Shown piece by piece: positions 1 through 64,000 of a stretch of 64,000 nucleotides of DNA. A program made the translations under genes and the position numbers. Source of the stretch: Auanema rhodensis (Eukaryota > Animalia > Nematoda); NCBI GenBank assembly GCA_964057225.1, contig OZ059899.1, forward strand, positions 7,068,001 through 7,132,000. The letters run 5' to 3'. Numbering within the stretch: the first letter of the stretch is position 1; the number at the start of each line of letters is the position of its first letter. The notes beneath the pieces were generated by a model. The model ran no database searches and was not told the DNA's origin. It worked only from the letters and a program-made list of their open reading frames with translations.

Positions 1-3000
1 CCGTCGTTTCCCTCTCTTTACGTCGTCGTCATTCTGTCTTCCTCGCTGACTTTCATCAACCGTTTTTCTTCATCCGAATTCCATCCTTTAACAATTCCAA
101 TACGCACACATACACATATCATCACTACCATCACAATCATCATCTACACACATACATACACGCACACATATAGCTATCCATGTACATAGGCTTGGCGAGC
201 TGACTCAGATCTTGATTCCGCCGATTACCATATCTGGATATTTGACGTGAGAATTATCGAAAGCATCATAGGTGCTGATGCCGTTCTATATATAGTTATC
301 TCGTTTGTCTAACTTTGAATATTCTTTTAGAAAGTTCAAAATCCAGAATAACTTGTTTCCCCCATTCCCCTCTCATCAGTCTCATTTTAAGACAACTGAT
401 TTCTATTTTCCTAACTCAAGATCTAACTGTTTTCTATAGTCTTTAGCTACTTACCTATCTTTTCCATTCATGTATTGTCGTTAATCATCCATACTACACC
501 TTTTACGTGTTAGCCGTGTTGTTGCGTACACTCAAGAACAACCATTATTCTTCATTTGTCGTCTTCGGTTTTTCATTCTCTTCAATTACTTGATCATCTT
601 ATACAAATTTTCTTACTTTACTTTCTTCACTATCTTCAATAACGACTTCTCATCCTCCTCTCTGGCAATTGATAGATTTGTTCCCTCTTACCCTTTTCTT
701 TCTCTTTCACTTCTAAGGCTATTTGCTGCTCTCTCTTTCACTCATTCCATTCACATTTCCACAGCCATAATGTGGGCGTGGTTTTGTTTCGCCACTGGGT
801 CCCGCCTATCCGTAGCTAATCGCACGACGCGACGGCGGAGCGCTCTGACGACGACGTTGATCGTCGTCAGCCTCCTTCTTCATCAGACCCCACCCCATTT
901 TCGATTTCCTTTTCTGATGCTCCTTAGTTCTTTCACCCTCTCATACTTCAAAACTTTCTCATCCTTCTCTTTGTATCTCTATGAGACTGTCTATTCATAA
1001 GACTATTTGCATCCGATATTGTCTGTCAATCTCTCGTTTACAAATGTTTTTTCTCTGATTATCTTGATGTTAGTAGTGCTCTCGCTATTATGCATCTTCT
1101 AAATCTATTATTCAATCATATTCCTAGCTCTAGCAATATCATCATCTCGAGAGAAAGTACAGCTAGTGTGATACGATGAACTGCCAGTCCATATGGCTAG
1201 GCTTACGAGCGCTCACAATAAATCCGCCAAGAATAGTATTTTATCATTTCCTTTCATATAATGAGACTTGAACACAAATTATAACTGTTATTCCAACGTT
1301 CTCATTGTTTTTATACTTCAAATCGTATTTTTCATTTTCTGTTTTTAACATCAAAAAATTACCAATCTGCCTTTTGACAATTCTTATATTCAGTTAACTA
1401 CTTCCATCCTATTTTGTCTGTCGTGTGTTATGTTCGTTCGGAATAATCATCTGAACATCAACCATCGTCATATACAAACGGCATTTATCATTTATTTCTT
1501 ATCCTTTTCTATTTTGAATCCAGTCTGCTTTCGCTTCTGATTCTCTCTTCCTTGTCTTCTCCCTTTCATATCCTTCATCTTTCTTGTACATTTCTTGGGC
1601 TTTTCCCCATTTATGGCTTATTCCGTAACACACTCTTTCACTTTCAGATTCTGCTTCTATTGCTTTCTTATTCTTCCTTCATCCTCTACCATCATATAGA
1701 TCTTTCTCTCTTATTCAATCAGTGAAAGAAACATCACTGTCGTTGTCGTCGTTTGCTGACGGCAGCATCATTCTACTCTACTCTTCCTCTCATTCTTTTC
1801 CTAAAGCCAGTTCCCAGTTCCTTCTTTTCGTCTTTTCACTTTCTTCACTTCACCTTGTCCTCTCACTTCCTTACTCTCCCTATCTCTCTTTCTGTCTTGC
1901 CGCCTGCATGTCACTGTTGCGTAACTTGTGTTGTGGCCCAACACGTTGGGCGCCTGAGGCACTGTTTAATGTCTCCCATAGTGATGTTCAATCTTTCGTA
2001 CTTCCAACTCCACGTTATCTACAAATTCCCATTCAATTCATCTATCCAACATAGCCACCAGGAAAGATGGTTCTTATACTCATTCTTTCTCGATGCTCCT
2101 TGTATCTTTCGTATCGCTTTGTCAGGATGACGTCGCCGGCTGTCGACTCATCGCCAGCTCGTCTTCTGTACAAAGGCTTATTTTTCTTCGCCCTTTATGG
2201 AAGTCATCGGCCTAGTCAGTCTTTTCTGTCTGTCATCTTTTGAAGTTTCTGTGGTTCAACTGTTTAGCTGTGTAACTATGGTTATACTCAGTTGTTCATC
2301 ATCATCATCGTCTTCAAAGCGTTTCAGCCTTCAGAATCCATATTTAACGCACACTTCAGTCATCAGTTTAGGATCTTACATCAAACATGAAATCCTTTTT
2401 TCCTTTTCTTCATCTTATTTTCAATACAAAAATGCTCTCTTTTTTTCTATCTCTTTCATTACTCTTCCCATTTTAGTCTTTCTTTCTCTCTTCCTCTCTA
2501 ATATAACCACTATCAGGCCACAATCTTTCAGATCCATAGACAATCTTTTTTCTCCTAATAATTCGTTGATAACAAATATTGTGTTTGAGCTATTGATTTT
2601 GAAACATCGAGGGTTAATATGAAAAAAGCCGGAGAATTAGAGAGAAGTACCAGAAAAATGATCAGTATCACCAACTATCGAGATAAGATGTATGTTTTCT
2701 TGATTTTCGAAGCATCACAATCACAGCTGATGATGGTATTATTGTGATCCTCCATACTACTTTTTTTAATCTTATGAATTCCTTCTACCTGTAATCTAAG
2801 AGAATAGTTCTACGAGTTGTTCTATTATCTTTTTTCTTTGAAAGAAAACCCAACTATCTATCTTACCTATCATTTCTTTAATATCATATAGATACTTGTC
2901 GATTTTAGGACTACCTGACACCCAATGACTCCAAATAGGACCAATCTTATCTGTTTTTCTGTTAACATAATTAATAGTATATATCTATATCTATGTTTTT

Positions 3001-3584
3001 TTTTAAAAAATAGAATATATTATATATAATAGTTTATTATATACTTTTTATTTTAATTTTTTGTTGTTATATACATATATACAGATATTGGCATGTTAAC
3101 AGGGTTAATCAGAGTCCGTTATAGAGAGAGAGAGGAGAGAGGGAATACAAGCCAAAAGTGATGATGAGCATGTAATAAATATATGCTAGACAGAATAAGA
3201 GTGAATGAGTTTGAAAGGGACCGATTACATTTGATCTTTTTCTCACTCTCCTGTTTGTCAATTGACTATCAAAACTGCTCCGGAGTATGCTGACCTCGAT
3301 CTTCTCCTTCTCATACAAGACTTGTCACTTCCCTATTAGGCTTGTTTTATCTTATCACATCCATACCTCTTGTCAGTCCTCTATCTTTATATATTTTGCT
3401 CTTTTGATTAAGCAGTTAGGTCATCCACTATCCCTATCGTTTGCAAACTTGTACAGCTTATCACATTCAGTTAATCCTCTATCAGTCTCACCATGTTGTT
3501 CACTTTTCCCAATATATTACTATCCTATACTAGTTAATTTTCTGTATTTTTTAATGCCAAAAATATTTATTAAATATATAATAG

Positions 3585-3611
<27 letters not shown>
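3585..3611. repeat. (TA)n microsatellite
   Basis: Direct reading. Confidence 0.85.
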
Positions 3612-3620
<9 letters not shown>

Positions 3621-5154
3621 AATATACATATATTACTATATAATTTCAAACTTATAACAATATAATTGATATATTTTATTCATCTTCTTCTTCTTATTAT
3701 TATTATTACTATTATTTTCATTAATTACTAAATTCATCAACATTTTATAGTTTTTCATCTGATTTAACTATTCAACTATTAGTTGTTTATACTGTATGTA
3801 TATGTATATCAAATATCCGCTTTCAACATCAATTTGTCTCCCCCCCCCCTTCTCTTCTCAATGATGTGTATGTGTATGTATGGGACGTATCATTCTTCCT
3901 GCCGATTTTCAATGAGAGTTTGTTATCTCCTCTAGTTAGTAACCTTTCCCGGAAATGTTTAATTCATGGGATTTTGCTCCCTGATTTGAATGTTTATCGT
4001 ATCCTCCACTTACCGTCTTTCTCTCTATCTCTTTCACTCACTCACTTTTTTCTCCGCCCAGCTACCGACCATTCCTGTCTCTTTGTATTTTCTCTTTTCT
4101 CCTCTATTCTCTCAGTTCCTCTCACTTTTTCTCTTTTTCAATACCTTTCTATCTACCTCTATCGCTCTTTTCTCACTTTTTGGCTGTGCTAGCTCGTCGA
4201 CGCATTGGATTACAAATCAGTCAGTCCTGGTCCTGGAGCGATTGCAGGTACAGCCAGATACGTATAGACCGAAGCACATAGATAGATGCTACCATCGTAC
4301 AGATAGCTCTGACTAAGCACACTTCTTATGCCTTTCTGATTAAAGTTCTTCATCACTTGTAGTTATCTAGCTTTATCACATGTCATTTGGCCAGCTTGTT
4401 CACTTCATGCAACTGTTTGAACATTCTTTACCACATATATTCACGCATATCACATAACGATGACAATGATGGTAGCCCTGTCAGTCAGTCAGTTTGATCT
4501 TTTTTCTTTTTTTGATACAGCTGCTAGTGCCGTCGACGTATTAGCTTCAGCCCCCTCCTTTCTCTACATCACCTCATCCTAAACCTGTTATGTATTCGCC
4601 TTCGTCTTCATCATCTCTCTCTCACTTACCCCTTCCCCCCCCTTCTTTTCTTACTCTCTCCTTTATTTTCTTCAATCTATTTCTCTCGGTTTTACTTTCT
4701 TTCTCACTCTTATCTGTATTTTGTGCCTTCTGATCTTTTCAGTCCAACATCTCATCGTTTCCTCTACCTCGTAACCTTCTTGGCTTGCCATTTATGGCAT
4801 ACACATAGCCCAAACAGCTTCCTCCATCGTTCTCCTCTAACTCCTCCCCCTTCTTCTTCCAACTGCCAGCCCCCCCCCCCACCTTTTCTCTTACTCTCTC
4901 TTTTCTCTCTCTCGACAAGCTCCGCCCAATTGCCCGACACCTAAGCCCATCCCCTCAGATCCTTTTGCGGGTTAAGCCTTCTGCCCAAATACCATCAGAC
5001 TTCGTGCACACATTCAGCTACACTAGCTCATTCACATTCTACTATTATACAGTATATTCAATTATTATTGTTTTATAACTATTACATCTAGTATATATAT
5101 AGATAGACATATTCTTTTTCATATTCTTTATTCTTTTTTATATATTTTCTTATT

Positions 5155-5169
5155 CTTTTGCTATTATAG
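5155..5169 (+). promoter_or_regulatory. 3' splice acceptor directly abutting the dve-1 ATG (probable SL trans-splice site, or acceptor for a non-coding 5' exon)
   Basis: A T-rich tract ending ...ctattatag|ATG at 5169/5170. No upstream coding exon is needed, since the protein starts at the conserved MFP N-terminus. Confidence 0.6.
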
Positions 5170-8100
5170 ATGTTCCCCGTACGGGTGGCCGTGGAAACGG
5201 TCCGTACGCAGAACTGTTTGACATGCGCCAGCGACGGCCATATCCTTATCGATACTTATGCCATTGTTTCTGGAACAACTTTACTGAATCAACTTGTTGA
5301 TACAGTTCTTTCTGCTCTTGGACATCCGCAGCTCGCATTGAATGCTAAAGGTACGAGTTTTTAATATCTTGTCTATATTAACCTATTGATATCAATATTT
5401 ATTATCAGAGTTAAATTTGTTATAATTTATATGCTAGAAGATGATATATCTTGTTCTTCAATCATAGTTTGCCCTGCTTTTTGTTATAATTCTCTGAGAT
5501 TGTTCTATGCTCTACTGTTTCTCATATATAATATTGACTTCGATCCGAGTATAGGCAACGAAAGCTTCCACAAAAAAAAAGTGAAAATGTATGTGAAGAA
5601 GTTACAAATCTTTGAACCGTTCCACTACATTTCGTTGTCAACTATTGCTATGCTTAGTTCGTTTCTAACTATTCGTCGCCCTCTTTTCATCAATTTACAT
5701 GGTACGGGGGGTGCTTGTCATCGTTATTCAATCTGATCATCATCCACTTGCCATAGCTGACAATTTTTACATGACGATTATAACGATGACGACAAGAAAC
5801 AGCAAAGACGGCGCTCATGATGATGTTGATGCTGATGATGCTGATGATGATGCTGATGATGATGATGACTATTGGAATCTTTTGCTTTCTACCATATTTG
5901 CCGAGATACTAGCTCAAATTCTAGGCATATTTCCTATTTTTTCGGCTTCTTATGTTATGATGTCTGTATGCGTCATATTTCAATCAGATTGACGACATCG
6001 TCAGCCCATCTAAACACAATGACAACTTCAACTTGACTTGCTCGATGACGGTATTGTCTTCTCATTCTATTAGCAGCATTGTCATCATTAGTATGTTGAT
6101 CTGCTCATAAACCGTCTTTTCCTCTATCAATAATTCATACATTCTTAGCTCTACCGATTAACAGATATTGCCATGTGATTCGGATCATTTTTGTTTTGTG
6201 AAAATGATAGAGACGAAAATCATTCTAAGTTTTCAATACTTTCTCCCTACCCAAATATATGTGAAGCTCAAATATACAGAATATAACTTATGAGAATAGA
6301 TTGTATGATGAAATGACGGTCCAAAAACAAATTTTAGCTGGTGGACTACTGATTATTGTGTGAAAATTGAGTCTTGTCTTCTCTTTGCTCTCTACTTTTC
6401 TCTTTATTCTTTCAGTTTTCCATTCATTTCTCTCACTTCTTTTCTTCCTTTTATGTCACACACCAATTTGCTGTTTACAAAACAAACAAATTGATTAATC
6501 ATTTAAGATATTAGCAATTTTTTCAATTTTTAGCCATATTAGTAGTCGTCTTCTTAAGTTGGAAAGAGAAGATTATTAAGTATTATTTAAAGTTTGTTGA
6601 AAAACTCATAAGACTTGGTCCTAAATGTTTTTGCATCATCATCTAATAATCTCAAAAGTTTTTATTTTTCTTTTCAAACCTGATCATCGCTTTCTTCATC
6701 ATCATCAACAGCAGCAGCAGCAACAGAAACAGCAACATGAAAACGATGATTACTTTTCTTCAGATTTCATTCCGTTTTCTCTTACAATTTTTATGGCTTC
6801 TGGACTGATCTTGCTATCAATGGCTGATTAGGTCAAACTAGATATCAGGTTATCATTTGATCCTGCCATCTATTTCATTGAAATTTTCATCGTTCTTCCC
6901 CCTCTAGTTCAAATAGAATGAAAGAGAAAACAACAGATAACTTGAGTAAGTCTTCTGATGATATGATTAGCTCTGTAGAACAATAGGATAGTCTATCTGA
7001 AGTAGAAAAATAGCATTAATGACATTTAATCATGTTCTGAAAACGATAGAGTTGTCGTCGGCACTGTATGAGTATAGTCCGATGATACCGACGACACTTA
7101 AGTAAGTTTTTGATGATCATCATCAAAGAGCTATCGAAAATCGAATATTACACCAATGTCTTTTGGCATGTCTCTTGAAGTCAGTTTCGTTGTCCCGGCT
7201 ATTGTTCCATCCAGTCTCTCAATCATCAAATCACGTGATATCATCTGTCAATTACAATCTCTAATTTGCCTTTTTTTGGCATAGTGAAAGCGATTAAGAT
7301 AGCTGTCATCATCATCATGTATACAAATAGTATACGAAGAAGACGTCGTTTTCGATAGTGAGCGAACGATAATCTTCTGTCTGGGACAGATTCATGCCAT
7401 CAGACGAGACTGGAACCGCCATCCATACAAATCCACCATAACAACAGGTTATATTGTTGTCGTTTAAGACTTCACAAGCCTCAAGACTATTGGTAAGAGC
7501 GAGACCGTCGGGGGTTAAGGATGACGAGATGAGATGGCATGTATAGATGATTGAGCGGAACAGAAAAGTAAAAGGAATGTTCGGCAATTGAGGGGGGATG
7601 GGGACTTGATGCTGTGTATGGTAAGGGGTTTTACGAGGGAATTGTCAAGTCTAAACTATGCCAGTATCTAAAGATTGAAGTCTGCATAGAAGGATTGTAC
7701 TGAAACTTTCATTAGCACTTTCTCTCTCTTAATCTACAAATTTATCGTTCAGCTTTTTGATTTTAGAATCGGATATGGTGCCAGTTGGTGTCAAACGCCC
7801 TTGCCATGTCCGATTATCCATGTGTCGTCGTCTTCAAATCATCTTCTTTCAGTCCTTTTCAGATTTTCTTTCTCTCTCTTTATAATATTTATCCTTAGCA
7901 TTTTCTTTTTTTTGTATTTCCTTTTACTTTCTTTTTCCTCTTATATTCTCTCTTTCTCTTTCTTTTCTTTCATCTTTCTTTCGTTTTCACTTGTTATAGC
8001 TTATTTTCTCTTAGCCGGATTTCAATGCGCCAAGGGCAGACAAGTGAAAGCTTGTTCCCGTTTTCACTGCGTAAGAATTGAAACACGTTCTTCCTTGAAA

Positions 8101-11100
8101 ACGGCTTAAGCTAAAGCATCTGTTACGTAGTTTGGCAGATTTGGAAAAGAAATAACCGAGGGAATCTTCTATTACCTTTTCAAGGCGCGAATTTCAAAAA
8201 TGATTATCCCCCCAAGGTGCTCGATTCTGATCGTTTTGAAAGATTAGAACGTCAGTCAAGTAAACTGTATTTTAGTAAATTTGAAGGACAAATTAGAGCT
8301 AAAAGATATAAAGTTGTTTCAAATAGCTCTGTATATGCTCGAGGATTGATTGCAAATGTTGTACAACAAAGTCCGGATAGCTATAATCTCCGACACCGAA
8401 ATTTCTTTTTTGAAATGTCGCAATGTAACTTAGTTGGCATTTCGTATACAAATCCGTCGAAACTATCCAGATAACACGATTCAGAGGAATGCGAATGGCC
8501 TTCAACTATAGCTATAGAATACGATCTGAAGTCGTTTTCCTTAGATGAACATGATGATTCATTGGGATCGAACATCCGAGTCACAGAGCGAGCGGAGCAT
8601 CGTAGAGAATAGAGAAGATAGATGTAAAAATGAAAATGAGGGAAAGAAAGAATATAAAGATAATAAAAGAATCGTTTTATTTTTCTTTTTTTCTGATTTT
8701 GTCTATATCGTCTTCTTCTATTCTTCACAACTTCTACAATTTTTGTTTTGTTTGGCCACACATCCAATACAACAAACCAACGCTACAATCATTCGTCGCT
8801 TCTGTGCTCGGTTTCCATATTTGACGAGTCGACTTTAAAAAATCTATTTCTATAGAATTGAATCAATATTCGTTTGAGGAGTTGGCTTTCAGCAAGTAAA
8901 AGTTGCCAGCGTATCTTTAGAAAATAGCTAGTATAGTTAGGAAGATACGGAGAAAGTGGGATAGATAAAGAGAATACAAGCTATTTCCGGTATTAAAATG
9001 CAAAAGCTTATTAAATTTGATAATGTACAATGCTAAATAACGCCCAAAACGTATACATTTGGCCTCTTTCATATGTTATGTACTATCAGGCAATTCTCGT
9101 CAACTTCTTTATCTACTCTCTCATTGTCTTTGTTACTTGATGACAATCCCAATTTCCTTTTTTTGAGACAAGTTTCCAGCTCTCTGCATCTTTCTATTTC
9201 TTCCTCCTATATGTTGTCTTTCTCCATATATTTCATATCATCTATCTAATTTGTAATCAACAGCTGTTTCTGAGCACGTGTACTGACACGAATAGCAAGT
9301 ATGATAGACCGCACTGTTCTGTTCAAAAAGGGGTGGGAAGAAGAGAATTGAGTTGTGACAGTTGAAATACAAAAAGTAGTGGATTTCAGCTGGTCTTCGT
9401 TCTGTTGTCTGATTCTCTTTCTCTTATTCCAGTCTTGCTTCTTGTCCTTCTCTTCTACATCTACCGTATCCACAAGAGGTAGAGTTAAGAGGAAAAGAGA
9501 ATAGAAAAGATAGAGAGAACGAGAGATGCAAAGAGAGCAAGGTAGTAGAAGGCCTCTGACAATCCCGAGACTGGATGGAGAAATGGTTGAATTAGAAGAA
9601 AAGGACGAAGAGGTAGAGGAAAACCGGGGCGGAAAATAGAATACAAAGATGGTTGGGATGGATTGATGGCAAACTGCTGAAGTACCAGCTAACAAGAAAA
9701 TAGAACTGTTCGGTAAAGTAGACAAGGGAAAGTATTTTTCATCTGAAAATAACATAAGATGGAGTATACATGAAGATGACGATGATGACATGCGCTATGC
9801 CAATCGCAATTATCTCCGTCTGAGGTCTCGCATCTTCATCATCTTGTTGGCTTGTTATGGAATATAGTTTTCCATTTACTTCTTTTTGCTATATTATGTA
9901 ATTTTCTCTTTTCCTTCTAATGTCTCTCTTTCACTCCCTCTTTCTCTAGTTCTTCCAAAAATGTATTGAAGACGACATCAACGACGGTGGCTTTTTGCCT
10001 GAGCTAGTCATCTTCTTCTCGTTCTTTCGTCATTCTACACATCTAGCATTCTCTCAATCCTTTACAGTCTCGCTCTTTAGCTATTTCTGCCATATTTTCC
10101 TTATATGGTATTTGGAGGTGAATAGATAGATAGATAGAGAAAGTGAAGAAAAAATATGAAATAGTATGAGAAAAATGATGGCAGACATCTAAGGGAAACA
10201 GAGAAATAGTGGCTGTTCTCATGTTATGTGGATGGCTGCTGCTGATTAGGAAACCTGTTCGCCAAGGGGGCTGCCTGCTGGCAGAATACTCGAGTCTTTC
10301 CTAATACAGACGAATCTTCTCTGTCTAGCTGTCTGACATCTCTTATAATTGAGCTGTATTCTTCTTCATCTGTCTGTATTTCCCCCTTCTCAACCGAATA
10401 AACTAACCGTGTGATCACACAGGGGTCGATCAGAAGAAAACATTACTAAAGTTACAAGATTGAGGGAGCGGCCTTCGAAAGACTTTAGAAGATTTTTGTC
10501 CTTTGCGTCGTGCACATGTTGTTAGTTCCATATTCAGTTAGCGTTTGATCATAGCATATCGCCATCGTCTGCTGATGTTACATACTGGATTATCATCTCT
10601 GCTTACAATCTCATTTCAGCTTTATCCAAAGTTTATTTGAAAAAATGAACAGTTACTCTGCTTTCATATACTGCTTCAAGCTATATCTTTAATAGATTGT
10701 ACCTCAGTTTGAGACAAACATGGTCATATTACAAAACGTCTCCAACCTGTTCTAACCGGCTTTCGTTGTCTAGTCAAGCCAAGCACTTGTTAGAAAAGAA
10801 AAAGGAAAGAGGAGGGGCTGTAGATTGTCGATTTCACGAGATTAGAGACATTTGGCAGATTGAAAATGAAAGTTGTGTACGATAACAAGAAGCAGAATAA
10901 GAAGAAGAAGAAGGGGAAAGAAGAAGATGACGATGATAATGGCGACGTCGTCAACCAAGTAGAAGAAACATACAGAAGATAGAAAAAGATAGTAATAGGC
11001 TAGCCTAAATGACACACAAAGAACATCTTATAGAAAAATAGAACAGAATTACTTTACAGATGTTTTTTTCTGCTTAACTATTTCATATCATCTCATCGTT

Positions 11101-14100
11101 TTATTTATCGAATATCTAAAAGTTAAGAATACAACATCTTGCCCTGCAGATTCGATAACAATCTGCTTTGCTATGATCGTACTTTCAACAGTTTCAATAG
11201 AAAAGGACCACCAACATCAGTAAAATCCAGCTGTTCATTTGTGTTTGAATGGTGAGAAAAAAATGGGAAAATCACATTGTTTTTTCGGGAAAAAATGACA
11301 CAGTCTTGTTCATCTTCTGTTTTTTGCAGTTTTGTCGGTCTTTCCTGCTTCACAAATTTTTGGCTCTTTCAATACAAAAGATGTGTGAAAGAAGCCGAAG
11401 CCGACATTCAGATCGTCAAAAGTGTTGGAACCGATTGAACACAAGAAATATTTTGAATAGGTTGAATAGAGCGCATCATCGACATCATCACCGTTACTGT
11501 CATCATCATAGCCATCCATCTGGAGAAGCAATAGTCAGACGTTAAGGCAGCATCGTCATATTAGTGGAACCTTCTGTTCCTCACTCACACACACATTTTT
11601 TCATTTCTTTTCATTGCATTTGCAATTCTTCCCAATCTTCAGCTACTTCTTTTATGCTGATGGTGATCAAAGGATTGGAAACAGAAGAAGAAAGAAATCA
11701 GATCTGATTCAATGTATCAAATGAATTGTAAAGAATACGAGCTGTTGAACTTCTTCCATAGTTTCCAAAATGAAATTCTGTGCTATTACTGATCATCTTT
11801 TTTTGGATCTGAATTCTACACTTTCACGAACAAACTTCTGTCTGTTTTCTTTTCACAGACTCATACACATATTGTATTCATTGACGATGTGTCGAAGTAA
11901 ACGATGTATACGTGTACAGCATGTATGTATGTTCAGAATCTGGAGACAATGTAATCTGATGAGACAAAGTAGCACGAATGTCTCAAGACACAGGCTTCAT
12001 CGTTATTTTGTCAGCAGTTGGTGTAGTCAAGCAAACAGTGGCTTTTGATGAGCCGCTTTAAAGTTTGCTGATCATCCATAAAGCACAACGACAACGACGT
12101 CGAAGCTTTTCGATGTCTGTATTTTTGAAACCAACAATCGATAATCTTGAAACAAACTGTTAATCTATTTCATGTTATAATCGGAATTAATTTGAAAAAA
12201 GCCGTTATACTTACCCAGCTGTTAGTTTCGATCGTTAGCAAACTTTATGAAAATGAAACTTTTGTGGAGATGAGGATGGGGAATGCGACCGGAGCTACAT
12301 AAAGTCAGAGACAAATATAAATAAAAACAAAAATAATCATCATTATATCATATAAATTTATATAATTTAACTTAACTATATTATAATATTAATATCGATA
12401 TCAATATATTACATTTATTTGAATTAATTAATTATTTATATTATTTTTTTCAGGTCTTGTTCAAGTTAACAACTGGAAAGCTCTACCATTTGATCAAATT
12501 ACTGATAATCTAGAGGATACAGTTCACAGTCTATTTAAAGATATTGCCAATCAAATCACACTCCGAATACTTACTAAGCCGTGAGTTTTACTTTCAAGTT
12601 GAGAAAAAGATCTCAAAGGTTGTGACTTACTTCAAAATATTTTCCTGTTCATCCTTTACAAATACATTTGCTTGAAAAAAAACAAGAAAAATGCTATTCC
12701 TTTTCAAAATTGTCAACTTTATAACCAGCAAAACGTTCCTACTCTTTAAATACTTCATGTTCAAGTTTGTGTTCAATAGTTCCAGCTCAACCAGACATCT
12801 GTTTTTCTTTTCCATTTTGCTCATTTCGAAGTGTAAATTTGACAGACTGAGAAATGTAAGGTGACATTGAAAGAGAATTGTGAGAGTTTATCTGGTTGCT
12901 ACAGAAGACTCGTCAGCTCGTTCGTATCGTTCGACTTTTGTCCTGCTCAGCCGTCTGAATTTATGCTATGTCTCTGTGTATCTTCTATTGAAATACTTTG
13001 CACACCTTTTCTCTCTTTACTTCTTTCTCTCTTCTATATTCTGTTCGAAGGCTCCAAGCTTATCCAAACACATGTTCTGTTCTCTCATTCCATAGATTGT
13101 CCTCATGTGCTTTGAGCCCATCGTCTAAAGTTGACGAAGAAAAGAGGAAAGTTGTCGATCGCAACTCATGTAACTGCCTTTAGTATTTCTTATGGGTCTT
13201 CATAACCTTATCCCTCATGTTGTCTGTTCATTCGAAATCTCTTGTTGATACACAGTATTTCGACTATTTGCCAGTTCACGGAGACATGTTTGTATGACAG
13301 CTCTACTTGGTTGCCTTGTGTTCTATGAGCTCCATTTCTTCTTTCTTTCTCTACCTCTATATCATCTCTCTTTCTCTCTCTCTATTAGCTTGGGTTTTAT
13401 CGTTCTTTACATTCATGACTGTATCTGACTTGGAGAGGGGTGGGCAAAATATACGAGACAGATCTTTTCCACATCCCATTTGCTTGTCGAAGCCTCGTCC
13501 CGCCTCACTTACCGTAATCCCTTCATCGTCTGTGAAGCATAGCGCTGTGCTCCGTGTATTTAACGGATCAGGAGCTCAGAAAGCTCAGGTAGAAAGAGGA
13601 CAGGGACACACAAAAATTGAGAGATAGATTCGAAAACTGTGAACAGAAGTTAGGCTACATTATAATTTGAGGGACCAACTAGGTGAAATCTTCTGAGCTG
13701 GTGAATCATCCGATACGACATGGTCTTGTCTGATTCAACCTTTTATTATCTATACAACAGACCTATGTCTTATAGAACTATGGGAAGACATAGAGAAGAC
13801 AATATGTTCTGAGATCTGAAGCCAATAACAGCAATCATCAGTGTTATTGGCTGAATACGGAACATAGATCGTATGACAGTCATAATCATGTCTTGTCTCA
13901 TGGTGCAATTAAGCCAATTAGAGCGACATCATTCACTAGGATTTGGCTTAGAAATTTCTGAAATAAATACTATATAGTGTATAGTATATAGTATATAGTA
14001 TATAGTATATAATATAATTTATTGATTTAATATTTTTATTATTCCTTCTGAATCAAATTGAATTGGAAAAGTGGTGTCAAGAGATTGGGGGAATTGAAAA

Positions 14101-17100
14101 TAGTAGAGAAAAGAAAATAGAGGGAAAGAAGTTAAGACTAGATGAGTATGGATGTCTGTTTGACTAATAAACTATATCTGGCTCTTTCCTTTTCCATAAA
14201 ATTGAATAGATTGAGAGTAATAGATGATCTCATGGGCTCTTTACCTCTCTCTTTCTTTCTCTTACCCTCTCGCCTTTTTTTTACATATTTCAACACTTCT
14301 CTCACAAATAGATATCTCTCAATCTTTTCATTTTCTATTGAATCTAGGCATGTGAGTATGTGTACGTTGTCTCCAGGATATTGATCAGACAACGATTCCA
14401 TATGTATGTACATATAATCATCATCTCCATTCTCGCCTTTTCACCTTACGATGCAAGTGCTATTTGCCTTTTCCATCATCACATAAAGGCTGAGCAGAGC
14501 TGGATTTGCACACAGGGACAAAATCGTTCCAAAACCTCCTTATTCTCGTTTTCTCTCATTTCCTTTCTGCTTTTCGTCCTTTTAAGGTTAATATAATAGC
14601 AGGGTCTTGCAAGGTGATCGAGGGAAATTACTTGAGCTAAGAGGGGGGGATTTCAGTTGCTCGATGCGTTTTCTTAATATTTGGCTCACAGTCGGTGAAT
14701 CTTTAAAGCAAAGAAGACATAAAACGGTTTTAGTATTGATGCGTTACAAGCTTAGAATTTATCCAAAATCTTCTTCTTTTGTATATCGTTGTGTATTTGT
14801 TTCTGCAGTTATTAGATACAAAAGATGATGATAAAACACAACAGCGACTAACGACCTCAAAGAGCCAAAGTGTGCCTAACGGATAAAGTCAGGACGGCAG
14901 AACGACGACATCTTTTGTCGTCAAAGTATTGAAGTTGAATATTGTCAAAAATCAACCAGATAATGTGAATAGAAAGTATTCATTCAAGAAAAACTATAAA
15001 TGAAAAATAATTGAATGAAATTTCAAGCAACTAATCAATCCTAAGAGCGAAAAGTCAAAAAATTGCTTCGCTGCTTGCATAAACTTCCATTTTATCTTTC
15101 AAAACTTCTTTCAATTAGATAACAAAATTGTTTTGAATTAACAATAAATGTTGGAAACTTATTTTTTCAATTTTTAGGACCAGCACGGATTCAGCCAGTC
15201 AACAATGCATTAACGATCTCAAGCAACGTTTACTGCGAACAGCAGTCAGCAAGAATCCCAACATCCTTAATACAGTTGAAAATCAACAAATTAAGGTATT
15301 TATAAAGATAAACAGTAATTATATTAACAAAACATAATATTTTAAGGAAATTATTACTCAAATAATTGGTGGAGATGATCCAACTATGCTTAATCATGAT
15401 CAAATCAATGCTATCAATGATTGGATTGAATCACTTGATTTAGCTGATGAACGAAGGAGGTATGTTCTTCTTTATAATTATTATTCATATCGTTTTTACT
15501 AATTATATAACTATATTTAACTATATATTTCATAAACTGAAAAAAAATATATTTTCGACTAAGAAATAGAAATGAATTTCAAAAAGGGTTGAGATGTCTT
15601 CCAAAATTAATTATAACGATGTTGATGTAACTCTTCTCGTCATTTCTATTTTACTTCATTCCTTTTTTTTTGATAATTATCTCATGATGATCATGATTTA
15701 TCTATATTTCTCGTAATTTTGAAGTTTCATTTTCATTAATTTTTTCCTTTCTATTTTCTATTCTAGTCTCTCAAACAAAATGTTTTATGAGCGGATAATC
15801 TGGAGAGTACTTGATTGACTGACTGATTGACTTCATTTTTCCGTTTCAAAGATCATAAGAATTTTGAAAAAAAATAAGAAAAAAAGAAAAGAAATGCACA
15901 ACGACTAAGAGAATCCGATACTATAAAGAGTGATTGAGGAGAGCGAGAGAAAATGAAGGAAGGAGAGAGGAAAAACGAGTACGCGATTTAAGCTTTGTGA
16001 AAGAGATAAGCCCACGAAAGTCAAATCAACACAACCTTTTGTATTCCGTTTCGTTACTCTCTCTTCTTCTGCAGATTATCTCTAATCACTTTTCAATAGA
16101 GCTTTATCATCACAAGAAGAACATCACGGTTAATTAAGCAAAGAAATGTTGCATATACTAACTATATCTATATAGTTTATTCAATTTGTCCTCTTATATT
16201 GACCTTATAAAGGTACATATTCTTCTTAAATTCTTTCTCTTTTTAACTTTTGTTCCTTTTCTACCGTGTTTTCCATTTAAAATCTGGATCTCATTGATAT
16301 ACGGTAGACAGTTTCCGTTCTATACTCTTCTAGATGAGACCAGCTTGGCGCTTATTGGCTGTCTGTTATTCTATCAAAATACGACTCTCTCACATATCAA
16401 TACTCTTTAAAGCGATAGACAGAGAGATTCTTTAGCAGTTGGACGATTTTTCGACAACGACATTTTCCGGTTCTAATTCATCTGCTTTTTTCAATCCTTT
16501 GCTCACCAATTCAACTCCGCGGCTTGTAGATTTCACTCTCTATATTCAATCCGTTTGTTAATTCAAAAGTATTGAAAATCATATACATAAAAACATATAT
16601 TTAATTATAAATATAATAATTATATATAGTTAGTTGAGTATAAAGTTAAAAAATTAACTTTTTAAACGAATTTAATTTATTTTTGTCATCTACTTTGAGG
16701 GAAATTGATAGTTCAGCGTTTGCTGTCCAAAGGCGTTTTCATGCACTATTGGGGTAACCAGAAACCTTTCGTTATCTTCTCTTTTTTTCTCTCTATCCCT
16801 CTTTCTTTCTCTCTCTCCCACTCTCACTCTCTCTCTTTATATCTAATTATGAAGAAAAAAGAAAATCAAAAAGTAAACTCGTTCTTCTTCATGTGGATTA
16901 GTATCAATCATGAATACGAAATGCGTTTATTTCAATTATAAAGCAATAATTATTTTGAAATCATTGACAATAAGATTCACTATGGCATATATGATGCATC
17001 TTGTTGATGTGAAACGAGAACAGTAAGCTTCTTCTTGTTGTTTCCAAAAATTACATCAATTAGCTACAGAATCCTTTTGTATTGTGAAAGAACAACCATA

Positions 17101-17883
17101 CCCATCTTCATTATAGTTTTCAATGATGATGCCATCGTGTTGTTGATGTTGACATCTAGGCATACAAGATTGAAAATCTGGTCTTTGACTATTTTCTCTT
17201 GTTATAAGTATAACAATTACATTAAACAATTTTTTTAATTGTCTCAACAAATTAATTTTAACAATGAGAAGATTTTCAATAAAACTTTTGTCTTCAAGTT
17301 GATTGAATGAGGAAACTAAGATATTCCATTGGATATGTTAAATCTAAATATCAGATAAAACCATCAATGGAGCAACATTAGCCTTGTAAAAACCTGATAA
17401 ATGAGAGATGTTGTCCTTTTCTTTCATATGTCTAGACATCTGAAGCTGCTAAAATCTTTTACAATGTCCTCTATGCCTTCATTAAGAACAATTACATTGT
17501 TATAAAAACTTGTTTCGTATCTCAACGATTATTCATGCTAACCTGAGGCTCTCGACCTTTGGTTCTAGTAACGAACGGCTTGTACATCAACATCTGAAGA
17601 CAGATGACAATGAATTGATTGAAGAATAGTTAGTTAAGAGATCATGAATGGAATTTATTTGAAAATCAAATAATAGTTAATATGTGAAACATACATACAT
17701 GTAAATACATGTTTATATATAGTATGTATGTATATATGTGATGTATATACAGTAATATTATATAAAGATAAAGAGATGAAATATATAATGATTAACGTAT
17801 ATCTTTAACTATTATTTTGTATATGATAATTATAAAATAAAAATAATAATGAGAACAAAGTTACGAGGCATAAATTTAAAAAA

Positions 17884-17945
<62 letters not shown>

Positions 17946-20900
17946 AGAGGTAGGAAGTAAAGTAAACGAAAAAAAATAGGTTGAAAAGAGAGAGTAGATA
18001 GTACAGATCTATATTCATTTGAGCTGATAGCCTGATAAGCGAATCTGAATACATGAGAATATCATAATTCTATAGGAGAGTTGTAAGAAAAAAAATCAAA
18101 AGAGTTATATGATAGATAAAGAATAAAGAAGAGAAAAAGATTGAAAAAGAGAAATAAATGGACAACGATAATCGCATTATTCGTTTGTTCATAATAAACT
18201 TCAATACAAACTTAAGCCGATATGATATTCACATGATTTTGGACTCTTGTGTATCAAACAAACATCAATAGATCCTCTCTTCTGTATCATCCTCTTCCTC
18301 ATATTCATATATATTCATACGTTTTGAATTCATTCAAATCCACAAAAAAAAATTAAATAAAAACTAAAAATTGAGGGAACAAGGAATGAAAAGGGATTCA
18401 GATGAACTTTTTTACGTTTTTATAAAGAATTTATATAAAAAATTATTATAATTAATCGAATATAAATTCATAATATGTATATGAACTTTTATATTTCATA
18501 TGATTCATTATTCTAAAAAAGAAGAAAAGAAACTATCAAAGAATCAAAATCATATCTGATTCATATTTGTAAACTTTTAAAATGTTTTTAAACTATTTGA
18601 TTGAAGTAATCATAATTCAATTTTATTTCTTAGGGACTATACATTTAAATAAATTTATATATATATATATATATATAATTAGTAAAAAGACGATTGACGA
18701 AAACAGTTAAAATTACTAAATATTCTGCTTTTCAGCCCTGTCTCACAAGTTCGTTTTAATCACATGCTCGAAATTCCTCGACTTGAAAAATGGTTCAAAT
18801 CTGATCCAAATCCAAGTCGTCAAAAGCTCAATCATTACATAAGCACACTTAACAGCAGTCCTTACCGTAAAAATCAACAAAAGATTGGATATCAACAGGT
18901 AAATAATCTATTTTTTCAAATATTTCATGTTTATTAATTATTTTTAGATTTGCAATTGGTTCCAAAACCAACGTGCTAATAGACGTACTGTCTTTTCTCA
19001 AGCTCCACCACTTACTCAGGTTCGTATTAGAGTTCATTTTCAACTTTCCGCATATTTTCCCTAAAGCAAAGAACTTTTTTTGCAATGAGCATGGCTTTAT
19101 TAAGACCTTCTACTTAATTTATCTTTTCTTCAACCTTAATTTCCTTTTTAAATCTTTTAGATCCAAGCAAGTCTTCCTGCCCTTCTAGCTGAATACAGAC
19201 CGAAGATTGATTTTACTAATTTAATCGACAGTTGTCAGAAATCAACTGATGAAAGCATAGGCAGTGACTGGAAGGTAAATCATATGTTTCAACATCTTCT
19301 TCTTCTTCTTTTCCCTCTTATAGCTTTATCTATTTTCAATTTGTCCTTCAACAAATTTCTTTATAATTTAACCTTTTACTTCTAATTCTGACAGCTAAAT
19401 ATGGAAATCCTCCTATGCAAATTTTAAGATTAAGGACTGGAAATATTGCATATATCACTGATTTTGATATCAGAAATCATGTGATATGTATTCATAGAGA
19501 TATGTATATACATAAACACATAGTTAACCATAACTATTATGCTATGATTTGAAGCATAATATTGCCTTTAAACTAATATGTTGCATATTTAGTTGTCAAT
19601 CATCTTAATTTTCAATAATACCTATCAGCCCAGCTCTTTCTCCTTCATATAACATATTTATCGATGAAACATCTGAGTTCAGCTTTTCCAGGATATTCTT
19701 CGTGTGGATGGAGGATCTGATTCACCAAGTCCAGGAGATGATGAAATTCACAGCAATAGCGATGGAGCTAACGAATTCAAGCAGGTCAGCGGGGAGGTTA
19801 GTAACCCTCACAAACAAACAACAACTACTTTAAAAATACATTCAAAATAGATTATTAATCAATCTCAAATGTACTTTTTAAGAAAATCCAAAATATCTTT
19901 TCTCATCAATCTAGTAATCTACGGATTTTCCATTCTTTGCAATTGCCAATTGGCATTTTTGACCGATCTTATCTAAGCCTCGCCAGCATTCTGAGTCGGC
20001 TTGACCTTGTTCGGAAAAAATTTCAGTCAAAGAGGGGAAGGGGATATATATCGAATAGATGAAGGTTAATAAAGAGAAAATATATATAGAGAGAGAGTGA
20101 GAAAGAAAGAGAGTGAGAGAGAGAGAAATGCAACTGAGATTTAAAATTGAAAAGATGAATGTATGCAGTGAGAGTTGTGACTCTAACCAAAATGGCCATA
20201 CACGACTGGTTTTTTTCCCTTTTGAAAGCCACAAACAGATTTGTCCTTGCCTACCTTTTCTAAGTGAAGAAATATCGTTCTTCTGTTGCTATTTCGATGT
20301 TATCTTGGATTCAGTATAGCTCATCATGAGAGGATATAGAAGATTTTTTTTCATTTAAGTGAAGAATACAGAATGTTTAAATTGGAAAGCTTGACAGCCA
20401 TCAATCACAACACCTGTTTTTGGAATAGAAAAGAGAAAAAAAATGATTTTCATATAAAAGGGGCTAAATTGAGATAAACTATATAACTTTATAATATTTA
20501 GTTCATTTATACTTAATGGATTATAATGGATTACTTAAAAAGATAAAAGTAAAGATATTTCTTTTTAATAAGATTTTATTGTGATTTAGTTCAACATAGA
20601 TAGAAGTTAGATATAATTTAAAATTTTTCTTTAATAGAGTTCTTCTAATCCTTTATCCTATTAATCTTACACAATAGAAATTGGATCTATCTTCTTCTAT
20701 TCAAGACTTAACTAACTCAAATTAAATCTCGGAAAATAATTTTAAATTATATTGAAAAAGTATGTATATCTCAAGATATATCAAGAAATTGAAAAGCTAG
20801 ATAACTCATTGACTGAAAGAGAAGGGACTTTTGGAATGTTGAGCAAAAGAATACTTTAAATATTTGATAAAAATTCTTTAAACATTCGAAATAATAATAA

Positions 20901-21482
20901 TAATTAAGTTTATTGTTAGTTATATTCTGATTTTTAGGAATCAACTGCTTCCTCTCCTGATTTCTCCATGCATATTGGATCGAACTCTATAGGTAGCTCA
21001 TCACCTCGTCATGGAACTGATAGCCATGGCATACCTACTGGAACGTCGTCAGCTCCATCTAATCCAAATCATGGAATAGGATCAGGATGTAATTTATTTC
21101 AAATATAAAATATTTTTTATATAAATAATCTTTTAGCTCGATCACGTTTAATGTTCGATCCATTAACTGAGTTACCAATCTTGGAAAAATGGTTCGAAGA
21201 GAATCCACATCCAACCTGGATGCAGATTGATCAATATACATCAACACTTAATAGCTGTCCATATCGTGAGAACTATCCACATATTAGTCAGCATAACGTT
21301 AAGGTAATTTATATATTTCTTAATTATAATTTATAATTTTATATAATTAAATATTTTGAAAGAAATATGCTTAATAATTCTCAAATTCATTGTTTTTCTT
21401 TAAGATCTGGTTCAAAAATCGACGTGCCAAATGCAAACGGATGCAAACGGGAATGGAAAAGATGGAAAAAGTCTTTTTATGA
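5170..21482 (+). CDS. dve-1: DVE-1 (defective proventriculus / SATB-like) transcription factor with COMPASS domain and two atypical homeodomains; 458 or 462 aa
   Basis: Coding exons: 5170-5350, 12454-12580, 15178-15295, 15347-15459, 18736-18898, 18948-19019, 19161-19274, 19692-19784 (or -19796), 20938-21088, 21137-21303, 21405-21482. All introns are GT..AG with matching phases; total 1377 or 1389 nt. Translation includes [19 protein letters not shown]...[19 protein letters not shown] (COMPASS), [16 protein letters not shown]...[10 protein letters not shown] (HD1) and [33 protein letters not shown]...[14 protein letters not shown] (HD2). This closely matches C. elegans DVE-1 as I recall it. 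Confidence 0.96.
5817..5869. repeat. (GAT/GCT)n trinucleotide microsatellite in dve-1 intron 1
   Basis: atgatgatgttgatgctgatgatgctgatgatgatgctgatgatgatgatgac. Confidence 0.85.
13971..14010. repeat. 7-bp minisatellite (TATATAG), about 5 copies
   Basis: tatatagtgtatagtatatagtatatagtatatagtatat. Confidence 0.8.
17884..17942. repeat. Compound (AT)n(GA)n microsatellite in dve-1 intron 4
   Basis: Direct reading. Confidence 0.9.
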
Positions 21483-21803
21483 ATGAAATGAGAAGTTGAA
21501 GCACTTCGTCATATTAAACAATCTCCATAATGGATGAATTATCCGAATCTAACTGCCAATATACGGCACATTCATCGTCTCTACATATCAACCTTATCTG
21601 AATACATAAACACTCTCCACATCCTCCATCCTATTCTTTGAATTTATCTGTCTGTATAGTGTATTTTTCATATTTTACTTCATATTTCTTTAATACATTC
21701 AAACAGATTGAATGCTGTACCCTAATAAGTACCGTTATTATAAGAAATGTTTGTTTATGTATTCTATCATTATGTGCTATCATAATATGGCTAGCTCTCG
21801 TTT

Positions 21804-21856
21804 CATCATCATCATCATCATCATCATCACCATCTTCTTCGTCTTCTTCTTCTTCT
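21804..21856. repeat. (CAT)n/(CTT)n microsatellite in the dve-1 3' UTR
   Basis: catcatcatcatc...cttcttcgtcttcttcttcttct. Confidence 0.8.
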
Positions 21857-22261
21857 ATAATCATCTTCCAATTCTGTGTTTCACTATTTTCTCATTCCTT
21901 CATTCATATATCTCACTATTCCATTCTTCTTTTACATTCATTATTTCAATGTAATGACGAGTGAGACATATATTCAGTAGATTCTGATTCTGTTCGAAGA
22001 TCTCCACTCCCCCTCTCTATCATCCGATGTGAGTGTGTGTGTGTGCGTGTGTGTGGTTGACTCTCTAACCGTTTCCAAATGTTACAGCTTCTACTATTCT
22101 CCTACTCCATCTATTTCCTATTTCGGGTCCAATTTCTTAAAGAAAATTGTATGTGTCCGTGTTACAGCGAGTGCCTTTTGTCGTCCCGACCTCGTAGTAT
22201 GGCCTCCGGGCTCATGTCTAGATTTAACTCATTTTCTGATATGTCTAGTCTTATCCTTCAT

Positions 22262-22292
<31 letters not shown>

Positions 22293-23114
22293 TGAATGTA
22301 TCCTTGTACGTTTTATAACTTTAATCCAATTATTCATATAGTTAATCGGATTTTTATCTTTTTATCTCTCCATCTTATTGTCCATTTATCAGTCCCCCTC
22401 CTTTGTATGTGTATAGAACTCTGTAACAGACAATTTCTTCAATTCATTGCTTTTCCATAAAGGCTCACGAAACACCTTATATTGATTTTGAAAGTCAACA
22501 TTTTGACATTCAAAGATGATTTGAAGATCATATGATCGAAGAATCGAATAAGATTGGTATTTTTTTATTAAATTTGGCTCCGCAACGATTCACTTGAATT
22601 TCAATATCTCATTGTTATGCTTTCTTCATTCTTTCTTCGTTGTGTTACTCCTATGTCTGTCCTTTTGCTTAGTGATAACGCTTAGATACTGTATATATAG
22701 AGATGGTCAACCATGCGTTCCCACCGCTACTTAATATTCGAGATCTATAGTATTTTATTATTATTTTTCATTCAATCTTTTTTTTTCTTTGTCGTCTTAT
22801 AAAGATGAATTGTACTGTCTGGTTAGTTACATTATATTATCCAGATTTACGTTCTATATATATTCTATATACATATACTATAATCAATTTTTTCTCTTCT
22901 TCTTCTTCTCTTTTCCTCACCCAACTAACCATTCCCCCTCCCTCTCCCTCAGAAAATTCTTTATAATTGTTTAAATATCTCTCTATATCTTATTTCCTCT
23001 TATATTCTCCTTTTCACTTCCCTTTCAAACACTTTACATATACATCTTTTACATTTTTCTTAATTTTTATATTGAAAAACCATTTTTCTTGCCAAAAGTT
23101 TTCATAGATTACTT

Positions 23115-23120
23115 AATAAA
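23115..23120 (+). terminator. Putative dve-1 polyadenylation signal, implying a 3' UTR of about 1.65 kb
   Basis: This is the first canonical AATAAA I found after the stop at 21482. It is followed by a T-rich tract and lies just before the end of the convergent chemoreceptor gene. Confidence 0.55.
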
Positions 23121-23324
23121 GCTTCAAATCATATTGTTTTTTTATCAATTTACAATAATAATAATAATTAAATAATGGAATAATACATACAGATCAATAT
23201 CTCAAGCTGTTATTCGAAGAACCAACAGGTGAACAAGATGATAATAGAAAGCAGAAAAGAATTTACAAAAGTAAACAAATTACATGAAAGGATTTTCCTT
23301 ATATGCAATAGCAGCATTCTAAAA

Positions 23325-24739
23325 TTATGAAATATTAGATGTATTACGAGTTGTTGCTACAATAGTTGAATCATCACGGCTTCTTATATTAACCATTTGT
23401 TTAATTCGTTTAACAATATATTGATTATATTCTTTTACAAAATATATTGATACAAGTGGATTTAATACTGGTAACATAGGAAAACATAATGTTATTCCTA
23501 TTTGAAGAATATCTGGCATTGATATATTAAGTATTAAAGGAAATAAAAATACAAGAAATATTGGTAGAAGATAAAATATAAAAGGAACTGCGAACTATAA
23601 TTATATTTATTTTAAATATAAATATAAATATATATATGGATATTTACCTGAATAAAAAGTAATCGAAGCATTTGCCAATGATATTTTCTTGCTGCTGAAC
23701 TCATTGTTCCACTTTTTCGTAATTTTCTAAGAATACGATCAGAACAAAAAAATATAATAAGAAGATCAATTATACACAATAATATAATAACAGTAGATGC
23801 TGGTTGTCTCAATATATCTATATTAGATACCTTAAATATAATATTAATGATGAATAATATTAATTATTTTATTATTATTATTATTATTTTAATTAAAAAA
23901 GGAAATAAAGTAAGTATAGTATACCTCTGCTGATACACCCAAATAGTAATGTTCTGATAAATGCATTTGAACTGTTTCATATACTACATTAGATAAAGCA
24001 GTTTCAAATATAGGATGTGGACCCATCCCATATCGAACTCCATAAAACCATCCAATAAATACAAAGAAATTAATTAAAATTAATAAAATTATAAAAGGAA
24101 TTTTTTGTAATAATTGTTGTAAAGTTATACTAAAAATATAAATTATTATAATAAATATATTCAATATTTAATATTAATTACTTGCAAAGTATAGCATAAC
24201 GATAGATGAAACAGTTTGCTATTAGTACAATAGTTGCTGCCATTCCCAAATTAAAGAAATAAACAGCAATTTCTCCCCATAAATAGTTGGAATATCTTGA
24301 TATACCAACATAAGCAAATACTAATATTGTATTTTCTTCAATAGCACACTAAATATTATATATTATATAACATATAATTTGTTGTTTTTTTTTTAAATAA
24401 ATGATAAATATCTTACAGGTAAAGATATAAAATGTGAAATACTATATAGTAAATCCATTATAACATATAAATATAAATAAAATCTATAATTTGATATATA
24501 TATTGAAGATGATTTATAAATTGTATATCCAAATAAAACATTTAAAAGGATTGATATGATCGTTAGGATGAGTATAATCCAAAAGAGGTTATCTATTATC
24601 CTAAATTATTGAATAATTTATATTAATTTTTATATTTTTATGTTTATTTTTATCTTAAAATAATTAAAAAAACAAAAAATTTTAATAATTAATGAATAAA
24701 TAAATAAAAAAAACATTAAACATACCAGTATCTTTCCAT
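23325..24739 (-). CDS. Nematode 7TM chemosensory GPCR, Str superfamily (Str/Srj/Srd-like), 340 aa
   Basis: Exons on the minus strand: 24739-24726, 24600-24417, 24348-24182, 24129-23925, 23830-23648, 23594-23325. Total 1023 nt, intact frame. Family motifs: LLNVLFGYTIYKSS..ISNYRFYL...DLLYS...LP, FIYRYAILC, MSSAARKYHWQMLRLLFIQFAVP and PVLNPLVSIYFVKEY. Confidence 0.9.
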
Positions 24740-27700
24740 TGATCACAATGATCTTGTTGCAAATGAATAAAAAGAAAATGAGTAAAAGTGTGGGAAAGAG
24801 AAGGCTGCTAAATGAAAAACTTTTAATTTTTTCATTAATCACATGAGAAAACGATTTGATTTTCTTCAAAGTTTTATCAGATAACGAGAAGAGAGTATAC
24901 AATGTATGTACATATTAGTTTCGAACACCTTTTTTTGAAATATATGTGATTTGTATAGTATATATACTATGTATATTCTATATTTGAAATTATAATGATA
25001 TATTTAAAGATCAATAAACATTAAAGTTTATATAAAATTAAAACAAAAATAAACAATTATTTTTTGTTTTTTATTACAAAAAAATAATAATGTAAAATAT
25101 AAATAATAAATAATAAGCTTAAACAAAGAATAAATATAATATTTCACATTTATTGTGACTCATTTTTTCACCCAAACATCTTACAACTTTGACACTATAC
25201 TATATAGTATTCTCTCAAATTATGTGAAAGTTTTAATTTAAAAAATTGTTTAATTAATTTCTTTTTATTAAATTATATAATTTTTAATTTTAAGTTAATT
25301 TAATTTAAATATAAATATATCAAAGAAACAAAGCAGGTAAGTATTGATAAGTATGTATGTAGTATATAAAAAGTTTTTTAACGAAAACGAGCATAGCTTT
25401 TAACAAGTAAGATTCAACATCTTACTGAATATACTGAATAGTACTACCAAATTCTCCCATTCAAAAGAAAAATAGACGTTTAGTGTTCACCAAACATTCT
25501 ATGTGAAAATTATATCAGAAGTTTTTATAAAACTTCTGAAATTCAAGTAAAAAGACTTCAAGTAGTTTAAGAAAGTTTTGGAGATTCCAGAAAATACTTT
25601 TAAACATGATTCATTGATTTTTTTTCAATTTTTTAAAATTCAGTATCGTTTTTTAACACTCAAAGTATATTTTTTGTAGTTGGGAATATAAATAAATTTT
25701 TTACAAATTAAATTAGATTCATATTCGGTGATTAGAGATCAATCTCTTAGTTCAATCTAATACTATTAAAAAAATATTTATGAAAATTAAAGAAAACAAA
25801 AATAAACAAACAACAATATTATATAATTGATTTTAATATTTATTGAACTAATTTTAATTATTTTGTGCACTTTCAATCCAGTCTGCTATCTTATCCGGAT
25901 AAAGCGTCAAGACAACAGGAGAACAGAAGTCCGCTAGTTTCAAGTTCTAAACAAACAATTGAGAATTTCTTAGATCTTCTTCGTATATCGGTCTCTTCAT
26001 TTCTAATATTCTTCTATTCCTTTTTTTTGATATTTTTTCTGTTTTCAAATCCATTTTTAACTGTTCCAATCTATGTTCATTTTCCAGATAGTTTTTGCTC
26101 TTCGTCAAACGTAACCGATTTAATAGAAAAAGAGATCGCAACATCTCAATCTCAATATCATTTCATGACAATTTTCTATTTGAAAATGAGTTTCAGATTT
26201 GGTCAAGAATACATATATGAATAAACGAATATTTTATTTATTTTTAAATAAGAAGAAAAGAAAAATAATATAGAGATACGGAGATAAAGAGAAATCATAT
26301 GAGAAGAAAAGAAAATCATGACAATAAGATGATGATGATGATGATGATGATGTTGTATCTCAATGAAACACCTGATACTCATTTTACTTTATATCTTATA
26401 CAATATAATTAAAATAAACATATTTTTCTTTCTTAATATCTCTGTTTATTATGTAAAAAAAAGTTTTAAAATAGATCAAAATTAATTATAATGGTCTTAA
26501 TGTTTAAGAATTTAATTGAACTTCAAATATATTTATCAAAATTTATATTAGATCATTTATTTCGTTTAAACTTTCATCTTTAATTTTTATTAAATACAAA
26601 ATTTTCATCTTCAATCATATCGCAATCATCTAGCTTTTTCATAATGGGCTTATTATATTAAATATTTTGTCTTTTCTATATATAGAAGATATAAATCTTA
26701 TTGAATATTTTGATCGTGTCCTCAGATTACCAAAGCTGAGTGGAATAAGGGTGGGGAGGGGGGCAACACGAAGATAAGCATGTTTGGGAGGGGTAGCGAG
26801 GTTGGACAGTGAGGAGAAGAAGAATGGAGAAGGAGAAAATTGGAAGGAAGTCAAATAATCGTGACGAACGATTAGATTTTAGCCATTCTCTCAATAATAT
26901 CAATAAAATATTTAATTCTATATGATATACTAGAAGAAATTATTTAAAATATATAAATTCTTCTTTTGAATTAAAGTTTCAATTATATATTTCAAAATCA
27001 TTTATTTTCTTTAATGTTCTGTTTTTTTTAAATATATATATTCTTCTTCTTTTTTTACTTTTAACCACCACCTGCTTATTTCACTTAACATACAAACAAA
27101 AGTTTTTAAACTTTCAACAGGAAAACTCAATTTTAGCCCAATTTTTACTGTAATTTCTAGTATTAAAACAAATAAATATTTGATTTTAATGAATTCTAAA
27201 AATATTTTTTTTTTAAATTTTAATAAACTACTTTCTAACTTTTTATTAAAATATTCTAATAATTTACTTTATATAATATATAATCATCTGTATGTTCTTC
27301 CTACACTTTCACAACTACAACGTGTTCTTCTTCATCTCCTTCTTCTTCAATGTTTCAATCTTATTTCCGTTTGTTATGTAGTTCTTTACTGGAGAAGAGT
27401 AGCCAATGACGTTGACGGCATTTCAATGACTCAATCGACGGTATGTCTCTATTATGTCATTCAATGTCTATCTGACCGTCAGGATTCTCCGAATTTTATT
27501 TACTTTCTCAGCTGATTTTCAGTTCTTTCCACCTGGGGCTGCTTTTACGCAGCTGTTGTAGCTCCTTCCTCAATCATCAATAGTAAGATGTCAACTGGGC
27601 ATAACACACATTATCTCTTTCCTTCCTCCATATATCTCTCTTTCTCTCTCTCTCTCTCTCTTTTCTTTGTTTCTCTTTATTCTATCCATATACTATGAAC

Positions 27701-28959
27701 TTCTTTATCTTTTTATTTTTTCATTTAATTTTGCTCTCTATTCCTTCTTATGTTATAATTATGTTTTCTCTTTTAAGCTCAATGTCTTCTACTCTCTTTA
27801 TATCTTTATCATTTTATTTTTCTTCTTTTCTTTACTTCTCTAATCTTTCAATAATATCTTCAATTATCTTCCATTTTCCTTTTTTTCTGCAAAATTAGTG
27901 AAAGTTAAATCTCTTCCCTTTTCTATTTCACCGAATAGACTCAAATTGACGGAATCATTCAAGATTGACGTGAGTCTTACAGGTGGTTAGAGAAAAGTAT
28001 GCTTATCACTTCCACATATCTTCTCACTTGATCCATTTTATGATTTTCATGCTTTCTCGTGCTTACATCTTCTTTGTCTTCTCTCACTAATCATCATTCT
28101 TAGCTATACTCAAGACGTTAAACCATCCAACTCTGGCGTTCCCAATACCCCCCTTCAGGATATTCTCAGATTACCAGCATATTCTCTTCTAATTTTACAT
28201 TTAAATTTCACTATCAGTATGTTGTTGTTGTATGAAAGAATTTACAAGCACAATATCCAATATATTTGATTTCTTAGTGTCTTCTTCACTCACATTGTTT
28301 ATAAATTGTTTTTATCAACAAAACATTTCCCTTGTAAATCATTACGATATCTTTTTTTTCTTAATATCTCATCCTATTTTATAATCTTTATATCTTTCTC
28401 ATCTTCTTTTTTCTTTTATTTTCTAATTTTTCACATTTTTTTTCTATCCATACATCTGCCTCAAGTCATTTCAGCTATACCAAGTCATTTCATGTTTACA
28501 TCATAAAAAACATTTGAAACGATTTTATGTTCGAAATCCTTCAAAATCTTTCAAAGTTCAAAAAAAAAGTTTTTTCTTTCATTCCACTTGGCTTCCAACT
28601 ATACAGGTCACTCTTTTTCAAATTCTTGTTCTTTTTTTTTCATTTTTTTCTGCGCAATCTCCATGTAATCTGAAATTCTTGAGAACTTTCAAACTTTTTT
28701 TTTTGGTTTTACCCCAATTGTTCTTATTTTTTTCAATTTCTTAGACATTTCTAACTATAATAAAAGAAAAGAAACATTTTATATATCTATGAGAGACATA
28801 TTCACATGATTTGATGTTATGTGATCTTTACGCTCATTTTGCAATTGATATTCATATAGCTTTAAGGTTTATTCTCTTCTCGTACTAGTGTTTCAACTTT
28901 TTTTTTCCTGTTTTATCTTTGAACTTTTATTTTTTGTTCTCATGTGGTCATATAATTAT

Positions 28960-28981
28960 ATTTATAATTTTAGGGTGTTAA
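28960..28981 (+). promoter_or_regulatory. Probable trans-splice acceptor 8 nt upstream of the LZTS-like ATG
   Basis: tttataattttag|ggtgttaaATG, with the AG at 28972-28973. Confidence 0.5.
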
Positions 28982-31900
28982 ATGGAAGCTATTGGCAGGA
29001 AGTTAGAATTAGGCATTTTTCGAACAAGGTTTTATAAATAAATTGAAATATAATAATTATAAATTATATATGTATGTTTTAGTAAACCAATAACAGAATG
29101 TAAAGATGATAAATTAAAAAAGGATAAGAAAAAGGCCAAAAAGAAATCTGCCGAAAATACATCTTCAGTATTAACAGAAAGGTATTTATTTTCTTTTAAA
29201 AAACCTTGTAATCAATATTTAATAAAATTTATTTAATAATTTATATATTGTATATAATGTAGTTTGAATGATGATCATTCTACATGATCTATTGATATTT
29301 AAAGATTATTTAAAAATAAGAAAATAATAAGTTTTTGTATTTTGTACAAGTTTTTAATTTATTTATTTTATAATTTATATAATAAAAATAAACTAAAGAT
29401 AATTTAAATATATAACTATATATATACAGTTATAAATTTAAATTATTAATAAAACATCAAATACTATAATAATCTTTAAATTTATATCTTCTGATGTTCC
29501 ATTATCACATTGTCATATTTACTGCTTTACTTCTTATTGTTCTTTTATTTCATTTTTTTCATAATATGACGTCAAACATGATGTGTAAATTATTTTTTTG
29601 ATTAAAAAAGATAAAAAAGAAATAAAAAATGTTTTTTATTTTACAGTTCAACATCGAAAGCTTCTGATGTTCCATTAACTCAGACGTTATTAATGAGGAA
29701 GAAACGTGAAAAGGAATGTTTTGCTAATGCAACTGTTCAAAAGGATTCCATGTATGTTTATTATTTATTTTATGAAAATAAATAAAATTTTGAAGGAAAA
29801 AAAAAACATTTTTTTCTTGAAAAATGCTCAAACAATCATTTTGAAGTTTGTCCATTTTCTATGTATATTACAACGGATATCATCTATCCGTTAGACAATT
29901 TATTTGTAGATTTAAAACCATTGCATGTTATCGTCTCATTTTTTTATTTTTAAAATTTATTTATTTATATATATACATCTATTATTTAATATTTATTTAT
30001 TATATTCTTATGTATAATTAATATTTTTCTAATTTCCTCTCAACGATTACATTGGACAATATGCTGTATCTATATATCCGGTATTCCATCTGCACTATTG
30101 GTATTAGTCATGCTAATTCAAGCTTATATGCTTTAAACGTTCGATTTTTCATAAAAGAACCATAATGATGTTTAAGATTTTATTTTATTCTCATTCTTCT
30201 TTGTATTTTTGGAAAAATCGTTCATGTATTCTTTCTCATATAAAACTCAATTGTAGTTTTCTTCCATCTGGAACTATAGAAAGATTTGAACTTTTTGAAT
30301 GAATTTCATCTAAAATCTAGTCAATAGTCGTATTGTTCAATTTCATGAGTAGATCAAAGCTTTTCAAGCTGGCTGTTGATGGTCTCTTGTCATAAAGCTT
30401 TCATAGGCATCATCTAGTTTCACTTCTTGATGATGTTTCAGATGGCATATCGTTTCAACATGTGGTTTGCATCATCTATCAGCCATCTTCATCTAATTTT
30501 AATTTTCTTTCGAGATTTTGAATGTATGAAGACCAAAAATAATATTGTGAATAACTTATAGTATTTATGATATATTTCTTATGTTTCTTCAGTACTAATT
30601 TTATTTTTTGTTAAAGAAAAAAATATTTATTAGATAGTACATGACGTCATATATACTATATGTATATATTCTTATAGTTTTAGTTTAAATAGAAATATCT
30701 TTTACAATTCTTGTTATAGAGAATTATCTTGTTGAAACTCAATTATTTGGGAATATTTTGGTACTGTAATAGCCGAATATGTCATGTCAGCTAGTTTGAT
30801 GTTTAAAATAGGTTGAATACAAGTGGTAAACTTTCTCTTCATCAACCATGCTCGCTTATTATCTCTCTATTTGGTCTGTATTTCGCTTATTCCGCTTGTG
30901 GCATTAACTATACATATAGTATAAGTATGTCTAGTTACATGTAATTTTGAACATATTGACAAGATAATTTGCATGAAGAATGCTTTTACAGCATGTTTTG
31001 AAATTTAATTCGTTATACATCTGTCTATACTTCAGTTTAGAAAGTTTTCATACATCTACCGAATGAGTCGGAATCCTTAAACGTCATTAAGTGCTCTGTT
31101 TTCTTTCATGTTACCGTCAGAAAATTTATTAAAGCCATGCAATTTCTAACAATTCTTTGTCCGAATTCAATTTATTTTTTCTTTCTCCTTTCAAGTCAAT
31201 TTACTTGCTTTAATCCACTCACACATGACACTGATTGCTTTCAGCCATCAAATGGTATATGAATTACTGAATTGAAATAAGTAATTCTTTCAATTTTTAT
31301 ATATACAGATGGTTTGAAAATGAAGAAAACCGATGTCGAGGTCAGAATAATGAAGTTCTTCCTTCATTCTTCATACTTTCTTTTTCCTCTCTCTCTATAT
31401 CTCTTCATGTTATTTAGAAAAGAACATCTCTTTCACATACACTTTGTCTCAATGTCTTTTCACTGTTCTGGTAAGCAGATTTTGAGTTAACGACGACGGC
31501 GTTACTAACAACGTTTTCGTCCTTGTAAGAAGGAAATATAACATCTGGCCATCTGATGAGCGTGAGATAGTCATGTATATACCTAGTTTTTCTAAATTAA
31601 AACTCGTTTTCTTTTATTTTGCCTTGATTTACTTGAAATTTCTGAGAAATGTTTTGGCTGGAGAAGCCATTAAATCCTTATATAGTATGATAGTTCAGCA
31701 ATTTGAAACATCTATTTTTAGAATTATAATATATATATTATCTTAGTTTACAATCTTTTTCAAGTTTTTTTTAAATTTAATGGTGGAAGTATTATGGCAA
31801 AGTTTCTAAGAAAGTTCTTCTCACTGTTAAAATTGCAACAAAATTTTTTTTTATTTGATTGATGAGGTTCGTGTCTCTATCAAAACGTTCATTAATTAAC

Positions 31901-34900
31901 ATCTTTATTATCATTTATTAAACTAAAATATATAATAATTATATATTTTTATTATTTAATTATTAGAATATTTATGTTAATTATATACAAAACTTGGATA
32001 ATTTACGCGAAATTATATAATCATTCGAGCAAGCATATAAGCGAAGAACGGTTGTTCCTATTTCTGTTCCTTCTTCCACTTCACCGTTTCTCTTTCTTTA
32101 AGTCACGGAAAGTATATATCTCTCTGTGAGTTCTCTCCCTCTCTCTTTCTTCCTCTCTCTTTCTCCCTCTCTCTTTCTCCCTCTCTCTTTCTCCCTCTCT
32201 CTCTCTACCTGTCTCTGACAAGCTTTTCTGTGTTTTTCTACGCTTTCGTGCTCCAAATTGTAAGAAGTGCTCGTTCAACGTCCTTTTCTTCTTAACAAGA
32301 AGCTTCAACAGATTAATCACTCATTCTGAACGTGGCAAGCATCTAGTCACACTTCACATCAGATTCCTTCGGAGTAATTGTGACCCACCGATTGCAGAGT
32401 GTTTGAGTGTAAAAACTCATCGAAGCCTCCACCTGTTCCTATCTAATAGTAGCAGTTTTGAGCGGATAACAGCAAAATGTTATCTGTAAAGAGAATGATG
32501 AAGAGATAAGGATGGTGATGATGGTAGCAAAAAGGGATAGATTGATGAAGAGTAGTTGCATTTAGTGATCTTCCCTTCACCTCAGGGCTTTTACCATTAC
32601 GCCAACTGAAGGTTCTCACTCATTGACACTATTGGCGACACCACGAATTTCGTATAACCTCTACTCAATCTGAGCTTTAACAACTGAAGTCGCAGCTTAT
32701 TCGGGTTGTACACCATAATACTTGAAATTTACAGAAGAAGTACTATTTCAAGTATAATTTGGCTCATATTATAATACATCTCGTATTCGTGTTGTCCTGT
32801 GGTTTGCCATCATCAACACTTCTACAGAATTAATCTGTATCCTATCGTCTCATCTTACTGACTAGTATTCTGATACTTTTCCTCAATAAGGACGACAAAC
32901 CACTAACCATCTGCTATATTCATCGTCTTGAATATTCCAATCGAAAATCTGAAATCTTTTACTGTTTAAGTACGAAGGCTTTATAGCGTGATATACGCTG
33001 ACCTCTCAGGTTCACACGTCGGTGTCTCATTAGTTGAGCCTTGACCTTGTTTGAATAAGAAACTTAAAAATTGTTTACCAGCCTGCCATTGTCATTCTAA
33101 TCAGCCGACTAAGTAGTATTCAAAATTATCGATTCTTACCTATAAGCTAATACATATATTCAATTATCATGGATAATATAGGAAAAGGTTCAAATCATCT
33201 TCATCATCATAAGACAACGACAATATTCCGGGCATTTGAGTTAACAAATTCAAATGAGAAATTGAAGTAAGTTGTTGTATATCCATCAACTTTATCTTTT
33301 TAAATTACTGTTAATCTATTCATTTTCTAGTCATTTTCTCCCTTTGTCAAAATTTTATATTTTGATTTGGTATCATTGAATTCTAACAATAAGCTTTAAC
33401 TTTTCTTTTTATTTTTATAATCTCTTTTAACAAATCAATTGACAGTATTATCCTTTCTTTATCTATAATATATCCTTCAAAATCTATTGAATATTCTCAG
33501 ATCGTTCAAGTCAGTCTTGGAGCCTTTTTTTCAATGACCAACTGTTCCTGATCCCATCTCTAACGGATCATCGTGTTCCTCATCATGCATGAGTAATTCT
33601 AAATCATTTGAATCATATTTTATTCTTCACCAATACAATTGAATGAAAGAAAAAGTATTCTAATCCATATAAGCTTTTCATTTCACTTTGAAAATTTATT
33701 TTTCCTTTCATCTATTGGTACCTTCACCCATCTGCTCCAGTTTTCTTACATTTCATACAGTTTCCGGTCACACTTAATCCGATTTTCCTCATTTTCACAA
33801 GAACTTTTGTACATTTCTGTTATTATGAAAATTCAAAAAGTAAAATAGAATTAAATGTTGATGAAAACATAACGAAAACAGTTCACAACGACCCTCCTCT
33901 TCATCTCATCTTAATCTCCGCCTTCTGTACTTCAGTTCAAATTATATTCTGAATTGAATGCTCTTTTAATCAAATAATGTATAAAGAAAAATATGAATCA
34001 ATCTTTAAGTAATTCTCTATAAGCTTATTCATCATCATCAAGCTTTGTTACGGTTTCTTGTTAGTGTTTGTTTGAATGATGGCCTAGGTATTTCGTTCGT
34101 CTAATCTCCAACATCATCTCTTCAACATCTGACCTTCTTATTACCTTTAAACACATTACCGAAGAAAGTTAAAACAAACCTCGCTATTAACAAATCATTT
34201 GTTCTTTTTCCCTTTCTTCCAATAAGTTTTTGAATGATGTTCGGACATTTATTCTAAGATATGTTTGTTTGTTGGAAAGTTACAAGCATCTGTTTGCAAT
34301 TATACCTAAAGAATATTCATTTTATCGAAGTCTTAAGTGATTTTTTCACATTTTTGTTGTTTTTCTTCCCATTTGACAAATCTATTTTAAAGATATTTTT
34401 TCTTTTATTTAAAACTTTGACGTGAACATTTGACGTGAAACTTTGTTGTAAACATGCATAAGTAGGTAAATCATTCTAATTTCAAATATGACACAGAACG
34501 GTTGTACCGGATTCTTTCAATCTTAATTGAATTCTATATTCACAAATATTTTCTTTTATATTTTCAAATTTAATTTCAAATTTCCATCAATTATTAGACT
34601 TATCTTCTAGTAAAACGATTTTTCTTTAAAATCATATAAAAGCAATAATCATACAATATAATGAATGTGTCACAAGAATAATGCAATTAGGTATTGACAC
34701 CGTTATTCTTTCTTTGAAATAGATTGAAGACATTCTATCCGCTCTATATACTTGTGAGTGCTAAAGATAATTAAGAAAAGAAAAAAAACTTTAACAACTA
34801 GCAATATGTTTGAATTTGATGAAAAAACGTTGAGAAAAAGCGACAAAAAGTAGTTTGATATCTACTAGATAGTATAGATGATATATATATAATATAATAA

Positions 34901-36987
34901 ATAATTATTCTATAATTATTATTTATTGAAATGATATTGAACTAGATAATTATATTAATATCATTTAATACTTATTGTCAATTACTTTTTTTTTATTTGT
35001 TTCTTCAATTTCTGTAAATCGTATTCATTTCTTTTAGATTGTCTTTTCATATTCTCACATCACATATCGCTACTCTCTCTCTCTCTCTCTTAGCCAAACA
35101 GCTTTCGATATTCCTTTTGTCCATCTCATGTATACATTACATATAGTATTATAGTATAAAATTATTTTCCAATCAGCTTTATTCATTTTCTTCTGTTTTT
35201 AAAACTAAATTAGCTACTTATAAATTTTTTTTGGTAAAAAAAAAATAAATATTATAGTTATATTAATTTTATTTAAATTTAAATTATTGAATATACTTTC
35301 TTTTTTTTTTTTCTAATTTTTATTCATTATAATATAAACTTTCTTCTGTTTTAAAGATATTGGGATCAACGATCTATTAACCATTCTGATTAACGCTTTT
35401 TTGACATTTTAAGAAACTTGAAAAGGAGAAAAAAAGCATCAAAGAAACATGATGAGCAAGCATTTTCTAGCTGATTGTTCATCTTACTGAATATCTTTCT
35501 CTTGTTCTTTTCACGTGTTTGTCTTCATAGATGAAGCCGATACTTGATCTATATTGACACGATATAAGCTAAGATGAAGCCGGCCAACTAACGCCTATCG
35601 CTCTCCAATCGTTTATGCAGATATGAACCCCTTTCACAGTCTAACTTTCTTAATTCACATATTTAAATGGCACACACACACGCTCTCTCTCTCTCTCTTT
35701 CTTTCTCTCTTATGGTTTTTTCTCTTTCTGCTTTAAATCTCTCTGTCTTCACCTCAATTGTCCCGTCTCTAGGGTCTTTGGTCTTTTTTTTTTTGCAGTT
35801 TCTAGTTCTCTCTCTATATTCTTATAGACATTTATCACATAAATCTGGAAAGCTTATGTGATTTGTCTTATTTCGACAACTTTCTTGACCATCCTTATGC
35901 AGTAGGCTTCGAATATTTAAAACGCTTTTTGAATCTTTTCTTTGAACTTTTCAATTTTGCATTATTTTACCTCGAAAGTTAACATATATAACATAGATGT
36001 TGCTTATTGTAATATTTGAAATATTTTATATTATATCTTATCTATACTATTATAATATAAATTATAAATTATATATATATACACACAAGATTTTCATTCT
36101 TTATATAACTACTGAACTATTATTCCTTATTTCAACACGAAAAAAATCTAATTTTAGCATAAATCTGTTTGCAAAACTTTGAATGCCTCACAACACCATG
36201 TCTTATGGTTAGAATCCAAAAAAAAGAAGGAAAAGACCAAAGACAGCTGTCATCCATTCTCATTCTTCACCTCACTTACCCACATTAAAGACACCTCTTT
36301 TGAACTAGCCGATACACAGTTTCCTTTTTTGGAAGAATCTTTCATCGTTCACACAGATGTGTATTGGCATGAATCAGATAAAATATACGAATCAACTATG
36401 TATTTTTCCTAAAGAATATCCAATTTTGCATAAATCTTGTAATATTATAATATATAAAATTATTATTATTATCATGTAATATTAATTATAAATTTGTTAT
36501 TGTTTTAGTTGTCGCGAAGCTGCTCAGAAAACGATCTCAGTTCCATATACCATTCCACAAATAGTTAAAGAATCTACAGAACTTACTGTAAGAATATCGA
36601 AACCATTGAAAAACGAATCCAAAAACGAACTAGAGGTAAGTATAAGTTTTTCAATTTTTTTCTTATTTTTGTATTCAAAAGTCAAAGTCATTCTGCTCTG
36701 TTTTTTTTTATCATTTCTTGCTAAATCTTAAAGCAATTGACGGCACTTACTTTAACTTTTTTTTTGTCGTTACTGTTCGCTAAAGTTATAAGTTGCGATT
36801 AATGCTTTTAAATTGAGAGAAGGATTAAGACTGAATATTCATCGTAAACTGGCTAGTTTATAGTGAGAATCGTCTAGTAAATGGACTATTCTTCATTTAA
36901 TATACAACTTCTGGTAGAAAATTAAAAAGCTCAACAGAAACTAAATACCAGCATATAGCTCATCATTAAATGAGAGCAAAAGATAGT

Positions 36988-37056
<69 letters not shown>

Positions 37057-39646
37057 GGGAAATGAGATATAGAAGAAATGTGCATCCAGATCAGACCAGA
37101 CTGAATCGACTTGCCAATCCTGGCAATGATCAAAATTCTCTTCTGCTTTGCAAAAGGCAAATTAGTTGTCTTAGAACCTCAATTCATCTTCTAGATTCAT
37201 TCTTCTGTCCGAATAGTGTCTTTTACCTCTTTTGTTCTTTTCAAATCATTAGTATTTATTCATCAATTATCATAGAAAAGTTTAAAAATCTTTTTTTAAA
37301 CATATACATTTCAAATTTATTCATTTTATTTCTTTTTAATAAAATATTATTTGTTTATTGATGAATTAAAACAACTTTATCTATGTGTTTACTGAAAGAA
37401 CTAAGGAATTCACTCCGCACTTCATCAATACATTTCTTGTGATTATACAGTTTTACTATTTACTTGTCATGGTTGCCAACAATCTTTTGCACGAAGAAGA
37501 GACTAAGTGAAAAAGAAATTACGGATATTGGTTCCTGAAAGAACTGGTTTTCCGGTGATTATTGTCGGCTCGTCCAATAGATTGTACTCGTGGTTGCCCG
37601 CATCTCCTTCCGTCGCTGGCTGACCGAAACAGACGCTGAACTAGTGTCAGTTCCGCATGCTTCTTCTGCGCTGTCTACGTTTCTTTAACGTTGTGCATCA
37701 TCATCACCATCCACATCAGCATCTTCATCAACAATCACATCGGCATTAGCATCATCATCTTCTTCTCCTCCTTCTTCTCTATCTCCTTCTTCTTCTACTC
37801 CAGCTTTATTCTGTTTTCCTGCGATTCTTTCTATACAAAAGGTATCTTCTCCTGAATCTTGTTTGTCTTCAACCTTTCGTTTCGTCGTCATCATCCTCCC
37901 TGTTTTTGTTATTTATTTAGACCTATAAGCTTGATAAATCATCTTTTCGAAGCCTAAGACGGTCTCGTCAGTTTCTTGGTTAGATGGTCATTTGGATACT
38001 AATAGATACTGTGCTCAAGGAAAAAAAATTTAATAAAACAATTTTTTTGTTTGAATTAACTTTGAAATAATTTTGGAATAGGTAGACTCCGTCATCTTCT
38101 GTGAAATCATTCTTTTCTTGATTTATTCACTCTTTTTGGCTGAAAATTTCTCAGTTTGTTCCAAACACCACTTATCATTCTAGCTTCCGAATTATCTCGT
38201 TATCCGGCTCCTTCTATCTCCTTTTCTTTACCTCGTTTATTTTTCTCATCAGCTAGTGTTTCCTCTTCTTCCGATCACACTATATCTCCAAGTTTTTTTC
38301 CCCTTCTTCGTCATCTAGATAACGGTTTATTCCGTTTTTCGAAGATTTGACAGCCTGTCATGATTCTCAAGTGGTTTCTGAAACGATTGCTCACGTGTTA
38401 ATTCTTCTTTATCTTGTCCTCATAACTTCTTGAACATTTCAGACAACGAACATTAACGACGATTCCACTGCCTCTCCAAGCAGTGCATACGCTCAATTAG
38501 TACGTTTCAATAAACTTATTATAACAATTTTTGTTTTTTAAAAATTCAAATTAAATGAGCCAACTTTGTCACAAAAAAACTTTCATTCATGGGATGGAAT
38601 ACAACGTATTTTCATGTTAAACTTAAAATATGAAACTTACTCTACTTATTAGTTTAAATTTAATAAAAAGATTTGAAAATATTTAATATTATTTATTTAT
38701 TTAAATTTAAAATTTTTATTATAATTAAGGTTGAACAAAAATTAGCTGAAATTGCGCAACAAGCCGAGCATTTAGCTCTCGCTATACGAAACGCCGACGA
38801 CAATAAAGACGACGACAATTCTTCTAATAAGGAGCAATTATCTGAGGTAATTTTATCGTTTGTATGTAGGACTTGTTCGAAACGAACTGGAACTTTCATT
38901 TATTTTTCATCTTTTACAAGCTTCTTCGTCTTCTTCTTCTTTATAATCTCTCAGTTTAAAGATTTATATAATCAAATTTGCACTCATCATCAGAATAAAT
39001 TTCAGACAACAACACAACTCGACATAGATTCATCTGCTCTGGATACCAGTAAAGACGATAGTACTTACGACCAAAATATTTTAAAAGTAGAGGTATGTAA
39101 AATTAAGTTTCTCTAATCATAAATATATTAAAAATATTTTATAATAAATATAATTCTATTATTGTAACATTCATTCCAAAATTTTTATTTGAAGATTGCC
39201 GCACCTGTTCTTAAAGCATCTGAAGAGCTTAGTTTACCTTCGCCCAAACAATCACGTGATAAACCAATCCAAACTAAGTAAGTTAAATATTTTATTTTAC
39301 AATATTCAACTTAAGTTTCGTTATAATTGTCTGTTATTCATTTTTCCCACGTAATTTTCTATTGCGTTCAGCAATCATGTCGTTTCGCAGTTTGTCCTCA
39401 TTTATACATTCGCTTAGTATTTTCTCTTCAAAATTTCCTTTTTATTCCTTTTAGAATAAGCGATGGTCCTAATTTTTTAAATTAAAATTATACTTTTCAT
39501 TTTATAATTTAAGTTTTTTTAACTATTCGTATATATTAAGTATTATAATTAAATTATATATGAAACACATAAAAAAAGATTTCTAATCAACAAAAATTGC
39601 TATTCTCTATTCATTTTCTATGTATTTTCTACCTCTCTACCTTTTC

Positions 39647-39694
<48 letters not shown>

Positions 39695-42600
39695 AGCAAC
39701 GTCATCTTGATCGTTAACATTTGACGACGTCAACAAGAACAATGGCGACATCTTTAAGAAGATGTCTTATTCAGCATCATCTATTGCATTGCGCTCTCAT
39801 CGAAATAACCATACAGCCCAATCTGTTGACTATCAGCTGGATGCCACTAAATAGCATCGTCGTAACAGAAAAAAATTGAATGAAATAGATGTCAGCTGGA
39901 ATAGATTTCATATCAAATTCAACTCATACCATTACTGGTCCATTGAAATTTCTCTTTCAAAACCATATTTCGGTCATTTAAATATAAAAATTGTGAATAG
40001 ATAAGATGAGAAAATTGAAAAATTGAGCTTATTCCCTATTTCATTGCGTAAGAAGATAATAGTGAAATAGCTTTTACTTTTCATTTCTTCTTCTTCTCCT
40101 TCTTCTTCTTATGTTTGATTTGAGCTTAATATTGCTTACGTTAAACTATTTCAATAACACTGTCCTTTCAAACTCTTCTGGACAGCCATTCTAACCAGCA
40201 TATGTTCATACATACTCTGTATGGTTTCAACATCCTTAATCCGTATAAACTATGCTTTACACTTATCTAGACTTTTCTGTTTCCACTTTAATAATATGTT
40301 TACTAATCCACTAGTTATGATGGTTGAAGGATGTCCTTAGTTTATTCCATGACCTTCGTTCAGCTTTCTCATATGTCTTCTTCATCTCGTACAATCGTCA
40401 ATTCTTCTTCAAATGTCTATTTAGTATATGTTCTCACCAAATTTACATTTATATATCATTTAATTCTCAACTATTACCTTATAGTCTTATTCAAATATTC
40501 AAAATCTGTTCGACTTTTCTATACTGGATTTCAAACTAAACTTGTTGTATTTCAGACGGAAGGTAATCAGTCGTGACGCAGTCCCATCCACCAAAGATAT
40601 AGTCATTTCGAATTCAACAGGTAGCAGTGTTGACCTCAGGCATGTTTCAGAGATTTATTCCACTTGTTTTCAATTTGTTTTTAAAAAAAATTTTAAATTA
40701 ATAAAATCCTATTTCAGACGTTTAGCTGAAGCAACAAGATCTTTATTAGAATTAGCTGGCACAGAACAAAAGCCATCTGATCAAGAAACAAATATGAAAA
40801 CTCGCCGAATTCCACCAGCTATGTCTACTTCAGAAATACACCTTTCAGACCGAACAGGTCGAGAAAGTTTAGCTGATCGCTTATCTAAAGGTAAAAAACT
40901 TTTTTTTTCTGTATTATGAAGCTTTCAACTTGACCATTTTCAAGGACTTCATGACTTCACTCATGGTTCAACAGATCGTCTTCAAAAATGGAAAACTAAA
41001 TTAAATTCTGGACGTCGTGCTAAAGATCAAAGTGAACCACCACCAACTAATAGGTAAAGACTTTTTTATATATTCCATTTTAACTAATCATTCATCTAGT
41101 TAAATGATTTAGCTAATATAATTAGTATTTCAACCTCACTTAATCTCTTCGCTGAATTTTCGGAAAGATTTTTTTTGTTCAACAATCACATACACACAGA
41201 CACTCACATGCACAGATCGGCTACATTCCATTCATTTTAATGAATGTTCTTTCCCGTTTTCCTCATTTTCTTGTTCCAAAACGTTTTGAACTGGTCACTT
41301 CAATCTTGCAATAGTTTGCGCTCAATTTCAAGCAACTGTCTACTATATTTCATAAACTTTTACCGAACTAACGAAGCAAAAAGCAAAAAGATCATGTTTC
41401 CACTTCTTTACTTGTCTGAAAACTATCTAGAACATCTGCTTATTCTGAATTTTAATACATTATATCCTTTTTATTTCTCTCAAATTACTAAAAGATCTTC
41501 ATTTTTAAAAAAGAAATGTTCTTTCGTTCGTCTTTGTTTTGTCAAATTCTTTTTCGATTTTAGAATGAGAAATTCAAATTTTATTTTTTTGAATATAGAG
41601 GATAATCATGAAGGTTATTCAGCCTTTCTTTATATTCTTTTCTAAGATATATCATTTCATATCTAAATTCCAATTAAACATACATATATAGGACATTCAT
41701 CCATCTTTCTATTTCACTTCTTCCCTATCTCTTTTCATGCTAATTATGTTTTGAAGTTTTTTTTATTCAGATTGTAGTATCTCACATGAGAAGGTCTTCT
41801 TTTTAAAATTTATTTAAGAATTTTCTTAATTCACTCTCAACAATAGAAAATGATGAGTGATAAGAGATGTTCGACAGACAACAATGAACGAGCAATCAGC
41901 TCAGACAGTTGTCTATGCTGGCTCATTTGTCTTCGTTTTCATTTCGATACTCTAGATCCCAAAAAGAAGAGACAAGTTCTGAAACGATTGGTCATTCATC
42001 AGTAGAAAACTCTTCCTTCATCCGTATTACATCGCTTTTTCTCTCTTATTTCAATCACAATGGTTCAAAACTTGAAGTGTTATCGCTTCACAAGCCTCTA
42101 TGATAAGATTTAAAAAAAAAAAGCTTCTACTTCATGAAATTCTTATTTAGAATTTTTTAATTTAATATATATATAATATTTTATTTAAGATCACATTACT
42201 CATCAACAATGCCAGCTAATGATGTTCTCTTGGATTGGACTGGTGTTCGTTCTCCCAGACCTCTTCATGCCTCAAAATCGGCAACAAATGCAATCAAGGA
42301 TAACATGTAAGTTTTTAAAATTAATTTAATTATATTACTTAAATATATGATATAGTATCATATTATCTACAACTAACTATACATATATAATCTATAACAT
42401 ATCATAATCACAATGTTTATTGCTGTATTTCTAGAAATAGAAAATTGATACAAAGACCACAAAAGACAAACTTGTTAGGAAAAAATCTTTTCAACCAACT
42501 TTTTTCATTATTGTTGTCAATAAAACCGACAATATTCGCATTCCAATAGAATGATCGATAGTGACATTTTGAGTTTCATGCCTCTCCTGTCTATTCTCCT

Positions 42601-45600
42601 CATTCATCCGACCTCGAATCTTTTTATACAGCCTTACCTCTTCTTTCCCTCCTTCTCTCTCTCTCTCTATAAATTTTTTTTCTTTACTTCTCCTTGAAAA
42701 ATTTAAAGATGATCGCTGATTTTTAAAGAAACATCTTCTATACAGCAATAATAATTCTTATTCATATCTATATATTATTAAAGTATAATCCAGAAGTCTG
42801 TAACGGTTGTTGTGGTCTTTGGCCCAAATCTGTTCTGTCATTCTTCTTTCCAACTTCTTTGTCAACATTTTTCGTTTTTAATTTAAAATATTTTTTATTA
42901 GAAAATAATTTTTTTTTGATAATTTTAATATTAATTCTCTCATCAGATTTAATATTATACATATATGTATAGTAGATACGTAAAGATAAACCATCTGGTC
43001 AGAGGTTACTAGTTTTGACTGTACATCGACACATTTGGATGATTTTCTATTTCTATCTCTCGTTTAACCACTAACTATTCATATACATACACACATGCTA
43101 AATCTTTACTATATGTTCGTCACATTAAGTATATCTAAATAAGTAATTTATCTAATACGGTCAGCATATTATGTGAAAATAGTATTGTTTAAGCATATAG
43201 AATACAAGAGAATACAGAGTATTAAAGATGAACAGTATCTTATGTGAGCATGTGGTAAGAGCATATCCTATCCAGACGGTACATAATGGTTTGAGACGAC
43301 TAATAAGGTTAGCAGAGCACATCTTTGCCTCCTGTCCTCTTTCCGTTTTCACCTAATTCAACCAATCTTCCAATACTGCAATTTGATTTTCAATACTTCA
43401 TAATGCAGTATAACTATACTATATAGTAATAGCATCACTTTTTCTATAAAAAGTATGCTAATTATCACTATATAGTTAGCAATCCAATTACTAATATAGT
43501 TAATTCATCTATTCATAATGATATAGAAGAGGACAGCCGTCTTTTTCCTCTTATACAGTAAATGAATTGCTCCAGATGCTCTTCTTGTATATATCTTTTA
43601 TATGAATGCTCTTCACTATTACCATCATCATCATGATCAGAACAATAGGATGTCGTTCTCTCGCTACCTCTCACTTCCTCATTTGCTCTCTCGCACCAAC
43701 TGAGCTAACCCTTCTTCATACCAGCATGATCATCTATACAGATGATTGTAGGCAGTCTTCTGGCTATGTGCTCATCTTCTTGTTGTTTGAATCTACCAAA
43801 TAGTATAGAGGACGTGTTCTTCTATTCAGATGAGCAGTTATTACCCAATTTAGATTCAAATCGCAGGTTTTCTTTTCAATAACATCTGCACATACACCAT
43901 CATCTTATATATCTGTCAATAGAGCATTACTGGTCTGTACTGGTATTAATTAGAGAAGAAAAAAAATTATTTCGTTTTTAACTATTAAATTACACAAATA
44001 TACATCTGTATATCATATAGTTAGCTTAACTATATAGACATGTATGTATAATCTGATATATCTTACGAATGTATTCACTTGTATTACTTCATATCATCTT
44101 TCCTGTACCATCTTATACAATAAGCAAGATGTGTCCAGATGCTCTGGTCAAATAACCAGATGATTCTTCTCTAATTCGATCTAGTACACAACAGTTTCCA
44201 TATATTATGCCATGATTTCCGATCCTATCTTTTCCATACTGCTTTAAGAATATCAATTCCTTTCTCCTATCCCTTTTTCATCAGGCTTTTTCTTTGCTGC
44301 TCTTCTTTTGTCGCAAGAAGCTTGACGTTTACCTTCTTAACTTATGCCTTGGACATCTGCCTAATCCGATTTTCTTTATTGCCGTTGTTGTTTCTTCTTT
44401 TCTTTGTCGGCTTTTTAACCAAAAATGGCGACAAATGGACTTAGAATATGCGAATAGACAGATGTAACAGTAGAAGTTTTGCGAAGAAAAAGAGAAAAAA
44501 TAAGATTTTTTTGTGAAAGAATTGTATAAGAAGCCGCCAATTCATTTGAACATTTAATTTTTCAATCTTCTTTTCAGCTCAGAGATGTTTATACATCTGA
44601 TTGTCCACTTTATAAACAAAAAAAGCAGAAATAAAACGAGAGAAAGACAGATAGAAAAGGGTAGAATACATGCAAAACTACTATTACGATCCTCCCACTA
44701 CTCGGATGATCCTTGCACACCATCATTGCCTCAGGCAACATTACATCTACATCTTGCCATTCTACTAGTTTTTGCTTGTATTCAAAACCAATTTTCATGA
44801 CTAAACGGCATATTTCAAGTTTTAACATATTTCTGAAACTATAAAGGCCTAGATCTATAAATGTCTTAATATCTTACCATAATCCCGACGCATTATCTTG
44901 ATAATCCATCCATAATCATAAGATTACAGTCAGATTTAGCCAGCTTCATGAGATGAACCAACTACCTGACCATCTTCATAACCTAGATTACTCAATTTGT
45001 TCACATATAGAATAGGAGATTTATCATACAATTATTAAATAGTACATGAAGGCATGCAGCTGTCTACATGGCACTATTAATTATTTCTTTCTCCAAATAT
45101 TGCGTCATCAGGATCTTCCTTTTCCTCTCTTCACCTCTATATTTTTCTTCTTCCTCTTTACTGTCACTCCATCATTCTACAAGGTACATATATACACATG
45201 CTCCTGAATCTTCCACCTTCTGTCAGATTTTTTTACCAAAATGGTGTCATCTTACGATTATATTCATAAAATTAGTCATCTAATATCCAATTAGAACCTT
45301 TTTATTTCTTCAAAAATTCATTAACCTATTGTTTTTTTTCCTCATAATTTTTCCTTCCGAATCACATGTTCTTTTAAATTTGAAAATATTTGAATTTAGG
45401 CTAACGAAAAATACAAATAATTGAATCTTATTTATATTATAATGGTTATTGAATCTATTCCTTTTAACATCTTATACATTCATATTTGATCACATCAAAC
45501 GATTTTATGTATATTTACACATTCAATTTCATGAAAATCAATATTTAAAATACTTTTTATATTTATATAAAAAAAATATCTTTTATCTATAATATATACT

Positions 45601-45801
45601 TATCTATCTATCTATCTGTATATATTTCATCTTTATTCTTTATACTATCATGTAGATATTTCATGTTTGTCCATCTCTACCACTACTAACAACCAGCAAT
45701 GTTCGATGTGTCTGTGTTTAACGACAATTCAATACAACAATCTACCGTCAATTTTGCCCAATTCAGCTGCATTTCTGCTTCCAGTTTTTCTCTTTCTTCC
45801 C

Positions 45802-45899
<98 letters not shown>

Positions 45900-48800
45900 G
45901 TTCACCTTATCTGCTGTTTAGCCTAGAATGTTCAATATATTCCTTAAACTCAACAACCCTTAGAATGGTGATGGGCTTGTGCCTGTTCCTTCCAGAAATT
46001 ATTGTTTGTGCTTCTCCTATCGTCATAAATACATCATATTCCATCTGATCTACCTCTCTTCAACCTGACATCATCATAAACGACATTTCTTATCGGCTTC
46101 ACGTATCTGATCTAGCTGACCACTTCATGTTTCTATTGGCCTCTTGCCGTCTGTCGGACACCTTTGCTTCATCTTTCATTTCGGCATGAAGAGGAAGATT
46201 ATCAGGCTGGCACTTAGTTATATCTTCTGCAAATATATTAATTCTTTGAATTTCTTTTCATATATTCATATAATAATATATAGCTAAGTGCTAAAATAAA
46301 ATAACAAATGAATTGAAAATAAGAAAGTAAAGTGGAGTCATAGATCCTTTAGATTCGTATTTGGTTTCACTAAAAGCAATTTCTGATACATTCTCTCAAT
46401 TAAAGTAAATATATTACATGAATGTATATTAAACGTTATTATCCTATCATATAATATTTAATTTTTATTAGGTTTTCTCAATCTAAATATATATTTATAC
46501 AAAGTATTTATCATATTATTCCATCTCATTTTCATATTAAAACTTTTTTTAAACATTTAATATTCAGTTTATTATATTAATTATATAGTAATACAATTTA
46601 CTTTACTATCTTGTTCATTATATGTTGTTTAGATATATGTAGATATATATCTTTAGGCTATAGCCTATCGATATTCAAAGTTATAAAGAACTAACTCATT
46701 CAGGTGTTATACCTTTTCTTCTCTTTTCCTATATTCTAACACTTGTCGGGATGTTTTGATCTTATAACGTAATAATGCTTAACAAGCTTAAAGTATAACC
46801 CGATAGTTGTAATACTACAAATGATATTGTTAATATAGTTAACGATATTCTTGATTGATCATCAATCAAAGTGCTTTCATTCATCACACGAGCAGAAGAT
46901 GAATAGATCGAACAACGCTTCCTCTTGTTTACTAGTGAAAACCACAACTTTACTCTGAAATTACAACTTTTTCTTGTTTATCATGTTTAATTTAAGAATT
47001 TTTCTTGATTTCTTAACTCATTTCTATTGTTTCAAATCGATATACATCTTTCTTCATTATAGTTTTAACATATATTTCTTATATTCCGCCTTTTCCTACC
47101 ATTTATTCTGTCACAGACTATATAATCGCTCTTCTTTTTTTTATTTTTTCACTAACAATCTTATTCCTTTTTGCATATTTTTCTACTCAGACTCTTTTAT
47201 TTTCATTTTCGCTCTCGTACCATCACCACCACAATAAACTGCCTTTTACTGGCAGTCAAGACAAGTGTCCGCCAGATGGTCTTACCAGGAAAACTAATCC
47301 CGTCTTGTCTCATTCCCTCTCTCATTCACTCTCTCTCGCTCCTCCCATTTTGAACCTAGAGATCGGGGCAGCCATACAGAACTCACAAGGCATGATGGTC
47401 CGTCGTCCTTCATCCCATATACAGCCAGCCGTGCATAGGACCCACTTGATCCACTGCTAGTCTTTCAGCTTTGTCGTTCAAGTATCGCATGGATAGCATG
47501 GCTTCAATATTTATGTTCTTCCGTTCGTATCGAATCAACTGTCAAGCTCTTGGATTGCTCTTAGATATAGTTTCCTCTTTCTTCACCTTTTCTTCTCATA
47601 ATCGTCGATCTTGCGTGTTTGTGTATTGGTGTAGCAATTTCAATATTTCAAGCTTCACTTCTTGTTGCTCTTATGTCAGCTGAGAATCTGATCAGCTGAT
47701 TGATCCGGAAAAGGTGTGGCCTCTTTCCGGACGCTGTTGTCATCTTTGTCATTGGTTAGCTCACAGCGAGAGAAAAAACAAGAATTATAGAAAAATAGAG
47801 AGACAGAAAGATCGAAAGATGAAGATGGAGAGAAGTGGAACGATTACGAGAAAGACGAAATAAAACGAAGGAGAGCTTGAGAAACAGTTACACCCTTCCT
47901 TCCTTTTTCTTTAATCCTAAGGTCTCAACAATGCAGACAAAGCAAAAGCTTGGTTTATTATGATGATATTAGAGGAAAATGTAACCAAGTTGTATCATTG
48001 TTCGATTGTTTAGCCAGCTTGCTTGACCATATAATTGACCAGATTCCACACATTTTCTCTTCTCAACTTTGTTACTTGGCCTGACCTATTGCAACTGTTT
48101 GCTTTTCGTCTTGCCACATTTGACACAGAGAGAACATTGCAGAAGAGCAGAGACTTGGGTCAATCAGATTGACACAAGCAGCAGTTTGAAGATGTCTTTT
48201 ATGTTTTATTTTGCATTTTCTTCCGCTTCTCCGCAGCTTTACATATGGCTTCAAAGCCAAAACGTCTTCATATTGTTATAAACTTATTAGATTGTGTCAT
48301 TTTCAACAGCATTTTAATCTGATTTTCAATTTGTCGAAAACTATTTTGTCTACTTTGATTTCAACATTATCTTTCTGTATATCTATCGTTCTTCTAACTC
48401 ATTAAAACGTGAGCCATGCTTAATCTCTCGATAGCCTAGTCCTTTTCTTCTACATCCTAAGTCTCAGGCAACTGATGAAATCCTATTATACAACCGGATT
48501 TTGTATATGACAGCATCTAGCCTCGCTAGCCTATGCCTTATTTCATGTCGTTCACCTGATTACGAATTATTCCTAATTTCTTTTCTCACAACAAGATTTT
48601 GACGCTTCTTTATTCTTTTTCAAAATATCTTTCTATAACGGCATTTTCCATTCACATTTACTGGGTAAACGTCCATCAGTGTGTTCTATGCTTTTCAACT
48701 TCAAGTTTTTCATTTGTCTTTTCAATAGGTTTTCTGTATAATCATATAGTTCCACATATAAACCGCATTAAACCTCATTAGATCAGGAAAAGTTTGCTTC

Positions 48801-51800
48801 TTCCCCCTCTTCCCTCTCTCAATTTTCCTTCTCATTTTCTCCATTTGACTGAATTTATTCTTCTGTTACATCATTAAGTCAGTTGGTCACTTCATTGAAA
48901 TTTATGATTTTTTTTTCATTCAAACTAAGCCATAGAGTCTCGAATTGAATATCTTGTTGTCTTTCAACATTTCTTATCTTTCAATTGTTTTATTTTGAAC
49001 CTCGAATCTCATAAAATGGATAAAATCTTCTGAAACAACAACCTTTATATTGGCCAAGTATTACTAACTAGGGTCAATATAGCTTTGCCAGTTCAGATAT
49101 AATTAGGCAGTTCAATTAACAGTTTTTCTCCTTACTTTCCTATTAAATTTCTTGAGTAAATTAAATTCTAATACTTTTCCTTTTATTTAAATGAAATTTA
49201 ATGTATAAAAGATTTGTATTATAATTGATTTATCGAATAAAACAAGAAACCGGATTGCAAAAAAAAAAGTTTTTTCTCAATACGTTTGAAGCTTTTCTCC
49301 TCATTTCTTTTCATTTTTTTCTTTTTATCTATAAAAGATACAACATTTGTTTTGTAACATCTCTCTTATTATTGTTTGAAAAATATGAAATATCTAGTTA
49401 TCAAACTGTCTTTTTATCAAAAAAAATCTTGCAATCTTTATTTATTTTATCGGTTTATTAAAAACTTGTCAATTAAATCATTAACCTAACAATGTTTATA
49501 AACATTAATTATAATTTTGATTTAATTTATTTTTTCTTTTCCTTTTCCCTCTTTCCTTCTCTATCTTTCCTCCTCAGATACACTTTTTTTGACAGTGTTG
49601 TACCCTCTGGAAGGTGTAAAGCTTTTATCATTGACCACAATTCATTTTTCTGAATTGTTCTAAACTATATCAATTGTATTTTGTGGATCAGAAATTGTAT
49701 TCAAAAAAGTAAAAATATGTCAACTGTTTTTGCCTTGTTTCATGTAGTAGCATCAACATTAACTTCACTACTTGTGTCTCAATTGACGAATGGCCTCTCT
49801 AACTATTCTGATTATCTCAGCTCTATATTATACTTCTATTACATCATCATCATCATCTATATACGTTATAACACAATACAGTTGTTTTGACGAAAACAAT
49901 ATCATTCGTGCGGCAAACCCCAGTCATCTACGTTGAACGGCGAGAGTTCAGCGTCGACGTCAATGTCAGAAGGAGCGGAGGCTACTAAAGGCTATCTTTT
50001 TCCTTGTTGAATCTCTTCTTCCTTCCCATATGCGTGCGTTGTGTTCGTTCATTCATCATTCGAAAATGTTATCGGATCAGGATAGACGAGTAGTAATATG
50101 TGAGAGATGATCAAGGGGGAAGTATAGATTACTGTTGACGACGTTCTTGATGGTGACCACCCCCGTGTCGCTTGAACGTGTATGTATATGAGTGTGTGTG
50201 TATGTCTAAGAAGGAACGAACCGCATCACGAAGAAAAGTTGCAAGGCGATGATGTGCATATTGGCCTTGATCACTCAGGAAGACATCCAGACGACTAATA
50301 TTACTCTTGTGTATCTGTTCGTTGTATGGTCGTAACCATAATTTTCATAAATCGCTTCTCTCTCAACGTTATTTTCCCTCTCAAAGTGCCCTACCTTTTC
50401 TCATTATCTCTCTTATTCTCGTAGTTCTATACTATATCTCTCTCCCTTTAGTTGCTGTTTTCGTCTCTCTTATCCCTTAAGTTGGCCATTCATAGATTTT
50501 CCTTTTCCATTTCATCTAATGGTCTGATACTCATACTATTTTCATCAAATATTCAACCTCAATTTCCCCGTTAGTTTCATCGTTTAGATCTTTTTATATA
50601 TTGTATAGTTATGTAGACATTCTTAAATTTAACAATTTTCTTTATATTATATATCTATAGATGTATATTATATAGTAATTGGAATCATATTCAATCTCAA
50701 TTTCCATATATCTGTCCCTTCATCATGATATATTCATATACTTAATTGTCTTTGTAATGGCACGAGACTGTTTTTCAAATATTCCGAGATTACAAGCGGA
50801 ATTTCTTTCATGTCTGGTGATTTGTCATCATCCTTTTCCTTCATTTGCATCTCAATCCTTCCTCAAAATGGATCTTATGCTTTTATTCTGAATGAATTCT
50901 TTAAAATCATCTTAACTATAAATATATAATTTAAACTATTTCTTTAACTATTCTTATTTTTCTTTCATTTCAGTGTTTCGCCTATTGATGGAATGGAGCA
51001 TAGAACTTTAAAATCGAAAGAGAATTCAGTTAGTCAAAAAGATCTCACGTTCCATTATCAAAATATGAACAGTTTGCAAAAGATCATGAATACAATGGAT
51101 AGTATGTTTATTCTATTTATTTTTTAAACTATATATTTTATTTTTTAGATTTTGCCAAAACTTCTCAATTTAACTTACCGCCACCTGCGCGAATTACTCC
51201 TCATTCAGGTGTTAAACCAACTGTAAGTTATACAAATATATATAATTATATAATAAATAATAATAATATAAATAAACTTTATAAATTTTATAAACATCTA
51301 TTACAATTTTATATACAATTCTTCTTAATTCATTCATTTATCTTGTTCATATTTGATCATTGTCTTTGATGGCCCCCTCCTAAGATTTTCAAGGTTTTTC
51401 TTTTCTTTCTTTCATATATGGTCTGATTGTGTGGTTTGTTAGATTTTTGCCTATTTTGGAATACAACCGCTCATCATTTTTATTTTAAATACAAATAATT
51501 TAAATAACTTCCCTAAATCAATAGAAAATCTATATATCAGTTAGATATACTTAAATAAATAATTAAAATCATTATAATTGAAGAATAATATTAAATATTT
51601 CAATATTTATATGATTAATTATTTATTTTAGAAAATAATTTAAAGTTTTTTCTTTTTTTTTTGCGTTGATCTTACTTGTAAGATTTCGAAAAAATGTTAT
51701 CTTCAACCCAAATCTAACCGAATGAATAACCTCTATGGACATTCCTTTCTCTCTGTAATGAACTTTATGTATTTCGGTACTCCATTGTACATTATTTGTT

Positions 51801-53302
51801 CCATTTCAATCTATTAATAAATCAAAAATTAATTATTCATCTATTTATAGAGTGAAGATATTCTTCGGCCAATTGCCTTCCGAGCTGTTACAAATCAAAC
51901 TGCTGAGGATTTTAAACTTCGACAATCTCAAGATATGCGAAATTTCGAACGACAAGTCATTCGAGGGTGAGCATTTTGGAAAACATTTCATGTTTTTCAA
52001 TGAATTCACATTGATTATATGTTTTATTTTTTCAGCGATGTTGTTAAGAGCACTCCATTTATTTGTAGTTCAAATAGTCAAATGCAGAGACCAAGACAAA
52101 TCTACCAACCATGTACCAGCTTTTCACCTCCGAATAAGCCAGTAGAAAATGAATATGATACAGTACCTGAATATTTGGAAAAAGAAAAATTCAGTGATTG
52201 TAAGATAATATTCAAAAATATTTTTAATTCTAATTTATGATTTTAGTTTGTTCAAGTGGCTCAGATTATGGATCATTTGTTCCTCCAAAGCTAACTTCAT
52301 CAATGGCTTCAAGTGGTACAGGCAGCAGTCATTTGAGTAGCCCTTCCGGAACTAACAAAGTTGGTTTTGTCATTATATTGCTTTTACTTACAAAATTTTG
52401 TATGAATTAAATGTAATAATATCTCCATTTAGAAGCCACTTGGACGTAGTTCATCAGGAATCCATATTACACCATCACCAAGCGATTCAGGCATTGTTGA
52501 TTTTGAGGTTGGAGCTTTATCACGATTGAGTACATATGTGTAACTTTCTTATTCTTAGGCTATCATGCGTGATAAAGAGAATGAGTTACGCGAAGTACGT
52601 AATACTATGGAACAAAATGAGGAAATAATCGTCAAGGTCTATCAAGAAAAGGAAAAGATCTGGAAAGAAGAGCTTGATCAACTTCGACAACGTCTTGCCG
52701 CTGCTGAGCGTGGCGAACACGGACTACGAACCCAGCTGGCGGGATGCCAACGTCAAACCGAGACCTTGTCCCGTTCAGTAGACGGTCTCCGAGACGAGAA
52801 AACAGGATTATTAAGAAAAGTAAGTATTAAATAAGTGTATTAGAAAATCAGAATGAAGATCTATTTTGAAATTTTATTTATAAAGAACAAACATTCAATA
52901 TTCAATCTTATAGTGTTTCCAATTGGAACGCGAATTGGGGTCCGTCAAGGCCGAGATGGATAAGCCACGAATCTGTGATGAATGCAAAAAACGTGAAAAA
53001 CCAATACCAGCACCTCGCCAGATAAAGGTAAAGATAACAGGCTATGAATGAACTCATAACATATCTTATTTATAGGATTCTGAGACAAGTATTCGAACAG
53101 AAGTGTCATCTTTACGTGAAGAAGTTGCAACTTTAAAAGAAGCTCTACATGAGCAGATTCATATGTTCACAGAAGAACGTAAGAAATGGGATGACCGTCA
53201 GGTAATTATTATAAGAACATTAATGAATAATATAATGAAGACTAAAATATTTGTTTTCAGAAAACCGGAATTTCTGAAGAGACTCGAGATCGATTAATCT
53301 GA
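28982..53302 (+). CDS. LZTS / ProSAPiP1 / N4BP3 (Fez1-family)-like coiled-coil protein, about 805 aa
   Basis: 22 phase-consistent exons: 28982-29028, 29083-29181, 29647-29751, 36509-36635, 38443-38499, 38730-38846, 39006-39092, 39195-39277, 40556-40639, 40718-40890, 40945-41053, 42190-42306, 50974-51101, 51149-51222, 51851-51966, 52036-52199, 52247-52359, 52433-52507, 52559-52819, 52914-53027, 53076-53201, 53261-53302 (2418 nt). LZTS-type motifs in order: PPPARITPHSG, ILRPIAFRAV, TPSPSDSG, DKENELREVRNTMEQNEEIIVKVYQEKEKIWKEEL, FTEERKKW. The 3' exons are secure. Linkage of the 5' low-complexity exons rests on splice phase only. Confidence 0.78.
33169..33266 (+). CDS. Probable alternative first coding exon of the LZTS-like gene
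   Basis: An ATG-initiated open stretch, MDNIGKGSNHLHHHKTTTIFRAFELTNSNEKL, ends in AA|gtaagt. This is a consensus donor in phase 2, which matches the phase of the exon at 36509. Confidence 0.55.
36989..37048. repeat. (AG)~30 microsatellite
   Basis: Direct reading. Confidence 0.9.
39650..39691. repeat. (CT)~21 microsatellite
   Basis: Direct reading. Confidence 0.9.
45802..45897. repeat. (CT)n microsatellite of about 96 bp with TAT interruptions
   Basis: Direct reading. The first two interruptions are 20 nt apart. Confidence 0.9.
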
Positions 53303-54060
53303 AGATGTGATTTTTGATCAAACGCTACATCTAACAACCTTGTTACTTTTAATTGTTTTATTCTTGTAGTCAGCTTCACGTGATTCCACTTTTTTCACGT
53401 AGCCATTACCTTTCCACAGATATCCTGGTGTACATAGTAGCTGAAAAGTCTGCTTTTCTATTTTCTACTAAACTTCCTGAAGTTCTCAAAGAAAATTCGT
53501 TTACATAGCTGACCGGACATGTACAGGTTAATCTGATAATACTACTTGGATTCCGGCTTAGCTGAAACTCGTTCGTCGTTTTTTTCATTGCTATTCGGGC
53601 TCTTTGAAATGCTCATCGGCGCTCATCTTCCACTTAGCTATCATGCTTCCTGTTTTTGTTGGAGCTCGCATCAGAGCTTCGTCATACAGTCAGTCCATTG
53701 TCGTCACATCTCTTCACTACTCGTTCAACGTGTCAGTTTTCTTTCTCAACCTTGTTGTATCTGAAACATACTCCTTATGTACTTTGAGTTTCTTCAAGTT
53801 TTCACGTTAACGTGAAATAATGGTAATAAGCTCAGGAAGCTAAACTAACTTCTTGTTATATAGCCATAATTTGAAAAATATCGAAGTCATGATGCTTTAA
53901 CAATAAGAACGTTGTTAAATGATTACAACTTATTCAGATTTTTGTTTATATATTATATTCTTTTATTTTATTTGATGAAATCCCGATTTATAACAATTTG
54001 AGTTTTTTTTTCTCAAAAGCTTTTTTTTTTGCAAACTTTATACAAGAAAGATATGTTTAC

Positions 54061-54066
54061 AATAAA
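54061..54066 (+). terminator. Putative polyadenylation signal of the LZTS-like gene
   Basis: First AATAAA found after the stop at 53302, followed by T/GT-rich sequence. Confidence 0.55.
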
Positions 54067-54158
54067 TATTTATATTATGTTTGGTTTTTAAATTTTTACA
54101 AATGATTAATCAATACAATGAGTGAACCGTAGAAATATTTATATAAGTATAGTTTTAA

Positions 54159-54762
54159 CTATAAATTCCATCCATAACGACGTCTAGTTCCCATGTCTCG
54201 TAATGATTCTTCGTATGCTCTACGCAATTGATCTTCTTCTGATAATCCACCAGTATATTGGCTAAAACTTATTATCAATTCATATATATAAATTTTGAAT
54301 TTGTACCTGAAACGGTTTCCATGTCCTCCTGTAGTTGCTCCTCGTCCAGAAAATGCGCTTCCATAACGTTCATAGGAATCAGAACCACCTTCTTCAAAGG
54401 GTGGTGCACTTGGTGTAGCACGACCTCTTGTATCAGAAACTAAAAAGTTGATTTTCCTGCATTCTTTGACTGAAAACCTAATACCAGTAAAGTCTGTTAA
54501 CAATTTGGTGATTAATTGCAGAGGACCATAAGTGTATAAAAGTCCTGTGAGTATTCCAGCTAAATGACCGACAAATGAAGCATTTGGAGTAACTAACTAA
54601 AACAAAAACGTTTGTTTTATTTTTATGAAAACCAACTCACCTCAATAAGGAATAACTCAGCCCAACAAGCATACTTGGAGGGAATAGGAAGCCATCCGAA
54701 AAGATTAGAATGACTGTATGGGAAATAATGATTCATAAGAACCTTCAAAGCAAATAGAACAC
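54159..54762 (-). CDS. RHBDL4/RHBDD1-like rhomboid intramembrane protease, 3' four exons only (5' exons not found in the window)
   Basis: Exons 54762-54641, 54596-54485, 54439-54307, 54261-54159. Translation: (G)VLFALKVLMNHY...ACWAELFLIELVTPNASFVGHLAGILTGLLY...YTGGLSEEDQLRRAYEESLRD. This matches RHBDD1 (GFSGVLFALKV, ACWVEL, SFAGHLAGILVGL, and the UIM GLSEEEQLERALQASL) as I recall it. The frame is intact and the catalytic His is retained. Confidence 0.88.
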
Positions 54763-54873
54763 CTATAATTAGAAAATATTAAAAATATTCTGAAAGTTAA
54801 TGATTAATTAGTAAATATTTTTGGTGATGTTGAAGTTCCCATATAGACGCGCAAGTATATATTAGCGATTGAA

Positions 54874-54879
54874 TTTATT
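54874..54879 (-). terminator. Putative polyadenylation signal of the GCPII-like gene
   Basis: tttatt on + reads AATAAA on -, about 190 nt after the stop at 55067. Confidence 0.6.
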
Positions 54880-55066
54880 GTATCACAGATATTTTTATAT
54901 ATAAATGATAAGAGATCTCATTTGACCGAGATGATTAATACTAATTATTAATACAAGAAGTGCAAGATAATTCAGAGTTAAATGAGACAATACTATGAAA
55001 ATCTATAAGGCATGGCTATACATTGAATATAAATATAGAGGCAGAATTTCGAACCCGTGACATTAA

Positions 55067-58000
55067 CTAGTCAAAACTAAGTATTTTAATAGCGCTTTCA
55101 ATTGCAAATTGTAGACGCGTAAAGCTCATTACGAAGTTATGTATGGCAGAAGTAGAATTATCCTTTTGTTCCAAAAAATCGAAACATGGATCTAGCATAC
55201 AAGCAAATGAATTAACATGTGAAGGATGTCTGGAAGGTGAATACAGTATATGCTTATATATTGGTTGCTGGAAAGCATGTGCATCCAACATAGATCTCTC
55301 AAGTAATATAAGTCGGCTGTTTAACTGTTCAACGCGACCGACAGAAACAGACGACAACCCTGTTGAAATATCCTGAATAAACAGATGCTTTTTCTGAAAA
55401 GCTGAAAAAAATATGCTACCTGTATTTCAAGTTGAAAAGCGGTAGCTACATGTAAAAGACGCCGAAGGGCATGCTTGACACCGTTTACTTTTTCAGAATA
55501 TCGAGGTACATGCTGGGTAATATTCAAATAAGAAATTTGAGTTTCAGCTTTGTGAAAAAGTGATGATATTGATTGAGCAAAGTGTAACGGATGAAAAGGA
55601 ATAATCTAAATATACGGAGAATATACGATGTAACAAGAGTTTATGAAGAAATACCAAACGATTAGATAGTTGATGAACAATTTCCATCCAAAGTTGGCCC
55701 ATTGTCAGCATAGAGGAGAAGTTAGGATCCATTAAATTTTCGACTGTCCAAAACGTTTCGTACATAGTATGATAGAGGGCATATGACATTCCAGGTAAAG
55801 ACTCCATTTTTAAATCAGCAGATGGTACACCAGCAAAAGTAATGAATCTCTGAAATATTCATATAAGTTATCTTAAATTGATTTTAAAGATCACCTGATA
55901 ATCTGAGCCTCCTGTTGGTAACCCGATTTCAGGCATTGTTCGATCTCCAGAAAATGGGCTTTTACCGCGATAGAAAAGCCAAGAATCCAATAGTGAGTTT
56001 CGAGCATGAGATAATTCATGGGCGTTTAGTTGAGGTACTTTTTCAGCTGAATCCACGATAAGACGATAAAGGAGCGGAACAGCCTTCACATCAAGCGTCG
56101 TATTACCAGATATGTGATCGACATTAATGTAGGCAACAGCTCTTGAAAAATAATATTATTTAATAAAAATTGCAAGCATATATATGTATACCGAGTGTTT
56201 AAAACAGATTGCATTTCTTCAATCCATTCTGTTGATCCTATCAAACCAAACTCTTCCGCGTCCCAGTGACAGAATACAATTGATCGACGTGGAGCATTAT
56301 TATCATAATACTACAATTAATTAAATTAGGTGGAAAATAATAAGAAAAATTTACCTGAGAAGCGACCCGAGCCATTTCAAGTTGGGTAGCAGTACCCGAT
56401 AGGGGATCAATAGCACCCTGAAAAGTACTTATTGTGCAAGAAATAGGTAAGCTACTCACGCTTCCCCAAGCATCTACATGATTTCCTACAAGAACCCATC
56501 TGTCTGGCTCTTCTTTTCCTCTCAATGTAGCAATTATGTTAGTAATAGTTCGTTTGGCGTTTCGAGACCGAACGTTCATTCGAAAAACTTGGCTTCCTGT
56601 AAGACGATACGGGGATTTCAAGCCACCTCTCCAAGCAGACACCTGAATATGAGCAGTAAAAAATGCTTAAATTATTAAAAAAACCTTTATTACTGGCCCA
56701 TTAAGATATGACATTATTCGTTCAGCATCATCATAACCGATTGGTGTGACAGGGAGAGAATTTAGATAGCCTTTATAAACAAATTGTATTGGCAAGTTGC
56801 AGTAAACATTATACCTTTTCTTGCAACAGATTCTTGAGTTTCAGAACGATAGACATATGGCAGAGATGGAAAGAGTGGAGTCAAAGGATCACCATGTGTT
56901 GCGAGAACAGAACCTCTCTGAGCATCAGTTCCCGGCAAAAACACATCATCAGGAAATGTCTTAAAGTTTTATCTGATTAGAAACCTGATAGAAGTATCCT
57001 ACCCTATTTTCATTAGCATTCGTATAATGCATTGGATCACTAAAAAGAATAACACCAGCAGCACCATGTCGTTTAGCTTCTTTCACTTTTTCCGATCTTG
57101 ATATTCCTCCATATCTGATCAAAGCAATAGCTCCAGATACATCAATAGACCACTAAAATATGAATATCGGTGTCCAGCTAAACAATGAATATATCTTACT
57201 GATTTTAATTCCTTATAATCTTCAGCCATTCCATAATTGCAATAAACTATGCGGCTTTCTACTGACCCATTGCCTGAGTAAGCATTCCACCAGATTGCTG
57301 ATCGTGGATCTGCTTGCTGAAAGAAAAACTTTATTGATGACAAATATCAAAATATTGTACCTCTTTAGATGCTTCTATTGGACCTAATTTCACTCCATAT
57401 CCATGACTAACTGTCCTCCAATTGTTGTCTTCATCGCGAGTTTCAATTGAATTTGGACGATTAAAATCAGGATAATTCAGCAGTACAGTATAGTTATAAA
57501 TTTTCACATTAAGTCCCATACTTTCATACTAGAAAAGCAAACAATATCAATGAACATAAAAACTATTATACCTCAGCGGCAATTGTACGCATCAAAACTG
57601 AATTATCATTAAGACCAGCTATGTGATTATTTCGCGACATCCACTTCAGATTACTTCTAATGCGAGCAGGATCAAAAAGTCTTTGTAATTGTTCGGACGA
57701 TTCTTCCAACTTAAAGCATATTATTCTAAATATACACTGATAAAAAACGGGAAACCTTTTTCTGGTCTTCATATAATCGTTTCTCATAAACGTTTTCTTC
57801 ATTGCGTTGCCGACAAAAGGAAACTTCTTGTCTTAAACGTGCTAGTGCGATCATAAGAAGTAAAACGAATATGCTTAGTAGAACTATAAAAATAGATGCA
57901 AGAAATAGAGGAATCCATTGATATTTATCGAATATTTTATGCTTCCTGAAACAATACAATAAATATTAATTAGATGCTTAGAATCGTACCTATATTTCAG

Positions 58001-58126
58001 TAGAGAATCACTCGATGATCGAGAAAATCGAGATGGGCTACTGCTCATACTGGATGATTCAGTAGAATTTAATAGGCTATCGTTCACCGAACAAACGTCG
58101 ACCGTTGACGAATCCATTTTACTCAT
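55067..58126 (-). CDS. M28B metallopeptidase, glutamate carboxypeptidase II / NAALADase-like type II membrane protein, about 809 aa
   Basis: 15 exons: 58126-57990, 57945-57756, 57709-57572, 57528-57361, 57316-57200, 57152-57003, 56959-56815, 56770-56685, 56642-56460, 56417-56355, 56310-56192, 56141-55895, 55849-55655, 55605-55420, 55372-55067 (2430 nt, intact). It has an N-terminal TM helix ([26 protein letters not shown]) and a PA domain ([32 protein letters not shown]). Zn and catalytic motifs: [40 protein letters not shown]. The C-terminus is a TfR-like dimerisation region (KHILYSPS). Confidence 0.95.
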
Positions 58127-61100
58127 TGTAATCAAATTGAAAAATGATTTTCATCTTAAAAAACGCAAACTCTCTGTTTTTTATTGTTTAAATGAATGAG
58201 ATCGCAGATAGGATTAGTCATTTCAAAACTCAGATTAAATTAAAAGAAATATGAAAACATCAAAACAATAAGAGAAACGATTCTCTATCAAAGTATCAGA
58301 GGTGAAGAGCAAAAGAACAACATATAAAATTTCCAATGTGTCTGAGCATAATTTTCGATAACCAGCTACAAGAGAAATCAGAAGAAAAGAAGAAGCAATA
58401 CGAAAGCCAATTGTGTGCTTTGTTTCTAGAACATACAATAAGGTGAAAACACTAATAATTATTATAAAAGTGAAAATGACATAAAAATATTATTCAATTC
58501 TATTAAGATTTTACGATGCGAAAATATCCTAGCTAGAACTTCATCATATTGTAATATGAAGCACAAACTCAGCTTAGCAAAGTGGCAGTTGAAAAATTTA
58601 ATGAACCGGCTGTATATAATACAGTTTAGAAGAAATTAAAGAGACAAATAATTGAATAGATTCAGATTATAGTCTTTCTGGAAATCTAGAAGCAAGAAAA
58701 AACACGGTCATAATAAGATGCTGATGTCCACAACGATCTCGCGCCCCTTGTCGTTTGAAACAATGTTTGCATATGCTTGTAATACATTCGGAAGACCGGC
58801 TAGCACACGGAAAAGCCGAAGAAATATTGTTTGATTATGGGAGAGGGTAGAAAATGTCCAGTCCCATGAAAATCCCAGATTCTGATTCGAGAACGGAGCA
58901 AAGAGTCAGCAGATTTTCAATTTCAATTTTTAATTCGATAAGCAGTAAAACAGATAGTGGATAAACATCCACAAAATATGCATAAAAAAAGCTGGGAGCG
59001 ATACAAATAGTAGTATGATGTAATTGAAAGATGATATAAATCTGCGGAACTGCATGGAATGGTAAAATGAATAGTACGACCACTCAGCTGGATTCTATAT
59101 AAGTGATTATATATTGCTTTTACAACTTTCCGATTCAGCATTAATATCACAATATGATTAAATAACTGCATAGCTAGATTATATTCGAGAGTAAATTCAG
59201 AATTGAAAAAAACATAACAAACAATTAGTTTTTTACAGCCAATAATGAGATAGCTCTCTTGTAAACTTCGTACATAGAAGGCGTCCTATGCTAATTAGCA
59301 TAGAACGAGGAAACGAATGGTAATTAAAGCTGTCGACATCGTCATAGTATATTCTTTTGCTTAACTTACAACGACTTCAGTTACAATATTTGAATCAGAA
59401 CAACTTCATCATTATGATCATCTGAACAAATATGTATCCGATTGGCCTTTCCCAAATAGTTGATGACAGCACGTATTTGACATTTGAGAAAAAAGCCGAA
59501 AGCCTAGTTAAGTTAACACACCTTTCTTACGTTTGAAGATGAGATCTATCTTTTTCGTAAGGTTTTCTCTCTGCCTCTCTCATAGAAATACACACAAAGT
59601 GTGAGTAAGCCGAAAAATTGACATCGAAATATATTACATATATTCTTATATTAAACAGGGCAAACATTATAAGCATAAAAAGCCGCCTTTAAAAGGCTCA
59701 GACCACCAGAAATGAAAATGTTAATGTGTCATCGTGTACAGGAAAAGAAAACATATGCTATGAAAACTTTCGAATCGACAATCATCTTTTTGATTTGAAT
59801 AGTTTAGCTCAGCTCTTGCATAGCAAAGGATAGCCCGACCATATGGGAAGGGAGAATAACGACACGAGAAATTATGATTAGAAGGGAGCATGAAGATGCT
59901 CAAGAGGATGTTTCTGAACAAAATATCCATCTCGAACATTCGAGTAAGTACGGAGTGACATATTGTTAGACAGCATAATTTGCATAAAGCTTGCAGTTTC
60001 AAATATGATGACCAGAAATAATTAAGAAATACATCAAGTAAGATCTATAAAAGTAGAACTATGCATATCATTTTCAAATAAAAAATAGGAGTAAGATAGT
60101 TTTCAACTATATTTTATGTATAAGAAGCTTATACTTTAGTAAGGTGAAAAGAGAGACACTTTTCATTTACCAACAATATGTTAGCAATATTTTCAGTCAT
60201 AAACATCTTTCCTTAAGATAACATGTTAAAGAAGCATAACTTCACTTGAAAATATCGCTTTCAGTATAATCGCATTCAGATATTAACAATGGAAATTTTC
60301 ATAAAAATATTGCAGTATACAACAGAGCAAACGTTATACTTTCAAAAGTCTTAGAAACTTTGAGGCTGTGAGTGTAACAACAGAATTGGTAGGTGTTATA
60401 GAATATGGATAAAGCCACGAAAGCATTTCTTTGTCTTTTCAAAACCAGTAAGAATCGAAATTTCAAATTGAGATGCATAGGAGGCTATAGCAAGAAATAA
60501 GAACGAAAACTAATGCAAAGTTGAACAGATACATGAAAAAGTGGCAAAGCAATGAAATTCAAAATCAGCCTATCGAAAACCCTATGTATCATCCTTTTAA
60601 AAAAACTAGCCAATGTAATGGTAAACTAACAAGGCGATATGTACGAAAAAGTCACTCGTAGGTGACAAACTGCCCTTTAGTGAGTAGATATATAGTTAAA
60701 AGAAGTATTATTTAGAATTGTATTCTCAATCAACCTCTTCTCATATAAGTTCTCACATTGATTATGAGAAGATGAGTTCTATCAATAGCGTGCAAGTTGA
60801 CAAGCGTAGATGAAGTGGACTGCACATACGGTCCCATATTACCTTATGTAATTACGTAACGTAACCCGCACATAGTGTGAACACCACATATTATTATATC
60901 GTAATATACAACACTATATATGGGTTATATGAACAAGACGAAGTAAGAACAGAACGTTAAACTTAAATCATATGGAACTGCTAAGAGATCACAAAAGAGC
61001 AACGATGGCTTAAACTAATAACGTCCGACGGGAAAAAAGCAAGACATTTTTTTCGTCGGAGATCATCAAAATAATGCCAAGAATGTCCCTGCCCAAGTCC

Positions 61101-64000
61101 ATAAATCTAGAGAAAGTAGTCTTTCTGCAAAAGACGTAGTTGAGTTGGGTTGTCATAGGAAAAAGTTTGAGCAAGTTATTAAGGAGAGATAGAGAGACCC
61201 AGTTCATGCAAAAAAAACTTAACGAAAAGTACTTTAGGCATAAATTAGCAAAAAATATTCTTATACTCTCAAGAAAAACAATGAAACCAAGGACAAAAGA
61301 AGATTGTTCAACGAGGTTAACGTGAAATTATTACTATGCGAGGCGCTAAAAACCAGTAAGTATGAGTGCTACATAAAAATATAATTACGCCGGCATTATA
61401 GAAATTCAGTTTTTATTCAAATCCTTCGGAAAAACATAGTTTTGAATTATATTGAAGGTTACGAAATAATATTTGAGCTGAATAGTTTGAACTGCAGATC
61501 GGTTTTCGGATGTGCTTGGTCAAAGAGGCTTCGGAACATAGCAACCGAAACAACTAAACCGATCAACCTCAAAACGATGGTAATAAAAATCCGGCTACAA
61601 GAGGAAGAACGTATGTGTTAATGAGAGGTTCATTGATGCGCACTAAAGATAATCAAAGTTTGTCTAAGACATTAATCTTATAACCTCTTATTGAAACAAC
61701 ATGAAGAAACAATAAAGGAGCGTAAACTTAAAGAATGATATTTAAAAAATTTACACAAACTGCCAAATTAGATAATCGAAACTATGACTTTTTTAAGAAA
61801 AAAATAAGTGCAAAGTCGGCAAGATTAAAACATGAACAGCGTCTTTAACGCACAATGTTTTCGTCATTTAATTTTCATTATAATAATGAGTAGACATATA
61901 AAGCTGGAAAATGATAACGGAACATAAAAACCAAACATAAAACGAAGAATAATCATTTATAGTTCGAAGAGGGTAGTCTTGTTCAGGTTAGGTGAGAAGC
62001 TTCTGTGAGAAGTGAGGTGCTATAACCGAATTATAACCCTTTTAATCCATTTGAAGCATTTTGACAGTCGTGCGAGTGGCCGTTATTAAACGAACCGGGT
62101 CTTGACACAGAAGCAGCCACAACCACCCCTTTCCCCTCATATAGGCATACACATATAATCATCACTGAGTGGTGACAGCTGTATGCAAATCGTAGGACAA
62201 ATATTGGCATAACTATGCAATATCCTTATATGAATTCGATTTAAGTCATACGATTACATAATTAAAATAATGTTAGTTATGAATAGATCGTGTCCTCAAA
62301 GTGGAGAAAAAGGTGAAGAAAAATTGAAATTCGCTGTTGATTTAAGCGGAAATCATAAAGTGGATACATGTAATAGATATGGTTACATCTTCTTTAATGT
62401 CTGACAGCACTCATCGAGACTAGCATGATCATTTTACATATTTTGGAATAATTTGATATCAAAATTTAAAAAAAAACGTGAAAAAATTCAATTCAAGTTT
62501 GATAAGTCAAAGGAAACGTCATGAGCATGAGGTTAGCATGAGAAAACAGTACTCGCTTCAAGGCCTGAATATCGGACACATATGAGAAGTCAATTTTACC
62601 ATATGTTCCAGAAGGACAAACAGCAATGTGAATGACAATAAACACCACAGTCTTTCTGAACAATACCATTGATAGAAAACTATAATATCTAGGTAACACT
62701 CAACAGATGGAAAAAAGAATATCTTTTGTTTCCTAAGTAGTTATTGCACGATACATAACCTAAGGGGAATCAAACCGGATATGAAAAAGCGTGAAGAACT
62801 ACGAAATTTTCAAAATTTTCGCTACTTTCAGAAGTTCGAGCGTCGAAAATGCCATTAATCGTAATTCCATCTCTTCATTCATGTCTAGCCTTCTCTAGAT
62901 ACGAAAATCTCAGTCCCAAAAGGGAGATACATCAAAGTCCTAACAATAAAACGCAAGCACACTTCATCAATAAAACTGCTCAGCATATCATGGTCATGAT
63001 ATATTACAATCAACTTTTTCTGCAGTATGGTCGCATGCAAATGTGATTGATATTTAAAGAGTCGTCAGAATATATTAGAATAGTATTAACTTGAATCGAA
63101 CATCTTTTGTTAATATTCGAAAGCTTGTTAGCGTATTTACTACGCTTACACACAGAAGTCTCATAAAAGATTATGATGAATTGCAACAGAATAAGTGACA
63201 CCTGAGATGCGATGCAATCCCATGGCTCTAGTGGGCTTGTTCTTCATTACTTCAACTATCCCGAATGCACGAGCATTACTACATGATCATTGAAATTACA
63301 ACCGACTGATAGGTCCGACAACTTATCACAAACTTATGGGTGACAACGATATGATGATGTTACAGGTGAAATATTAACGGAACAGGCGGTATAAACGAAT
63401 AGAAAAGAAGATATATATATATATCTATAATACAGCAAGCGGCAAGCACAAAGGTGCTTATTGCCAAATTCAAGCCAGCTAATGAACCCTAATTAATAAA
63501 TGTTATAAAGTATCTGATAGGGTAACCGCAAAACACTTGGGTTAGAACGGGCGTAACAATAATATGCGAAAAGAGAAATGTTTTAATTCAAAGACAATGT
63601 CCTTCCGAGTTTACAATTTCCAAACATGCTTGCTGAGAAATAATATACATCTCAGCCAAACCGCAATCCCAGAAAGCCAGATTATTAATATTGTTTATAA
63701 ACTATCTTGAATTATATCGAGAGTAAATCTCAAGGGTTAAGATATACATGAAAAATACCAAATGAGAATTCAATATTTAGGCTAAATGTCATGTTGAGCG
63801 CAAATCTATCTTTCTTACAGGCACTTTATAATGCCACAGATATCTTCATTTATTCAAGTAAAGCTCAAGATTATTCTTACATTTGATTAAATGAGCAAAG
63901 CGGACACCGAGGAAACTAATTTAAATGCGTTCAAGTAGGTGGTATAAGTATTTGGAACACCAGATGCTCTAATCAAGCACAAAATTCTTAAAGGAATAAG

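Follow-up and report, generated by a model that had tools for sequence, protein, structure and literature searches.

On the minus strand of the 64-kb stretch of Auanema rhodensis DNA analyzed here (64,000 nucleotides, hereafter the window), an RHBDD1/RHBDL4-type rhomboid gene is represented by its last four exons at positions 54763-54159, and the place where its 5' half would be expected is occupied by a complete peptidase gene of the same orientation. The question is whether this rhomboid gene is broken, whether the assembly is wrong at this point, or whether the peptidase gene resides within an intron of the rhomboid gene. We judge the locus to be a genuine nested pair of an ordinary kind, neither a broken gene nor an assembly error, because two Pristionchus worms share its layout. 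The reading we favor, at a probability of roughly 0.88, is that the M28B gene is a same-strand guest in a >9.2-kb intron of an intact, expressed rhomboid gene.

The rhomboid exons present in the window

The four exons extend over 54763-54641, 54596-54485, 54439-54307, and 54261-54159 of the minus strand; the introns between them are all GT-AG, and a frame check revealed 156 aa of open frame with GHLAG, which contains the catalytic His. The first exon in the window (54641-54763) begins in phase 1 within the second Gly codon of GFSG, reads GVLFALKVLMNHYFPYSHSNLFGWLPIPSKYACWAELFLIE, and follows an acceptor of the sequence aattatAG (AG at 54764-54763). This exon starts at 54762, or at 54763 when the shared G is included. 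A better acceptor, TTTCAG, is found nearby at 54795-54790. The 42 aa encoded by this exon matched 51 proteins; the best matches were 73-76% identical at residues ~153-193 of PF01694 (peptidase S54) proteins of 296-314 aa, and close relatives of these carry the name rhomboid-related protein 4. Identity to filarial RHBDD1-type proteins amounted to 71-76% at residues about 153-193. The protein collection contained no full-length or N-terminal rhomboid of this worm itself; its best match to the window exon was 76-81%.

Exon 54485-54596 encodes the catalytic His region TPNASFVGHLAGILTGLLY, including the motif ASFVGHLAGILTGLLY, and TM6. It was assigned by tblastn to relatives and by a weak match to Pfam Rhomboid (profile positions 118-138 of 143, E 0.0076), which, owing to the shortness of the piece, did not reach the gathering score. 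The next exon (54307-54439) encodes a poorly conserved cytoplasmic linker. Its joints 54261/54307 and 54439/54485 were found in four runs; both adjacent 45-nt introns are stop-free and in frame, and the ORF 54159-54503 spans them both. The last exon (54081-54261) comprises coding sequence at 54261-54162, a stop codon at 54161-54159, and a 3'UTR reaching to ~54081, with RNA contigs ending at 54079-54130; the protein terminates in RRRYGWNL. Within this exon the stretch EEDQLRRAYEESLRD is kept by relatives. Judged by eye, it conforms to the UIM consensus with its acidic run, hydrophobic residue, xxAxxxSxx, and acidic end; on the 33-aa exon a Pfam match was absent. The description of these exons as undecayed in the first-pass annotation agrees with the open frame, the GHLAG sequence, and the UIM-like stretch.

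An intact and expressed peptidase gene

Expression was analyzed with contigs from four public sequencing runs, whose designation as RNA was a guess supported by the spliced contigs they contain; strand, transcript ends, and rare isoforms cannot be read from such contigs. Upstream of the rhomboid exons, an M28B gene (glutamate carboxypeptidase II/transferrin-receptor-like) is located at 55067-58126 on the minus strand. It consists of 15 exons and encodes 809 aa, starting with ATG at 58126 and ending with TAG at 55069-55067; its 14 GT-AG introns are 42-50 nt long, and an exon-by-exon check found an open frame in each exon. Pfam searches, likewise carried out exon by exon, identified a PA domain (E 2.5e-10, exon 57152-57003), Peptidase_M28 (E 3e-07 and 3.1e-06, exons around 56642-56194), and TFR_dimer (E 6.7e-08, last exon), in the order required for the peptidase M28B family. 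All fourteen junctions were seen in RNA contigs of 2.6-2.7 kb. The M28B peptidase gene is intact and expressed, and the complete gene with its own ATG and AATAAA that had been predicted earlier from the letters alone is borne out by both sequence and junctions.

The 5'UTR of the peptidase messenger covers 58127-58161; contigs end at 58155-58161 without extra letters or a loose end. At the other side, 303 bases separate the M28B stop from the rhomboid 3' exons. This interval contains an AATAAA at 54874-54879, which the host acceptor follows after ~110 nt. The 3' ends of the peptidase contigs were found at 54902, 54813, and 54779, and one contig continues unspliced to 54734.

The rhomboid messenger contains a catalytic-serine exon from outside the window

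In all four runs, spliced contigs join 54081-54261, 54307-54439, 54485-54596, and 54641-54763 and then continue for at least 255 further letters, which match nothing in 54000-59900. The last 30 upstream letters, given as the reverse complement TTTACAAGTCAATGTGCTGTTGGATTTTCT, encode FTSQCAVGFS, after which reading continues with G-VLFALK. Thus, ...CAVGFS from the contig and G from the window exon yield GFSG, the catalytic-Ser GxSG of TM4, identical to relatives such as Loa loa NQCAVGFSGVLFALKVL. The GFS-coding exon is the catalytic-serine exon wanting in the window. These contigs use exactly the junctions of the exons listed above, including the phase-1 start inside the final Gly of GxSG described in the first-pass annotation, and the acceptor at 54762/54763, where it had proposed to look for RNA junctions, is joined to the GFS-coding exon in four runs. 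Contig arithmetic on records of 1011 and 957 letters gave ~457-462 letters for the upstream part of the rhomboid messenger. This length suffices for an N-terminal half of ~150 residues, because the Loa loa relative has GFSG at residues 150-153.

The 30-mer was absent from the 64-kb window when up to 3 mismatches were allowed, as were all of its 12- to 20-letter sub-words, and it was not found in JGI metagenome contigs. A scan of the whole window for GxSG in six frames did not reveal the catalytic-Ser exon on either strand. When 11 full-length relatives were used in tblastn searches with E up to 10, only residues from ~150 onward matched in the window. Matches in 58.8-63.7 kb were considered as rhomboid 5' exons and rejected: they are at chance level, lie in T-rich DNA, and are not colinear. 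Motif scan, tblastn, and 30-mer searches were therefore all in line with the earlier statement that a GFS-G exon is missing up to 64000. Since the 30-mer is nowhere in the window, the rhomboid intron would be longer than 9.2 kb.

The M28B gene lies entirely within the visible part of this host intron (54764-64000, minus strand), which measures at least 9,237 nt; the donor exon of the intron would lie beyond 64000, as would the exons for the N-terminal TM1-3 with the HxxxN region. The part upstream of the peptidase (58162-64000) has a thin RNA cover with a depth of 0-3.7, and a search for genes, RNA families, tRNAs, and sizeable repeats in this part yielded none. The minus strand at 58.2-64 kb is T-rich, as had been noted before (T 0.388, A 0.277), and T-richness of the sense strand is common to the host intron here and the Pristionchus host introns.

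The same nest is found in Pristionchus

Pristionchus fissidentatus (GCA_036245785.1, BTSY01000006.1) and P. mayeri (GCA_036245805.1, BTRK01000001.1) resemble the locus analyzed here in host, guest, orientation, and intron. The P. fissidentatus rhomboid gene extends over 12.2 kb and contains a PA+M28+TFR_dimer gene of 787 aa in the same orientation; that of P. mayeri, 9.8 kb in length, encloses a PA+M28+TFR_dimer guest, also on the same strand. The host intron follows GFS in phase 1 and measures 10.5 kb and 8.1 kb, respectively. The guest is flanked by an exon ending SSQCAVGFS and an exon starting GVIFALKVL, and between the rhomboid 5' exons and the peptidase start downstream of them there are 4.5-5.2 kb, as compared to more than 5.9 kb upstream of the guest here. 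From the end of the guest to the host acceptor, the distance of 303 nt found here corresponds to ~320 nt in P. mayeri and to ~1.6 kb in P. fissidentatus. Both loci are colinear with the window in the peptidase as well as in the rhomboid 3' exons, and the M28B gene shows ~50-53% translated identity to the nested Pristionchus peptidase.

In five further nematodes the rhomboid gene is compact. The same intron was mapped in three of them and was 130-440 bases long in every case: Loa loa and Diploscapter each have ~130 nt, and Mesorhabditis belari has ~440 nt. The position of this intron is thus an old one. No non-coding similarity was detected between the intron here and the Pristionchus introns. 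The rhomboid exons of the window are equally distant from Pristionchus and from other nematodes, and the GC content is 32% here versus 45% in Pristionchus; the shared nest hence rests on gene order and not on known close kinship. Together with the RNA join to an exon absent from the window, these nests support the proposal of a >9-kb intron hosting a same-strand gene, and the comparison of synteny suggested alongside it thereby returned the same nest in two species.

Proposed mechanism and alternative explanations

The contigs attest both messengers with the splicing described above. The guest probably lies within one host intron, whose 3' boundary is given by the RNA and whose 5' boundary is proposed by analogy to Pristionchus; the rhomboid 5' exons would accordingly be upstream on the same strand, beyond 64000. 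We suggest that an old intron after the Gly-Phe-Ser codons of the rhomboid active site has grown to more than 9.2 kb. The host would be transcribed from a promoter beyond 64000, and polymerase would pass the entire peptidase gene plus its AATAAA. The upstream GFS exon, expected to end ...GGATTTTCTG and to be followed by a GT donor, would then be spliced to the acceptor at 54763, and the 15 peptidase exons would be skipped. With a putative 5' end at ~58155-58161 within the intron and a poly(A) signal of its own, the guest most likely uses its own promoter.

Rearrangement or mis-assembly had been put forward in the first-pass annotation as alternatives to nesting. A misjoin or strain-specific rearrangement would place the rhomboid 5' exons truly beside 54763 or on another scaffold and would account for their absence from the window. 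However, RNA contigs show no difference from the assembly between the M28B last exon and 54779, and in run X1 the agreement extends beyond the acceptor as far as 54734. This unbroken cover from the M28B 3'UTR up to or across the rhomboid acceptor (54734-55371), on which four libraries agree exactly with the assembly, argues against a misjoin there, and the same order and orientation recur in two independently assembled Pristionchus genomes; we regard an error or rearrangement as very unlikely. A truly split rhomboid gene, with halves transcribed apart and two pre-mRNAs joined by trans-splicing, is barely credible. The one point in its favor is a donor exon more than 9.2 kb off or elsewhere, whereas the Pristionchus halves are on one strand at a distance of 8-10.5 kb, which ordinary cis-splicing accounts for; furthermore, nothing here calls for a second promoter, ordinary intron sequence precedes the acceptor, and an unspliced contig crosses it.

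Three further explanations accept the gene order as real and assign it another use. After cleavage at the AATAAA, a spliced leader might be attached to the acceptor in an operon-like manner, giving a serine-less half-rhomboid with UIM beside the full-length form. The distance of ~110 nt between AATAAA (54874) and acceptor (54764) is a typical nematode intercistronic spacing, and RNA cover runs beyond the poly(A) signal to the acceptor. Yet, the single loose end seen at 54763 in all four runs consists of the long GFS-coding sequence and not of a 22-letter leader, although contigs drop rare variants; P. fissidentatus departs from this spacing (~1.6 kb from peptidase end to acceptor), the first start codon of such a product would be the Met in KVLMNHY, and the product would lack the catalytic Ser. 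We find this quite unlikely. Still less probable is a shared promoter as in cha-1/unc-17, with one primary transcript giving rise to either messenger by alternative splicing or trans-splicing. Conservation of the nest in Pristionchus would fit, as would the similar contig depths of the two messengers in each run (15.2/14.4, 28.5/32.9, 12.5/10.6, and 15.8/11.9), but contig depth reflects expression poorly, and the peptidase contigs stop at 58155-58161 with all letters on the genome and without a leader exon. It also appears unlikely that the nest is a selected regulatory unit, in which poly(A) cleavage of the guest would compete with host splicing and set the two outputs against each other, or would feed a leader-trans-spliced, serine-less C-terminal half of the rhomboid with UIM.

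Comparison with known nested genes

The nested pair of rhomboid and M28B genes, which we prefer over these explanations, is of consequence for annotation: gene finders tend to call a headless half-rhomboid at such a locus or to miss the gene. The Pristionchus models are marked partial, and the Plectus sambesii model halts right after GFS and enters the intron.

In the worm, overlapping genes are preferentially nested, same-strand nested pairs are under-represented, and most overlaps are species-specific (PMC2330155). As in other animal host/nested pairs, a whole gene resides in an intron of a second one, and this intron is of unusual length (PMC2330155; PMC11694760). The rhomboid/M28B pair differs from the overlaps reported in PMC2330155 in being both on the same strand and kept between distant genera.

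The guest here is a multi-exon gene supported by RNA, with its own poly(A) signal, which the host transcript must pass and skip. A same-strand gene in an intron is also found in the C. elegans cha-1/unc-17 locus, where the pair shares its first exon and promoter; the peptidase contigs here, in contrast, carry no shared leader. Mouse H13 encodes an intramembrane protease, too, and its guest Mcts2 is a retrogene. In that pair, transcription of the guest drives early polyadenylation of the host under the control of DNA methylation and imprinting (PMC13309782). Both loci have an active guest in a host intron and raise the same question of how an internal gene and its poly(A) site are passed, but the M28B guest has 15 exons. 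The rhomboid/M28B nest opens no new category; kept between distant nematodes, it thus provides a usable natural test case for how polymerase and spliceosome deal with same-strand guests.

The peptidase and rhomboid genes

A peptidase gene and the 3' part of a rhomboid gene lie in tandem on the minus strand. The peptidase gene (58126-55067) is complete, belongs to the glutamate carboxypeptidase II/transferrin-receptor-like kind (M28B) and consists of 15 exons separated by 14 GT-AG introns of 42-50 nt. All exons of its 2430-nt coding sequence (809 aa) are open in the running-phase frame, and a Pfam domain scan of each exon separately revealed the order PA, Peptidase_M28, TFR_dimer. Its AATAAA is located at 54879-54874, minus strand. 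Four rhomboid exons of RHBDD1/RHBDL4 type (54763-54641, 54596-54485, 54439-54307 and 54261-54159) begin 303 nt past the peptidase stop codon and encode the C-terminal 156 residues. The first of the four opens within the final Gly codon of the GxSG active-site motif, the catalytic His (GHLAG) lies in the second, and the last contains EEDQLRRAYEESLRD, which was fitted to the UIM consensus by eye. The first exon is preceded, 18 nt away, by an in-frame stop, and no start codon was found. Hence, the first-pass annotation had correctly described an intact M28B gene and headless rhomboid exons.

Two spliced messengers

The stretch was present in four public runs of one study; these were labelled RNA by guess only, but their spliced contigs demonstrate that they contain RNA. 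In each run, one contig spanned the four rhomboid exons with junctions exactly as predicted. Past 54763 it continued for at least 255 letters without a match in 54000-59900; this value was identical for records of differing length and therefore looks like a ceiling, and arithmetic on records of 1011 and 957 letters gave about 457-462 upstream letters. The final 30 encode, on the minus strand, FTSQCAVGFS, to which the window exon adds G-VLFALKVL. The joined active site agrees with those of relatives, e.g. Loa loa NQCAVGFSGVLFALKVL with GFSG at residues 150-153, and about 460 letters is the size needed for an N-terminal half as long as that of Loa loa. Because of this length and the active-site match, the messenger is that of a full rhomboid and the gene is not a relic. 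The proposed check of RNA junctions at 54762/54763 revealed ordinary splicing of the acceptor to a long coding exon (the GFS exon), not to a 22-letter leader.

Contigs of the peptidase messenger (2.6-2.7 kb, 14 junctions) extended through the 3'UTR to 54902, 54813 and 54779. Their 5' ends at 58155-58161 had zero unplaced letters, and they therefore carry neither a rhomboid first exon nor a leader.

Additionally, two 45-nt introns in the C-terminal part of the rhomboid gene (54262-54306 and 54440-54484, minus strand) have lengths divisible by three and contain no stop codon, an open reading frame (54159-54503) running through both; retaining either would thus add just 15 residues to a poorly conserved linker. 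A near-consensus nematode acceptor, TTTCAG, is located at 54790-54795 (minus strand); the acceptor in use (aattatAG at 54764-54763) is weaker and follows 27 nt downstream. Use of TTTCAG was not seen in any contig; it could have a role in a minor or leader-spliced form. A plus-strand gene at 52500-53300, which reads like a coiled-coil protein, converges with the rhomboid gene about 0.8 kb past its 3' end.

The host intron

The 30-mer ending the GFS exon had zero matches in the window at up to 3 mismatches on both strands. Its 12- to 20-letter sub-words were also absent, so that a tiny last exon does not conceal a match. The rhomboid G-x-S-G motif was not found in any frame of the window, and tblastn with eleven full-length relatives detected similarity only from about residue 150 onward. 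The GFS exon, reported missing in the first pass, lies outside the window, and the phase 1 intron following it consequently exceeds 9,237 nt, whereas introns of this gene neighbourhood measure 42-50 nt. No gene, RNA family, tRNA or sizeable repeat was detected in its 58.2-64 kb part, where RNA cover was thin; thin cover was also observed at 58.1-59.5 kb in one run (X1).

The contigs represent two separate spliced messengers, with the host acceptor joined to the GFS exon. Host transcription would begin beyond 64000 and continue across the guest, including its poly(A) signal; acceptor 54763 would then be paired with the GFS donor, bypassing 14 internal acceptors, while the guest would be transcribed from its own promoter within the host intron.

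Conservation of the nest

RHBDD1-type proteins were found with the 42-aa exon, a word search that used the Loa loa protein yielded a set of nematode relatives, and the gene loci were then examined. The rhomboid exons of A. rhodensis show no particular closeness to those of any nematode in this set. Compact rhomboid genes occur in Loa loa (3.1 kb), Mesorhabditis belari (2.3 kb), Dracunculus medinensis (3.0 kb), Diploscapter pachys (4.8 kb) and Steinernema hermaphroditum (1.2 kb), and none of these five encloses a guest. Loa, Mesorhabditis and Diploscapter share the intron after GFS (about 130-440 nt), so its position is old.

In Pristionchus fissidentatus, a 12.2-kb rhomboid gene encloses a same-strand gene for a 787-aa protein with PA, Peptidase_M28 and TFR_dimer, and the 9.8-kb gene of P. 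mayeri encloses the same kind of guest. The exon ending in SSQCAVGFS is separated from that starting with GVIFALKVL by 10.5 kb and 8.1 kb, respectively, with the peptidase in between and its start 5.2 kb and 4.5 kb downstream of the host donor. Peptidase and rhomboid 3' exons of the window are colinear with both loci (peptidase about 50-53% identity in translated comparison), and in Pristionchus, as in the window, the host intron is T-rich on its sense strand. The proposed intron of more than 9 kb with a same-strand nested gene is supported by the absence of the joined GFS exon from the window and by the same nest in both Pristionchus genomes; judged from gene order, the agreement of guest, intron and orientation in independent assemblies is hard to account for other than through a single ancestral nesting event.

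Upstream of the nested peptidase, the host introns of both Pristionchus species share a 31-nt block of 100% identity (L003 ~14538-14568; L004 ~13281-13311), a possible control element of guest or host, with several blocks of 68-75% identity around it. Two protein models, P0168 (Plectus sambesii, 171 aa) and P0170 (195 aa, from a run assembly), are rhomboid-like up to CAVGFS(G) and continue with unrelated residues. Both break at the intron after GFS, which in Plectus may point to another long intron at this site.

In S. hermaphroditum (locus L007 of CM059621.1, 18758-21239 and 3588-6217), the compact rhomboid gene is followed at 7.5 kb by an oppositely oriented M28B gene whose similarity to the window peptidase equals that of the Pristionchus guests, and COG6 adjoins the rhomboid gene in this species and in Loa loa. 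The Steinernema arrangement hints at an old linkage, in which both genes were possibly neighbours before the nest arose.

Alternative explanations

A misjoin or rearrangement could have placed the peptidase next to the rhomboid 3' exons, and a misjoin near 54800 had been named as an outcome that would refute nesting. A contig of run X1 (depth 9.4, 54734-55371), however, continues from the last M28B exon past the AATAAA and unspliced over the rhomboid acceptor with zero differences from the assembly; it derives from host pre-mRNA or from an M28B transcript that reads through, and its continuity argues against a misjoin or rearrangement there. The suggested synteny check likewise returned the same nest in both Pristionchus species, and since these genomes were assembled independently, misassembly is very unlikely. 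Trans-splicing of two pre-mRNAs from a split rhomboid gene would also yield the joined messenger, but nothing requires it.

The 110-nt spacing between the AATAAA and the rhomboid acceptor is suggestive of an operon-like use giving a leader-spliced half-rhomboid, possibly as a minor form; yet the GFS exon is the only sequence observed joined at 54763 in the contigs, and the spacing is not conserved in P. fissidentatus. For a shared promoter as in cha-1/unc-17, similar host and guest contig depths within each run are weak evidence, and no common leader was observed in the contigs. Nesting of the peptidase gene within the rhomboid intron thus remains the preferred reading.

Comparison with known nested genes

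In the worm, nesting is the favoured kind of gene overlap; overlaps between genes on one strand are under-represented, and most overlaps are confined to single species (PMC2330155). Among mammalian genes, more than a tenth are nested, both orientations being about equally frequent (PMC11694760), and interference between host and guest has been studied at H13/Mcts2 (PMC13309782). Nested genes are common; the rhomboid/M28B pair, already present in Pristionchus annotations, is a new, conserved, same-strand example.
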